NCBI GenBank assembly: GCA_946965045.2
Contig: OX337228.1
Location: forward strand, 1,364,001-1,428,000
DNA length: 64,000 nt
Direction: 5' to 3'
Source: Epithemia pelagica
Lineage: Eukaryota > Protista > Bacillariophyta
Shown here: positions 1 through 64,000 of the stretch, in pieces
How positions within the stretch are numbered: position 1 is the stretch's first letter
Layout: every line of letters starts with the position of its first letter
Made by a program: the position numbers and the translations under genes
The notes under the pieces: model-generated
Told to the model about the DNA's origin: nothing
The model's input: only the letters and a program-made list of their open reading frames with translations
Databases searched by the model: none

Positions 1-784
1 GGGAAGCCACTGCCGCAGAAGCCGACTTTTTCTCGAGATATTCAATGGTAAAGGGACAGTCGGGTCGCTGTGCCTCATTCTTCGTTGTCGCAGCGTCGGA
101 TGCACCAAATTTTTGTTTCAAGAGGGGAGCCAACTGTTGCGATTTCCATTGCTCAAAATCTCCTTCCAAATCGTCGTCGTCATTTCCCAAGGCCAAGGGC
201 AACAGTCGTTCGCCTTTGCAAACGTCAGCCAAGGCCTGGTCAATAAATTTGCCCATGGCATTGTAATGCTCGTATTGTTTGTTTCCCAAACCAAAGACAC
301 AAAATTCCAATGCAAGTTTCGTTGGTGGTTCTTGTTTGGATTCTTCTGGTTCATTTTCTTTTTCCGTTTGTTGTTGTTGTTGTTCTTGCAATTGGGAAAT
401 GAGCTGAGACGCATTGTCCGTTGGTTCGCCTTCGCCATAGGTGGCGACGAGCCAAATGCTGGGCGATTGAATCTCTTGTGGCGACGGCAAATCTTCGACA
501 TCAATGACTTGACACTGTACCAGGTTCACCAATTCCCGTTGCAACTGTCGCGCAAAGGACTCTGCTGTCCCGGTTTGACTGGCATAGTAGACAAAGAGCT
601 GTGGTGCCGATGAGTCGCTCGGTTGGTCGTCATCCTTGTTGGGATCAGTCGAACGAACAGCCTTGTTGTGGTTCTTATTCGTGTTGCTCTGGAACAACAC
701 ATACGCCAAAGAAGACGCCAACAAGACGGTGGAAACACCCGTTCCTACCAACACCCACAACAACGACGAGTCTTCTCCAAGCAT
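1..784 (-). CDS. POR: NADPH-cytochrome P450 reductase (diflavin reductase), 5' part; runs off the left edge
   Basis: Open minus frame from ATG 784 to the edge, absent from the ORF track because no stop falls in the window. It reads MLGEDSSLLWVLVGTGVSTVLLASSLAYVLF (membrane anchor), then FMN-domain motifs LFVYYASQTGTAESFA, VATYGEGEPTDNA, FCVFGLGNKQYEHYNAMG and LGNDDDDLEGDFEQW. Confidence 0.9.
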   Translation of the reverse strand, partial: MLGEDSSLLWVLVGTGVSTVLLASSLAYVLFQSNTNKNHNKAVRSTDPNKDDDQPSDSSAPQLFVYYASQTGTAESFARQLQRELVNLVQCQVIDVEDLPSPQEIQSPSIWLVATYGEGEPTDNASQLISQLQEQQQQQTEKENEPEESKQEPPTKLALEFCVFGLGNKQYEHYNAMGKFIDQALADVCKGERLLPLALGNDDDDLEGDFEQWKSQQLAPLLKQKFGASDAATTKNEAQRPDCPFTIEYLEKKSASAAVAS

Positions 785-1572
785 TGTCGTTCTTGATTCA
801 AGATCTAAGGGTGATACTAGTAATGGACTCTTTGTCCTCGATACAGCCAGACTTTGCAGAGAGGATCATAGCGAAATAGAGATAGAACCACGCAAGACAA
901 AGAGCGAACGATGACCACGTCACGGAATGCATCGATCGCGCTTCTTCTCGATTGAGCGGCCTATATGCGACGGCTCATTCGCTTTTGTAGGACGCGGTCG
1001 CATCACAATGGGCATCTCATCTCCACAATAATGACATTCGACATTCGACGCTCTAACCGTAGTAAGGTTAGAAGATAGAGACAACCTCTCTCGAGCCTCT
1101 TTTTAGAGTCGTAGACCAGGATGTCATTCGTCTCCAGAACGAGCTCCCGCAGGGGTTGTACAGGGGTATGTATGATGGAACGTTGCGCGAACACGCAACT
1201 CGTACTAATTACCTACTCCTATCGCCTTGCCATTTTCATAGAGCTTTCCTATTGTCAGGATGCTATAGATGCAAGACAGACGGATGATTTTCTGATCATT
1301 GTGCCAGGGTTCCGAACCATATTGTTCAGACCATGCAAATTATAGTGTTGTCACAGAACTCGTATATTTCCCCTCATGATGTATCCTTCGAATCATATCA
1401 CGATAAGAAGCCTCCCTTTACCAACGTAGTCCATACCACTTCGTGCCTTAGAGTGGTGATCATGATGAGGGTATGTTGGTTCTGTCGCGTGTCTGGTTCA
1501 TCCTCCGTTGCCTCGTTCTCTCTCTCTGTCTCTCTTCGTCCATCATCGTGCCGTGCTTCTTGGATCCCCAAT

Positions 1573-1622
1573 GGGTAGGTATACCGAATGGGCATCCGGG
1601 TAGGTATACCGAATGGGCATCC
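1573..1622. repeat. Exact 25-bp tandem duplication (GGGTAGGTATACCGAATGGGCATCC x2)
   Basis: Read directly: 1573-1597 equals 1598-1622. Confidence 0.95.
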
Positions 1623-1972
1623 ATTTTGGAGTATTGCCTTCCCCTCCGATGCAAAAGCTTTGTGTCTGAAATGTCACTGGGTCTTGGGATCTAATGACCA
1701 CATCACAATCGCTCCTTTCCTCTCCACATTCCACGGTCGGTCATTGTCGTTGGTCATCGGACCTTGGGACTTGGGACAATGGCTTGTAGCACATCTTCAT
1801 TATCATTCCCGGTTAGGGCAATACAATAATAGATGACAAAAAACTTCGAATACGCCCAACAAGAATCAAATAGGTCCGAAATCCGGAGCCGCAATCCCGC
1901 AACAAATGCCACTGCTTCCAAAATCACTTGCCTCTCATTTGAGAACAAGAGACGACGAAGAAGAAAGGCACA

Positions 1973-2519
1973 ATGAAACTTGGTTGGCTTGTAGCGTTCA
2001 TTTGCTTGGTTGTAGCCTCCGCTGACGGGGTGGCAAAAGACTGTCCCGATGCCGAGCACACGTGTGGTCCTTGTTGGGGTAGGTGATATATGCGCACACA
2101 AAATAAGAATAGGGTGTCGTGGATGGTATAGACACAATTCATTCCGGAATGGTGGTGGTTGGGTCGTCGGTTGTGACGACTGGCCATGCCGCCAAACAAG
2201 ACGCGCGTCTTCTCTCCTCCTAACACAAAAGAATAACATAAGTAGCTCGAGCGATTTCGAAACATTGGTTCTCACAAAAAGTCTCTGGCTGTTTCTTGTT
2301 CGTTACCAGGTGAAGCGGACGAGTACGATCCGGATACTGGTACGTCTTTCTTCTTCGTAGATGGAACGAATCTCGTGCTACTGGACACACCATCTGACGT
2401 ATCTCTTGTTGTTGTTGTTGTGTTGTTGTTGTTGTGCAGGTCGCATCGAACCCAAGGGCCCAACACCAGCTCCCACTCACAAGGTGACATATGTCAACCC
2501 ATGGGGTAGTGTACCGTAA
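1973..2519 (+). CDS. Small secreted Cys-rich peptide gene A; exons 1973-2078, 2310-2339, 2440-2519
   Basis: Spliced product MKLGWLVAFICLVVASADGVAKDCPDAEHTCGPCWG-EADEYDPDTG-RIEPKGPTPAPTHKVTYVNPWGSVP*. It has a signal peptide, GTAGGT and GTACGT donors, CAG acceptors and two phase-1 introns. It resembles the N-terminus of the vWA gene at 5054-6950. Expression is unverified. Confidence 0.55.
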
Positions 2520-2767
2520 GCAACTTTTCACCGCACACAAGGACAGAATCGTTGGGGTGATGGGCACTCTGTTTTCTTCCTTCTCCTCCCCAAGAGAGAA
2601 GAGAGAGATGACGTGACTCATCAAGGAGGAGGAGTGTCCCATCTTTAAGTCTCCAGCCGAAACTGTCCACAATCCATATGTTCCATCATTTATCACTATC
2701 AAAATCAATATCGTAGAAGCATTTAAAAACCGTGTTCGAGCCTCCTGGTTCGGGCTGATCCGGATAC
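2327..2767 (+). repeat. Duplicated segment copy 1 (shared with copy 2 over 2335-2758), flanked by 11-bp direct repeat GATCCGGATAC
   Basis: Matches 3957-4377 apart from about 4 substitutions and one 3-bp indel. GATCCGGATAC occurs at 2327-2337 and 2757-2767. Confidence 0.92.
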
Positions 2768-3673
2768 CACGGATCCCTAACCACTACTCATCCAGTCTAT
2801 TGAAGAGGATGAGAACAAACATTCATTACACAAAGACACACACACACACATTCTCGAGAGTCATGGTGCGTGGTTTCGAGAATCTGCCATTGTGTGTACA
2901 GTCAGTGCAGCCGGGGATGGCCACCTGTGTATAGATACGTACGGGTGATCACCAAGATGAGTGTGGATTTTTTCGAGTTTCTCATGATAACTTTCACCGA
3001 CCTTGGAATCTATAGTATCCTAATGGTCGAACAACAATTAGGAGAATGGTATACATGGTTTGTTTTACTTGAGCATTCTCCTAGAGGTAGAGGAAAGGAG
3101 GGAACATTCTCCCTAGTCCAACCAGTGTCCTCTTTCTTACATGATTGCTCCTTGCACTGGTAGTCCACTATCGTTGTTGCTCAAACACAGGGACCAAATA
3201 GCAACCGACTCTGCAATCGCCCAAAGTGGCATCCTCGGTACTCCTGATAACTTCGACCGGCCATGGAATATCGTAAATGGTATTACAGTTTATAATGATA
3301 TTTATGTTTGTTTTACTTGAGCGACCCGCTTGCTGATTCCTCACGATCGGGCAGCGATTTCCCCAGTCATTTTACGACCTGATCGTATCACCAAAAGGAC
3401 ATTATTGCTCTATAGGCGTAAGTAATTGGACTGCTGTAGTCATTGGTGGAATGTCTATGTCTTACCAGTATCCCAGTCATCATAGTTCCCAATAGACCCC
3501 CAAGATACATATTATTTATGCCCTGAATCTGGGTGTTACGCAGAGAGATCTCGTTCCTTCGCCGCGCGAGAGGTTCGTCTTTTTGTTGTCAACGTTGAGC
3601 ACACAATTGGTCCTCTTGCCACATTCGATTTGATTTGTCTTTTTTCTCTTCATAACACACCTCTACCTCTAGA

Positions 3674-4141
3674 ATGATGAACATGAAGATCTTTGTAGCT
3701 ACTTTGTTGGCAGCCTTGATGCCCGTTGCCGTCTTGGGTGACGGTGTAAGTATCCGTACGTGATGGTTTCGGAAGGAGATGGGTGGGTAACAGGAAGCTT
3801 CTCTTCTGACTCGGTTCCTTTTGCTTGATTTCTTTTTGTTTTGCGTTGCTCTTGCGTATCTTGCCTCGTCTCGACACATTGTAACGATTGATCGGCAATC
3901 CTCAATGGCGGCGGCATTACAGATGAATGTATTCACGTAGTGTGTGGAGACAGTTGTACTGGTACGTCTTTCTTCTTCGTAGATGGAACGAATCTCGTCC
4001 TACTGGACACACCATCTGACGTATCTCTTGTTGTTGTTGTTGTGTTGTTGTTGTTGTGCAGGTCGCATCGAACCCAAGGGCCCAACACCAGCTCCCACTC
4101 ACAAGGTGACATATGTCAACCCATGGGGTAGTATACCGTAA
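3674..4141 (+). CDS. Small secreted Cys-rich peptide gene B; exons 3674-3743, 3923-3961, 4062-4141
   Basis: Spliced product MMNMKIFVATLLAALMPVAVLGD-DECIHVVCGDSCTG-RIEPKGPTPAPTHKVTYVNPWGSIP*. It has a signal peptide, and its 39-nt exon 2 with phase-1 introns matches the vWA gene. The first donor is ambiguous (GT at 3744 versus GTAAGT at 3746). Confidence 0.55.
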
Positions 4142-4377
4142 GCAACTTTTCACCGCACACAAGGACAGAATCGTTGGGGTGATGGGCACTCTGTTTTCTT
4201 CCTTCTCCTCCCCAAGAGAGAAGAGAGAGATGACGTGACTCACCAAGGAGGAGTGTCCCATCTTTAAGTCTCCAGCCGAAACTGTCCACAATCCATATGT
4301 TCCATCATTTATCATTATCAAAATCAATATCGTAGAAGCATTTAAAAACCGTGTTCGAGCCTCCTGGTTCGGGCTGA
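3957..4377 (+). repeat. Duplicated segment copy 2 (putative donor: intron 2, last exon and 3' flank of gene B)
   Basis: Near-identical to 2335-2758; no flanking direct repeat. Confidence 0.92.
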
Positions 4378-5053
4378 GGAATGAAGTTAAATTATGGTTT
4401 CCTGAAACTCGTAAGCTATTTGTGTATCGAGACTCTGGTGGACCACAAGGTATTGCACCAAGAGTATCTGTAAAGGGTATCCCACAACTGGTATACGATC
4501 AGCCTCCTTGTGTGGGGTCGGTCTTGAGAGAAATGAGGTTTTGTTTTCGTGGGAGCACTCATGAGACTGGCAGTAGTGGAGGAACTCTCGTAACGCCCTT
4601 GTAACGCCATTTGCTGGTGTCTAGGAACCCCCTGTCAATGCATACTTGGCTGCCACACAGAAATCAATGTGTTCAACTACATGTTCTCTCCATTCGACAT
4701 ACTTCGTCTTGTAGTAGTTACTGGTCGATTATTGGGTGAAGGCATTTGTGTTCGCCCTCTTGAAACATGAATGGGAGTCTCGGATGTTACGGTGATCTGA
4801 CCATAGTGAAAATTTCGTCACGGGACCAGCAGACAACGGCTAGGAGTAGGTAGTACTCCGAACGACCAACCCTCAGCTATGCTGGGCTCAATGACCTACC
4901 ATTACCTCAACAGTACGTGTCTTGTTCAGCAATAATGTTATGACAATGCAATAATACTAAAATATGTAAGTTATGTTGGGTATCTGTTGTGTGTGTTTTC
5001 GATAGTGGTTTTGGTTTGATGGTTCTCCACAGAGTTGCCACGACAACCGCAGT

Positions 5054-6950
5054 TTAATAGTGCATCGTTTCCACAAAAGTCGAAATGATAATGTTGTCAA
5101 TGAACATGAAAGAATTTCCTGGCGTGCTATCGGCGTGAATACGGAATAACATGTTCACGTTGTTATCGGGAACTTTGTACCACTTTTCCAAGTGACCTTC
5201 AATAGCGTGGTTAAAATGGACAGAAATATGGTAGGAATGCTCGACCCAGCTGTCGCCACCATCAACGGAATAGTCCAAATGAAAGTGCTCACCGTAGTCA
5301 AACCAGTTATAGACCGCGTAACTAAACGTGACTCGGGCAAAAGTACTGCCCATGACATCGACGGGAGGCGAGAGCATGTATTGGTCGTTGGCAGGATTAT
5401 TGTCTCCTTCCGTCAATGTGTCATCAACGAGAATGACACACCAGTTACTTGCGTCGTCATCGTGGGGACAGCTGTAGTTGAACTTGCCATTCCCAATCAA
5501 TTTCTTTCCGCCAGTACTGCCAACAAATTCCCAATTCGAAGTGCCGTCCTCAAATGTGTCAACGACCACTGGTGTCCACGAGCCTTCTTTATAGGAATCC
5601 CCAGAACCACAACGAGCCTTCTCGAGGAGGATTTCGACGGATTCTTCAGCTGCCAAGGCCCCATAGCCCTCCAAAACAACCGTATCGCCTGAAGCAATTT
5701 CTTCCATCAAGGTCATGTTCACGCTTCCCGTTTCAATAACCACGGGAAGAACGGCAATGTGCGCATCTTGAGCGTTGCGCGACTGTCCAACGGCATAAGC
5801 ATGATGCTTGGCATTGTCCTTGTTCCTTTCCTCGAAATCATCACCGATGGTAGAAGTTCCATCAGCGACAACAACGATGGCTCGATCATTTTCGGAATCC
5901 TTCAAGGTCTCGTAACAGGATCTAATGGCATCTCCTGTATTGGTGTATCCTCCCTTGAAAGGAATAGTGCTCAAGCTTCCAGTAGCAGCTGTGGCGTCAG
6001 TCAAGTTTGACACAATTTCCGATTCATCGGAGAAGACAACGATAGAAAAGTGTAGATCAGGTGTCGTTGCCTCGTCCAAAGCTGTTATGAATTTCTCGGC
6101 ATAGTGAAGCATACTGGCAAAGTTGTCACAGCACGTATCCTCTCCGTTATAGGACGGATCAGTGGAATATTTGGCACAACTGCATCCATAACAATCGTAT
6201 GTTTGGTCGGTTGAACAAATGGATCCTGACATGTCCAACGCCACACAAACGTCCAATTTTCGATCGCAGCTTTTTTCGGTGGGAGCACCGGTCGGAACGC
6301 TGGTAGGAGCACTGGTAGGGGCGCTGGTCGGCGAAGGTTCTGGAACGTGACCCCAGGGATTGATGTATTCCTTGGTGGGTGGTTGGGTAGGGGCATTTTT
6401 TTTATCGCAATCATCAATACATTTGCGGCCTAGTCGTAGTAAAAGTATGACAGATTTGGGGATAGATATCAGATTGAACGTGGAGCAGTCGAACGCAGTG
6501 AGTGAGGAGTTTCCAAGAACAGTGCTGAGAATGTCCAGTTTCGATTCAAACAAAGATAATGAACTTCATCTCAAGACAAGGACAACGAGAGGAACACACG
6601 TACCGGTGCAAGTACTACTACCGCACACCTCCCATGGACATGCTGTATTTGTGAGGTTTCAGAATGTTATCATTCGAGCGAAAAGCGTCCGATAGGATTA
6701 TCAACAAAACAGCAACAACCAGATCACCAACAACAGCAACAAGAAAGAAAACAAAAGTTAGAGAACACCAAAACAGTGGAAAACAGAAGTTAGAGAACAC
6801 CAAAACAATGCCCACCCCCATGCCCTCTCTCGTGCACCTCTCAGCCACTCGTCGCGCACCTTTGGATCCAACTCCATCTCCTCGAGCCAGTGGCATCCAA
6901 ACAGCCACTAGCGACCAACCAGCAACGGCAAACTTCATCTTCTTGATCAT
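5054..6950 (-). CDS. Secreted von Willebrand factor A domain protein with PTS mucin-like linker and C-terminal beta-sandwich; exons 6860-6950, 6604-6642, 5054-6429
   Basis: Signal peptide MIKKMKFAVAGWSLVAVWMPLARG, Cys-rich ACPWEVCGSSTCTGRKCIDDC and PTSAPTSAPT repeats. MIDAS residues are intact (LDMSGS, GGYTNTG, VVADG). The C-terminal domain reads DTFEDG...LSPPVD...DYSVDGGDSW. Both introns are GT-AG and preserve frame. Confidence 0.85.
6747..6807. repeat. 32-bp-period tandem duplication inside intron 1 of the vWA gene
   Basis: GAAAACA(A/G)AAGTTAGAGAACACCAAAACA at 6747 and 6779. Confidence 0.85.
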
Positions 6951-7921
6951 GTGCTTCTTCACACCAAACACCAGCAACAATGGAAGGATGACCCACAACG
7001 AACTGTGAACTGGAAATTATGGGATGGACAAAAGGCAGTCCAGTTTGGTGGTGCCAGTGAAGTTACCAGTGTGGTGAGCGAATGTAGTGTTCGTATTAGA
7101 CCCTTTAAATTCGTGTTCAGCAAAGACCCAATTGATATTCACTAGGCAATTGTATCAACTTCTCAAGTGACCCTGGAATACTGGTACAATGGTGTGTATT
7201 GCCTGAACGACTGCTTACAATTGGAAGTCGTTTATGGGCAATACACAAACTATCAGGATGGGGTCATGGAAAGAATGACCTAGAACATGATACTGCAAGA
7301 TCAAGATGACCTCTTACGAGATACGAGTACGAGTACGAGTACAAGATACAAGAAGCAAACCACAGAAAATACAAGATGGTTGCGAGTCTAATAGCTTGAC
7401 CTTTTAGACCAATCTCTCTAGAGAGCTAGAAAAATCTTATTATAGTCTGGGTATAGCGAGAAGCGGCTTCCTTGGGTCTACCTACAATAAGAGATTTTCT
7501 CTAGAGACTGGTGATCCGGATATTCTACTAGTAAAGTGCGGATAGAAATATAATTCGAATCTTGTAGTTTTAAGCAAAATCCCTTAGACAGTCTAAGCTC
7601 ATTGCCACTTGCCACACCCAGCCGACATCACCACAAGACCGACCAACGACCAAGCCATGACCCCCAGGTGACCGTGACCCTGAGACCTGAGACATCTCAA
7701 CGAAGATATCTAAATTAATATAGGACAATACGGGAATATCCAGAGAGGAGTACCAGTTCGTCGGACTCTACCTAGTTGGTAGAGTTCGTATTCGTAGTCT
7801 ACTCATAGTCTTCACGACCGTCCATCCTGGCGAAAGATACCGTCCTGTACGAGTATTTTGGAAGACCGACTCCTACCAGTACGAGTACAAGTACGAGTAC
7901 TCCTACACAACAAGGACTCCT

Positions 7922-8172
7922 CTAGTGCCTAGTCTACCGGTCTCTGTCCTCATATGAGGACATCATGTCCAAGATATTAAAGCCTGGCAACCTTTACCTA
8001 GATATTAAAGCCTGACAACTGGTACTATGACCAAACTAAACCTGAGGAAAACGATGGTGCCATCCATTTTTCTCTATGCTGCAAAGAATACCATGAACTG
8101 AGATGTGCCAAATAATGTGTCCTCATATGAGGATATGTCCTCATATGAGGACAATGGTAGACTAGACACTAG
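7922..8172 (+). mobile_element. MITE-like non-autonomous DNA transposon, copy 1
   Basis: Terminal inverted repeats CTAGTG(C)CTAGTCTAC...GTAGACTAGACACTAG, no coding capacity, subterminal TCCTCATATGAGGA palindromes. A second near-identical copy lies at 8260-8507. Confidence 0.8.
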
Positions 8173-8259
8173 ACGATCTATTTGCATGACTACTCCCTAC
8201 CAGTTTTTAATTTGACTCAAGTGGCATCTTTCAATGAGCAAACAAAAAGACTGCTTACA

Positions 8260-8507
8260 CTAGTGTCTAGTCTACCATTGTCCTCATATGAGGACATATC
8301 CTCATATGAGGACACATTTGGCACATCTCAGTTCATGGTATTCTTTGCAGCATAGAGAAAAATGGATGGCACCATCGTTTTCCTCAGGTTTAGTTTGGTC
8401 ATAGTACCAGTTGTCAGGCTTTAATATCTTGGTACCGGTTGCCAGGCTTTAATATCTTGGACATGATGTCCTCATATGAGGACAGAGACCTGTAGACTAG
8501 ACACTAG
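8260..8507 (-). mobile_element. MITE-like element, copy 2, inverted relative to copy 1
   Basis: Its reverse complement matches 7922-8172 except for a few substitutions and a 3-bp indel. TIRs are CTAGTGTCTAGTCTAC and GTAGACTAGACACTAG. Confidence 0.8.
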
Positions 8508-9484
8508 ACGTTCACTAAAAATAAAACAAGAGATTTGAGATTTAGACTCCAGAGTGTGTTCATGTTTTTGTCATAGGCTGCCGAAGGTAGGTTGTTGATA
8601 GCTTTTAGCTCGCTGTCTGTACACATCCTTTCCGAGTTGCATCGTCTCGTGTTACCATGAAGAGGATCCAGTTCTTGCTGGCAAACAGTTGGAATGGACA
8701 ATCGAGGAAAGACGCGTCAAGAAGATGAACACTCCAAACTGCCAGAATTTTTCCTTCGTTGTCGTACCTCCTCCTTTTGGTCGCTGCCATGGAACGCTGG
8801 TCGACATGCATGAGTACCATGAGAATGGGAAACAAACAACAACACGACCGGCCTGTACAACAAGAATCCAACAACCAACCAGTCTAGTTCGAAGGTTGCA
8901 ACTCCGTTGCCAAGATCGGACAAAGATCACAGGGAGAGAAGTTCTGTGTTGACAATGGAAAGACTGGCGTTTCACCTTGTCACGCAGAGTCTCTCACAGA
9001 ATCTCGAATCCTGGATCAATGAGCAATCCGAAGTACGACTTGAAGAAACCAGAGAACCAATGAAAGTGTCATCTGTCTGTTTGCGTTTTGGCAAGGGTAC
9101 AATTTCCAAATCTTTTTCTGCCATTGTCAGGGTTCTCGTTGACAGCACTGTCGGAGACAAGCCAGACTCGTGTCTCTGGTACAGTTCATCCTGGCTGTGT
9201 GCACGTTGTGTGGTTGTGGATATAGGGACTCGTAAATCTGGTCCGGAAAAGGAGACTACCAGCGCTGTAAGTTTGGTGCGGTGCTGACTTTCAGTCCAAC
9301 CAAATGGGACAAGAAACCTTTCAAACACACACGATATTCTTTTGGCATGACACGATAAAAAACCAACTGAATCACCCTTGGTTTGAAACCATGAAAGTGA
9401 CACCCTTGTCGGAAGTCGGAACTCGCCTTTGGATGCAGAGAATCTCGGGGCCTGTGTGCATTCGTTTGGAAAAACCACAATCAC
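8504..9484 (-). pseudogene. Decayed reading frame of unknown origin
   Basis: ORFs 8972-9484, 8717-8923 and 8504-8701 share one frame, giving 327 codons with only 3 internal stops. The frame ends inside the MITE TIR. Confidence 0.35.
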
Positions 9485-10282
9485 AATGAAAGCAGCAGCG
9501 TTAAATACGTTGCTGAAAACATGCTATAATCTGTTTTCATTGGGTCGAGCCTCATGTCGAGAGTAGTGCGTTCTTCTAGACGACCACAGTGTGGTGGTGT
9601 CTCTGTAGAGAGTGCCACCAAACGACCCTCGCGAGAGTTTGCAAGATTGGAAGATATGGCGAGTGGTGGATGCTACTGCTCCAAACTTGTCGCCCTGCGC
9701 GGGGTACACCCAAATTTCTATGATCCTCTAGCTAGGGCTGTAGTGAGAGGCTTATTTTCGATGAGGTTCTAAGCCTTAAATAGAGAAGACCGAGCACTTG
9801 TACTATGGTTAAGTAATTTTCATGATGCTGTACAAACATCGAGTTACACTACAGAAAAATTGCGATCCTGGCGAGACACTGCGTCGCTGGAAGGACTCGC
9901 TCTCCAAAAAGATACTTACAAGTACATGTGGGCATCCATCAACCGGATAGACAGTCTATTGGAAGCTAAGAGGGTTCCTTCAACAGCCCTCGTCATCTTT
10001 TGGAGACGACAACAAGAGAGCGAGAACACAGCTCGTCCGTAAGTGTGGAGGCAACCACAGAGCCGCAACAGAAGAGCAAGATCAACAACAATCGAAGCAG
10101 ACGAAAGAGCGTCCTTCATTGTCCTCTAAAAGGACGAGGCAGGAGCGATAACAACGACAACGAGACGAGTTCGATTGCTACTATTTGGCAGCAGAGGTAG
10201 CAAAGGGATCGATCACACATCCTCGACGATACACAAGAGAACCTCCTGAGTTGGTCTTTCCAAAAACCAAGAAGTGGAGAAC

Positions 10283-13228
10283 ATGAATGTCCCCACATCT
10301 CCCGTCGTGGAGTACAGTAACAACAACAACAACGACCACATCCATACCACCTCAGCAACAACAACGACCGCCATCAGGCGAGTATCGCCACCACCCCACG
10401 CTGTCATGGTGCATTCGATGCAAACCAAAACAACAGGCCACGATCACTCGGCTTTGCCATTGCAGCCACAATTCATGGGCGGTGCTGCTGCTGCTGTATC
10501 GTCACCACCCACACCGTCCATGAGCAGTATTGGCAATGTCGACAGTTTTGTCACCTACGACAATGTCACCACTCGATCCCATCATCGAACGCCGAGATCA
10601 TCGACACGCACACCACGTGGTAGTGGTGGTCTTCGAAGCGTCAAGATTACACCCGAAGAAGAAGCCCGTCTCCTCTCGCAAGCGACATCTCAAGCCATGG
10701 TGGCGGCCAAGTCCATGCTTCTGTCTGGAGCCACAGAAGCCACCGCCTTGTCGACCGCCAAGGCAGCAGCCGAATCGGTCTTGCTGGATTATCACAGGTA
10801 CCAACAACAACAAGCACCACCACATCATCATCATCCAGGCAGTAGTACCCACGACGATGACGCCAACTACAGTGATCAAAGCAGCCATCATAGCCCCAAT
10901 CCTCCTCCCATTGGTGCCCATACTAATAATCATCAACATCATCATCATGCTGGTGGCTTGGCGGCGGCCATGGCGTCCCATCTGGCTGGCCCATACCTGT
11001 ATCGTCGCAAAGCCAAACAACAAGCTACCGTCGTGGCTTCCATGGCACTCATGGCTGTCCAAAACAATGCTCGCAACAGCAATACTAATACTAATTTTGG
11101 AGAAGGCAGCGGCTTGACCATGAGTCAACAACAATTGCAGCAACAACTGCAACAACAATTGCAACAACATGAACTGGAAACCAATCTTTCATCCCACAAC
11201 GTGCAGCAGCAGCAATCCAATCATCCTCTCTTGGTTCCCCCCTTGTCGCCGGGATCGACTACGAACTACAACAACAACCACCTCCACCACAACTATGGAA
11301 TGATGACAACCGTCCCTTCCGTGACCATGACACCAAGCACTGGATCGGTGTATCACTACCAGCACGGACCGCTTCCGGCGACGACAAGCCCACCACCACC
11401 ACCACCCCAACAAGTGGACACGAGCAGGCCGGTTTCCGAGAGCTACCACAACAGCAACAATAATCACGTGTCGTCATCCTCTCCACCCTCCTCTCCCCGT
11501 TCCAAGGGAGAGGCCGGTGAAAGTGACAAGGGCACGGGGACTGTCGATCGGTATTCGCGGCGAACCTCCTCGTCTTTGCGGCAATCTTCTCTGAATGACT
11601 ACAACCGTCGCTATGTGGTTCCCAACGACAATAGTATTACGCAAAGTGAAAGTAGCAGTCGTGACGACGATGAGGATGATGACGATGATGACGACTATGA
11701 GAGTAAAACTTCCCACTCGACCCCTGCATCTTCCTCCTATCGACGTTCCGTGGTGGCCCGCGTCCTCATGCCATTGGAGGGCGACGACCGTCGCACCAAA
11801 GATCGACGCACCGCAGAATCCGAGACTGCAACCACCAAGGTCATTGAGGACGATGGACACACTGTTTCGGTAAACAGTTCCGCGGACTACATGCACGAAT
11901 CCTACAGTACAGAAGATGGCTTCACGGCGTCCTCCAAGCATTCCTTTGCGAAAGATTCAATCCTTGCTCTACGTCAAACAAAACTAACTCCATCTGGCTC
12001 GTATGATCCGCTCTCGGTGATCCTCAAGGCGCTCACTTGTGGCAGCTATGCCAATGACGATTTCGACGAAGACGACGATGGTGAAGTTCGCCAACACCAA
12101 CACATTCATGAGCAAACGAGTGACCGTTTATTGCGTCGTGATGACAGCATAAATGGCAAAAGAAGCAAGGAGAAGATTCCACTTTCCGGTACCAAGTCTA
12201 AATCCACTGACAACGCGGATGTTGCTGTCATTGAACGGAAGAGGTCGGAGGATGATGAACTCATACAACGGAAAAAACACAAGAAAAAGAAGAAAAAGCA
12301 CCATAAAAAGAAAAGGCGGCACCATTCGCAGCAACAAGAGCAACAGCGTGATGACAAAAACGAGGCTGCCAGAGAGAAAGTCGGGGAGGAACTGGCAAAA
12401 GAACATCGTGAAGAAAACCCCGCACACCCACATGTCGTATCCCTTCAATATCACCAAGATGGAGAAATTATGGGAGGCAGGGTCCATCACGAGACACCGC
12501 AGGAAGAAAACAGGTTATCACTCCCACCATCACCTTATCAAGCCCAAAAAGTTTCGAACGCCACCGACAATGCAGAAATGATTCGATCGATCGAACCCTT
12601 AGCGACGCCGGATCTCCACCAGCACCAGCAACAGCAGCAACATCAGCAACAGCCGCAGCAGCCGCAGCAGCGCTATCCCGCCTTTGCGGGTCAGCAGCAT
12701 GAACCCCCCATACAACACCAGGCACCGGTTGTAGATGTTCGTTCCCACACGTTCACTCCACAACCGCCAACGCCACCAGCGACAGCGAACAAGACCAGTC
12801 GGATCAAAAAGAGTATGGAAAAATTGGTGTTGCGCGCTTTGGCTTCTGCTGGCGACTCCAGAAAGCAAAGCAATTCGTCTTCACTAGAATTCAAGAATGG
12901 AACAAGGCAGGAACCGGAACAGCAAGGAACAAGCGACCAACAACCGTTGATGGAACAACATCACTCTCAGTCGCAACCCCAACAATTTGGTGACGCTGTC
13001 CCGTATCACAGTCCCCGTAATATGTCTCAGGAGCAAACTATTGACGGAGAGGACCAGAGTTCCCATCCATCGAACGGCGCTAAAACACATTATCACCGAG
13101 CACGTGCAGTGGGAACCATGGCAAGCAAGGTTGTTGGAAATATAGGTTCACGAATTCGGCTACCACGACGCGGAAGACGTCCCAGTCATGGGAGTGACTC
13201 TCATGGTGTGCACGTGGAGACGGAATAA
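10283..13228 (+). CDS. Large low-complexity hypothetical protein (polyH/Q/N, Ala-rich helical motif, basic K-run)
   Basis: About 980-codon uninterrupted ORF; first ATG at 10283; no recognisable domain. Confidence 0.8.
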   Translation: MNVPTSPVVEYSNNNNNDHIHTTSATTTTAIRRVSPPPHAVMVHSMQTKTTGHDHSALPLQPQFMGGAAAAVSSPPTPSMSSIGNVDSFVTYDNVTTRSHHRTPRSSTRTPRGSGGLRSVKITPEEEARLLSQATSQAMVAAKSMLLSGATEATALSTAKAAAESVLLDYHRYQQQQAPPHHHHPGSSTHDDDANYSDQSSHHSPNPPPIGAHTNNHQHHHHAGGLAAAMASHLAGPYLYRRKAKQQATVVASMALMAVQNNARNSNTNTNFGEGSGLTMSQQQLQQQLQQQLQQHELETNLSSHNVQQQQSNHPLLVPPLSPGSTTNYNNNHLHHNYGMMTTVPSVTMTPSTGSVYHYQHGPLPATTSPPPPPPQQVDTSRPVSESYHNSNNNHVSSSSPPSSPRSKGEAGESDKGTGTVDRYSRRTSSSLRQSSLNDYNRRYVVPNDNSITQSESSSRDDDEDDDDDDDYESKTSHSTPASSSYRRSVVARVLMPLEGDDRRTKDRRTAESETATTKVIEDDGHTVSVNSSADYMHESYSTEDGFTASSKHSFAKDSILALRQTKLTPSGSYDPLSVILKALTCGSYANDDFDEDDDGEVRQHQHIHEQTSDRLLRRDDSINGKRSKEKIPLSGTKSKSTDNADVAVIERKRSEDDELIQRKKHKKKKKKHHKKKRRHHSQQQEQQRDDKNEAAREKVGEELAKEHREENPAHPHVVSLQYHQDGEIMGGRVHHETPQEENRLSLPPSPYQAQKVSNATDNAEMIRSIEPLATPDLHQHQQQQQHQQQPQQPQQRYPAFAGQQHEPPIQHQAPVVDVRSHTFTPQPPTPPATANKTSRIKKSMEKLVLRALASAGDSRKQSNSSSLEFKNGTRQEPEQQGTSDQQPLMEQHHSQSQPQQFGDAVPYHSPRNMSQEQTIDGEDQSSHPSNGAKTHYHRARAVGTMASKVVGNIGSRIRLPRRGRRPSHGSDSHGVHVETE

Positions 13229-13252
13229 GCCGCCTAAAAGTCACAGCAGCAG

Positions 13253-13663
13253 AAATCTCCAATGCCCTGTTCCACTCTTCCGTCTGGATACACACCTTCT
13301 TCTCATTCTCTCTGGCAACGTTGAACTAGGGCTGTTGGCATGTGGCACACCAACACAAATCTCCAATGCCCTGTTCCACTCTTCCGTCTGGATACACACC
13401 TTCGTCTCATTCTCTCTGGCAACGTTGAACTGGGGCTGTTAGCATTTGTCACACCAACACAAATCTCCAATGCCCTGGTCCACTCATCCGCCTGGATATA
13501 CACACCTTCTTCTCATTCTCTCTGGCAACGTTGGATTAGGGCTGTTAGTTCTTGCCTCACCAACACAAATCTCCAATGCCCTGTTCCGCTCTTCCGTCTC
13601 GATACACACCTTCTTCTCATTCTCTTTGAGGCAACGTTGGATTAGGGCTGTTATTTCTTGTCC
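13253..13663. repeat. Minisatellite, 4 copies of a 104-106-bp unit
   Basis: Unit starts (AAATCTCCAATGCCCTG) at 13253, 13357, 13461 and 13567. Confidence 0.95.
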
Positions 13664-14365
13664 TTCTTTCATGTGTATTGCCGTGCTATATTTAAGTTTT
13701 ACTCCAGTGGCAGTTGTTGCAAATGGAGTATTCCTACCTATTAAATTAAGTGTTTGTTTGCAGAGAGGTTTTGGTTGTGTATTGAAACAGGTGATTGGTT
13801 GTGTATTGAAACAGAAGGCTGCTGTGCTTTCTCAAAGCCTCACAAGCAAAAGCAGCAACGTCTGTCAACTTGAGGTCTTTGGGGGATTCTACATACAGTC
13901 CTTTACTATTACTAGCTACGGCCCTCTCAAGAGTGCAACTAGTTCCATTCCGTAAGTAATGATTTTAACTTTAAAAGTGAAGTGCCCCGGTTGAAAAGAA
14001 AAGTAGTGTTGACAGGTCAGGATTGTGACCATCATTGGTTGGGAAAATGGAGCAGCAGCAAACACAGGGAGGACTTTCTGCGTTGATCTATCAAGAGAAG
14101 CACAGAAGAACTACCAATCACTGCAACTTTCGCTTCGAGCTCACTAAGAGCTAATCTCTTGATTTCATTTATTCCATCTGCGATTTGGTGTCGTGTTGGC
14201 TCTCTCTTGAATCACTATGCGGTCAAAGTCCGCGACAGACTATCATTTCATGAAAGCATCAGTGGATCTTGTTCCTCCTGCGGAACAGTATAATCATCAT
14301 TCCGCCAGGACAAATCAACGATTCGTTGAGACCTGCAAATCATCCTGTCCCTCGTGCTTTCTAGG

Positions 14366-17023
14366 CTAGTCATCGTCATCATCAAAATCGGCGGCCGACA
14401 CTCGTTCCATGAGAGCTTCATTGAATCCTCCTCCGGAAATAAGATTGTCATCCCCCGACGACAAATCAGCAGCTGTGGTGGTGGCGAGCAAATCATCTTC
14501 GGCATCGTCATCTTCGTCGTCATCTCCCAAACCACCAACTCCTCCCAAACTACTGCTACCACTCCCCCCGCTGCTTCCTGTTGCGTTGCCACCATACCCC
14601 CCTCGTGTATGATGTGGCGCTGATCCATTCGGATTCTGGTACATGGAGGACAGGTTTTGTGGTTGCAACGAGGAATGGTTCGACGCGCCTCCGCCTCCTG
14701 AAGAAGAAGAAAGAGCGACATTGGTATCAATGGCCGAGATTTCACTCATAGCAATAGATCGCGTCGAAACGTTGCCCATTTTCTTACTCAAATCACTGAA
14801 AATGGAAACATCTATAGACGTGTCGCTGATGCGACTCAAACCAGACATGACCGAATGACGAGAGCCCAAATCCATCATCATGCCAGCGGAATGGAGAGAA
14901 GAGCCATCCATTTTTTCATCCCCGGCACCGCTACTCGCAGGGTCGGGATGACGTCCACCACCGGCACCTGTATTGGAAAGTTTTGACATTTTGCGATCTG
15001 CAGCCGATGGAGACGATGTCGTCGTTGTCGTCAAGGGTCCATTCAAGCCGCTGTTGTTGTGTTTGGAACTATTGTGATCGGTCATGTTACTAATGAGACT
15101 CAATTGGCTGGTTTCCATATTGACCATGTGAATATCCGGCATACCGTCGCTGCCCAAGGCAGAATGTACGGACATGCCATCCCGCATACTGCCACCATGA
15201 TGAGAGGAGGTTCCACCCATGTGTTTGGTGGATGGCGGACGAGTATACTTCATACGCGCAAAGACTTGTCTTCGGTCGGTCAACATCCCAATGGTACTAC
15301 TACTATTGCTTGTACTCGATGGGTTGCTGCTGTTGTTGCTGTTGTGGGGATGATAAGGATGTTGCATATTTGTGGAATGTCGAGGACTGCTTCCAGGATG
15401 ATCGTATAGATTCGCGCCCGGATGGTTGAGGTGCGGCTGCTGTTGTGGATTTCCTCGCTCGACGGACGACGTTCTGGGAGTAGATCCTCCGTCCGTGCTG
15501 TTTGGAGGATTTTCCATGGAAAGGTGGTGTGGGTGATGTTGCAATCGAGCGTCCATCCCTCGCGAATGGTGATTGTTAAAGTCTTGCGGTGTTTGTTGTT
15601 GATGTTGCGCTTGTTGTTGCTGCGGTGAGGAGGATCCACTCGAAGTGGCATTGTGAATGTTATTGTTGCTGCCATTGTAGGCCGAGAACTCGGACATGAG
15701 AGACATTTGTGACTCGGCCGCAAATCCCAATTGATTGGCGACGCCTGAGCCCCGCAATGTAAGGGAAGGTCTTAGCTCACGGTGAACTCCGGATGAATGA
15801 GTATGCAATTGGGGTGGAGGAGCAAATTCTTCATCTCCAATGCTGCTCCTACTACTTGTGGCTCGTGGAATGACGGTATCCGGAGGTCCCATGGCATTGT
15901 TGTTGCTTGTGCTAGGATTAGTTCCGGCATTCCCATGTGCGGAGTCCTGGACCATATCATGCAAACTCAACCGTTGCAGCAAATCGGAATGAAATTCTTC
16001 CGACACCTCATGCTGTGGTGGCTCCTGCTGCGAATGATGATGCTGGTGTGGTGCCAGGTTGGACGTTGGCGGAGCAAGGTGTTGCGGCTCCAAATCGGAC
16101 AAGGGACTTGATCCCCCGTTGCTCGTGTTGGACGGTGTTCGTCGATGATGATGCATCGGTGACGACGGTTGGGAAGAATGGGGAAGATGATGTTGTGGAT
16201 GTCTGGCGGGAGGGGAAGAAGATTGGGGAGCATGTCTCCCATGCTGTGCATGATAATGCTGCTGTTGTTGTTGTTGTTGCAGATTATGCGGATGCTGCAT
16301 ATGGCGAGGGGAGGAACCATAATTATCCATATGCAGTTGCTGTTGTCTCTGGCTCATTTGTTGTTGTTGCTGCTGTTGATGTCTCATTTGAGCGGCAGCC
16401 AAGGCCGCAACTTCATGCTGCGTCGCTGTTGCCGGTGGCAACATGGAAGGTGGTCCATTGTTGTTGTTGTTATGAGGGTCGTTCCCATTGAGATCTCCGG
16501 GATGAGCGTATCCGGATCCTCCCACTGCAATGCCTCCGTACTGTCGTTCCAATATTCCCAAACTGGAAGCCGCCCCTCCCGTCACTCCTCCAGCAACACT
16601 TCCAGCTCCTCCCATTTCCACAATTTTTTGTCTCAATTTGGGTTGCCCTTCCCGCAGGGCTTGCGATGTCTTTTCCACCGCTTTCTTGTCGCCAATATCG
16701 TACCAGGTATTGTTGGAGGAATCTTTTTCCAAAAACCGTCCTTGCTGTTCTCGAATGGCGGCCACAATCGAACGAGAGATTTTGAGTTTCTCTGTTTTGA
16801 GACAGGTAATGTACAATCCCTTGTTCAAATTCACCAGTCGACGGTAGGTTTGATTTCCAGGATGACGCAACGCCGCACCACCACGACCGCACAAGACATC
16901 CACATCGTGCACGACAGTTACACCGGTCAAGGGACGTTGCGGCTGGACAAATTCACTCGCAATCGACACGCCACTCGTGGTGGTGTTGCCGCTGTTGGTG
17001 CTGGTGCGAGGATCTCCCTCCAT
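14366..17023 (-). CDS. DUF6824-domain protein with long Q/H/S-rich disordered region
   Basis: Motif DVLCGRGGAALRHPGNQTYRRLV...IVAAIREQQGRFLEKD...WYDIGDKKAVEKTSQALRE; likely start MEGDPRT at 17023. Confidence 0.88.
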   Translation of the reverse strand: MEGDPRTSTNSGNTTTSGVSIASEFVQPQRPLTGVTVVHDVDVLCGRGGAALRHPGNQTYRRLVNLNKGLYITCLKTEKLKISRSIVAAIREQQGRFLEKDSSNNTWYDIGDKKAVEKTSQALREGQPKLRQKIVEMGGAGSVAGGVTGGAASSLGILERQYGGIAVGGSGYAHPGDLNGNDPHNNNNNGPPSMLPPATATQHEVAALAAAQMRHQQQQQQQMSQRQQQLHMDNYGSSPRHMQHPHNLQQQQQQQHYHAQHGRHAPQSSSPPARHPQHHLPHSSQPSSPMHHHRRTPSNTSNGGSSPLSDLEPQHLAPPTSNLAPHQHHHSQQEPPQHEVSEEFHSDLLQRLSLHDMVQDSAHGNAGTNPSTSNNNAMGPPDTVIPRATSSRSSIGDEEFAPPPQLHTHSSGVHRELRPSLTLRGSGVANQLGFAAESQMSLMSEFSAYNGSNNNIHNATSSGSSSPQQQQAQHQQQTPQDFNNHHSRGMDARLQHHPHHLSMENPPNSTDGGSTPRTSSVERGNPQQQPHLNHPGANLYDHPGSSPRHSTNMQHPYHPHNSNNSSNPSSTSNSSSTIGMLTDRRQVFARMKYTRPPSTKHMGGTSSHHGGSMRDGMSVHSALGSDGMPDIHMVNMETSQLSLISNMTDHNSSKHNNSGLNGPLTTTTTSSPSAADRKMSKLSNTGAGGGRHPDPASSGAGDEKMDGSSLHSAGMMMDLGSRHSVMSGLSRISDTSIDVSIFSDLSKKMGNVSTRSIAMSEISAIDTNVALSSSSGGGGASNHSSLQPQNLSSMYQNPNGSAPHHTRGGYGGNATGSSGGSGSSSLGGVGGLGDDDEDDDAEDDLLATTTAADLSSGDDNLISGGGFNEALMERVSAADFDDDDD

Positions 17024-17450
17024 GGTAATTGTGCTGTTGGTTGAATGCTTTGGGAAATATGGACAAGGCGTAAGAGGTTGCAAAGGATGTAGAGAGAAAC
17101 AACAAGAGACGGGTGGATGATATAGAGAATAGAGAGAGACGCTTGATACCAACGAAACACACACAAGAGCAAAAAGACGACACCGGACACCGGAATGACT
17201 GCTGCTGCAGTTTTGGGGGGGTGGGGCGCATCCGTCGCGCGTCCATGTGGTGCGTGTGTGCAAATTGTGCGTCTCTTGTTACAATCTTGATTCTTGACCA
17301 ATTATGACGGGAAGTGACAAGTGACCATACATAGTCAGAAGTTCTTATCCCGTGTTCTACTAAAAACTACCTAGGTAGACAAGAGACGATACTCACCCAC
17401 AACACCGATACTCTCTTTAACGCGCAATTTTGGAATGTTCTGAACACTGA

Positions 17451-18995
17451 ATGTTACATGGTAACAAAACGATCCCCATGGACTTGAAACAACAGGCACC
17501 ACCCGACTTGGTTGACGATACGATAGCGGGGAAAATGGATCGAGACGCTAGGTCACCGTGTCCTGTGCTCAAAAGCGATGGAATTTCACTGAGAGGCAAG
17601 CATCTCCGGCGACGGGATGTTGTTCAAGAAATTATCCAAACGGCCAGGGCTCGACAACACGTGATACTTGGGTCTCCACCAGCGATGGGGAAGACTTCTC
17701 TGATTCAATTGCTCGAGCAGCAATTGAAAAGCGAAGGGGCTTCTGTCATTCGTATGCAGGGAATACATTTGGGGGTGCAGAACATGGTTGAGACGCTTCG
17801 AGAGGAGGGAATCCGTGCTGACATAAAAGCGCTGCAAAAGCTACGAAATACTTGGTTAGTGGTTGACGATGCCCAGAACGTTTACGCTTCGGAATACTTT
17901 CCGTTTTGGCAGTTCCTTGTGAAAACCATCGCTGGTGCCAACGTAGATGAGCAAGTCTTCGTCGTCATTGCAGCAACGTACAATCTATCCACACCAGATT
18001 CCCCGGTACAATTCAAGGACCTTGCCCATATCCATACCGATATTTCGAGTCATGAAGCGCGAGAACTGTTTTGCATGTTTGCAGAGACTTGGAACTACGA
18101 CGGTTGGGATCACTTCCTGGAGAATATTCTGTCTATAAGCGAGCTCACCCCCGGACGACATCACGTTGGTGTTATTATTGCCGCTGTACGATTACTCGAC
18201 GAAGCCAGAAAACACCCACGCTCCCAAGTTCTGGATGAAAAAGCAGCCCTCGCCATGCTTCGGTCGGAGCATTTCATTAATCGACTGGATAGGTGTTTCC
18301 AGCTTCCTTCTAATCTCCCAGTTGAAGGACGAGACCGTATCCTGGATGTTTTGCTTTCTGATGGCTCACTTGATGTTACAGACGATGCTCTGCTTACACC
18401 GTTTATCCGAGCGGGCATCCTGACAGCGTTTGGTGAGTTCTCCTGTATTGCTTCACGGTGGTATTACAATCGTCGATGCTTTCCCAATCGATCACAGACG
18501 AAACCGGCTAGTCTTGATGATCTCGTCATTAGCGCGGTAGGTTCCTTGTCGTCCTTGAGGATGAAAGGGGCTGCGCAGGACGGGTTCCCCAAAGAGGCTT
18601 CATTTCAGCATCTCTTCAACGAGGCGCTGTCGATTCATCTTCCTTTGAGAAACCACATTGTCCCTGAGTTAGGAACATTTGCAACAAGTCCAGCAGGGGG
18701 AACGATTTCAGGAGAACTCGATTTTTACATCAACGGAGAACTCAAGTGGTGTTTAGAATTGCTGCGAATGGGCGACAAGATTGGTGATCACATCGCGCGG
18801 TTCGACAAGTTTAATGGCAAGTATCGTGAAATTCCTTCAAACGATTTCCTCGTGATTGACTGTCGAGGAAGCAAAACAGGAAGAGGGACGAACCCGATGT
18901 CCTCGCGATGTACTCTCTACTTTGCTGACGATTTCAAGACATGTATTTGCAAAATGCGCACGAAACCTGAGATTCAGATTAGTCTTATGAATTAG
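17451..18995 (+). CDS. Crinkler/RHS-type P-loop NTPase fused to a restriction-endonuclease-fold (CR-NTPase + CR-REase) domain
   Basis: Walker A GSPPAMGKT, Walker B WLVVDDAQ, and C-terminal PKEASFQHLF...VPE...GELDFYINGELKWCLELLR.GD.I.DH..RF...GKY...DFLVIDCR, the pattern of oomycete/fungal CRN C-termini. Intronless; start is 17451 or 17478. Confidence 0.8.
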   Translation: MLHGNKTIPMDLKQQAPPDLVDDTIAGKMDRDARSPCPVLKSDGISLRGKHLRRRDVVQEIIQTARARQHVILGSPPAMGKTSLIQLLEQQLKSEGASVIRMQGIHLGVQNMVETLREEGIRADIKALQKLRNTWLVVDDAQNVYASEYFPFWQFLVKTIAGANVDEQVFVVIAATYNLSTPDSPVQFKDLAHIHTDISSHEARELFCMFAETWNYDGWDHFLENILSISELTPGRHHVGVIIAAVRLLDEARKHPRSQVLDEKAALAMLRSEHFINRLDRCFQLPSNLPVEGRDRILDVLLSDGSLDVTDDALLTPFIRAGILTAFGEFSCIASRWYYNRRCFPNRSQTKPASLDDLVISAVGSLSSLRMKGAAQDGFPKEASFQHLFNEALSIHLPLRNHIVPELGTFATSPAGGTISGELDFYINGELKWCLELLRMGDKIGDHIARFDKFNGKYREIPSNDFLVIDCRGSKTGRGTNPMSSRCTLYFADDFKTCICKMRTKPEIQISLMN

Positions 18996-19954
18996 AAGCA
19001 CGTGCGTTTAGTTCCTACTAGCGTACTCTTCTTGATATTTTTCTGTTGAGGGGTGGGCCAAAACTGTGAAGATGAATTAGTTTGCCACAGGCACAGCATC
19101 TTGCTGGAGGTCTCTCCATGTGGTGTTCTTGCTACTCTGCTCAGGATGAAGAGCCAATTGAATTTCCTGAAAACTAACCGGTTGTCCGGATCTTTTAGAG
19201 GTAGTCTCTACCAAGGTTCCCGATTTCAAACTTATTCTGCCACCTTGTTATGCCTCATTCATCATTCAAAAACGAAGAGAAAGGATGATTTCAAGACGAG
19301 GACCTGTATGACGATTTCTAACACCGGCTGCAACGGCACCAAGAAGCAAAGGAAACAGAACGTACATTCGTTCTCTAGATCAGTACAACACAAAAGAGCA
19401 GAGCACTAAAGACGATGCCTCAGAGGAGAAACTATGTGCTCCGTTACGTAATCTTTGTATTGGTCTTCGCAAGGAGATAGAGGATTCAAAGGTATATGGC
19501 GACAGTCAGTCACGTCACCTGGGAGTCAGGTACCTGACGGGCGGATCGGGATCTGCGTATTAGACATTAGACTTGTCTTGTAGCAGTCAATAGGACACAC
19601 GAGCGAGTCTTGGGTGTTGGCGAAGGTCCAAGATAGCTACTCCTATGGCTATCGCACGTTGTTCTTGCAAGGAGTACGAGTCGTCTCGACTAGGAGTAGT
19701 GCATAGCGCCATTGCTCAAGTCCACAAGCATTCTATTGCAGGACCAAACGACTCTCCAGTTTTCCCAAACACTCCAGTTTAGATAATTTCAAAGTCGTCC
19801 AGAATCCAACAATTTGCTCTGGTCTGTAGTACTCCTACTTTCTTTCAAGGCTTTCAGATGATTTTCTACTAGCGTGATTACTACACGTTAGCTTCTAGAG
19901 CTCCGTTCGTAGGCAAGCAAGTACAATCGTTTCCCTGCAGCTTATTTAGGTAGC

Positions 19955-20725
19955 TTACATGAATCCTTCCGATTTGAGCTGAGCGACCCAACTTTTGGCG
20001 CGTTCTTCCGAAAGATCATACTGGTTGTCTTCGTCACACATGAGACTGACGACGAACAATCATAAGAGCAGCAAACAAGCAAGAATGAGAGGCAAACTTA
20101 ACAAAGAAGGTCCCCTTGTCACAAGAAACCAAAATAGCAGTCATCGCGCAACAAAGTGCAATGGAAAGGATTGGACGTACCCGCAAAACTTGCCATCGAC
20201 GACGGCCTTGGAGGCCGTGTGATCATAGCCTTCTTGACTAGTCATGCCATAGATTTTGCAGCCCTTGGCCGAAAACAAGTCATACAATTCACCCGCAGCA
20301 TCGCAAAAGTTGTCACAGTACGATTGTTGATCGCCAACACCAAAAATGGCAACATTCTTTTGAATCTCCAAATTGGGCAAGGTCTGGTACAGCCATTCGT
20401 CCCAGGAAGTGCCCGAGCGCTCCGAATCAGCTCCAGTATGCCAGGTTGGTGCTCCAACAATCAAGGAATCGCACGCAGCAATCTCATCTTCCTTAGCATC
20501 ACCAATATCGATAATGTCCACACCGCCAATGGCTTCGGAAATGTATCCAGCCACAGTTTCCGTGTTACCCGTGGAGGTGGAGTAAAAAATACCCACCTTG
20601 GCCATATCCAAGGACGACGCGGAAGAAGAAAAGGGTCGAACATGATTGTTCTTGCTCACAAAGGCAAAACCGTTGGACTGGTTAAGGGCGTTGGCCAGAG
20701 CGAGAAGCAAGAGGTGGACCTTCAT
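19955..20725 (-). CDS. FLDA: Plastid-targeted long-chain flavodoxin; exons 20181-20725, 19955-20045
   Basis: Signal peptide plus F-initial transit (SNG-FAF), then GIFYSTSTGNTETVA, GAPTWHTG, IFGVGDQQSY and FCG|LMCDEDNQYDLSEERAKSWVAQL after a 135-nt GT-AG intron. Confidence 0.95.
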
Positions 20726-21475
20726 TTTACTTGACAACAAGGGATTGCTATTGCTGATTTTTGAGATAGGACGGTCCAATATTATGTGGCCTCTTTGTCA
20801 TGGATGAAAAACAGTATCGATTGATTCTGCGTACGTAAGGCAGTTGATGATGATTCATCCTCTCTTCTTTTGCAAAGACCGGATTACCTTGTGAGAGGGG
20901 GCCCATGGCCACGGGACAACAGCGGAACTGATCCCGTGTCCTTGCATGGGAGGCACGAGGCACACGGTCCAGAGTCTTTTATGCGTCAAGACATAGCCGC
21001 CCTGCGTGTGGCGCATGTGCATCGTCCAGCCTAAAAACTAATAGGACTCTCAGAATATGGCGAAATACAGCGTGAAGTCTATCTGAAATCTGTAGGAGTC
21101 GTACACTAATCACGATTTAAATCCACAATATGGATCATACGCTACCATGTCCTACAATATTGAGCGGATCCGCGGTCGCATCTATGCTTCCTGACACGCG
21201 CAATGGAGTGGCATGACCATTTGCTATGCGTGTGCTCTGGCTTGTGCTACCCCGTGTGCCATCTCAAACACCTCTATGACCGAGAGGTCGTCATTCGCCG
21301 TGTCCTTCTTTATCGGATTGTCAGTCTACCTAAGAAGGGGAGTCAATTCGTAACCATGCTTGAGAAACAATCAGGTCATGGATTTCCTCTCAGAGGAAAA
21401 GGAGAGGTGTCATAAAACAAATCAACTTTTTATTCGTCTCGAACTATACCTTTCTTCTTCGCAAATCAAAACGCA

Positions 21476-22417
21476 ATGGCTTTACTACTTCTTGCTCTAC
21501 GCACATTTTTTGTCTTGATGGTGGTGGTAGAACCATGGGTGACGAATGGATTATCATCTCCTGGTACCACATTCCAACGAGGTGGGTGGTCTCATCATCC
21601 TTTGCCAGGCGTTGGTGCTCGAGATTCCTCTTTCGACGCACAAGAACTAGAACCGTTGTGGAAACAATCCCCTCGTCGTCGCTCTCCTGCGAGTGTACGA
21701 GATAATGAACCACCACAAGATGCATCCAAATCATTGAGTAGCAGTAGTACTCCGACGACTAGTAGTAGTAGTACTACTACTACGAGAAATGAAGCTCGAG
21801 CCCTGTGGATTGAAAGCTCTCTCAAGTATTATGACACCATTACACGGGGAGGCCTGAAGGCGCAGCGAACGGCGGCCGACTCAAAATACTTGAAACTGGC
21901 CATGGAAAACTACTTTGCCCGAGAAAAGATCAAAATGGGAAAGCCACACCATGCCGAAACCATTTACCGACGACTCATGGAAGAAATGGTCCCCGCCAGT
22001 AGTCATGGTGTGCAAGAAGAAGAAAGAGCAGAGTGTGACTTTTCATCCCTCGCTGTTCCCACTCTCCTCCTTGCTCTCTTGTTGCAACGAGAAGAACGCT
22101 TTGAGGACGCCCGAACCGTCTTTGAGGGATTTGTGTGCATTTACAATGCCTCGGGGGAAGAACACCATGAAACTTGCTGTTGTAGCGCTCGGGTCTTTCA
22201 AGCCTTTGCCTTGTTTGAAATGAAACAAGAGAATTCGCAAAAGGCCGTTCGGCTCATGTTTCGAGCCATTCGCATTGACAAGAATTTGCGACCAGTCCTG
22301 CGATGGAGAAAGTTCCAAACCGCCCTGGATACCCTGTACAATTCTCAACGACGACCACGATCGCCGCAAACCATTCGTGCTGCCGTGACCAGCACCGAAA
22401 ACGTCCCGACGTTTTGA
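21476..22417 (+). CDS. Signal-peptide protein with TPR/HAT-like helical repeats (possibly plastid-targeted)
   Basis: Hydrophobic N-terminus; helical segments HAETIYRRLM, ARTVFE and VFQAFALFEMKQENSQKAVRLMFRAIRID. Confidence 0.7.
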   Translation: MALLLLALRTFFVLMVVVEPWVTNGLSSPGTTFQRGGWSHHPLPGVGARDSSFDAQELEPLWKQSPRRRSPASVRDNEPPQDASKSLSSSSTPTTSSSSTTTTRNEARALWIESSLKYYDTITRGGLKAQRTAADSKYLKLAMENYFAREKIKMGKPHHAETIYRRLMEEMVPASSHGVQEEERAECDFSSLAVPTLLLALLLQREERFEDARTVFEGFVCIYNASGEEHHETCCCSARVFQAFALFEMKQENSQKAVRLMFRAIRIDKNLRPVLRWRKFQTALDTLYNSQRRPRSPQTIRAAVTSTENVPTF

Positions 22418-23169
22418 CCCTTTTCTTGTTCGTTTGGACAAAGATCCATTGAAAAGGGAGAAATACCGTTTTAAGGAATATAGAAAGGGTTCACGCAGTC
22501 AACCGTCCAAGAGACAATATGGCGATTCATTGTTGGACCTTTTTCTCTAGAGAGGAGTTTAGAGGGTCGGATCCTGGTAAAGTCAGAGACGATTCACTGT
22601 TGAAGATCCAACGGGCTCGCCAGGAGAGTAGAAGTAGTGTGCTTGTGTGTGCGCTTTGGCTTGTAGTTCTTCTATTGTAGAAGTATGCGTTTTGATTGCG
22701 TGGCTGTGCTGTGCAATCGCTCGTGAGAGACAGAGTGTGGATGCAGATACGGAACGATACAACATTGCGTGGCTGTGCAATCGTTCTTTTGTCTGTCGGT
22801 GTGGATTTGTGGATGGATACTCGTTTATGGCTGTCTGCCAAAAAGTAAGTGGGAGTGAAAATGAGTGAGTTCGGCCCTTCACACTTGTTGTGTGAATCAG
22901 GCAATTGTTTTCAGTATAACTATAGAATTGCCCTCTAGCTAGAATGAAGAAGTGTGACTCGTGACTCCAGTCGACGGATGGTGGGTTGGGCCTTTATTGT
23001 ACAGACGAGAGTCAGCGACAGACCACAATGGTGGTGTAAAGAATCTTTTAGTGTAACACTCTGGTAGAGGAGTCAGAGCGGCCGCAAAGAACAGAATGGA
23101 TCCCTCAAGCTTGGATATGCAAGGAGCAACAACAGAGATCCACCATCACCTGTCTCAAGCACTGAAATA

Positions 23170-25944
23170 ATGGTGTCCTCTGCCACAGACGAAGAACAAA
23201 GGATGACGAGGTCTCCTCCACCGGATGCCAATGGGCACGAGGATAATGAGGAAGATCCTTCCCCTCTCGGTGCTGTCCATTCTTCTTCTTCTTCTTCGGG
23301 AGAAACGGGTTGTGGTTCTTCTTCTTCTCCTTCTCCCGACTCTATTGCACAGGCCGAATCAAGGATATCATCCTCCCCTTGCTTCTTTGTGGCCCCAAGT
23401 CATGCCTCATTGAGCAACAACCATGAGAACAGTGGCTCGAGTCAACAACAACAAGACCACCGTCAAGGCTTCGCGGGGAGAGCAATACATAATGATACAT
23501 CCTTGGACGACGACAAGTCCGCCATGTACCAGCATGTTCCATCCTTCACTGGCCAACCACCAAACGATGACAACAATTATAACAGCAGCGAAATTTTTGT
23601 TTCGGCCACACTGATCCAGGAAGGAGATTACGTACAAGAAGAAGAACAACAGGGACAGCCTGCATTCAGTCCTAGTCTTGACCATGCCGACAATGACCAG
23701 CTGTTGCTGATGGTGGAGGGTCGAGCCGTATCTTCCGCAACACCCCACGGCACTCCACGCAATGGGACATCCGAAATAGTAGTGGCACACCACTCACCAA
23801 CCGAACAAGCCAGATTCCGTGACATCCATAACAACAACAACAAGACGTGGATCCAGTAAAACAAGATTTCCATTCTGGCGTGTGTGGTAATTGTCATGGT
23901 CCTCGTCCTGGGCGGTGTGATTCTGGTGGTGACAATCGTCGCACTGGATCCGTCCTCGTCGTCGTCGTCGTCCTTTGTAGTCCCAACATCCGACAATCCA
24001 GAAAGTACTCCTTCATCATCACCGCCAACAGTGACAACCTCTGTCCCATCGTTTGCGCCTACGGTTGCACCATCTCAGAGCATGGCTCCGTCTAGTACGC
24101 CATCGCGTTCCATGGCACCCTCCTGGACTCCGACTCGATTTCAATCGGCAATCGAAGTCCTCTTACGAACCAAGTACGCTCGGGTCTTTCCTCCCGAAAA
24201 GTACAAACTGGAACAAGAAGCCATGGAGTCGACTTCGGAGTCGGCCGTGGAATCCTTGTATTGGATTCAGGCCCTCCGCTATGTCGAACAGACCTCCCTG
24301 AATATGGAAGAATGGCGGATTGTGCAACGCTATGCCTTGGCCTGCATTTACTTTGCCACTAGCAGTGTTTCGACGCCGTTGTATCAACCACAACCACAAC
24401 TTGTCCACGGAGAACAAGGGCCCGACGAACCACCCAACAACACCACCACTCCTCCTGTGGAAGTGACACCATGCAAGAGCCACCGTCATTGGGCACACAA
24501 GGCCAACTCGGAAAATGAATGCTTTTGGGAGGGTGTCATTTGCAACTGGGAGGATAAGACCAAGATTGATTCTCGTGGGCATTGGTACGGTCCCGTGGTT
24601 TCCATTGTCTTGTCCCGCACCACCCTGACTGGAACCTTCCCCCTGGAAGTGGTGCTCATAAAGGATTCCTTGACCACACTGGTCCTGTCCCAGAACTTGC
24701 TCTCCAATGAAGGACCCTCCAACATTGAATTTCTCGGACAGTTGACCAAACTGGAACGGTTGGATTTATCCGACAATGCCGGAATAGTGTATGACAAGGG
24801 AATACCCACGGTATTGGGAGGCCTCACCAATCTGACCTGGTTGGATCTGTCGAATACCAACATTGCTGGTCCACTCGACAGCAATGCCAAGGAAATATTT
24901 CAATCCTGGTCCAACCTGGAGTGGTTGCAACTGGGTGGACTCGATTCGTTGACCAATGCCTCTCTTCTCTTTGACCTTGTTCCCTTGTTTCCCAACTTGA
25001 AAGCATTGGGACTCAATGACATGTCCTTCGAGTCGGAACTCTCCATGAAACTCCAAGACCTGCCTCAGTTACAGTGGCTGAATTTGCGGAATGCCCGATT
25101 GACGGGAGGGTTGGATACGTTGGTACAAAACACTAATGACAATCATAATGCTTCGTTGTACGATACGACCACCCACGCCTTGGAAACGCTCTTGTTGGAC
25201 GACAATCCAAATCTGGGGGGTACGATACCAAGTCAGGTGGGTCAGTGGACGAATCTGCGCTATTGGACTCTGTCCCATTGCAATTTCACGGGTCCCATCC
25301 CATCCGACGTGGCACTCATGACCTCGCTGACTCAGGTCGCATGGAACAACAATACCTTCACGGGACCCTTGCTACAGACCATCTTTGGCGCACTTTCCCG
25401 GTTGCAAGTGTTGCAGCTTCAAGACAATGACCTGACGGGAGGTTTGACCGACCTGTTCCCTCCCCTGGACGTGCTGCCAAATGCGACCCTCCACAACAAC
25501 AACAACAACACGAACGAGTCCCATGACTTGCCAAGCCTTGTATATTTGCAGCTGGATCGCAATCCGAGACTGGGTGGATCGATTCCGCCCAGTGTGGCCA
25601 GGGTCGCTCCCGATTTGGTTCATGTGGGATTGTCCCAGTGTGGATTGACGGGACACATTCCCACCGAGTTACAAGGCTTGGCGTTTCTGCGGGTACTGGA
25701 GTTGCAGGACAATACCTTGACGGGGACCATTCCCACACAACTCGGCAATCTCGCCCATTTGCGAATCTTGAGTCTCCAACACAATCCCAACCTGACCGGA
25801 TCCATTCCCAACTCGCTGTGCGACAGCGTCGTGCAGTTCCCCCATCGATATTGGTGGATTACCGCCGATTGTGATACGGATAACACCACAACTGGTGGTG
25901 GAACCGTTACCTGTCCTCTCACGTGCTGTGCCGAATGCTATTAA
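23170..25944 (+). pseudogene. Type-II membrane leucine-rich-repeat protein interrupted by one in-frame TAA (23857-23859)
   Basis: ORFs 23170-23859 and 23884-25944 are in the same frame. The order is disordered N-terminus, stop, TM helix, PTS stalk, QRYALACIYFAT/ECFWEGVIC cap and many LxxLxLxxNxLxGxIP repeats. The downstream part (ATG 23896) may still be translated. Confidence 0.75.
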
Positions 25945-26743
25945 CTCCGTAGTAAAGTAGACCTGGATGAGGTCCACATACGCAACAGGCGTTGGGCATG
26001 ACCAATCCAGAAACGGTGGCGGTGAAGAATTGTTGTTGTTGTTGTTGTGGCATGAAACCACGTTCGAACACAAGGTCGATTTCCTATGGTGCAGCTCTCA
26101 CACGGATTCCCCAGGCTAATACGTATGCTAGATCCAGATGGCATTGCCGAATTGGAAGGACGATTGGAATCTTGTGCGGGCCGCTCTTTACATTGCAAAC
26201 GTGACAGGGACGGCATGGAACGGGTCATGGAGTATTCTTCAAGGCCGGCTCCATCTACCTAGATCTGTACGGCAGTGTGTATGTGTGGACCGTCGGCGTG
26301 TTTGGGGTGGACAAATCTAGAGAACCGAGGAAAGGACGGCAGTGAACCAACACAAAACTCTAGAGGAGTAGATCCGTTTGCCACACCCTCCCTAACTAGT
26401 ACTCTCTCATCCTCCCCAACGAGGTCAACGTTGAAACCCCTCGAGACTCGTCGTCGTGTCTTTTTTTGGATCGGCGGCAAACTGCGGGCCTGTTTGTTCC
26501 ATACACATGTGTCGTTGTTCCAGACTACCTACTCGAGAAATCGATCGTTGGGCCACTATTACCGTAGAGTGGAGTTGTCGTTAGGAGCCGAATGGTTTCG
26601 TTGGGGTGCGCTCTCGTGCATGTCGTCCTCCTTTTGTGGTGGTGGGGGTGAAACCTACAAACCGTAGAACAAAGCACTGGAGTAATGTATTGTATTTCTT
26701 ATAGCAGTAGAATGACAAAAAGTACAACAAGAACAAAAGTTTA

Positions 26744-27629
26744 TTACAATTGGTCGATTAAGGACGCCCTCATTCCAGCCACCAAGCCCTGTGGTTGTGC
26801 TTGTTGTTGTGGTTGGCCCGCCTGTTGTTGCTGTTGTTGTTGTTGTGTTTGGAGTTTGAAAATGGATTCAATGACGGAGATTTCGGTTCCGGTCGTGTCC
26901 AATCCACAAAAGGCAGAAAAGTCATTCACCACCATGCCACCCCCCAAGACATTGGACCCTCGATTGACGGTACCGGCCACCAAGGGAACCTGCAATAGGG
27001 AGCTTAATTCTTCAATATCTTCCAGTGATGTTTGCGGATGGACCATGCCCCCTTGATTGGTAAATTTGGAGTACGACCCCACCAGAGCTTGGCCTCCCAC
27101 AGTTTGTCGAAAGACTTCGACACCCAACACATCGGCCACCACGTCCTCTGTTTCGCGATCCGTATCGGGATGGACCAAGGCCACATAATCGTTGGAGGCA
27201 ATCACATTGCCCAAGGCGGACAATCGTTCCTCGATTCGTTGTACCACGACGGCATCGGGCAGTGAATTGCGCAAGTGTTGCAATTCGAGATCGGTCGTGG
27301 TATTGGGAACCAAGAGGCCCCGTCGATTGCCGGCAACGGTTCGACCCACAAAGCGGTTTCCACCAATCGTGGCGTGAATCACTGGAATATGCTCGGAAAG
27401 TTCCGCCTCAAATATCGAATAAAAGTTTTCCGATCCACCAATTCCTGCAACAATGAATAATGAATATCGAACCACCGCACAATCGTGAGCTCCTGACGCC
27501 GTAATGTGATAATGATCGACACACAAGCTGGACAGTCCGAATGTACGTACCGGTCAAACAGTAAGCATTCGTCAACGAAGCAAACACTCCAACTTCGTTC
27601 GAGTTCTCGAACGAGCACCGCGTCGCCAT
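26744..27629 (-). CDS. EIF6: Eukaryotic translation initiation factor 6; exons 27551-27629, 26744-27444
   Basis: [27 protein letters not shown]|IGGSENFYS...GNRRGLLVP...[14 protein letters not shown]; 106-nt GT-AG intron. Confidence 0.97.
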
Positions 27630-27857
27630 GATCAAGTCTCTCGCTTCTTTAATTTGTTTCTCTTTTTTATGTCAAGAGCACTGCAACAGCTCTCTCGGTG
27701 CGGGATTGACAATGGACTGGGATTGTTGGTCGCGAAGGTCTCATCTACTGGGCGCGGGTTTGGAAATCCATGGATCTCGCGTGGATGCGACTGACAGACA
27801 ATGGGTTATGGGACTGGAAAAGAACGCGGGGAAGGATGAAGGATGCAAAGATACCCA

Positions 27858-28024
27858 CGATTCGCGAAAGGCTACGCGATGGGAGCCGAGCAAGGTTTTT
27901 CGACTGCTCGTTGCCCAAAAGAAATTCAACTTTCTATTGTGTTTTGGGGACAGAATGGCAGAGAAACACATACAAAGCCACAGGTTCAATGGTTTGGCTC
28001 CAAGATACCTCGACCAACAGGACA
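27858..28024 (+). repeat. Dispersed repeat copy 1
   Basis: Shares CGATTCGCGAAAGGCTACGCGATGGGAG, GGGACAGAATGGCAGAGAAACACATACAAAGCCACA and TTTGGCTCCAAGATACCTCG with the reverse complement of 39986-40207. Confidence 0.88.
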
Positions 28025-28407
28025 ACATATAAAGAATAGAATAGAACTACATGAGAGGGCTCTCGTGCAACGAACAACATCCAGCAAAGAATACCGTATA
28101 GGCATGGATGCAATTCAGGGAGAAGGATGCACATGAGCCTTATTTAATGGATGGGATGCCATATTGCTGACAGGTTGCTGAAATCATACAATCAGAGAAT
28201 ATTGAGGTCTGCGTGCAATGATGCGCGTCGTGGTCCTCTTGTGCGGCCAAGTAACTCGGTAGATGCAAACAGAGCCATGCACAAGAAACTTTTGCAGAAC
28301 GTGATAGTCCTAAAGAAATCTCCTCCCTATGCAGCTTACGCCACAAGCCGCCACAAGCCGCAACATGCCCCAGGAGGAGCGTCTTCCTTCACTTCAATCG
28401 GTCAAGT

Positions 28408-29119
28408 TTAGTATCCGTCGTTGCTGGTCGTCACATCACAATCTTGGAATCGAGGGTCTTCAAGGATGACTTCCTTGCTAATGTTGTGGTTTGCTGCGGT
28501 TTCAACATTGCAATGGCCGGGAAAGGCAAAGAGACAGAAAGTATCAGCAATGGACGCGATCCGCAACAGTCCCAAGCAAGAGTATACTACTTGGACAAAA
28601 AACGTTCTCACCTTGACCGAATGAATAACTGAATCCAAATATCGATATCTTGTTATGGTCTTCGTCCCAAAGTATTCTCCCTCCTCCCGTTACATGAATA
28701 TCCATGTATCCGGCAGATTCCAATTGCTCAATCAACGGTTCGGCGGCATTGCGATGGTACGACGCGCCCCGTCGGCTTGTCACAAAATATTCCAAATCTC
28801 CTCCTCCTGGTCGTTCCGCTTGAATCAAGACGTATTTATGTGCGCCATCCGCGATTTGGACATGGGGTACGGAACTCCAAGTGCCGGATGTTGCTTTCCC
28901 ACGGTTGTTGTTGTTACGTGCCTCAAGTCGAGACTTGAGTCGGGCAGCCTCTCGTTGATCCTCTTCATTTGTCGTACATTCTGCTGCTGGTACACCATTG
29001 GGTGGTCCACTCGCCATTGCTCTCAGTTGTCTCCCTTGTTGGTTGATGAAAAGAGAGAAGTTGCTGTGGCAGCCGCAAAAAGCTTTGTTCGACGCCAGAA
29101 TAGAAGTGACGATGGTCAT
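28408..29119 (-). CDS. PHPT1: Janus/Ocnus family 14-kDa phosphohistidine phosphatase; exons 28622-29119, 28408-28493
   Basis: VQIADGAHKYVLI...GASYHRNAA...VTGGGRI...IFGFSYSFGQ|ANHNISKEVI...TTSNDGY*; 128-nt intron. Confidence 0.88.
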
Positions 29120-29331
29120 GTTGGCAGTCTCATCACTGTGACAAATTCAGGTCGCATATAAATCGCGGTGGGTTCCCGGGCTCAATAGCAATACAGCTCC
29201 GTACCGTATGCCCATAGCAACTCTAGCTCTAGCTAGAGGGACGTCGCTCCATCGCATATCTTGTATGTCGTTGCGATATGAAGGAGTCCCTATCTTAAGA
29301 CAACTAATGAAGATCCTGCAAAGAAGCACAT

Positions 29332-30798
29332 TTAATAGTCTACTGTCTGCCAGTCTTCGATATTTACAAGTCGTATTCCTTCTCGTCCATCACGGATGGC
29401 TTCCGCAATTGCAGTTACACCAGAGGCCGATCTATTCTTTGAGAATACAAACTGGCGACATGTGGAGACCAGTTCCAGCTTGGACATGATAGACAACAAG
29501 TCTAATGAAGGATCATTCAACCTAGAACCGAGCTGTTTGTGGGTTGCCTCTTTGCCATCACTAGATTGCCACCATGTGGAAACCAAAGCGTTTGAAAGAG
29601 TTGGTTGGAGATCTTTCATCTGCCTTTGGACAGCATCGTCATCCGTCAATACCAGTATGGTCTCTCCGCTTTGAATGGTATTTTTCATTTTGTCAAGAAT
29701 TTCTTTCATCGTCATGGGACGACGACTATTCGTTGAGTCTGGATTGGCGGATGGTATGTGAACGGCCGAACATTGCGAACGCGCATGGGACAAAAGAGAC
29801 TGATGTGACTGTCTCTGTTGCACCAGTTGTTGGCGCAGTATATGTCTGGGGCGAAACGCGAACCACCGAAGCCATTTATAACTGCGTGAACTGATAACAA
29901 GGGACGAAGGTCCACTCAATTCGTCGTGTACTTGTTGTTGTTGGTTTTGTAGTTGGGCATGTGATCGACAGGATGCCCCCACGGGAAGAAAGTAACACGT
30001 TGGATCCATTGCAGGACAATAGGCCCAGTGAGAAGCATTTTTGGTGGCGAAGTCCCAACTTTTCCATTGCGACATATCATCGTACGAAAATGTTTTCCCT
30101 TGTTGATAGGAAGCAGAGAAGGAGTGAGCCAAACTGGAAAGAGAAACTGCGAAACTATTCAACGATGTATCCCGATTCGTGTTGTTTTTGCTTTTACTGG
30201 AACTTTGTTTTTGTGGCTGCAGTGAACAGTCGCCCTGCCATTGCAGTTTGGATAACTTTTTCAAGAACAGTATTCTCATGGGATTTACAATCTTGCGGAA
30301 ACAAGTATGTGTGGAATTCTGCACGCTCAGCTCCCATTCGAAATGATCCATCCACCAAGAATCTGTATTCAAGTTCCATGTGGCACAACAATGCGGTCCC
30401 TCTGGACTGTCGACGCATTTCATAGCATTGTTCTCTTTCTCGCCGACAGTACGTTTAGTTGGATGTTCCCGATGAACAATAATTTGAGGAAGTCCAAAGT
30501 TTGGGTCTTTGAGCTCTGGTAAAGCAAAAGGATCTTTCAAAAGTAGATCAGCAGCCACCTCGGCCATGTCCTTGTTGTTGGTGTCCCCCTTGTTCTCTTT
30601 CACGTGGTTCGACTGGCCACTTTTCATGGTTGAATAGTAAAGGGCCACTAGCGAGGGAGAAACCGCCATGGCTAACAACCCCAACAAAATCATTCGTCTT
30701 CGACGATAACGACGCTCTCTTCTAGCTTCATGTCGTCGTTGCCTGTTGGCACTACGTCCATCTCTGTGATGATGGTGACGGTGATGATGACGGCTCAT
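29332..30798 (-). CDS. Type-II membrane protein resembling alpha-1,6-fucosyltransferase/GT23-like fold, apparently degenerate
   Basis: Basic N-terminus, TM helix, then CYFLP, WFAFRP, CSAVHI, ILVLTDD and LELVSTCRQFV in the order seen in GT23-like proteins. The HVRRGD motif is missing. Confidence 0.5.
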   Translation of the reverse strand: MSRHHHRHHHHRDGRSANRQRRHEARRERRYRRRRMILLGLLAMAVSPSLVALYYSTMKSGQSNHVKENKGDTNNKDMAEVAADLLLKDPFALPELKDPNFGLPQIIVHREHPTKRTVGEKENNAMKCVDSPEGPHCCATWNLNTDSWWMDHFEWELSVQNSTHTCFRKIVNPMRILFLKKLSKLQWQGDCSLQPQKQSSSKSKNNTNRDTSLNSFAVSLSSLAHSFSASYQQGKTFSYDDMSQWKSWDFATKNASHWAYCPAMDPTCYFLPVGASCRSHAQLQNQQQQVHDELSGPSSLVISSRSYKWLRWFAFRPRHILRQQLVQQRQSHQSLLSHARSQCSAVHIPSANPDSTNSRRPMTMKEILDKMKNTIQSGETILVLTDDDAVQRQMKDLQPTLSNALVSTWWQSSDGKEATHKQLGSRLNDPSLDLLSIMSKLELVSTCRQFVFSKNRSASGVTAIAEAIRDGREGIRLVNIEDWQTVDY

Positions 30799-31197
30799 GA
30801 CAGATTTTGCCGAGCGAGACCAATTCAACAAGTGGGTAGGTTCCGCAACCCTTTCTCAGAATGACATAAGGATATTGTCGTACTGAGGACCCATTCAAGA
30901 CGGGAACAAGTCAAAGACTCTCCTTCTTTTAGATGTTCTGTTTGGCCGTTCGACTTGCAAAGTCATTTTCGCTCATGACGAGGATCTGATTTCTGAGACA
31001 TGGTAGCTATCATTGCTATGTGGCGTTTTATCCGCGACCGAAATGTCGGAACAGGAAATCGGCGATGGAACGCCAGCATGCCTCTATCGCTGGGCGAGCA
31101 CCATCACGCAACGTATTGAATAGTGAACCTTTTTCGTCTTGTGGCTCCACGATAAGAGCCAAGGTATTGCCTTTGCGCCCCTTTTGGGCCACACGCC

Positions 31198-33123
31198 ATG
31201 AGCACTGGTTGTGGAGATTGTTTCACGAAAACAGGATCCCTTACCGAAACTCAAAGTATTGTCGCAGAAGAAGCAGATCCAGAATTTTCGCTGTGTCATT
31301 TCAGAAGCGCCAAGCGTCTTCAAGTAGATACGACGAACCTTCCTGGCTCCAAACCCATGTCTCGTCCCGGCCACATTCAGGAACCCAGTCGAAGTCGATC
31401 CTCGGCCATGATGCCCGCATCATCGATCCGAGTGCCTTCCAGAGGTCCGATCAATCGTCAAAACCAAAGCATGATTGCACATGCGAACCGAATTCGGCAA
31501 AAACGACAAACTGCAGCGGAAAATGCCGCGAAACAGGGTAGCAACACAACCAAAACCAATACAACAAAAACAAACACAACCAAGACCAATACAACAACAA
31601 AAGCAAATTCAAATCGATTCAGCGCAAAATCACCCCCATCACCAACTAGGGGAATGCAGAGAACGAGATCGGGATCCGTCCGTGCACAAAGAGACGACGT
31701 TGAAACTCGATATATCACAAGTAACGTTCGAGTGAAACATTATTCTTCGCAAGATACATCCATGGCTACAGTTTTAGGATCGGGCCGTGATGAGCACGCT
31801 GGTGAGGAACCAACCTGTGACTACGACAAATCAGCAACGCCCCTCTATGAACTACTCGAGGCCTCAAGTTGGGAAGAAGCAAAGGACCGAAGTAGAAAGC
31901 ATCCGGGGGAAGTCAAGACATGGATAATACGGAGAGACAAAAACCAGAAAGTGAGATGGAAACTACTACCTCTACACGCATCAATCATTTTTCAGGCACC
32001 ACATTCTGTCGTCACCTGCTTGCTTGGCATCTATACTATTGCCGCTCAACGAAGAGATGATCAGGGAATGTTACCTCTCCATCTAGCTTTTCGCCACAAA
32101 CAAGAAGATGAGGAGCTTCTTCAGGCACTTCTGAAGCAGTTTCCAAGAGCAGTTATTCTCAAGGATCTACGAGATCGGGTCCCGCTTGATCATGGTCGAG
32201 ATCTCAAGTTCAGCTCCAAAATAATGAGATTGTACGCGGACGCACATCTCGCAGCCATGGAGCATGGGAAAACCCGACGTCCATCCTTGACCTCTTACAA
32301 CTCGGGCCGCTCGCCATCCCCGAATCTAGAGACTGATGCCGCCACAATGCGTCAAAGACACAGGGAAGAAGTACGGAAACTAAAAACGCACTACGAAGAA
32401 AAAATTGCCGAGCTAATGGAACGCATTGAGAATGATGCAAAGCACTCCAAACTACTTGCGGCCGATGAGCGGCAAGAGCTCATCGATCGGCATAGGGAGG
32501 AGATGGCCCAACTACGGGACTTTCTAACTACTCAGACGGGGCGTGAAAATACAATGATGCATGATTTGCAGGCACAGATTGACGATATCCAGACAGCGTT
32601 GGAAGCTGCTAATATACAAAATGACAGATGGGCGGAGAAGTACAAAGCAATGGAAAACTACGGAAGTGAGCTGCGAATTCAGCTACATAGAATCATTCAG
32701 GATCAGGTACTGATACGAGACATGGCGACGCAGCAAACTGATGAATTTGAGGCTTCAAGAAAGATGAGGTCGCAAATCATACAAACTCTAATCCAACAGG
32801 AAGACGCTGATGGTGAAAACGACAATATGCGTACCTCCAAACTCCTAGAAGTCTCTGAAAACGTGCGCGATCGTATACAAAAGTTGCTTCAGCTCGATCC
32901 AATGGATGAAGAAGTGTCCAGACCAAGCCGAATTGAATTGGAACGGAACAATGTCACGAATAAAAGCAACAAACGTAGCGACTACGGGAAAACACTTGAC
33001 GAAACTGGCTATCGGGTGGAGAATGAAGGGGCTCCAACTATACAAATTTCGGATGATCATGTCGAAATCAGGCCAAGGTCACACGGGGATGAAATAAGTG
33101 CCATAACAGAGCACTCGCCATAA
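31198..33123 (+). CDS. Ankyrin-like repeat plus coiled-coil protein
   Basis: TPLYELL, WKLLPLHASII, DDQGMLPLHLAFRH and DLRDRVPLD, followed by a long E/Q/R heptad region. Confidence 0.8.
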   Translation: MSTGCGDCFTKTGSLTETQSIVAEEADPEFSLCHFRSAKRLQVDTTNLPGSKPMSRPGHIQEPSRSRSSAMMPASSIRVPSRGPINRQNQSMIAHANRIRQKRQTAAENAAKQGSNTTKTNTTKTNTTKTNTTTKANSNRFSAKSPPSPTRGMQRTRSGSVRAQRDDVETRYITSNVRVKHYSSQDTSMATVLGSGRDEHAGEEPTCDYDKSATPLYELLEASSWEEAKDRSRKHPGEVKTWIIRRDKNQKVRWKLLPLHASIIFQAPHSVVTCLLGIYTIAAQRRDDQGMLPLHLAFRHKQEDEELLQALLKQFPRAVILKDLRDRVPLDHGRDLKFSSKIMRLYADAHLAAMEHGKTRRPSLTSYNSGRSPSPNLETDAATMRQRHREEVRKLKTHYEEKIAELMERIENDAKHSKLLAADERQELIDRHREEMAQLRDFLTTQTGRENTMMHDLQAQIDDIQTALEAANIQNDRWAEKYKAMENYGSELRIQLHRIIQDQVLIRDMATQQTDEFEASRKMRSQIIQTLIQQEDADGENDNMRTSKLLEVSENVRDRIQKLLQLDPMDEEVSRPSRIELERNNVTNKSNKRSDYGKTLDETGYRVENEGAPTIQISDDHVEIRPRSHGDEISAITEHSP

Positions 33124-33237
33124 TGCTACTCTAGATTCTAGATGCCGATTATTTTTTCTTACCTTGTCTACGACAGGAGGAAACGTGCTGGGTCGATGCA
33201 GATATCTTTACCAGTCTTTCGTCCAAAATGAGAGTTA

Positions 33238-34789
33238 TCAAAACTCGCTCAGAACATCTACGTACTCTGACGTGGACTCGTCGTCGACATCCTCAAAACC
33301 ATTTTGGTCCTCGTTGTCGCTGGCTATCGACTCAAGTTGCCGTTGCTGAGTCTCTGTCTTTTGGAGCTGAAGCGCACGCGCCCTTTCGACCACCTGTCGC
33401 TGTTTCTCCCGGTATTCCATTTGTTTTCGTTCCAGCGACTGATGAATGCGTTCTCGCAGATCATGAACAAACCAAACTCCGGTTTCGGCGACAAAGATGA
33501 CCAAAATCCACGAAGAAAAGTACGCATTACCTACCAGAGATGCTGCGCCATCAGGGGCTGTTACCCATATAATCGATGGAATCCAAGCAAGGACGAGAAG
33601 CAACAGACAGATACCCTCCACCATGTTCTCGGCTCTACTCTTCTCTTCATTGCTACCGTCAGGTTTCGTCTGTCGACATATCTCCGCCGACACGAAAGCT
33701 GCTGCTGGTGCAATGGTGAAAACGATCAATGTTACGATCAACTGCCACTGGATCTCGGGGATTTGATTGAAGTGCCTGAGTGTACGAGAAAACACTCAAT
33801 CAATGTAAGCAAGAGCCAAACCTCCAGGAGACCCTTTCAACTATCGTTCACGTACCCTAATAGTTGTAGCAGCTGTTCTGTCTTTTCAATGTCGTCCACG
33901 GATAGACGGTCGAGCTTTGCATGAGTCTTCCACAAATCAAGATACCAGATAAGCGTGAACACCCCCATAAACAAGATACATAGCCAACCAGGGGAGCGAT
34001 ACGGCCAGCTTCTGATAAAAGACTTGAGGCTAGAAAGTCCGGCAGCCACCCACCATCGTTCGAGAACCCAGTAGCTCGCGAAACAGCATGCCCAACAAGA
34101 AAAGTACAACGAGTATTGTTCCTTGCTGATGGAACACAATGTTAGACATTGGACAGATTCGACAATTCACTCGTTATCAGATTCCATCACACGTACCCAT
34201 CCCCCGCAATTCCGTTGATGGATGTCTGTATGCCCGTTGCGACCGACCACCAAATAACCAGAAACACAGTCAAAAGCAGCTCGAACCTGCTCTTCGGTTT
34301 GAACGCGACCACCCATATCTTCTGTAAGGGTGTTATGCTATCCAGATGAACAAGTGTTGTCGCTCCAGTAAGGATCAAGGAGACAATTGCGGCTGATAAC
34401 GCATAACTTCTTTGTTCGGGGGTTGCAGGTATCGCTCCCGACGCCTTGATAACGTCCTCACTTTTCTGTGCCGCATCGAAGTTGATAACAGAAGCCAATA
34501 CTAAAGTAAGGTATCCTTTCAGCCTTGAGCTCTTGAAAAGTCGTACTGATTTGCTGCTATCTTGGCTGTTTTCCTCTCCTTCGCTTCTTGCGTCAGCTTC
34601 GTTTCCACCTGATTCAGGATTAGGGTTCTCTGATTTATCATTGTTCAATTTAGATGTTGATTGTGCTGGAGAAAGTCGAGTTTCGTTGTTCTCCTCACTA
34701 ATAACTGTCTTCATGACTTCTTCTCCTTCCCCTTGATCGACACCTTGTTTCTCATGATTGTCATCCACTTCTTCCCGCATGGGCTCCAT
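33238..34789 (-). CDS. Multi-pass membrane protein (MARVEL-like repeats); exons 34197-34789, 33856-34125, 33238-33775
   Basis: Three ORFs joined by 71- and 80-nt GTACGT...CAG introns that preserve frame. Repeated TM motifs GIAGDG-KEQYSLYFSCW and GAASLVGNAYFSSW. Confidence 0.8.
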
Positions 34790-35291
34790 TTCTGTTCAAC
34801 AAGATCGCGGCTTCGTTTCTTTCCGTGAGGGCTGGTCTTATCTTGGGTGAATATTCACAAAGTTCACAATTTTGCCCATGTGGCCTGACGTGGCTGTGAA
34901 CTTTTCGTGAATTCGCAAAATCGGATTTGGAGTAGCGTTTCACTTGTCACAAAAAGTTCACACCGTGTCCACCACGACTCGGGGGATGGGGGATGTGAAT
35001 TTCACATGTAAAAATGAACTTTTTCACATGGACCCTCGGTTTTCACACCCAAAAACTGTGACATGCCGAAGCTGTTTTTGTCGCTCCTCATGGTACCTCA
35101 CTATCCAGTCCCGAAAGATCCAAGACACACTACTACTGTGTAAAAGACAGTACCCACTTTGCTTTAACCTTTAACCCTAAAATGAGTGCTAGCTGTATCC
35201 TCCATAGCCGCCTCACGCTAGCTAAGGCGTCCAACGAAAGAATTATCTCGTCGAAGGTTTAGTGATCATCAAATCATCACATCATTGACCG

Positions 35292-36914
35292 TTATGGTTC
35301 TGATGAGGCCTTGACCGTGTTCCTAGGAGAATGCGGCTTTTCGTTCGTCGATTGCTCATCATCCTTCTCGTCGTCGTCTTCAAATTGCGACTCCTCCATG
35401 TCTTCGTCGTTTCCGATTTCAGCGTCCTCCATTGAGCTCAAGTATTCGAGCCTGGTTTGTTTCTGCGATTCCACCACGTCCACCAGAACACTCTTGGACC
35501 GCTTTTGTCCAAATGCTCTCAGAGCTCGTTTCCGGCTGAATTCATTTTTCGAGTCACTCTCGTCACGGTGAATTCGATGAAACTGCTGCACATTGGTGAT
35601 AAACTCCTTGGCACCCGATCCTGATATGCTATACACAAACTCTTCATACACGGGGGGCGACATTTGTTCCTTGGCCAACCGAAACACTGTGATTCGATGG
35701 TCCTTTTCGGATTCGTCCCAATCGTCCACATAGATGCGGCAATAGTCGCCAGGACTAAAGGAATGCCTCAAGGTTTCATCTCTCGTCTCTTCAAAGGTGC
35801 AAAAGACCTTGGTCACCTCAACTTGGTCGGGTAGTCGATTGTCTCTCTTAAAGTACAAGTAGTCATGGGCAAGTTTGATAATGTTGGTGGTCGCTTGGTC
35901 GTTGTCCCAGTCAATCATGTCCAAGCTGAATCGTTCCGTCGGCTGGAAGGGTCGTATCCGGTCATCAATTTCGAGCAAAAAGACAGTGGCCAGCGAGTTG
36001 AGAATGGCATCCGTGACAGTTTCGGCGGAGAGGATAAAGGGTACATTCAACCAAAACAAAAAGTACCCCAGGAATCCATTCCCCACCAAGTTGAGCAAGA
36101 GCGAGTAGTCTCGACGCAATCGCTCGGTCCGATACTCGGCCCGTCGAACGCGCAGCGCTTGAATGACATGGGTTGCTCGGTTGGCCGCCACGTAATTCTC
36201 CAGTACAAAACCAATAAACAGGGAGATGGTAGCCGAGGCAATGACACAGTTGGAAACAATCAAATTGACCTGGCCGTTCCGAAACTTGTCGGCGAGATTA
36301 TCAATAATTTCTTCAATGATAAAGACAATAAAGATGATTTGTGTGGCAATGGCGAGGGTACTCAAAAAGACATTGAGAATGGTCCAATCCACCATGGCCT
36401 CATCGTTTTGTTGCTCGCGGTCCATTTCGGTTTCATCTCGTTGCGACTGCGTGTGCAAGAACCGGGATAAGATTCGTGGCTTGGAGATGCGCTCGAGACA
36501 GGAAGCTTCGTGAATGTTGTACACGTGACGTTCCAATTGTTTGAGATACTTGTAGACTCGAACAAATCGAACGGGATCGAGTTTGCCCCACTCAAAGTCC
36601 CGATAGTTTTGTGCTTCTCCAGTAAACACCAAATCCACCAGTAGATCTTGGAGGAGCTGCCACATCATTCCCAATAAATTCTTGTCCCGATACTTGTCTG
36701 GTTCCGGTCTTGATGTTGTCGTTGTGGTTTTGTCTCGTCGCGTCAAGACTTCATCGACATCTCCATCTCGTCGAATTTCATCCAGGCGTTCCAAAATGGC
36801 CAGGAGTAGACCATTGTCATTTTTCGTCGTGGCAGCCCACTTGATAAAGTCCACGCGATCAATCACATCGTCCGATCGCAAAAATTCATAGGCCGAACAG
36901 AGGCGGGCCAACAT
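35292..36914 (-). CDS. Hypothetical multi-pass membrane protein
   Basis: Long ORF (open to 37061; first ATG 36914) with 4-5 hydrophobic helices and the motif TDAILNSLATVFLLEIDD. Confidence 0.75.
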   Translation of the reverse strand: MLARLCSAYEFLRSDDVIDRVDFIKWAATTKNDNGLLLAILERLDEIRRDGDVDEVLTRRDKTTTTTSRPEPDKYRDKNLLGMMWQLLQDLLVDLVFTGEAQNYRDFEWGKLDPVRFVRVYKYLKQLERHVYNIHEASCLERISKPRILSRFLHTQSQRDETEMDREQQNDEAMVDWTILNVFLSTLAIATQIIFIVFIIEEIIDNLADKFRNGQVNLIVSNCVIASATISLFIGFVLENYVAANRATHVIQALRVRRAEYRTERLRRDYSLLLNLVGNGFLGYFLFWLNVPFILSAETVTDAILNSLATVFLLEIDDRIRPFQPTERFSLDMIDWDNDQATTNIIKLAHDYLYFKRDNRLPDQVEVTKVFCTFEETRDETLRHSFSPGDYCRIYVDDWDESEKDHRITVFRLAKEQMSPPVYEEFVYSISGSGAKEFITNVQQFHRIHRDESDSKNEFSRKRALRAFGQKRSKSVLVDVVESQKQTRLEYLSSMEDAEIGNDEDMEESQFEDDDEKDDEQSTNEKPHSPRNTVKASSEP

Positions 36915-37263
36915 GGTGGTACAACAACGCGCAAGAGTGCCGTAACGATGCCCCTTCCTCTGGTAGACTGCCTTGACAGAAAAAGGATTGAATCTTTTCG
37001 GAGTTCGGCGGGGAGGAAGATATATCGAACATTTTGGATACTGCGGGTTTCGGGGTTTCAAAGAGCAGTATAGATCTTAGATGGGAAAGATAAAGATGGC
37101 TGACTCGACCCGAAGTTCGTGATTGACGCGGGGCGAGCCAAGTCCGAACTTGTTCCGATTGATCCGGAACTCCAACATTTTTCGCTCAGTCGTGCTGTTC
37201 GTCCACAAAAAAAGGAAGCAAGCATCGGGGGACAATCTCGTCTGTTGAGTAGTAGTGAGGATC

Positions 37264-38580
37264 ATGGAAGACGTTCTTTCCACGTTTTTCCAGCAAGCCA
37301 CCACAGCTCTCAACCATGTGGAGATTGATGCGGTATTGGCCTATTCGGACATTCGATCTCTGTTACTGGAGGTGCAGCTGAGTACCCTGGGCCGAGTCGT
37401 ACAGGAACACAATGACCAACAACGGGGAGACGCATCCAACCGTTTCGTGGACATGGAAGACGTTCGAGAACGTCTCAAGAATCTCAATCATGACAACAAT
37501 GACAGTGAACAAGATAGCAGCTCCGTCACTCTCTCCAAGTTGTCCGGGGTCATGAATGAGGCTGCTCGGTTGGCCTTTGCCCGGCTGGTACTGTGCTCTG
37601 GATTGTTGCACGAATCTTCCTCCGTTACTACATCCGAACAGCTCCAGCGACAAGCATCTGGAACACTGGACCGGAAGCATGTGTTGGAATTTTGTGGCCT
37701 GGTGCAATCGACCCTGCGACTCCCCATGGTCCTGGACCACTTGCAACAGGGAACGCCCCTCTTTCCCGAGATTGTGGCTGCTGCTGCTGCTGGGGACAAA
37801 TCATCTTGCCGGGTGCAGCAACAACCTCACGATCGCCTCTTGCACATTCAGTCCCTATTGTTTCAATCGTTGGGCTATGACCCCGGCTTTGCGCATGAGG
37901 AAATGAAACGTCTATTTCTCACCATTCATCATGACGCTACGGAACCCAACGATGGCCCCACCAATAATGACAATGACACGAATCCCTATTCGCCGTATGC
38001 TCACGACACAGAAATCCTCCGTGCCATGCAAGAAATGGTCTCGGCCACCAGTCTCGCACTGGCCAAGGCACAGCAATCCTCCCACGCTCCATCCTCCCTC
38101 TTGTTGTCGGATATGGAGCAGGGAGGGGTAACCCGAGTTGTGGGAGTAACGTATTCCGAAAGGATGGTCGATCCCACAACGGGGCAGGTGGTGGAATCTT
38201 GTGCAGAAAGTACGACTGCACCCACCATGGAATCCATGCAAGAACCGGCGACACGAGAAGAGGACCAATCACAACAACAAGAAGAACAACAGAGACGACA
38301 CGAAACTCGAGTACATGTAGCGACCGCGTCCTTACAAACGCAACTGTATCAAGAGTTGGTGGCCATGACGGAATCAGAACGAACGGCCACACTGGCCGAG
38401 GCACACGACGTGACACGACGCGTGTTACAGGAGGCTGCCTCCCAACCAGGCCCCCTGGAACGAATCGAATTTCTCCGTTCCATGGATCCATCCACGCAAC
38501 GACTCATGATCCTGCACAACCTCTGGAACGCACGCAACAAGAACCACAACAACCACAAGGAGGAGGATGAGGGATCATGA
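37264..38580 (+). CDS. Hypothetical helical protein
   Basis: About 438-codon ORF from ATG 37264; no recognised domain. Confidence 0.75.
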   Translation: MEDVLSTFFQQATTALNHVEIDAVLAYSDIRSLLLEVQLSTLGRVVQEHNDQQRGDASNRFVDMEDVRERLKNLNHDNNDSEQDSSSVTLSKLSGVMNEAARLAFARLVLCSGLLHESSSVTTSEQLQRQASGTLDRKHVLEFCGLVQSTLRLPMVLDHLQQGTPLFPEIVAAAAAGDKSSCRVQQQPHDRLLHIQSLLFQSLGYDPGFAHEEMKRLFLTIHHDATEPNDGPTNNDNDTNPYSPYAHDTEILRAMQEMVSATSLALAKAQQSSHAPSSLLLSDMEQGGVTRVVGVTYSERMVDPTTGQVVESCAESTTAPTMESMQEPATREEDQSQQQEEQQRRHETRVHVATASLQTQLYQELVAMTESERTATLAEAHDVTRRVLQEAASQPGPLERIEFLRSMDPSTQRLMILHNLWNARNKNHNNHKEEDEGS

Positions 38581-38975
38581 CGGACAGGCAGTGTTGGAAC
38601 GTAGGAATGAAGGAACAAACTAGGTAGAGTAAGACTTTCTTCCCAAGTAGACTTGGTTGTCCTGAAAAATGTCTCACGTTGCGAGAGGTACATGCAAAAC
38701 TGTCACCCAAGCTCGACACGCCGGAGCGGCCAGGCCTTGTAGTAGTTGCTACCAGAAACGAGTAACGCTTGCCCGAGTCTACACTATAATATTATTCTGT
38801 GGTTGTTTGGTTTCTCTCGTACGCAGGGACGCGCAACACCAACGGCGGTTGCCGTGGGTCCGAGGAGTGGTGGTGGTGGTTGGGTGGGTGGTACTGGCAC
38901 CCAACCATGAGGAGCCTCCTAACTAAAATCAACACCTCCTAACTAAAATCAAATGTGTGTTGTGTACGAATGCTG

Positions 38976-39960
38976 CTATTTGGCACTCACGTTTCTTAAT
39001 GTTTGAAGTTGCGACATGGCCCTCATATGCGTTCGGATACTTTTGCAATAATTGTTGGTTTGAATCGTGTCATTGTAGAGTTGCGTCGGCGTCATGGGTG
39101 TTGCTGTAGTCTTCTTGGTCAAAGTAGTAGAAGCACCCGCACCCGTAGACGACGACGACGCAGCAGCAGCAGCCGGAGGCGGACGACGAAGCGAGTGTTC
39201 CAAACAGCACTGATCGAGTTTGGGAATGAGAAAACAGCCCGCCAACAGGGCCACCACCACCACGGCCACCACAATCCACACAAAGGGGTCCACGCCTCCC
39301 TTGTCGTCATTATTGTTGTTGCTGCTGTTGGTGTTTGGTTGGGGTCGGAAATTCCCGCTGCTACCAGTGCTGCCATTTGTCAGTATTCGTATCGTCCAAA
39401 CAGGCCACAACCAAGTCGGTCTTTACCATTTTGCGCGCCGGACTATTGCCATTGTCGTAACACACAATGAAATCCGACGTGTCCGTGGTCGGAGACGTGG
39501 CGTCGGCCCTGAAATTAGCCAACTTGACTAGACTCAAGGGAGCCGTGTCGTCGTTGTCCAAGCAAAACAAGCCGCGCGTCACCAGTTGCCATGGCATGGG
39601 AAATTTGGGAAGATAAAAGAGAATGGTGTCGAGCGCTGGAGTGCCACTGTTGCTGTCGCGCACGTGCAAGAGTTCGGGTACCGCACCTTGACTTACAGCA
39701 CAGGCCTGTAACTCCTCCACATCCGGATCATTCTTCTCGTCCACACGACGAAACGTGCCCATGGTGAACTCCTGCAAGACGGTCGATGTGGCAACGGCGC
39801 CACCTGTACGACAAGCCTCCGAGATGCGGATTGTGCGACATGACGACGACGACGATGACGCGGCTGTAGTCCTTGTCGGAACAAGAAGAAGCAACAGACA
39901 AAGGCCAATGACACTGCTACTACGAATGCCAAACGCGACGGCACAGAAAAGAAGGGCCAC
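38976..39960 (-). pseudogene. Type-I membrane protein gene with a 1-nt frameshift and no in-frame ATG at the signal peptide
   Basis: ORF 39361-39960 (signal peptide, Cys-containing ectodomain) joins ORF 38976-39410 (N-rich stalk, TM, tail) if one base of TTT at 39376-39378 is removed. Confidence 0.55.
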
Positions 39961-39985
39961 AGGGATGGATGATACACGGAATCAA

Positions 39986-40207
39986 TGTCCTTTTGGCCGA
40001 GGTATCTTGGAGCCAAACGGTTGAATGTGGCTTTGTATGTGTTTCTCTGCCATTCTGTCCCAAAAATGAAAAAATTAAAAGTTGCACCCAAGTCTCATTA
40101 TCGGGTCTCGGAATTTTCTTTTGGCAGTATCGGCATTTGGCAGTATCGGTATCGGCACAAGCAGTCGAAAACCCTTGCCCTCCCATCGCGTAGCCTTTCG
40201 CGAATCG
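39986..40207 (-). repeat. Dispersed repeat copy 2 (inverted, with internal insertions)
   Basis: See 27858-28024; the extra internal sequence includes GCCGATAC repeats. Confidence 0.88.
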
Positions 40208-40282
40208 CATGAAATCTTAAATGCGACCCATCCGCTTTCAACTCATGATTCCGTTCCAGATACAGCAAAATACGAAGCGACG

Positions 40283-41323
40283 ATGCCACGATTCCGCGAC
40301 GAATGGGTTGTGGACAGAGTCTTGTTCGATTTCGTCTCGGGTGGAGCTTGTTCCTGCTGTGGCTTGCAGCACTTTCTTCCCAACGGCGTGAATGATTTGA
40401 TTGGCGCCGTTTCGGATTTGGATACCGATCAACAGAACAATGAGGTTGCCGCCTTGGCATTTCATCCCTGGCCCCAAGAACTTCGGTACGTGAATTCATC
40501 GCAAGAACAAATGTGGCACATGCATGAAGTATAACTCTATGACATGTCTCTACTAGATGGTTGGTATTCTATCGATATCTGACCGTTTTCCTTCTCATTT
40601 GTTGGGTCGCCCATGGATGATGCAACTTGTATCAGAGAACAAATCTGGGCAGATCGTGTTCGGTTGCGACAGAAACTCAAGCTGGATAAGGGAAAATATC
40701 AGAAGATTTGGGAGGATGAGGAATGCAGACATCGATTTTTGAATTGGTGCTGGAAACCTGAAACAATCTGCAACTACCGACGATGGTTTCAACTTTCTCG
40801 GACCGAGATTATGGAACTGATTCATCAACGGTACAATATACATTCGGCGTTTGGTGTGGTACTGTGCACGGTGGTGGAACAGATTGCGGGCTTTCACCTG
40901 ACCGGTTATCCACTGGATGGTCGCGGAACCTACGAAAAAGAATTTGAACGAATGCTTACCTATGATCGACGAGGAGGATTCACAATGCCCATCTTTCCGT
41001 TGGCGGCGGATAGCTCGGATGCCTCAACTGTCGACAAAGTGCTACTAAAGGCATGGCTCGATCACATGGAGCACAGTGTAGGGAGCCCAGGGAAGCAACT
41101 TTTGGTGAGAAAAGAGGAGCCCAACATGGATGGAACAAGTTGTACAAACGAAACAACCACAAATAATTCTGTAAAAGATGACGAGGGCGATCCTGACGAA
41201 TCTGGACAACAGCCGTCGAAAGCCCAAACAAGCTTTGCGTCCGATCGCAGAATTGTTCGGTTGCTCATTGCCCGAATCTGGGCGGAGCAACTTGAGTCCA
41301 AATTCAGAGAGCAAGACGTTTAG
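40283..41323 (+). CDS. Hypothetical protein with CSCC motif; exons 40283-40485, 40636-41323
   Basis: MPRFRDEWVVDRVLFDFVSGGACSCCG...HPWPQELR|EQIWADRVRLRQKLK; the 150-nt GTACGT...CAG intron preserves frame. Confidence 0.75.
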
Positions 41324-41897
41324 ATCCATTCATGTCATAAAGGCCAGTTTCTCTATTCTTTTCTGCTCGATTGCATGTATCGTTGGTTGATAGATTTGGA
41401 TATGAGAGAATGAGAGAGGCCTTAGTTCAGGTCGATTCTTTTCTTGCTATGCTAGGAGCATTTGTTTGTTTCGTCACACGCCGACTGTTCGTCTAAGCTA
41501 GAGGAGTATTGGTTTTGTTTGGCTGTAGAATAGGGGGACTCGGGACTAAAGATTTTGGGGGTCGTGGATGTAGGGCTTGGGGAATTAGGATCAAACTGAG
41601 ACTATGACCCTGAATATTAACGGAAGTCCCAACGCAGTTTGCACTCATTTTCAATATTGCCCCATGTCGTACTTAACCGTTTCTCTCATAGTACAGAAAG
41701 TCATATTCGGTCCTTCACGTATCTTGATAGGCACCGAAAGGAAGAAAATGAGATGCCCAGCCGCACTCCATACCACACTCCGCCGTCGGTCGGCGCAATC
41801 CAGCAAGTGACAGCGATTCGTCGATTGAGTTGCTATTGATGGGGTATACCTTGTAGGGCCCTGTGTGTACAAGGGTACTTTACTTGTTGTTACTCGC

Positions 41898-43757
41898 ATG
41901 TCCTCGAGCGGCATCTCTGTTGCAGCAGAAATATCTCTTGCCGACTTTCAATTGGGACAGCTCATGGCAAATAAGAAGTCGTCTCCAGACCAAGCAACAG
42001 CAGCATCGTCGTGGGATCTAGAGGCATTCGAGCAACAGGTACAGGGAGACAGCAACTGGAGTCAGGGCTCATCATCCAGGAAGAAGAAGAAAAAGGCAAA
42101 TCGGCTTCAGGACATTGCAATAACCAACTTGGACACCCCACCTTCCTCGCCACAGGTCACGAAAACGAACGAAACCAGTAGCACGTGGCCGTTTGAAAGC
42201 AGTCCGTGCCGAATGTTTGGAGGAAAGAACACACGTGCAGCGTCCACCGATGACGGAGACAGCAAAAATGAGCAGCTCTTTGACGCTAAATTCGCGGATC
42301 GCTCCGTCAACAAGAGAATGGTGTCCGACCCCGAGGAGGAGGACGAAGAAACGAGTATAGAAGATGAGTTTACCTCGGAAGACTTGATCTTGGGTGAGAG
42401 TGACGACGATTCGGACTCCTCTGTGGGCACAGGAGGAGCCAAGGAAGATCTTCACCGAACCGGCTTGGTGAGAAATGACCGAGCCGAAAGCCCAAGTCAG
42501 AGAAAGAATGCGAACGATGAGAAATCAAATGCTCGTCCGGCTTCTCGAGGCAAGAGTGCGAGTCCCCAACGTACTGGTTCGGAACGAAAGACACGTCTCT
42601 CCAGGACCAAGAGAGATACTGCTACCGTGTCTTCTGCATCCAAGCCTGTACCCAAGATGGAAAAGAAAGCTAGCCCTCCAAAGAAACAGGATAAACCAAA
42701 AGCTGGTTCCGGTTTGGAGAAACAAATCAAAACCGATCGAAGCAATCGACGGAAACCAGACAAACCGCGAAGTCATAGTACGAGCGAAGATCTCATGTCC
42801 GTCTCACATCATGGGGGTACCAGTGGGGGCTCTCGGGTCCGACGTGGTTTAAATAGGGCCAAGTCATCGGATGGAATGGAGGGTTTCAGTGGTGGTTCTT
42901 CAGAGAATACATGGAGTCGAAAGGGTGGTAAACGTGATGATCTCTCCTCTGCATCTCTACACACGAGTGCCTCATTGGGCCGTAGCAGCCGATCTTCATC
43001 GGTACGTAGGGATGGCAATTCAGCGCGACCATCGGTTGCCATGGATCGTCGAAGCAAGTTTGCTCGAGCCATGTCGACTTCCAACGTGAAACGTCCCGAA
43101 GAATACGCGCATAGTGAAACAAAGAATGAGAACAAAATTTCCCAATCCATTTCGGAACGACGCAAAACGTCAAAGCCATCTTCGTCGTCGGCGAGTGTCC
43201 CTTCTCGAGATGTCGATGAACAACTGGCGGCAAGCGTCGAAGCCAAGGGTGAAACCACCAAGATTTCTCAGTTCCTCTCCGACAAGCGCAAGACTTCCAA
43301 GAACTCTTCATCGGCTAGTGTTGTATCGCGGGAAAGTACCGCTAGCGTAAGCAGGGCCGCCAAGGCGGATAACGAGGACACCACGACAGGGGAAGACGGA
43401 GAACAACCAAGATCCTCTTCCAAGACGAGGCCAACGATGCGTCGCAAACGTTCCCAACGATTTGGGAGAAGTGGATCGAGCCGATCTATCAGCTCATCAA
43501 AGCAAACAGAAGGTGATGGAAAGTCTGGCAATGCCTTGTCAAGTTCCACAAACGATGGAGGAAAATCGTCGAGAAGAAGCAGTCGTGAACGACGAGATTT
43601 GATGGTTCTCTTGCGCGAAAAGAAATCTATTCAGCCAGTGGATCTGATGGACAAGGAGAATCGAAAGATGCTTCACTTTCTCATGTATGAACACAAGATG
43701 GGAATATCACAGGACGAGCTCCAGCAACGGATTCGGAAGGAAAAAGAGTCTTCGTAA
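41898..43757 (+). CDS. Low-complexity S/R/K-rich hypothetical protein with helical C-terminus
   Basis: About 620-codon ORF; C-terminal RRDLMVLLREKK...LHFLMYEHKMGI. Confidence 0.75.
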   Translation: MSSSGISVAAEISLADFQLGQLMANKKSSPDQATAASSWDLEAFEQQVQGDSNWSQGSSSRKKKKKANRLQDIAITNLDTPPSSPQVTKTNETSSTWPFESSPCRMFGGKNTRAASTDDGDSKNEQLFDAKFADRSVNKRMVSDPEEEDEETSIEDEFTSEDLILGESDDDSDSSVGTGGAKEDLHRTGLVRNDRAESPSQRKNANDEKSNARPASRGKSASPQRTGSERKTRLSRTKRDTATVSSASKPVPKMEKKASPPKKQDKPKAGSGLEKQIKTDRSNRRKPDKPRSHSTSEDLMSVSHHGGTSGGSRVRRGLNRAKSSDGMEGFSGGSSENTWSRKGGKRDDLSSASLHTSASLGRSSRSSSVRRDGNSARPSVAMDRRSKFARAMSTSNVKRPEEYAHSETKNENKISQSISERRKTSKPSSSSASVPSRDVDEQLAASVEAKGETTKISQFLSDKRKTSKNSSSASVVSRESTASVSRAAKADNEDTTTGEDGEQPRSSSKTRPTMRRKRSQRFGRSGSSRSISSSKQTEGDGKSGNALSSSTNDGGKSSRRSSRERRDLMVLLREKKSIQPVDLMDKENRKMLHFLMYEHKMGISQDELQQRIRKEKESS

Positions 43758-43878
43758 ATTGGTCACTGGAATGGAAATAGATGAAAATTTCAAGTTAATG
43801 AAAATCGAAGAACGCTTATCCAATGTTCCATGAAAGCTAGTAGCTAGTTCTACGAATCAAATCGTTCCTTCTACACAG

Positions 43879-45510
43879 TTAGAGTAGGAGACTGTTGGGA
43901 CCCTCCACGTGTGTTTTGAAGGCAGCCAGCCATTGAGCTCCCACCGCTCCATCCACAACGCGGTGATCGCAACTCAATGTGGCAGTCATCATGACAGCCT
44001 CCTTATATATAGATTCTGCACCCTCGTCGTCATTGGGAATAATGCGGTTTTCCAGAGCTCCGATTGCCAGGGCACATGATTGAGGCTCTCGGATGATGGG
44101 TGCACATGATTTGATGCCATACATACCCAAATTCATGACTGTAAATGTTCCGAGACCACCCAACACAGAGGGAGCCTCTTCTCCTTCTTCGACAGGCTCT
44201 AGCGCTGTCACAAATGTCTTGAGTTCCGACGCAATCTCTTTGAGGCCTTTTGCACCCAAGTTCGAAATCACTGGTGTGTACAGTGAATCTCCCGAACCAA
44301 CCACCACGTTCACATTGATATGATCGTACACTCGCACATGTGAATCCATCCATGCCGCATTGGCACTGGGAATGGTCTTCATTGCCGCTCCAGCCGCTTT
44401 GAGCAAAAATTCATACACCCCCAATTGCGCCTCTTCGGGCAACGAGGCATTCAGACTCGCTCGGGTGGCCAAAAGCTGGTCCATGTTCACATCCACCGTA
44501 AGATAATAATGCGGAATGTTTCGTTTGGCCTGTTGCAATCGGGCTGCGACTTCTTGGGCGTGTACCGACAAGGGATAATCCGTGAATCCTTCGCCGGGTA
44601 CGGGAACGGCCGTTTGCATACTGGCCAGGGCCGGTGCTGGAGTCGTCGTCGCCCCTGCCGCTGCGGATGGTGTGAATTCTTTCACATCGGCCGCTAGAAT
44701 CCTTCCTCCGGGTCCGGTTCCTGGAATTTGCTCTATTGTGTATCCCATCTCTTTGGCTAGCATTCGTGCCAGAGGTGAGGCAAAGACGCGTTCCCCCAAA
44801 GCAGCAGAGGATGCTGGAGCGGCGGCGGCGGGTGCCGGAGTCGGTGCCGCAGCAGGTGCGGCCGGAGTGGGAGCTGGCGGTGCGGCTGCTGCTGCGGCAG
44901 CGGGTGGAGCGGCCGCAGGGGCGGAATCCACGGTAAAATCGCCAAAGGCCGCCACATCCTCTTCGGATTCGACCGTCACGAGAATGGGATCTCCCACCTT
45001 GAGTTCGGTCGACCCTGCCTCGGCCAAAATTTTGGCCACAACTCCATCATCTTGGGCCTCAAAGTCGACAGTGGCCTTGTCTGTCTCGACGCTACAAATA
45101 ATGTCACCCGCAGCGAACGAGTCCCCCACTCCCAAGTTCCAGGAACCAATCGAGCCGGATTCCATGGTCTACCAATATAGAATTGCCAAGGAACGTATAC
45201 AATACCATCATCGACATGACGACAAATCAGAGGAAGAAATGAAATCAATGATATAAATTGTAAGCTCATGACAAACGAGCGAAAGGATACATGGCCATCC
45301 AAGGGCCTCACAAAAAAACACAACAACATATCTTACTGGTGACAGTGCAGGAAGGCCGACAACTTCATGAGACGGATAAGAGGCGAAAGATCGTCGGATC
45401 ATCCTGGAAAGCCATGGAGACTGCGAAGATACTGCGGCTGGTCTCAATGCATTTCTTGCACTCATAAAGAGTGATCTGCCAGAGGACGATCGCCATGCCA
45501 TGGACGCCAT
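43879..45510 (-). CDS. DLAT: Mitochondrial pyruvate dehydrogenase E2 (dihydrolipoamide acetyltransferase); exons 45337-45510, 43879-45168
   Basis: R/S-rich presequence, LPALSP|TMESG lipoyl domain with ETDKA, E3-binding ASPLARMLA...GTGPGGRI, catalytic DHRVVDG. Confidence 0.95.
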
Positions 45511-45776
45511 CTTTCTTCTTTCTGTATTTTGGTTGTGTGCAAAAATGCCGACCCAGAAACATGGAGGGGTTGCGCACACACGCAACGATGATGCCACCTC
45601 TTGGCTCTTTTGTACACTTTTGACCACAGTACGCCGAAAGATTCACCACGGGTGGCATACAGACGTTGCTGGTACACAAGGAAAAAATCAACGGTTGGCC
45701 CCTGATTTTTCGTGGGGGTCAAACGATTGAACTCTCAACCCCCAAACTTTGGCAGCAGAATCAAAAGAAACGAACC

Positions 45777-48700
45777 ATGGCGGCTCACCGACGTGCCAAG
45801 TCGGCTCTCAACCCATTTGGCAGTGGATCGTTTGATTCGGATGACAACAACAATAATGACGGGAAGGATGCCGTTCCGTCCGCTTTGGTGAGTGGCAATG
45901 CCGACAAGGGACCGTCCAACAACAATCCGTTTGATTTGGGCGATGTCGATTTTGCCAAGGTACAAAAGCGTCGTGATGCACGTCGGGCCGCCAAAGAACA
46001 AGCAAAGGAAGAAGCGGCCAAGTCTTTGTTGCAAGGAATGGATGCCACGGAGGAACCCAAGAGCAACAACAATGAATCCGCGGGTGTTCCCCTCGAATCT
46101 GGAAAGACTCCACAAACGCAACAAAGATCGCGACGACCCAAAATTGTGTTGCGATCCAAAACGGTGGGATCCGAAGTGATTGGTCAATCCAAGCAGCAAA
46201 ACAATCTTATGAATAGCATTTTGGGGACCTTTGTCAATAAAGAAAAAGAAACCATCGAGGAAGAGATGACTGAACCGCAAGAAACCCTCGTGAAGATTGG
46301 ACAGAAAAAACTTGCCATTTGGCCTTATGATGACTATCACCTTGTTCAAAAGGCCTACTATGAACGATTGGGAGACGGCACGGGTGGTGAAGATCAGGAC
46401 GAGCTTCATACTCAAGCTCCGGAAGTCGTTGACAACAGCAGCATTCCCATTTTTCAGAGACCGGCAGATCCTCCCGATATCCCTTCCGCAGTGGTCGGTC
46501 TTCAGTTGACTGACTTTGAGGCAAAGGCTGAGGAACGCAGTATTGCCATTGTTAGTACTTGGCTGTTCGATGCTGGATTGATTGATGAGCTTCTCGTTAA
46601 CGGAGGTATGATGGGATCTCTCTTTAACGTAAACGGCGATGATGGGGCAGGTGCTGGGGAAGGTGTCGAGATTGGATCGCATGGTTTCCCCATTGAAGGT
46701 CCAACAAAGATGGACAAAGAAATTTCCAAACTTCGTAATGCTACCAGGAGGCAATTATCGTTGATTAATGCCCGCTTGAATGATGGTGTGGCTGCAACGG
46801 GCTCAGAAGTTCAAGAGCTTGTAAATCTTGTCATTGCAACCAAGGATGACATTGGTCGACTACGGGAACTGTCAACCTATGTGAGCAACTCAGACTCGGT
46901 AGAACAGAATACAGAATTTATGCTTACGAACTACCCCAAGTTGAAACAAACGATCAATGCTAGACGGAACTTGGCACGCTGTTTCCGAGAGCTTGATTTC
47001 TTTTCGCAGATTCCCACCACCTGCGATCGCTTACGTGAGGAAATGCATGCTGGTGAATACACAGCTCATGAATGGTCCACTCTGCGTTCGGTTTGCCGTG
47101 AACATGTGGAGCTTCAACTATTTCTTGTGGAAGCAGAAGCAGGAATGAAAAAGCGACTTGAGGAGGAAGAAATGGAGGAACAAGCCCAGCGCAACGCGTC
47201 ATCGTCTAAAAAGAAAGGACGGCGCAAGGATCAATTTGATTTGAAAGCTCTGTCCAATGTCGGCCTCGAACAGAAACAGAAGAATGATTTGATTGATAAG
47301 TTCCTTTCCGAACATGTAGAAAATGTATGGGAGTTGGGAGATGAAATTCGTATGCGAATCATGAGTGGCATTGAATCGGCCTTTGAATTAGCTATGAACA
47401 ACCCGGGTGGTATGGTGGCCCTCGTTGAGGCAGTGGAAGTCTACGATACAGCAAACGAAGAGTACAAGGCTGTTCATGGAGTTGAGGCAGGCCAAGCGAG
47501 CCATAATCTACGTTTCACAGACATGCGTCCAGCGGCACTGGGAACACTCTACAAAGACTTTGAACGTCGAGGTCTGGATATTTTCAGCGATCTCATTTCT
47601 CAAGCTGCCGATATTGCGGAAGAGGACGAAGAGGTTTCGAATCAGCAGTTCACTGCCGTCCTTCGTGCAGCCAACGAACTCACATCGGAGATTGGTGTTG
47701 TGAAAGAACAAATGGCTCCTTGCTTCCCTCCGAACTGGGCAATTGAGACCTTGTGGACAACCTGTGTGGCGCATGTATGCTCCAACAATATTCTTCAACA
47801 GATTGGAGGTACTGATGGACACAAGCTCCCTGATTTGACTGTGACACAACTGCTGGATCTGGTGGCGTGGGTGGAGAGCTTTCGTGAGGTGATTGAAGAA
47901 GCCTTCCCAAACATTGCTTCGATTGCTTCTAAGCGGGCATATTTTGATAAACCTCCCACATTGCTTGTTGACAACAAGAAATCTGTGGACCTCGAGGCTG
48001 CAAAGGACACACTGGCTTGGGTGAATAACATTTTATGGGATGTTCACGATTTGTCGAAAGATGAATTTCTGTACAGAACCAAAGAACAGACGGAGGAATG
48101 GTTGGACAACGTCTATGAGTAAGTTTGTATTTGTTTGACTTGAGAGCACGTGGGACAAACAAGATTAAACTCTCTTCCTTTTCTAAATTGATTGAATTGC
48201 AGTGCCGAACCTACAAAGACTCAGACAGCCGAAGGCCGACTCGTTACATCCCTATGTGAAGATGTTTATTCACTTGCAGGGGTGCAACTTCGAACAATTC
48301 GCGAGCGTCTCACTCGTAGATCCGAAGCATTGGTACAGGCGGTTGGAGTGATTTTTAAGAATCTCTATGAAAAGCAGATTGCGACGCGAGACAACTACTG
48401 CAAGGACTTTGAAGAATGTTGCGCAGCAAGTAACGATTTCATTCGTATGAGTGAGAAGTGTGAAGAGATTGTGACTGAAATCCAAGATGAGTGCAACTTG
48501 TCGCCAGAAGCCAGCGAGACACTCGAAGAACAAGCTGCTGCTCTTCTCGGTCTGTACAGTGGTGATGCTGTTTACGCGGCTCAGAAAACCCACTTATACA
48601 TCTTTGAGCCTATTGAAGAAGCTATCGCCGAGGATTTGTTTAGTGCAGAATGGCTTGAACATATGACCCACAACGAAGCCGCCTTGACTGTTGTTCGTAC

Positions 48701-49403
48701 TCTGGATGATTTTATGGAAGATCTCGAAAACTTCCTCGACGAAGTCATGGTTCAAAAATGTGTTGAGGCTCAGGTTAACGCGACAGTAAACTTTTACATT
48801 ACCAATCTGTTGAGGAAATCATCTGGGCATAACAGCAGTCGAAGCTCCTATTTCTCGGACAACCAGCAGGCTCTGGCCCGCATTCGTGGAGATATTCAAA
48901 TTATCCGAGAATACTTTGATGGTCTATCAGGAGACATGCCCGCTCTTACGCGTGTGATTGAGAGAGAATTTGGATTCCTTGATAGTATCGTTGAAGTTGT
49001 GGCGATTGCGGCGGAATTGTCCCACAGTGACATTCGAGATTTTGTGCTCGTTTTGCAAAAGACAATCAAGAACTTTGCAATCACCAAGTTTGTGGTCGGT
49101 GACATTTATCATTTGGTGAAACCGGGCATTGAACATACGATATATGAACTGATTGATGGCATGGAGAGTGAAATGGCTGCTGTAGCTCCAAATGATGAAC
49201 AGGCCGCGTCTGTTGCACGAAACCGAATGACAGTCCCTGGACTTCGTATCGATCAAGAGCTTGCTAAGCATATTCAGGACAGCACCAGGCACCGTCCGCT
49301 ACAAGCGGGAACACTTGACCGAGCCGAAGCGGCACTCCGTAGTTGGACATCTAACTGGGTTGGAGGACAAAACAATGCTGATTCCAACGAAGATGATGAT
49401 TAG
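45777..49403 (+). CDS. SEC6: Exocyst complex component Sec6/EXOC3; exons 45777-48118, 48203-49403
   Basis: Long helical protein with APCFPPNW, LLDLVAWV, CAASNDF and LFSAEW...VVRTLDDF; 84-nt GTAAGT...CAG intron in frame. Confidence 0.8.
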
Positions 49404-49706
49404 CCTTGTATGGTTTATAATGTGGCTTGCCATTCCTAATAGGTTGCTCTACTAGGAGAAGTTACTGAGAGTATGTACTTCTAGGAGGAACTTTTGAATT
49501 GAAGGAGTAGACTAGAGCGGGAAGATCAAGACGACACATTTTCGGATAGCGGATAGGTGACATAGACTCCCCAGATGCTGACACTCAGACAACCTCATGG
49601 GACAGTCAGTGCACTAATGCCGCTGAGAAAAGTTCGCATTGTGGACGGACTTTGGTCTGTGCAACCGTACGAAATGTCAGCACACGTCATGACCAATAGA
49701 AAATAG

Positions 49707-51152
<1,446 letters not shown>

Positions 51153-51306
51153 AGCTCTTGGTATTCGACTGATCGAAGTCCTTTCTATACTTTCAGAGCG
51201 TAGTATCAACTAGTCTTTGTTTGAACATGACGCAGTGCTACCTAGACACCAATAGCTACAATTTCCATTTTCGGTGGAAGAAAAGAAAAAGTCGTTCTAT
51301 TAGTGG

Positions 51307-54300
51307 CTACTGACGAGCTGGTCCGACCCCTTCATCGTTTGGTAGTGGATCGTCCGTGTCCGGATATATATGTTCTACTTCTTCGTAATCATCCACTGGA
51401 ACCATCGACCCGACTGAAGTACAATGGCTGCAGGTATCTTCCACGTCCATATTGTCGTCATCTACAACGGCTGCGTTGGACCCAGAAATCTCACTTGAAG
51501 TTGATGCTACCTTTGAGTCTGGAACGTCCGCAATAATAGCTGGTCCAGATGGCTCGGGAGTTTGCAGATTCAGTAAAAAGTTCTCATCAACCGGTACGTC
51601 ACGCCGCCGGTAATATAGCACATAGGCAGCCTCCGATATTATGGAACGTTTGTCGACATCCGTGTTCACCCTACTGTCATCGTAGTAGCACCACACTCCA
51701 TCGTCATTTAGGGCATGGGCAGTGTAGTGCCCCCCTCCCAATCCGCCGTAGTGGTTGCTTACAGCGTAGCAATCATATATTGGCTTTTCGTCTTCGGTCC
51801 AATGCATGACATGCTCAGTTAAATCAAGACCCTCTAAAGGGAAGTCGATGAAAAGATTGATTTTGTCACGCCGGTGTGTCGTCGCAGAATAATGGAATCT
51901 CTTGAGGTGGACAATGAGAATGGGAGGAGTTCGATATAGATCAAATTGTTTCCATGCTCTGACGTGCTTTTGGCAACGATTGCAATACCACATCTCCGTT
52001 TCTTCTAACTGTTCCATCTGACAGTACTTCTCAATACAATCAAGAACACTAGTGGTGGTCTTCGCTTTCCTCGCTCTTGTCACGGGGACGTTCTCCTCGT
52101 CCTCGGTGCTGCGTGCCGCAGAATCATCAACAGCTTCATATTCTTCTGTATCAAACACTCTCTCAATCAGCTCGTCCGTCCATTCCAGATTCACCATGCC
52201 CTGATCTCCGACAATATGTGCAACTATGTGATTTTCTTCGTGGTCTTTTGGAGAGGCCATGGGTACGCGGCGACTATCCACTCTTCTGAATCCGCGATCC
52301 TTTTCCAAACTACCCAACTGGCTGCTGTTGTCGTACGATTTAACACTGTAGCCGGGATTCTTACGATCGTACGAAAGTGGTATCTGTCGCATGATCAACA
52401 GTTCTGGTGACCCAAATGAATTATCACCAAATTCTCTGCTTGCACCTTGAAACCTTGACGGTTCAGTGGTACCGTTAGACTCTGAAGTTGATTCCCCCGA
52501 CATTTTTTCATTCACAGTGCGAGTCTCTCCTGGTCGTCGAAGAGACCGGAAGAGCCTTTTGGCAAGTACCTCTCGTAAGCCGTATACAGTCATATCCGAA
52601 GAAATACGAAGAACCAAAGGGTTACAGAAATATTGAGACCGTGACGCAGGAGCACCACCACTCGATTTCATTCGAATGCTTATCTTGATGCCTCCGGGAG
52701 ATTCATCCTTTTTCGCCCGAATCAATCGAAGAATTTCAGCACGCATCTTCGCTGCGCAGAACTCTAAAATGGCCAGATCTTGCAGGGACCTGACATTTTC
52801 AAAGACAGGACTACAATCACATCGGGCCATCAAATCTGGAATCTCATCGTCATTGACTTTTCTTGCATTGTCAACGACGTCGAGGTCTTTGATTTCGTTG
52901 TAGCATTGTTCCAGAAAGGTTGTAGTTCTTTGATAGAGCTTGACACGATCATCCGTTGTCCCCTTTGACGGATTAAACGCATTAAGAAAACCCAAATGAT
53001 TGCAAAGATATTTTGCATATTCTTCTGTCCATTTGTCCCCTGTGTTCAATCTCGTAATTGTGGCAAGGTCCAACTGGTACCGTTTCGGCTGTGAATCTTT
53101 CATATTACACATACCCAACTCACTATCACCATCTTTGGCTTTTTCCTTCGACAACGCAGCTATCTCCGATGATGGACGCAGTGCATACACAAAGGTTTCA
53201 TCCGTATCACGGATGCGATCTATTTCATCAGTCAAGTTGTACCAAGAGTAGATTTCTTTTTGCCACATGTCCACGACACACATGTCTTCGGCCAACAGTT
53301 CTTTCTCCACTCCGAGTTTCAGGACTTGGTCTCGAGTCCGCTTTGCAAGTTCTTGGATTGTGCCTGTCTTGGGGAGCGTAATGGAAAGACTTTGTACACG
53401 TTTTGCCGGGTCAAGAGGCACATAATGTATAGCTAATGTTCGTTCAGATGACCCTGGAATCGGCACGGATAGATACATGAAGGGGTCAAATGTGGTTGAG
53501 ACCCGCCCACAACCGGGTTCACAACATTGAACTCGACTCTTCACCTGCCCCATGAAATTATCAGACACCCTAGAATCTTCCCTTTTCCTGTGCAAGTCCC
53601 AGGCTTTGTCGGCTGCTTCTCGATCTGACTCTCCGTCCTCTTGTTCTGGCTTCTCAATGTACGGTTTCTTCGATATTCGATTCGTATCTTCATGAAGCGC
53701 ATCCAAGAGATAGGTTGCGAATTCCTGAGAATCGTGTTGTTCGTATCCCATGAACTGTTCTGCATGCTTGCCCACAATGTACTTGAACTCTCGTGGGTAG
53801 ACGACATGACCTGTGCTTGGAGACCACCTGACGTTGTTGCTTCCTTGTTCAAGAGCGGATTTTCCGACAACCGTTTTTGTTTCCTGACTCCACATTTCGG
53901 TCATGAGATCGGCAAAAGCTAATGCCAATTCACCTCTGGTTCCCAGGGGATTGACGCGATTAAGCTCTCGTCGAAACTCCCCTGAAAGAAAATATTTTTG
54001 CAGGGGTTGCGTATGCCCCAAACACTGCAAGGTACTGTTCATAAAGCATGTGTTACCAAGGTTGCCTAGTCCTGACCCGTACCGAAAACGGTTAAGCGTG
54101 GTGATTGACCGCAATGAGGGCGCCGAACCAACGTTGTCGCTGTCCATTGCCCAATAATCATCACCATGGTTCGTGGAGGCATTGTTATTCGTGGGGCTGA
54201 GGCCAAAATCATCATCTATTGCTGTTGTGCCCACACCCGCCCGCGACTTACCAATCGGAGAGTACAACGATGACTCTTTGGTCGCAGCGAATGTCGTGGA

Positions 54301-55454
54301 AGGTGGTAGCAAAAGAACGCCTCCTTGCTGTTGACTAGAAATACTCAAATCTTCCCCACCAAGAGCACCGTCAGAAGGAGCATCTTTCATCATACCAGTC
54401 GAGATCTAAGCAAGGAAATCAATAAATTTGTAAGTACTACATGGAAAAGAAGCACGAAGCCAACAAAACAACTTACGTCTTGTTCATTGTCGCTGTCATC
54501 CGAAACTTGTTGGCGATCACCCGAAGCAACGTGACTGGGAATGATGTGCACGGAAGCCTTTTGGTTGAAGGTCGAGTGGAAGGGTCCCTCATCATCTTGA
54601 GGGTTCCTCATTGCGTTGTCTTGGAGCGTGTCTGCGAGTCCATCATCAAGATTTGTTGCGTACGGAAACCTTCCCGATGCTGGTATAGGTATAAGTCCGC
54701 TGTGACCGTTTGAAACAGACGATAAGTACAAAGGGCCAGAGGAGTGGGGATCGACTACCAAACTGGACTCATTCCTTTTGTGTACTCGTACAACTGCCGA
54801 CAATTCATGGGTGCAACCAAATTTCTTCGACAAGAGAAGCCATGCATGACTTCCCACCAAATAGAAATGTTTCTCATGTAGCATATCTTTACGTAATGTA
54901 TAACTTCCATTTGGTCCATCGTCTCCATTGGTCGGATCACCAGCAGATTGTTGTTGATGTTGCGAAACGGACGAACTCGCTTTCGTTTCCACAAGCGAGG
55001 AATTGTCTATACAATCGACAATTTCTCGCCAGTCTTTGGATACACGTGGAGGAGGTTTCAGTACATGTCTCCATGCCTTTCGTAGCCAAGGTGCACTGAC
55101 AAGATAGTATTTCATCTTCTCATACCTCACGCTTCCATTGCTTTGGAAGAGCACCGTCGAACCATCGGCAAGTCCAGTTTTGGATTGTGCATTCAACATA
55201 TCCATCGTATCCGCTTCCTGGAGAGTGACAGGTGCAATAAAGAAAAGGGATATCATGTTTTGGGTGAGAGACAAATGGTCGCCATCGAAGAGTTGACTGC
55301 ATCGAGGGAATGTCCACACGATCAACGCCATTCCTGGTCTTTCTCACAAAATCTCCAAAGTGGACCGACCGACGCGCTCAACGAGTACACTTACCGACGC
55401 CTCACGGTAGGCTCTGGCTATGGCCATTGCTTCCTCCACCACCGTATCATCCAT
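51307..55454 (-). CDS. DUSP-domain ubiquitin-specific protease (USP4/11/15-like); exons 55395-55454, 54477-55217, 51307-54405
   Basis: DUSP (YYLVSAPWL...IDNSSL...FYLVGSHAWLLL), Cys box GLGNLGNTCFMNSTLQCL, QHDSQEF and His box NHYGGLGGGHYTA. Both introns are phase 0 GT-AG. Confidence 0.93.
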
Positions 55455-55922
55455 GTTAAAATCTGCACCAGCGTAGAGAAAAGGCTGCTTGATTATTTTT
55501 GGTTGTCTTTGTTGTGTGTTCATTGATGGTCCTCTGTCCTGTGTGGTCTGTGTGTAGTTTGCGTGTGGTCATTTCGTGGCACAACGAGGATTCTTCTGAC
55601 GACCAGACACCAGACCTCGCATAGTTATTTTTTGTGTCGCGGCTCGCGGCTTGCTCTCGAGCACGACGCATTCTCGGTCGCTCAAAAAATGCTATCCTGC
55701 CTATGCCGCGGACTTGAACGTGCCATGAAGAATCCTATGCTACCCTCCTACTCCTACTAGGTACTCCTAGGCCCTTTGAACATACGAAAGATTCCAAATT
55801 CGAAGCCTTGCGCATCACAATAACCTCTAACTACTACAAGGACTACCTATTGAGAGATGCAGCTACCGTTGTCGTTGTCTTGTTATTTCTAATCATCATG
55901 GCAAGTGGGCACGCAACCAAGC

Positions 55923-58472
55923 TCAACCTTCCTCCATGGCATCCCCGGTCGGTTTCTCTGCATCCCCATTCTTTTCATCGACTTCCATAGGGTCTTCCTT
56001 GTTTCCCTCTTCGGGAGCATCCTTGTTGGCGGATTCTTGCTTTTTCGTCGTAGGGGCCGGTGCTTTTGGTACTGGCTTTCTCATGATTGGGCCACATTCA
56101 CGTTTAAGCTCCGTAAGCTTGACGTTCAATTTCTCAGTCGTCAAAACTGGATCCACATCCAAAGGCAAATCGCCCTGCTTGTCCATTTGTTCGTACATCC
56201 AGGCCGATGTCTCGTCACACATTTTGCTTACTTTTTGTCGTTCTTCATCGGTAATGTGTGCAAGGGAAGAGCCTTCGTTATTCACCCAGTTCCGATACAG
56301 CTCCAATGCCGCTTGTAAATTGGATTGTGCGGTTGGACGACCTGCAGCTTCACTTTGACGATACTCAATGGGACCACCCAATTTCTTGAGCTGAGCCAAC
56401 TTCTCGGCATAAACCTTCTTGGTTGCATTGAAGCCCTCGTCGTCGTAAAGCCAGTTCTCCATTTCTTCATTCTTCTTGGAGAAGGCGGTCTTTTCCTTTT
56501 CAGTGCCATATGGTCCAAGCCCAGAGTCCGAGATGATCTTGTCGCGCATGTCGTAAATGTACGATTCCAATTCATTCCGCATGTCGGCTGTTTCACGAAC
56601 GACTCGGTCAGTATTGGCCATGGCGACTTCAATTTCATGGTACGTGTTGACTTCTTCAGTGGTCCAATCATACGGACGAGACACTGTGAATTCCAAGGCG
56701 GTCTTGGTAATTTTCTTCTTTTGTTTCACAGCCGCATCAGCACCGCCCCCTTCTCCTTCCTTGGTTTCGGCTTCTTTGGCTTCTTCTTCTACTTCTTCTT
56801 CAACCATCTGCGCAGAAGACAAAGTGATGGCACCATGAATGTCTTGCTTCACATTGACACGAATCTTGGCTTCCGACGACGGTGGATCTTTCGGTGCTTC
56901 AATCGTGAAAGTAGCAATACTCTCCTTGGCCAGAGACGCATCCAGTCCCCATTCTTGAGTCGATGAAGGTACTTTGTACGCCGCTTTCACAGCGAAGGGT
57001 CCCACCTTGTTTTTGAGGGTCACACGACGAGTAACGGGAAACGACAAACCTCGGTCAAACATAACTACAGCATCATCTTCCGTGGTCCCCCAGGAAATTT
57101 CAATGGGATACGGCTGAGATTCTTGAATGTCATAGGGCAACACCTTGAATCGGGGCGACAAAATGGCCGACTGCAAAGCAGCTCCACGAGCTACAGCCTC
57201 ATCGGCGTTCATCGTGGTCGACAAGGATGCAACTTTGAGAATATCCATCAATTTACGTTTCACGGATCCAATCCGCGTCGATCCTCCAACAATTTCCACG
57301 ACCGACAAGGCCTTGCCCGAATCAAGGTTGGCTTCAGTCAAGCACTTGGTAATCGGTCCTTCCAATCGATTCAACAAGGGTTGACACATGGCCTCGTATT
57401 CATCGGCCTTGAGGGTGACATGAAAATCAAAATCATCTTGCAACATTTCCAGATTAATACTGGCTTCCTTGACTCCCTGTGGACTCAACGTTTTCTTGGC
57501 CTTTTCAGCCGCTGCCAAAAGCTTGAGACGCGTTTTGGGTTTCTCCATGGGCTTGCTCGACAACTTCTTGCCATACTTTTCTTCAAATTTTCCAGCCACC
57601 CAGTTCGCAATGGCGAGATCAAAGTCTCGTCCACCCAGCACGGCGTCCGAGTGACAGGTCAAGACTTTAAGTTTGCCAGGTTCAAAGGATGCAATAGATA
57701 CTGTGTAGGCCGAAGCACCCATATCGATAAACATTACCTTGGTGGGTTCGTCGGCCTTGAATTCCTTTTTCAAATCTTTGAAAATTCCAAAAGCCAAGGC
57801 CGTGGAGGTATTTTCATGCATGAGTCGTTGCACAGAGGGAATACCAACCATTTCGCATCCAGCCAACAAGGCCCGGCGTTGTACATCGGTATAGTAGGGA
57901 GGAATGGTCACCACCCAATCTTGTGGGAAAAGGGATTTCACGTCCGTGGTGTGAGATTCGCCGGCCGCTTTTTCCGCTGCGATCATACCCATATGGTGAA
58001 TCATCATCCCAGCTACATGTTCCACTGGCAAAACTTTGGTTTCACCACCAAATTCCACTTGGACAGCGATTGTAGAGACAGAATTGTTGCTTTTGGTGTG
58101 GGGAACAAAGGTCACACCTGGAAAATGTTGCATTTCAGATTTCGCCAAGGGACTGTCGAAAGGTAATCCTACGAGGCGTTTCATTCCTTTAATGGTATTG
58201 CGAAAGTTGCTGGTCACACCTGATGTTGCATGTTCACCCATCTTGCGACTCTCGCTAAAGCCAACCATAGACCTAGTTATAACCACCAAAAATGTCCGAG
58301 TGAGTTTCTTATCAAGTAACACAAATCGACGGTTTTTGCACGCAACTGCGGCCATCATGACTTACGGGTTGAGACGATTGGAATTGCCATTGAGGATGAC
58401 ATCGACACCACCGCGACCTGCCGCAGCAATGACTGAGTTTTGATAACCCAGATCTACACCAACCACACTCAT
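55923..58472 (-). CDS. HSP110: Hsp110/Sse1-type Hsp70-family nucleotide exchange factor; exons 58366-58472, 55923-58272
   Basis: MSVVGVDLG...RGGVDVILNGNSNRLNP|SMVGF, DMGASAY, LGGRDFD, TTMNADEAVARGAALQSAILSPRFKV and NELESYIYDMR; 93-nt intron. Confidence 0.95.
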
Positions 58473-59120
58473 TGTGACTTTCGTTTCCTAATCTTTCGGT
58501 TGTTTTTCCAAGGATGAACTTTGTAGAATAAATCTAGAATCGACACAATGAACTGCGTCTTCCTCTGTATCAATATTGCAAAGATCTGTCCACTTGTGTC
58601 GCTCTGAATCTGTTGGCTCGGGAATGTGACGGACGTCGACTGTGCGTGGTAGTGGCAAGCAATGCCCACGAGAATTTGCGGGATCGCCAATTGCAAGAAA
58701 GACGAGCAACTTGTGTGCGAAGGAGTTCGGGACTCAAAGTTTCTCGCTATCCATGATTCGATGGCGTTCGTTACATTTCTCCATATTTTTACGGTGACGT
58801 TGACAATTCATGGAGCCACCAATCGCTACAAGGTCGCATTTTGTAAGCACACGGTAGTTTACCACTATCTCTTTTCGCAAAACTACTAAAGCATCCCCAA
58901 AAGTCAAATAGCCCCGGTTAATCCCCAACATCACCAATTTAAACCATTGTACTGCACCGGCCCAATCCCATAAACCCCAAGTGCCCCTTATCCCCATGAT
59001 GCAGCGGTCATACAATGATGGTATAGTGGTGATGATCACAAGACTCACGATCGCCCCGCGTCTTGTTTATGAAACTGTGCCAAAGTTCCGGAAAATGGTC
59101 ATCTTGACACAAAGCCAAAT

Positions 59121-60767
59121 TCAAAATTCATGATGGCAACCAGGAGCCGGATCATGCTGGAAAAGACAAAACGAATCATCCACCACCTGGTTGTTGTCGA
59201 TCTGGCAATGTGCCCCAGCACTGTTCGTTGAACCAGATGACTTGTTTCCACCAAAGAACGAGAAGTTGCCACTGACAATTTCTCCGCCCTGCTCTTGTTC
59301 CTGTACAGTCCATGATTCGTCTGGAATCATGGTGCTTCCAGTCTCTCCCGTGCTACCACTCCCTGCCCAGGACGAGGAAGCCGACAGACGGGAATCTTCT
59401 CCTAGAAATGTTGGTACCACTGCGGAAGATTGGATCCCGCTGATGGCCCTACCAGCCTCCATCCTACTACCATGAGACAGAGTTGCCGCTTGGTTGCTCC
59501 TTGCCACGTCCAACTCTTGCTTCAAGCGCTCCCTACGCAACCGATCTCCTTCATTTTTCCGTTCCTTCGCAGCCATGTTGTGCTCTAGAAAAGCCGTTTC
59601 GGCCTTGCTACGTTGGGCTTCAGATTTGGCCAAAATTCGATCAATCAATCGCTGTTTTTGAGTACTCCGTGCCCGACTACGTTCATTCTTTTTGCGACGG
59701 CGCTCCTCATGGACTTCCAAATCGTGCTGTTCTTCCACAGATCGTTTATGAGGAGTTGTGGCAATAATTTGGTCTATTCGATCCTTGTATTGCTTGGCAC
59801 GAAACCGGTTGAGGAAATTCTTCCGTTCCCGACGCTCCAAAATTCTGTAGAAAGTGGGAAGAACAACAGTGAGTCAGTAAACGACAAGGATGTAAAGTCA
59901 CCGATATGATGCAACAGCAACAACGACATATACAAACATTACGTACTGCGGATTTGTTGTTGGAGCTGGTTTGTGGTACATGACAAGATTTTGTTTTGGT
60001 TCGCAAGGAGGGTCAATATCCTTTTTCTTCCTCTTCCTGGTAGTTTTTGAACGGGGAGACCCTTTCCCCTCAGGAGGAGAGGCACAATCATCTTCGGGCA
60101 GATCAGTCGAATCAGTGGTGGATGCAGCTGGACCCTTGTCACCTAGCGGTGTTGTATGAGTGGACGCTCCTGGATCATTCAAGGAAGGCCGTTGTTCCAA
60201 TGAGCTTGGTGTTAAGACCGGCCCAGTAGAAGAAGCAACAGTGTCAGTAGTCGCTGGAGCGGGACCAGATGCGTTGCAATTTCTCACTCCAGAGCCCGTG
60301 AATGGCATTCCAGTGGATCCTCCTAGTGACGTGAAAGATTGAGGAAGAGGATTCATCCCTGCCTGTATGACAGGAGGTGTTGGAGAGTTGAAGAGCTCCA
60401 TCACAGATGGATCTATACGGACTGGAGGGAAGTATGCGCCCGTACCCTGTGGCAAATTGGCAACAGGAGGAAACGCAGCCCCCAGTTGCGGTTGTACAAG
60501 AGGACGCCAGTTCAAGCTCTGAAGATGAAAGCCAGGTTGCGAGAAAGGTGGCACTTGTGGCACGGTTCCATAACCTAGAGGGACCGAAGAAGATGATGGT
60601 GACTGACAAGACACGTTTGAACCCTCCCTCGGATGAGGTAAGACACCGCTTCGATTCTCAGTTTTCGAGCCTTCATCTTTGGATTTCCGGACACTTTTGT
60701 CTTGGCCATTCTTCGACTGGTTAGGTGTACCCTCGCTACTTGTCGAATCCCGTGGTGCTTGAGACAT
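59121..60767 (-). CDS. Hypothetical nuclear protein with three tandem basic bZIP-like helices; exons 59947-60767, 59121-59844
   Basis: P/S-rich N-terminus, NLS RKRKKK, 102-nt intron, then RRERKNFLNRFR, RRRKKNERSRAR and KERKNEGDRLRR. Confidence 0.7.
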
Positions 60768-62513
60768 CCTTTTCTTTATATCGTCGGGAACAGATCAATT
60801 TAATGTGGTATTTGTCTCTTGGGTCGCCTCTTCGGATGCAAGTTCCTTCACTTCCATGCAATCGCTCTTTAAACCCCACAATACTTTATAAAATCCTAAG
60901 CTACTCCCTCACAAGCCTCCTCGACCTTCAACACCACTCCTTACCCAACAGGGTCCCCAATGTTCTGTCCCAATCTCCTCCAACAGAATGGATGCCCACT
61001 CACCAAAACATCGAAAACTTGAGGTGTCGACATGCGTTCCAGCACACATGGAACACTCGGAATTATGTCGTTGGGGACACATAGACTCGATTGCTAGGAG
61101 ACACTTCTTGTCCTCTAGCTATTCAGGCTTAGATCTCTCTAGTCTAGGTAGTAGTGAGAGTAGCAACTATGTCACTAACACCTAGCCAAACATAGTTGTG
61201 CTATCTCTCAGTAGCTAGGATTGAGTACAATAGGTCCCACGCATCTATTAGGTTCTTACTCCTTGATTGCATCAAGTATAATCCATGTCGACTCCAGTTT
61301 GGTTGCCATCATAGCTACCCCTAGTATCTCTGGAGTCCAAGTCGACTCCATTGGAGTATCCATCGCAAGTTGGATCTGAGTCTTGGATTCAGTCATGAAT
61401 GACATAGTCGTCTGCCCATCATCCAAAGCAAATGAATCGACTTTGGGGGCCGGCAATTTCCAATCATTAAATTTCATAGTAACGTTAATGTTCAGCATCG
61501 GGGGTGTAAAGAAGGGTTGGATGAACTAGAATCCAGAAAGAGAAAGGCTATGCTTCGAAGCGCAGCCTTAACCCTAATTACAATACCCATCATGTGGTAT
61601 CTCTTGTTTCTCCTCTTTGATTCTCTCCCGTCTTATGTGAGATGTGAGCCATTGCGATAGAAAGGCTTGAACGTGAGGAGTGAGGAATGTGGGGGTAACC
61701 CTATAGTTGGTCAAGAGCCTACTGATAAAAATTGAGGGAGCGATGTACGCTGAAGTTAAATGGGGGGTCCAGGGCTATGGGGGGTCAGGAATTTGCAAAT
61801 TACGGGTTGGCAGCCCATAAATGAAGTCAACTCAGCTTTTAACTTTGAAGTTAGTTCTTGGTTCTGCGGTAAGCAGTCAGCAGTCACGCATCTTCAGCGC
61901 TGGAGATCCAGCGCTAGAGAATCCCCAGCAAAGATTTTCTGTTGCGTGTATACGTTAGTCACCGTACTCTTTTCTCTGCACCGGTCACTTTTATCCTTTC
62001 TCATTTGTTTGTTTCATACTGGTCACTCTGTGTCATTCATTTGCTCCACACAGCCTTCCAAAGTGTCTGATTGCAATAACAATGATGACTCTTCAACTGT
62101 GGAAGAGTGCAATATGGATAGCAGTCCGAAGCACACCCCCAAAATGAAGGTTCTGTAAGAGGACACCTATTAGTGTATTCTTGAAAGGAGAAAATATTGA
62201 CATGGCAACAAAACAAAAAGATTCTGCTGGAGACCAAGCAACTATTCCACCACTGGAAAGGAAAGCTCTCACCAAGATAAGTGCTCTAGTTACTAGGAGT
62301 ACTCCCCTAGCTAGGCATTTTTATCATGGTAGCACAGGTAGTCTTATCTCCAGCGGATGCGCATACCTACCGTAGTTCCAGCAGAGACCTCTCCAGCGCA
62401 CTCTAGCAGAGATGAGCTGTTGCGGGACCGACCTCTACTAGAGATCTTGGAACACACAAAATCAACAAATTCTTGAAAAAGGAACAATGGAGTTCCAATT
62501 CAATTGCCACAAA

Positions 62514-62842
62514 AGTTCTGCAAATTGACTTTTTACTTTTTCAGAAAGAAAAGTCGACTTAAAGTCAGAAGTCAGAAACTAAGATATTATTGACTTCCAC
62601 GATTCGAGATACGAGTAATGGTAGAAGTCGCAGCTCACGCTGACGTTGGAAGGTCATAGTTCAGAACTTGACTTCATGAAAGACGTTAAGTCAAAGTTGA
62701 AAATGTTGTGCTGTCCAACTTGATTTCACTGAGAAAAGAGAAAAGTCATGGGATCTCGGCTGGAAATTGACTTGACTTTCATGAAAAAAGTTAAAAGTTG
62801 TTAATTTAAGCTTAAAAGTGTAAAACAGTCAAGTAGAACTTC
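62514..62842. repeat. AT-rich block enriched in AAGTC/GACTT motifs with imperfect inverted ends
   Basis: About a dozen AAGTC/GACTT words in both orientations; AAGTTCTGCAAATTGACT versus AGTCAAGTAGAACTT at the ends. Confidence 0.45.
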
Positions 62843-63246
62843 AACACTCAACACTCTGGTTGCGTTTTGCGTGATCACTGAACTCAGCCGTTCCATCCCG
62901 AAGGGTACTGTTTCTCGTGGCAGCAAGTTTTCAGTTTGCGACTCGGTGTGACCATCCGCCCCACTTCTTACACAGACGAAAATAGTACTACGTAGGTTAA
63001 TGTACTGAGCCTACTTAGCCGAACATGGATCGGTCGGCTTACCCAGCCCTTACTGAACTCAGCCGTCCTATACCGCCTTGGCGGTTTCAATTGTTTTGGG
63101 TGCGCGGCTCCGTTCGTTGAAAAAGAAGCTGGCTCTTTTGTGTTGCTCCTTGCACTCGACGTAGCAGTATCGCCCACGATAGTCCGTGGTGGAATCATAT
63201 TTATTAAAGGTGCGCTCGGTGCGGCTTCCTTCCTCCGTTCGAGAAT

Positions 63247-63315
63247 CCTGAACCGTTGCATCCAGTGTCAGGTGCGTTCTCCTTTCAGCCCTGAACCGTT
63301 GCATCCACTGTCAGG
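63247..63315. repeat. 26-bp direct repeat x2 with 43-bp period
   Basis: CCTGAACCGTTGCATCCA(G/C)TGTCAGG at 63247 and 63290. Confidence 0.85.
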
Positions 63316-63424
63316 GCGGACCATCTTCTTCCACGAATTGATTTTCGAATGCACACAACAACACTCTACTCCCACCCTTTTGTCTCATCTCCTATCTGGT
63401 TGAAAAAGCTTCAAGAATCCAACA

Positions 63425-64000
63425 ATGGGTGGTGGAGACGAAGGCAGTCATGCGTCGTCGGCCTTTGAGAGCCTGGATGGCTACCGCCGTGTCTCCAAGA
63501 AACCCACCTCGAAAAATTCCAATGCCTCCAGTATTAGCACGAAATCTTCCAAACGAGCTTTTATGGACAAGGTGGAACTATTTCGCGACGAATTTTTCCA
63601 CGACGACAACAGCAGCAACGGAAGTAGTGCTAGTGGAACAAAGAAGTCGGCTCGTCGAGGATTCCGTGGCCAGAAGAAGTCCAAGAAATCACAAATGTCG
63701 ACATCGACGTCATCATATGGTGACGGCAGCCATTATAGCAGCTTTGATGACAAGCAACAGAACTTTGACGGCAATGAGGACGAGGAAGACGAAATTTACC
63801 TTGTCCGCCAAGATTGCGCCGTTTTGAGCTATGGGTTTTCGTTCGTCCAGACGATCATAATGGGGCTATTAATGTGGCAATGTGGTATGGCACCTATGAA
63901 CATCAACCCCATGGTTGGACCATATCCCGATGCTTTGTCCGAGTGGGGTGGCAAAAATGCCACGCTAATTGTAGATGACGGAGAATGGTGGCGCCTACTG
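63425..64000 (+). CDS. Rhomboid-family intramembrane protease, 5' part; runs off the right edge
   Basis: Open frame from ATG 63425 to the edge, absent from the ORF track. A disordered N-terminus is followed by a TM helix and NINPMVGPYPDALSEWGGKNATLIVDDGEWWRLL (rhomboid NP.GP / WR loop motif). Confidence 0.85.
   Translation, partial: MGGGDEGSHASSAFESLDGYRRVSKKPTSKNSNASSISTKSSKRAFMDKVELFRDEFFHDDNSSNGSSASGTKKSARRGFRGQKKSKKSQMSTSTSSYGDGSHYSSFDDKQQNFDGNEDEEDEIYLVRQDCAVLSYGFSFVQTIIMGLLMWQCGMAPMNINPMVGPYPDALSEWGGKNATLIVDDGEWWRLL

Follow-up and report, generated by a model that had tools for sequence, protein, structure and literature searches.

Local duplications in which a short piece of genomic DNA is copied into a nearby site have been described in vertebrates. 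Pace et al. (2009; PMC2671141) listed 824 human proximal duplications, which lie less than 5 kb apart and are up to 619 bp long. The breakpoints show microhomologies of 2-9 nt, target duplications of 4-21 nt are found in some of the cases, and the proximal copies have no poly(A); among 39 breakpoints examined, some combine both features (“MH+TSD”) (Pace et al., 2009). Here we report a similar insert in a diatom. It is located in a 64-kb stretch of DNA (contig 1:1364001-1428000, called the window in the following) that belongs to a 60.5-Mb assembly with 23 contigs, which was searched as a whole. The donor of the insert is located less than 5 kb away on the same chromosome (1,622 nt) and has been kept. 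The size (419 nt) is within the range of the class (50 to about 620 bp) and the copied piece is unique genomic DNA. Microhomology (3 + 2 nt) and a target duplication (11 nt) are present and poly(A) is not. As in the published cases the empty site is recoverable by comparison; here it is that of a paralog rather than an ortholog. On all four counts that define this repair-type class the insert is assigned to it. The published cases differ in that they are from vertebrates and lie inside repeats, and the few that contain exons showed no in-frame use or constraint, whereas the diatom copy is spliced in frame as the new terminal exon of another gene.

Three further systems are related. Replicative template switching (FoSTeS/MMBIR), which is reportedly due to Lee, Carvalho and Lupski in 2007 and to Hastings et al. 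in 2009, is said to have been described chiefly for large human copy-number variants. It resembles the present case, because two microhomology-guided jumps (1.6 kb forward, and back) would yield the whole structure without a staggered cut; by sequence alone it is indistinguishable from synthesis-dependent annealing repair. The capture of filler DNA and gene fragments during double-strand-break repair in plants was reportedly described by Wicker, Buchmann and Keller in 2010. There, too, genic fragments, unlinked or linked, are copied into break sites with microhomology, but the plant cases are mostly pseudogene fragments with eroded colinearity, whereas the diatom locus is an expressed chimeric gene that is in frame. 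Retrocopies and LINE-mediated templated sequence insertions likewise have target duplications of variable length and create chimeric genes. They differ from the insert, which has kept an intron, has no A-tail and has its donor 1.6 kb away in cis.

The insert, its donor and the hybrid gene

Self-comparison of the window revealed two direct repeats (2335-2631 with 3957-4253 and 2627-2758 with 4246-4377) of 99% identity each. A preliminary description of this DNA had claimed that 2335-2758 is about 99% identical to 3957-4377, and a base-by-base alignment confirmed this: the strict insert (2338-2756, plus strand, 419 nt) is 99.04% identical to the copied donor segment (3960-4375, plus strand; 3957-4377 if the microhomologies are included). 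The 416 aligned positions contain four mismatches (2377, 2511, 2621 and 2696), and one indel of 3 nt (AGG, 2624-2626) is present in addition. The single difference in the coding part is V/I at position 2511. Both copies are in direct orientation with a start-to-start spacing of 1,622 nt, the copy being located upstream of the donor. No second proximal dispersed duplication was found by self-comparison of the 64-kb window, so the window gives no indication that such events are frequent locally. A 25-nt tandem repeat is present at 1573-1622.

An 11-nt direct repeat, GATCCGGATAC, flanks the upstream copy at 2327-2337 on the left and 2757-2767 on the right, whereas the downstream copy lies in its native context without a duplication. 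The chance of an exact 11-nt match of the flanks is about 4^-11 (2e-7). At the left junction the last three nucleotides of the repeat are shared with the donor (TAC, 2335-2337 = 3957-3959), at the right junction the first two (GA, 2757-2758 = 4376-4377), and no filler is present at the junctions. Both the repeat, flanking only the upstream copy, and the two microhomologies had been claimed before and were found at these positions. The insert starts with TGGTAC and ends with GGGCTGA, the latter directly at the duplication. An inverted-repeat search found no terminal inverted repeats that involve the insert ends, and on reading of the sequence neither end was seen to carry a run of A or T; the absence of both, asserted in the preliminary description, thus holds.

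The full-length 419-nt sequence is present in two copies in the whole genome, both of them in the window. A genome-wide check for two copies, which had been proposed, therefore came out as expected for the complete sequence, but a third copy of the first 162 nt of the insert, comprising the intron and the beginning of the exon, is present in a paralogous gene on contig 18. A 41-nt part of the insert is found again 800 nt further on contig 18. With two full genome copies and no terminal inverted repeats, the insert does not behave like a high-copy transposable element.

For read evidence we used assembled contigs and unitigs (Logan, de Bruijn) that were matched to the window. X1 is a DNA run of the organism, X4, X5 and X6 are RNA runs. 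X4 is evidently RNA of the organism, as seen from GT..AG joints and adapter tails; X6 is an environmental oligo-dT RNA run. The runs that share sequence with the window are of marine origin.

The downstream copy is part of a small gene on the plus strand, gene B. Exon 1 (3674-3755) encodes a signal-peptide-like sequence, MMNMKIFVATLLAALMPVAVLGDGVSI, and is joined to exon 2 (3923-3961) in RNA contigs of X4, X5 and X6 (3755>3923). Exon 2 encodes H-ECIHVVCGDSCT-G according to the X5 mRNA contig and its translation. Intron 2 (3962-4061) and exon 3 with the stop codon (4062-4141) are located within the copied donor segment. The X5 mRNA contig consists of the pieces 3672-3755, 3923-3962 and 4063-4386, and RNA depth collapses beyond about 4388. 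A minor splice donor at 3745 runs into a stop codon and is unproductive. The copied segment starts 2 nt ahead of the intron-2 splice donor, so that it contains the last two nucleotides of exon 2, and extends through most of the 3' UTR, ending about 9-10 nt short of the end of the mRNA contig.

Further downstream, a gene with a vWA domain is encoded on the minus strand (5054-6950; Pfam VWA, E 2.8e-10). Its first three exons are homologous to the entire gene B. Both genes share the phase-1 donor TG/GTACGT and the pattern GR..PT..Y[VI]NPWG[SH][VI]P. The third exon of the vWA gene starts with GR.. after the TG/GTACGT donor and contains PTKEYINPWGHVP, which is homologous to PTHKVTYVNPWGSIP directly ahead of the stop codon in gene B. 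BLASTP of gene B exon 3 against the N-terminal part of the vWA gene product gave 50% identity over 20 aa (E 3e-5). Gene B is thus the N-terminal module of this family with a stop codon just after the NPWG motif, and its end is ancestral and not the result of random read-through. The order exon 2, intron 2, exon 3 recurs in the contig-18 gene and, at the family level, in the vWA gene, which identifies the downstream copy as the original context and as the donor. When the 25-aa imported exon was compared with the organism's own genome, the matches were the two copies and two places in the contig-18 gene; the YxNPWG tail therefore forms no large family that is detectable at the search sensitivity used.

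The upstream copy has become the end of gene A, which is also encoded on the plus strand. Exon 1 (1973-2078, translation MKLG...GPCW) encodes a signal-peptide-like N-terminus and a Cys motif, MKLGWLVAFICLVVASADGVAKDCPDAEHTCGPCW, followed by a split Gly codon. Intron 1 (2079-2309, 231 nt) is of the GT..AG type. Exon 2 (2310-2339) encodes G-EADEYDPDT-G, as read from its translation and from an X4 contig with a CGCATCGAACCCAAG overhang; its last two bases (TG, 2338-2339) are derived from the insert. The insert continues with the 5' splice site, a 100-nt intron (2340-2439), the last exon (2440-2519) with the stop codon at 2517-2519, and 237 nt of 3' UTR (2520-2756). The imported exon is translated to RIEPKGPTPAPTHKVTYVNPWGSVP (RIEPKG...NPWGSVP; 26 codons and the stop). 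Both split codons of the hybrid are G/GT (Gly), and the imported intron is in phase 1 in gene A and gene B alike. Gene A now reads signal peptide, Cys motif, EADEYDPDT, G, RIEPKGPTPAPTHKVTYVNPWGSVP and stop. In addition to the last two bases of exon 2, the insert has supplied the 5' splice site, intron, acceptor, coding end and stop codon as well as the 3' UTR and end-processing signals. It is located five codons ahead of the former stop codon of gene A, and the stranded old end (codons T-T-D-P-stop, 2766-2780, plus strand) now lies downstream of the imported stop codon and 3' UTR. The N-termini of the products of genes A and B suggest that both might be secreted. Pfam, searched exon by exon, gave no match for the three small exons.

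Empty sites in paralogs

A search of the genome with the left flank of the insert showed that contig 18:586903-587545 matches window 1700-2337 (98%), and a search with the right flank that contig 18:587535-587601 matches window 2757-2823 (100%). Between them the two matches share exactly 11 nt of contig 18. The site at contig 18:587535-587545 is uninterrupted and contains a single GATCCGGATAC. Translation of the contig-18 paralog through this empty site gives EADEYDPDTTDP and a stop codon. Its ending, YDPDTTDP, is the one that the preliminary description had reconstructed for gene A by removal of the insert. The site is likewise uninterrupted in a paralog that is more distant (contig 3, 78-79%). 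Here the reading frame continues as DPDITNPPTS (EAEEYVLDPDITNPPTS...) into a protein of 450 aa with a PT-rich linker, for which Pfam reported a sub-threshold PT repeat only and the ESM Atlas no usable match. The proposed search for an empty site was thus answered by paralogs, with flanks of 98-99% identity and one GATCCGGATAC on contig 18. A search of JGI metagenome contigs with a 20-nt word from the left flank returned four matches, which are unrelated; they merely encode DEYDPDT and have no similarity to the window.

Similarity between the window and contig 18 comprises four patches: window 684-2337 with contig 18 585911-587545, 2757-2823 with 587535-587601, 2820-3454 with 588369-589000, and 3531-4121 with 594610-595199. 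The idea that contig 18 might be an allelic haplotig was discarded, since the contig is 2.88 Mb long and the similarity is confined to about 3.4 kb in these patches. The contig-18 segment is therefore a paralogous segment, and the empty sites are those of paralogs and not of orthologs or alleles. A MITE is present in the contig-18 copy.

Because the contig-18 copy has an empty site, the insertion occurred later than the duplication by which contig 18 received its copy of the locus. Mismatch levels fit this order: they are 1.1-1.6% between the contig-1 and contig-18 segments and 0.96% between insert and donor, and in the shared 162 nt there are three sites at which insert and donor have the same letter and contig 18 another.

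The contig-18 gene that shares the 162 nt loses similarity after KVTYVN and continues with a Cys-rich domain that is found nowhere else in the genome and is present as two perfect tandem units of 678 nt. It looks like a derived fusion, and if this is the case, the direction of the segmental copy would be from contig 1 to contig 18. For the Cys-rich domain Pfam gave no match. The ESM Atlas returned scores of up to 0.82 with Sushi-like leads, which we did not count as evidence.

Read evidence for the filled site and the hybrid transcript

Two X1 unitigs (2308-2364 and 2729-2786) consist of exactly the 27 and 28 31-mers, respectively, which are specific to the filled left and right junctions, as each of these includes at least one base specific to the recipient and one specific to the insert. 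They extend 30/27 and 28/30 letters to the two sides of the junctions, which is 1-4 letters short of the 31-letter bridging rule. Such unitigs are impossible without the junctions, thus X1 supports the filled structure. The Logan contigs are mosaics that combine paralogs; in X1, each of the “other letters” matches a letter of contig 18 or of copy B. We had considered these letters as allele differences and rejected this reading on the same ground. Since the contigs are mosaics, they give no information on alleles, zygosity or copy-specific expression.

Splicing of gene A intron 1 was seen in two X4 contigs with a GT..AG joint at 2077>2309, corresponding to 2078/2310 (cut +1). The contig-18 paralog has exons 1 and 2 of gene A in identical form, so either gene could be the source of this joint. 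One X4 contig follows gene A through exon 2 up to 2341 and continues with CGCATCGAACCCAAG, which is the start of the imported exon. This overhang of 15 letters matches the hybrid junction 2339/2440; gene B has an identical overhang at 3963, observed three times. The two RNA junctions for which confirmation had been suggested, 2078/2310 and 2339/2440, are therefore both present in X4 contigs, the latter in one contig. The translations also agree with the in-frame splicing of EADEYDPDT to the imported exon as it had been proposed. A contig from X6 (2441-2824) crosses the right junction by 68 nt and carries variants at 2494 and 2646 that are absent from all copies in the assembly. The insert is therefore also present in a different natural strain, which transcribes across it.

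The hybrid gene is transcribed and spliced, with the splice junction resting on one de Bruijn contig. A foreign exon is spliced in frame in RNA, which is the criterion for exon shuffling, and this was observed at the contig level in that one contig.

Origin of the new exon and its meaning

The best explanation overall, and one that we consider probable, is a templated local duplication that gave gene A a new last exon. A DNA 3' end at GATAC would pair via TAC with the donor and copy 419 nt from this template 1.6 kb away. The new strand would then detach and re-pair via GA with the far end of the lesion. If this far end overlaps the near one by 11 nt, the flanking GATCCGGATAC duplication would result. 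The overlap might originate from a staggered break, or from a replication template switch that returns 11 nt behind the departure point; in the latter case synthesis would jump from 2337 ahead to 3960 and later return from 4377 to 2327. The product would be the same whether a staggered break was repaired by synthesis-dependent annealing or the template was switched twice during replication, thus the 11-nt duplication is no proof of a staggered cut. The preliminary description had proposed the repair of a staggered break by templated insertion. Its templated insertion is supported; the stagger is not proven, as the two template switches are equivalent.

The template might also have been RNA, namely an unspliced, 5'-truncated pre-mRNA of gene B, used in target-primed reverse transcription or in RNA-templated break repair, either of which could yield the 11-nt duplication. 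Target duplications of variable length are typical of target-primed reverse transcription. The end points of the copy are suggestive in this respect, since it stops 9 nt before the end of the gene B mRNA contig at 4386, close to where RNA depth drops, and starts 2 nt before the splice donor. Duplications of variable length with target-primed reverse transcription are also given in Table 1 of PMC2671141, but 0 of 39 proximal (<5 kb) duplications in that study have poly(A), and the retroposed ones are distant. In addition, the copy has kept the intron although it is spliced out in RNA contigs of three runs, it lacks an A-tail and stops short of the mRNA end, and the two exon-2 bases (TG) that it contains exclude a lariat intermediate. 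An RNA template is in our view unlikely. A retrocopy had been excluded in the preliminary description; for a processed retrocopy this stands (the 100-nt intron is kept and there is no A-tail), whereas an unspliced RNA template is only unlikely. Two successive events could also reproduce the exact structure with the identical two microhomologies: a 2,051-nt tandem duplication of 2327-4377 (GA) and a later 1,622-nt deletion of 2338-3959 (TAC), in which case the “11-nt target duplication” would be what is left of the beginning of copy 1. Tandem duplication is a frequent event here, as seen in the perfect 678-nt units on contig 18 and the 25-nt repeat at 1573-1622. This route is less economical, though, because two independent rearrangements must happen to leave an in-frame, spliceable gene, and no intermediate was found in the assembly or the matched contigs. 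Mechanistically it merges with a one-step double template switch, and as a separate explanation we regard it as quite unlikely.

A transposon that captured a gene fragment, be it Pack-MULE-like, a Helitron or an introner-like element, is very improbable. Mutator elements make target duplications of 9-11 nt, a range that includes the 11 nt found here, and the MITE in the contig-18 copy is a sign of active DNA transposons in this genome. The insert, however, has no terminal inverted repeats, and of its only two copies one is located in the native gene context without a duplication. Helitrons have 5'-TC...CTRR-3' ends, insert between A and T and make no target duplication; the insert ends (TGGTAC and GGGCTGA) are unlike these and the 11-nt duplication is present. 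Introner-like elements are found as many near-identical copies, each consisting of just an intron, whereas the imported intron occurs at only 2-3 places in the genome and always together with the following exon. The remaining explanation is a collapsed or mis-joined repeat, since two copies that are 99% alike and close together can confuse assemblers. All junction-specific 31-mers are present in X1, the X6 contig crosses the right junction and the X4 contig carries the hybrid exon junction; the two copies differ at five places and hence are not one collapsed sequence. An assembly artefact is, for practical purposes, excluded.

With the templated local duplication as its probable origin, the locus is an unusually complete, young and expressed case of exon shuffling via a repair-type duplication, in a diatom. 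Exon shuffling is usually inferred long afterwards, when the junctions have decayed. Here all elements remain readable, from donor and recipient to the two junctions with their microhomologies, the duplication on either side and the empty sites of two paralogs. It is also evident from the RNA that the splice donor, intron, exon and 3' end brought in by the insert function in the new position. The locus is a compact model of how repair or template switching, without a transposon or a reverse transcriptase, adds a coding end to a gene in one step. With it, the class of repair-mediated duplications known from vertebrates is extended to diatoms, and the outcome here is productive.

A wider reading, which we regard as possible but tentative, would see the insertion as part of a series of events that reshuffle a secretion module, with repair-type micro-duplication as a major ongoing source of genes for secreted proteins in this diatom and not as a single accident. 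The module would consist of a signal peptide, a Cys micro-exon and a PT linker that ends in Y[VI]NPWG, and four genes at the locus or derived from it would represent different assortments of it. The vWA gene would be the module with a vWA domain and gene B the module alone. In the contig-18 gene the module would be cut after YVN and fused to the unique Cys-rich domain, which is tandemly doubled, and gene A would combine the head of a contig-3-type gene with, now, the tail of the module. The contig-18 fusion and the truncated A and A' genes (A' being the contig-18 paralog) are further signs of module reshuffling at the locus. If the family has indeed been rebuilt repeatedly in this way, this would help to account for the rapid turnover that lineage-specific secreted proteins undergo in diatoms.

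Mixed letters of the two copies and splicing of gene B

The copied piece in gene A (copy A) and its donor in gene B (copy B) can be told apart at window positions 2511/4133, 2621/4243, 2624-2626 and 2696/4315. Contigs from other runs, both RNA and DNA, show copy-A and copy-B letters in mixed combinations; a gene B mRNA contig of run X5, for example, carries the copy-A letters at 4133 and AGG. At contig level, such mixtures may be explained by de Bruijn mosaics that join two expressed copies, by variants in the population or by gene conversion between copies A and B. Upstream of gene B, one DNA contig of the organism (X1) matches the window as far as 3524. From there it reads TCTGTCTGAAGTTCGAAGC..., which on contig 18 is located approximately 90 nt upstream of the related gene. 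The divergence could come from a mosaic path of the contig, or the region upstream of gene B could carry a structural variant.

Two splice donors of gene B, 10 nt apart (window 3745 and 3755), are joined to 3923. The major donor, with the exon ending at 3755, is in frame; use of the minor donor at 3745 leads to a stop after five codons.

Relatives of gene A on contigs 3 and 18

A long paralog of gene A is encoded on the minus strand of contig 3 (approximately 1098577-1100109; L013:1-1533). The two proteins share the signal peptide, the Cys motif and the EAEEY..DPD motif, but the contig-3 paralog carries on with a PT-rich linker of about 100 aa, followed by some 350 aa of globular, Cys-containing sequence. 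Since this paralog with the same head is long, both gene A and its twin on contig 18 are truncated "head-only" derivatives. A perfect 25-nt tandem duplication (GGGTAGGTATACCGAATGGGCATCC x2, window 1573-1622) precedes the gene A start codon by about 350 nt.

The contig-18 copy is split by a 767-nt element (contig 18:587602-588368, within stretches L017/L016), and the counterpart site in the window (2820-2823) is uninterrupted. The element has 53-nt terminal inverted repeats (96%), an ATT target duplication and an internal array with a 7-nt period. It is an ordinary MITE insertion, younger than the segmental copy. Elsewhere in the window, at 7921-8508, 252-nt repeats form an inverted pair (97%, spacing 88 nt), a foldback labelled as a MITE doublet.

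The gene B paralog on contig 18

The contig-18 paralog of gene B (contig 18:594737-596521; L003:1200-2984) has retained promoter, exons 1-2, intron 2 and the start of exon 3. Past ...KVTYVN the gene runs into a Cys-rich domain (about 215 aa), which occurs as two perfectly identical tandem units of 678 nt, ends C-terminally with ...GLKVTYP* and has no second locus in the genome. An RNA contig of the organism (X4) passes from the shared part into this domain (loose end behind window 4121), showing that it is transcribed. The contig-18 gene seems to be an independent, second fusion that involves the N-terminal module of gene B.

Follow-up and report, generated by a model that had tools for sequence, protein, structure and literature searches.

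We describe a locus of the diatom Epithemia pelagica at which a small gene, B, and a large gene encoding a von Willebrand factor A (vWA) domain, C, share an old N-terminal head, while the neighbouring gene A is a recent chimera and B was the donor in two recent DNA-level events. We consider this explanation of the locus probable. All positions, unless another contig is named, are those of the window, which is the whole stretch of 64,000 nucleotides that was analysed (contig OX337228.1, positions 1,364,001 to 1,428,000 of the forward strand). A preliminary description of this DNA had proposed a secreted family with the three members A, B and C; the homology of B and C stands, while the membership of A does not.

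Gene models and exon anatomy

The three genes were rebuilt from the window, and the models first proposed for them held: every intron is closed by GT-AG, lies in phase 1 and splits a glycine codon. Gene A (plus strand, 71 codons) begins with an exon (1973-2078) that encodes a predicted signal peptide and a cluster of three cysteines and ends in a phase-1 donor, as judged from its translation, splice sites and hydrophobic core; it continues with exon 2 (2310-2339), whose last bases and donor site are in their present form derived from an insertion, and with exon 3 (2440-2519). Gene B (plus strand, 62 codons) consists of a signal peptide exon (3674-3743), recognized by translation and hydrophobic core, a 39-nt phase 1-1 cysteine micro-exon (3923-3961) with the pattern C-x4-C-G-x2-C-T-G, and a last exon (4062-4141) that holds a PT linker, the motif Y-V-N-P-W-G-S-I-P and the stop codon. 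Gene C (minus strand, 501 codons) adjoins B tail to tail and follows the same plan, with a signal peptide exon (6950-6860) recognized in the same way and a micro-exon (6642-6604) that is also 39 nt long and in phase 1-1, as had been claimed, and that reads C-x4-C-G-x3-C-T-G. Its exon 3 (6429-5054) encodes the remainder of the head, a PTS region, a vWA domain and a beta-rich domain, and holds two more cysteines, a PT linker, the motif Y-I-N-P-W-G-H-V-P (6367-6341) and a short PTS stretch. The sole predicted protein already recorded at the locus (P0001) begins within this exon.

The first exons of all three genes have hydrophobic cores resembling signal peptides. The best 10-residue Kyte-Doolittle window scores 3.4 in A, 2.8 in B and 2.0 in C, compared with 1.0 +/- 1.0 in random ATG reading frames of the window, in agreement with the signal peptides that had been assigned to them. 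A and B each have three cysteines in their mature part.

The pattern Y[VI]NPWG is present in A, B and C as had been reported, with three matches in the window and none in 100 shuffles, and these three sites are its only occurrences in the whole 60.5-Mb genome. Two looser NPWG matches were found elsewhere in the genome, neither of them with a matching context. Searching the genome for the pattern C-P...C-G...C-x-G followed by GT gave 50 matches against 29 in controls. A wider head family was rejected on this basis: 0 of the 10 other in-frame candidates examined, a number that leaves out A, two paralogues of A and C, had a signal peptide or a PT context. One of the ten is an ShK-like motif. Apart from a recent copy on contig 18, the genome holds no further carrier of the B-type head.

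The head shared by B and C

The heads of B and C agree in exon plan and in the pattern of their cysteines, and both carry the NPWG motif. The similarity of their second exons was equalled in 19 of 5000 composition-preserving shuffles and that of the head part of their third exons in 1 of 5000. Of the 16 conserved residues with degenerate codons, 11 are written with a different codon in the two genes, and no alignment is possible between the introns of B and those of C. Because the synonymous sites at conserved residues have mostly changed, the head module is old and constrained, and the pattern points to an old divergence under purifying selection. B is thus homologous along its whole length to the N-terminal module of C, and the shuffle tests and codon changes bear out the description of B as a head-only gene that shares this module with a vWA gene. 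We looked for vWA relics near B and found none. B could have belonged to a longer gene until recently.

Origin of gene A

The NPWG ending of A has a different origin. A 419-bp insertion (2338-2756, plus strand) was copied from B (donor 3957-4377) and contains intron 2, the NPWG exon that is now exon 3 of A, and 240 bp of 3' flank. It is 99% identical to its donor: about 421 nt contain four substitutions and a single 3-nt indel. The differences are evenly distributed across coding and non-coding positions, and those in coding sequence are non-synonymous. An 11-bp target-site duplication (2327-2337 on the left and 2757-2767 on the right) was found by comparison with contig 18, where positions 587535-587545 match both edges of the insertion. 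The copy of A on contig 18 is therefore an empty site, without the 419 bp, and the paralogue of A on contig 3 also does without them. In the contig 18 copy the stop codon that A had before the insertion (2778-2780, plus strand) is still used, and closes a head-only reading frame of 48 codons. The claim that the NPWG motif had been conserved independently in A and B is contradicted by a copy of this similarity that takes intron and flank with it and is missing at the empty site; the identity between A and B is due to duplication of DNA, and A is a recent chimera whose NPWG exon was taken from B.

The native part of A points to a different lineage. Its cysteine cluster resembles those of C and B at chance level (2532 and 3716 of 5000 shuffles, respectively, were as good), and the clusters of the three genes have only C-G...C-x-G at a phase-1 intron in common. 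Together with the copied exon, this result removes A as an independent third member. Exon 1 of A matches the contig 18 copy at every position (100% identity), and it has 86% identity with the head of a contig 3 gene in which the A-like head is accompanied by a PTS region and by a choice-of-anchor-A (CAA) domain (TIGR04215, E 6.6e-21; PF20597, E 4e-20). The CAA (pAdhesive_15) domain is absent from A, which stops after 71 codons. A is accordingly the 5' fragment, with signal peptide and a distinct cysteine cluster, of a CAA/Trailin-like lineage whose full-length member is on contig 3. Between these two paralogues the intron (83%) is as similar as the exon (86%), so that A is without sign of selection.

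The front end of B on contig 18

A second, dispersed duplication has its donor segment at 684-4121, in the pieces 684-2337, 2757-3454 and 3531-4121. This segment comprises A and the 5' three-quarters of B and is 97-98% identical to contig 18, positions 585911-595199; a source for the 76-bp filler at 3455-3530 was not found on contig 18. The 5' part of B differs from the contig 18 gene by nine substitutions in 591 nt, in coding and non-coding positions alike, and the edges of the copied segment are sharp. On contig 18 the left flank is an ATG reading frame of 48 codons plus 1 nt with a signal-peptide-like start, and the right flank supplies 2 nt and a Cys-rich domain in frame with it. Because the flanks join into one reading frame, contig 18 is the recipient, and the copy landed within the coding exon of a gene for a secreted, Cys-rich protein. 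Given the same agreement of frame, the event made a new chimeric gene, for which B supplied the promoter, the signal peptide and the micro-exon. The Cys-rich domain had no homologues by word search or in Pfam. A truncated tandem array adjoins the duplicated block on contig 18, in further support of contig 18 as the recipient.

The last six codons of B exon 3 fall outside the copied segment. This tail still matches the motif of C, which also speaks for the copying from B to contig 18: in the opposite direction the match would have to be due to chance, with a probability of about 1e-6 by a codon-frequency estimate. We rejected the possibility that it is a leftover of the 3' end of the contig 18 gene, as their similarity amounts to a 13-nt word (K-V-T-Y). 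Gene conversion between old paralogous regions was also rejected, given the sharp edges and the lack of residual similarity in the flanks.

Gene C and related matrix proteins

The vWA domain that had been assigned to C (about 6256-5612) was confirmed, with 41.2 bits to Pfam VWA PF00092 (cut-off 23.8) and 35.1 bits to PF13519 (VWA_2; cut-off 27). Its MIDAS is complete, with D-M-S-G-S after the first strand, then T-N-T-G-D-A, and A-D-G closing strand 4, and the alignment shows little or no variation at these positions. In the structure model, residues 58-272 show a Rossmann-like alternation of strand and helix with pLDDT mostly 70-90, and the head is predicted to be disordered. The beta-rich C-terminal domain (about 5440-5057), a candidate beta-sandwich of the cleaved-adhesin or MAM-like kind, has no Pfam match; it is strand-rich in a low-confidence part of the model (pLDDT 25-69), and the language-model clusters closest to it carry the name cleaved adhesin (score 0.93), which serves as a lead only. 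Scanning metagenomes with C retrieved only one distant relative, a transcript-like contig of the PT-vWA type that is 27% identical and lacks the head, and the NPWG motif was not found in the paralogues of C.

With its signal peptide, small cysteine head, PT/PTS linker, MIDAS-vWA domain and beta-rich C-terminal domain, C is probably a secreted extracellular-matrix or adhesion glycoprotein of a kind known from diatoms. The vWA-like Ca11384 of Craspedostauros australis is one of the PTS-rich modular proteins of adhesive trails and matrix in raphid diatoms, and in the trail proteins of this species PTS-rich, CAA and vWA-like modules are put together in combinations that are not conserved over their full length between species (bioRxiv 10.1101/2023.03.06.531300). 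C resembles raphid trail proteins in its modular build and in having a signal peptide, a PTS linker, Cys-rich pieces and a vWA-like domain; it is unlike those of C. australis in that its PTS stretch is short and that it is known from the gene alone. Its head, with the 39-nt cysteine micro-exon and NPWG, and its beta-rich C-terminal domain are not described in that work (bioRxiv 10.1101/2023.03.06.531300). The contig 3 paralogue of A is similar to the Trailins, choice-of-anchor-A trail proteins of diatoms (PF20597/TIGR04215), with A itself representing the 5' cassette of the lineage.

The phase-1 boundaries, and the appearance of one module in otherwise unrelated secreted proteins, recall the rule of Patthy, by which phase 1-1 modules have been shuffled among the extracellular proteins of animals. 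The events described here differ in that they stand at 1-3% divergence, that promoter and signal peptide moved too, and that one copy was inserted in a coding exon, not an intron. A functional analogy, and only that, can be drawn with mucins and von Willebrand factor, in which cysteine-rich multimerisation ends lie beside an O-glycosylated PTS region, as the Cys-rich terminal piece flanks the PTS region here; sequence and fold are unrelated, and the head packs 3-5 cysteines into about 20-30 residues that are predicted to be disordered.

Alternative explanations

It is possible, though we doubt it, that A and B are functionless fragments left by partial duplications in a rearrangement-prone region, and that only C, the CAA gene of contig 3 and the chimera of contig 18 are real genes. 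A is indeed a head-only piece whose exon is conserved no better than its intron, the even spread of differences and the non-synonymous character of the coding ones hold for both the A-B and the B-contig 18 pair, the lone recorded protein starts inside exon 3 of C, and relatives of the head were not found in the rest of the genome. B itself argues otherwise: its frame is still open, its four splice sites are canonical, and all its cysteines and the NPWG motif are in place even though its introns and most of its synonymous sites have diverged from C past recognition, and the genome has no carrier of its head other than the young contig 18 copy.

At the other extreme, the functional family of three first envisaged, in which A and B would be free Cys/NPWG peptides that act beside the adhesin C, whether as decoys, as cross-linkers or as assembly tags, seems to us improbable. 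The common motif and exon plan are real, the homology of B and C is old and constrained, and mature A and B match in their number of cysteines; however, A is joined to the others through a copy that extends over intron and flank and has diverged by about 1%, its native head resembles theirs at no more than chance level, and the paralogues of C are without the motif. Nothing direct speaks for an assembly artefact, in which the similarity of contigs 1 and 18 and the insertion in A would come from mis-joined or collapsed haplotypes, beyond the 97-99% similarity of the copies. The junctions are clean and flanked by the 11-bp duplication, the empty site on contig 18 reconstructs in frame, and the contig 1 and contig 18 copies differ by substitutions, by the insertion of a transposon that has inverted ends, and by a 5.6-kb segment, so that we regard an artefact as very improbable.

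Proposed history and significance

Under the explanation that we prefer, with an old B-C head and B as donor, about 3.4 kb carrying A together with the promoter, signal peptide, micro-exon and linker of B was copied into a coding exon on contig 18, giving a chimeric gene with the head of B. Later, the 419-bp copy of B, with intron 2, the last exon and the flank on the 3' side, was inserted into exon 2 of A, which thereby acquired its NPWG ending. The modules are flanked by introns of equal phase, with the B head now on the gene with the Cys-rich domain and the B tail on A. As the module boundaries are all phase-1 introns within glycine codons, recombination at intron boundaries would keep the frame.

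We put the chance that B is expressed, as a secreted peptide of about 40 residues, at about even. The number of cysteines is odd in B (three) and in the head of C (five), so that intermolecular disulfides are possible, at low confidence; with similarly low confidence, and from cysteine counts alone, B could through such bonds compete with the assembly of C-type proteins or cap it. A more speculative proposal, which we hold to be rather unlikely, is that B, a head-only gene that is long-lived and expressed, serves C-type matrix proteins as a free partner or as a chain terminator and is at the same time a portable cassette of promoter, signal peptide and micro-exon. If this were true, the B cassette would repeatedly seed secreted proteins and be a standing exon-shuffling donor in the evolution of diatom adhesive proteins.

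The adhesive and matrix proteins of diatoms are known as mosaics whose full length is not conserved from one species to another. The locus presents a route by which such mosaics can arise, still legible at 1-3% divergence: a single head cassette with phase-1 boundaries gave its 3' exon to a neighbour and its promoter, signal peptide and micro-exon, in frame, to another chromosome. It supplies defined junctions for the study of gene birth and, in B, a candidate for a small secreted peptide built like the head of a vWA matrix protein.

Gene models and the shared motif

The gene models rebuilt from the window place two tiny, putative secreted-peptide genes on the forward strand, A (exons 1973-2078, 2310-2339 and 2440-2519) and B (3674-3743, 3923-3961 and 4062-4141), beside a vWA adhesin-type gene on the reverse strand, C (6950-6860, 6642-6604 and 6429-5054). 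Every intron is GT-AG and of phase 1, a glycine codon being split each time, and the second exon is 39 nt long in B and in C alike. The first exons of all three genes encode hydrophobic, signal-peptide-like cores that lie well above those of the random ATG ORFs of the window. The motif Y[VI]NPWG has three occurrences in the window, and 100 shuffles produced none; a pattern search of the 60.5-Mb genome found it nowhere outside these three sites, and related context was absent at both of two looser NPWG-type matches. The signal peptides, phase-1 introns, 39-nt exons, motif and vWA domain reported in the preliminary description were thus verified. Intron 2 of A and of B also contains a (GTT)n microsatellite (2404-2435 and 4026-4057), and similar runs are dispersed across many contigs.

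The shared head of B and C

In composition-preserving shuffles the observed score between B and C was reached 19 times in 5000 for exon 2 and once in 5000 for the head part of exon 3, and the two genes have identical exon plans and phases, which upholds the proposal that they share an N-terminal head module. Their introns cannot be aligned and, where identical residues have degenerate codons, the codon differs in 11 of 16 cases. The similarity of the heads and the common exon plan, set against these introns and changed codons, argue that the head has been kept by purifying selection across a divergence that saturates silent sites. Apart from a recent copy on contig 18, B is the sole carrier of its head type in the genome, and a pattern search across the genome gave no evidence of a wider head family. 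One C paralogue (41% identity) has a similar Cys cluster and lacks NPWG; other paralogues bear different heads.

In the C protein the signal peptide is followed by a head with five Cys, a PT linker that carries the motif and a short PTS stretch, and the rest consists of a MIDAS-bearing vWA domain and a strand-rich C-terminal domain. Its description as a vWA/MIDAS protein is borne out by exon 3, which exceeds the curated cut-off of Pfam VWA, and by the MIDAS residues visible in the translation. The structure model has a mean pLDDT of 56.7, with 70-90 in the vWA part, a disordered head and a weak C-terminal part. For this last part, where the model is weak and Pfam gave no match, the nearest language-model clusters are named cleaved adhesin (score 0.93), a link that we take as a lead only. 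Relatives outside this genome are few, distant and without the head. The closest vWA paralogue (57% identity; locus L023:1498-3210, contig 4, 553183-554895, reverse strand) has a larger, quite different Cys-rich head and an in-frame TAG separating two long ORFs, which could mark either a disrupted gene or a missed intron. An R-G-D tripeptide in the region of C where the signal peptide is predicted to be cleaved (6879-6887, reverse strand) is probably fortuitous.

Origin of gene A

Alignment of both regions confines the identity of A and B to 2335-2758 in A and 3957-4377 in B. The differences within this block are four substitutions and a 3-nt indel; the intron has one of them, the exon one (a V/I change) and the 3' flank three. 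Upstream of the block the two genes are unrelated. Contig 18 matches the window at 684-2337 and 2757-3454 with 97-98% identity, its copy of A has no counterpart of 2338-2756, and at this gap 11 bp of its sequence fit both sides. Because of this empty site and the 11 bp matching either side, we conclude from the alignments that A acquired a 419-bp copy of intron 2, the last exon and the flank of B, with an 11-bp target duplication, and A can no longer be counted as an independent third member of the family. The pre-insertion end of A is a stop at 2778-2780, giving a 48-codon head-only ORF that is retained in the contig 18 copy. A Cys cluster was said to be common to all three genes; that of A resembles those of B or C no more than shuffled sequence does.

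A paralogue of A on contig 3 is 78% identical from the promoter through exon 1 and intron 1 to the start of exon 2; its frame runs on through a PT-rich region to additional domains. An ORF downstream matches the choice-of-anchor A domain (TIGR04215, E 6.6e-21; PF20597, E 4e-20), the defining domain of Trailins, the diatom adhesive-trail proteins (bioRxiv 10.1101/2023.03.06.531300). The model of this Trailin-like gene is incomplete (loci L045:122-1993 and L050:7773-8306; contig 3, about 1097770-1100570, reverse strand); its parts are a signal peptide, a Cys head, the PT-rich region, an unknown Cys-containing region and the choice-of-anchor A domain. Identity between A and this paralogue is equal in exon (86%) and intron (83%), a comparison that gives no sign of selection on A.

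The contig 18 chimera and the direction of copying

Window 3531-4121, which runs from the promoter of B through its first two exons and both introns to the motif Asn in exon 3, is 98.5% identical to contig 18, 594610-595199, with sharp edges. In the chimeric gene (locus L033:2137-3522; contig 18, 595136-596521) the frame leads on into a pair of Cys-rich units of 226 residues each, which form a perfect tandem repeat of 678 nt. As these units matched no Pfam family and had neither a paralogue within the genome nor a homologue by word search, they are classed on present evidence as an orphan secreted domain.

The whole block occupies 585911-595199 of contig 18. To its left, an ORF that opens with ATG and a signal-peptide-like segment runs for 48 codons and one base to the block edge; to its right, two bases precede the Cys-rich domain, and the flanks share one frame. 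We therefore conclude that the block entered a coding exon of a secreted Cys-rich gene that already existed, with contig 1, which holds the window, as the donor. The chance of such an arrangement of flanks was estimated at about 0.003 (in frame, open for 48 codons and with a hydrophobic start, using frequencies from a survey of ORFs in the window). Transfer from contig 1 also agrees with the six B codons past the copied segment, which still fit the C motif, a fit that copying from contig 18 to contig 1 would leave to a coincidence estimated at about 1e-6. It agrees as well with the local tandem array that the block borders, where the adjoining unit is truncated. This array of 310-320-bp units (locus L033:924-1630) adjoins the copied B promoter on the upstream side, and its final unit is cut precisely at the block edge. 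In the stub of the interrupted gene (locus L048:2766-3023; contig 18, 585766-586023) the old first 48 codons now read on into the inserted block. Later changes on contig 18 comprise a ~770-bp inverted-end element, a 5.6-kb segment in place of 76 bp and the tandem duplication within the chimeric gene. The element (587602-588368, in L048) has imperfect terminal inverted repeats of about 30 bp and no counterpart in the window at 2823, and looks like a MITE-type transposon.

Interpretation

These comparisons show the head, at the level of sequence, as a module bounded by phase-1 introns, with two recent DNA-level transfers from B, both in frame. Whether B, as predicted from its gene model, is a real small secreted peptide gene we judge to be evenly balanced. 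The cysteine counts are odd, three in B and five in the C head, which suggests intermolecular disulfides; through such bonds B would, on a tentative reading, cap or compete with C-type assembly.
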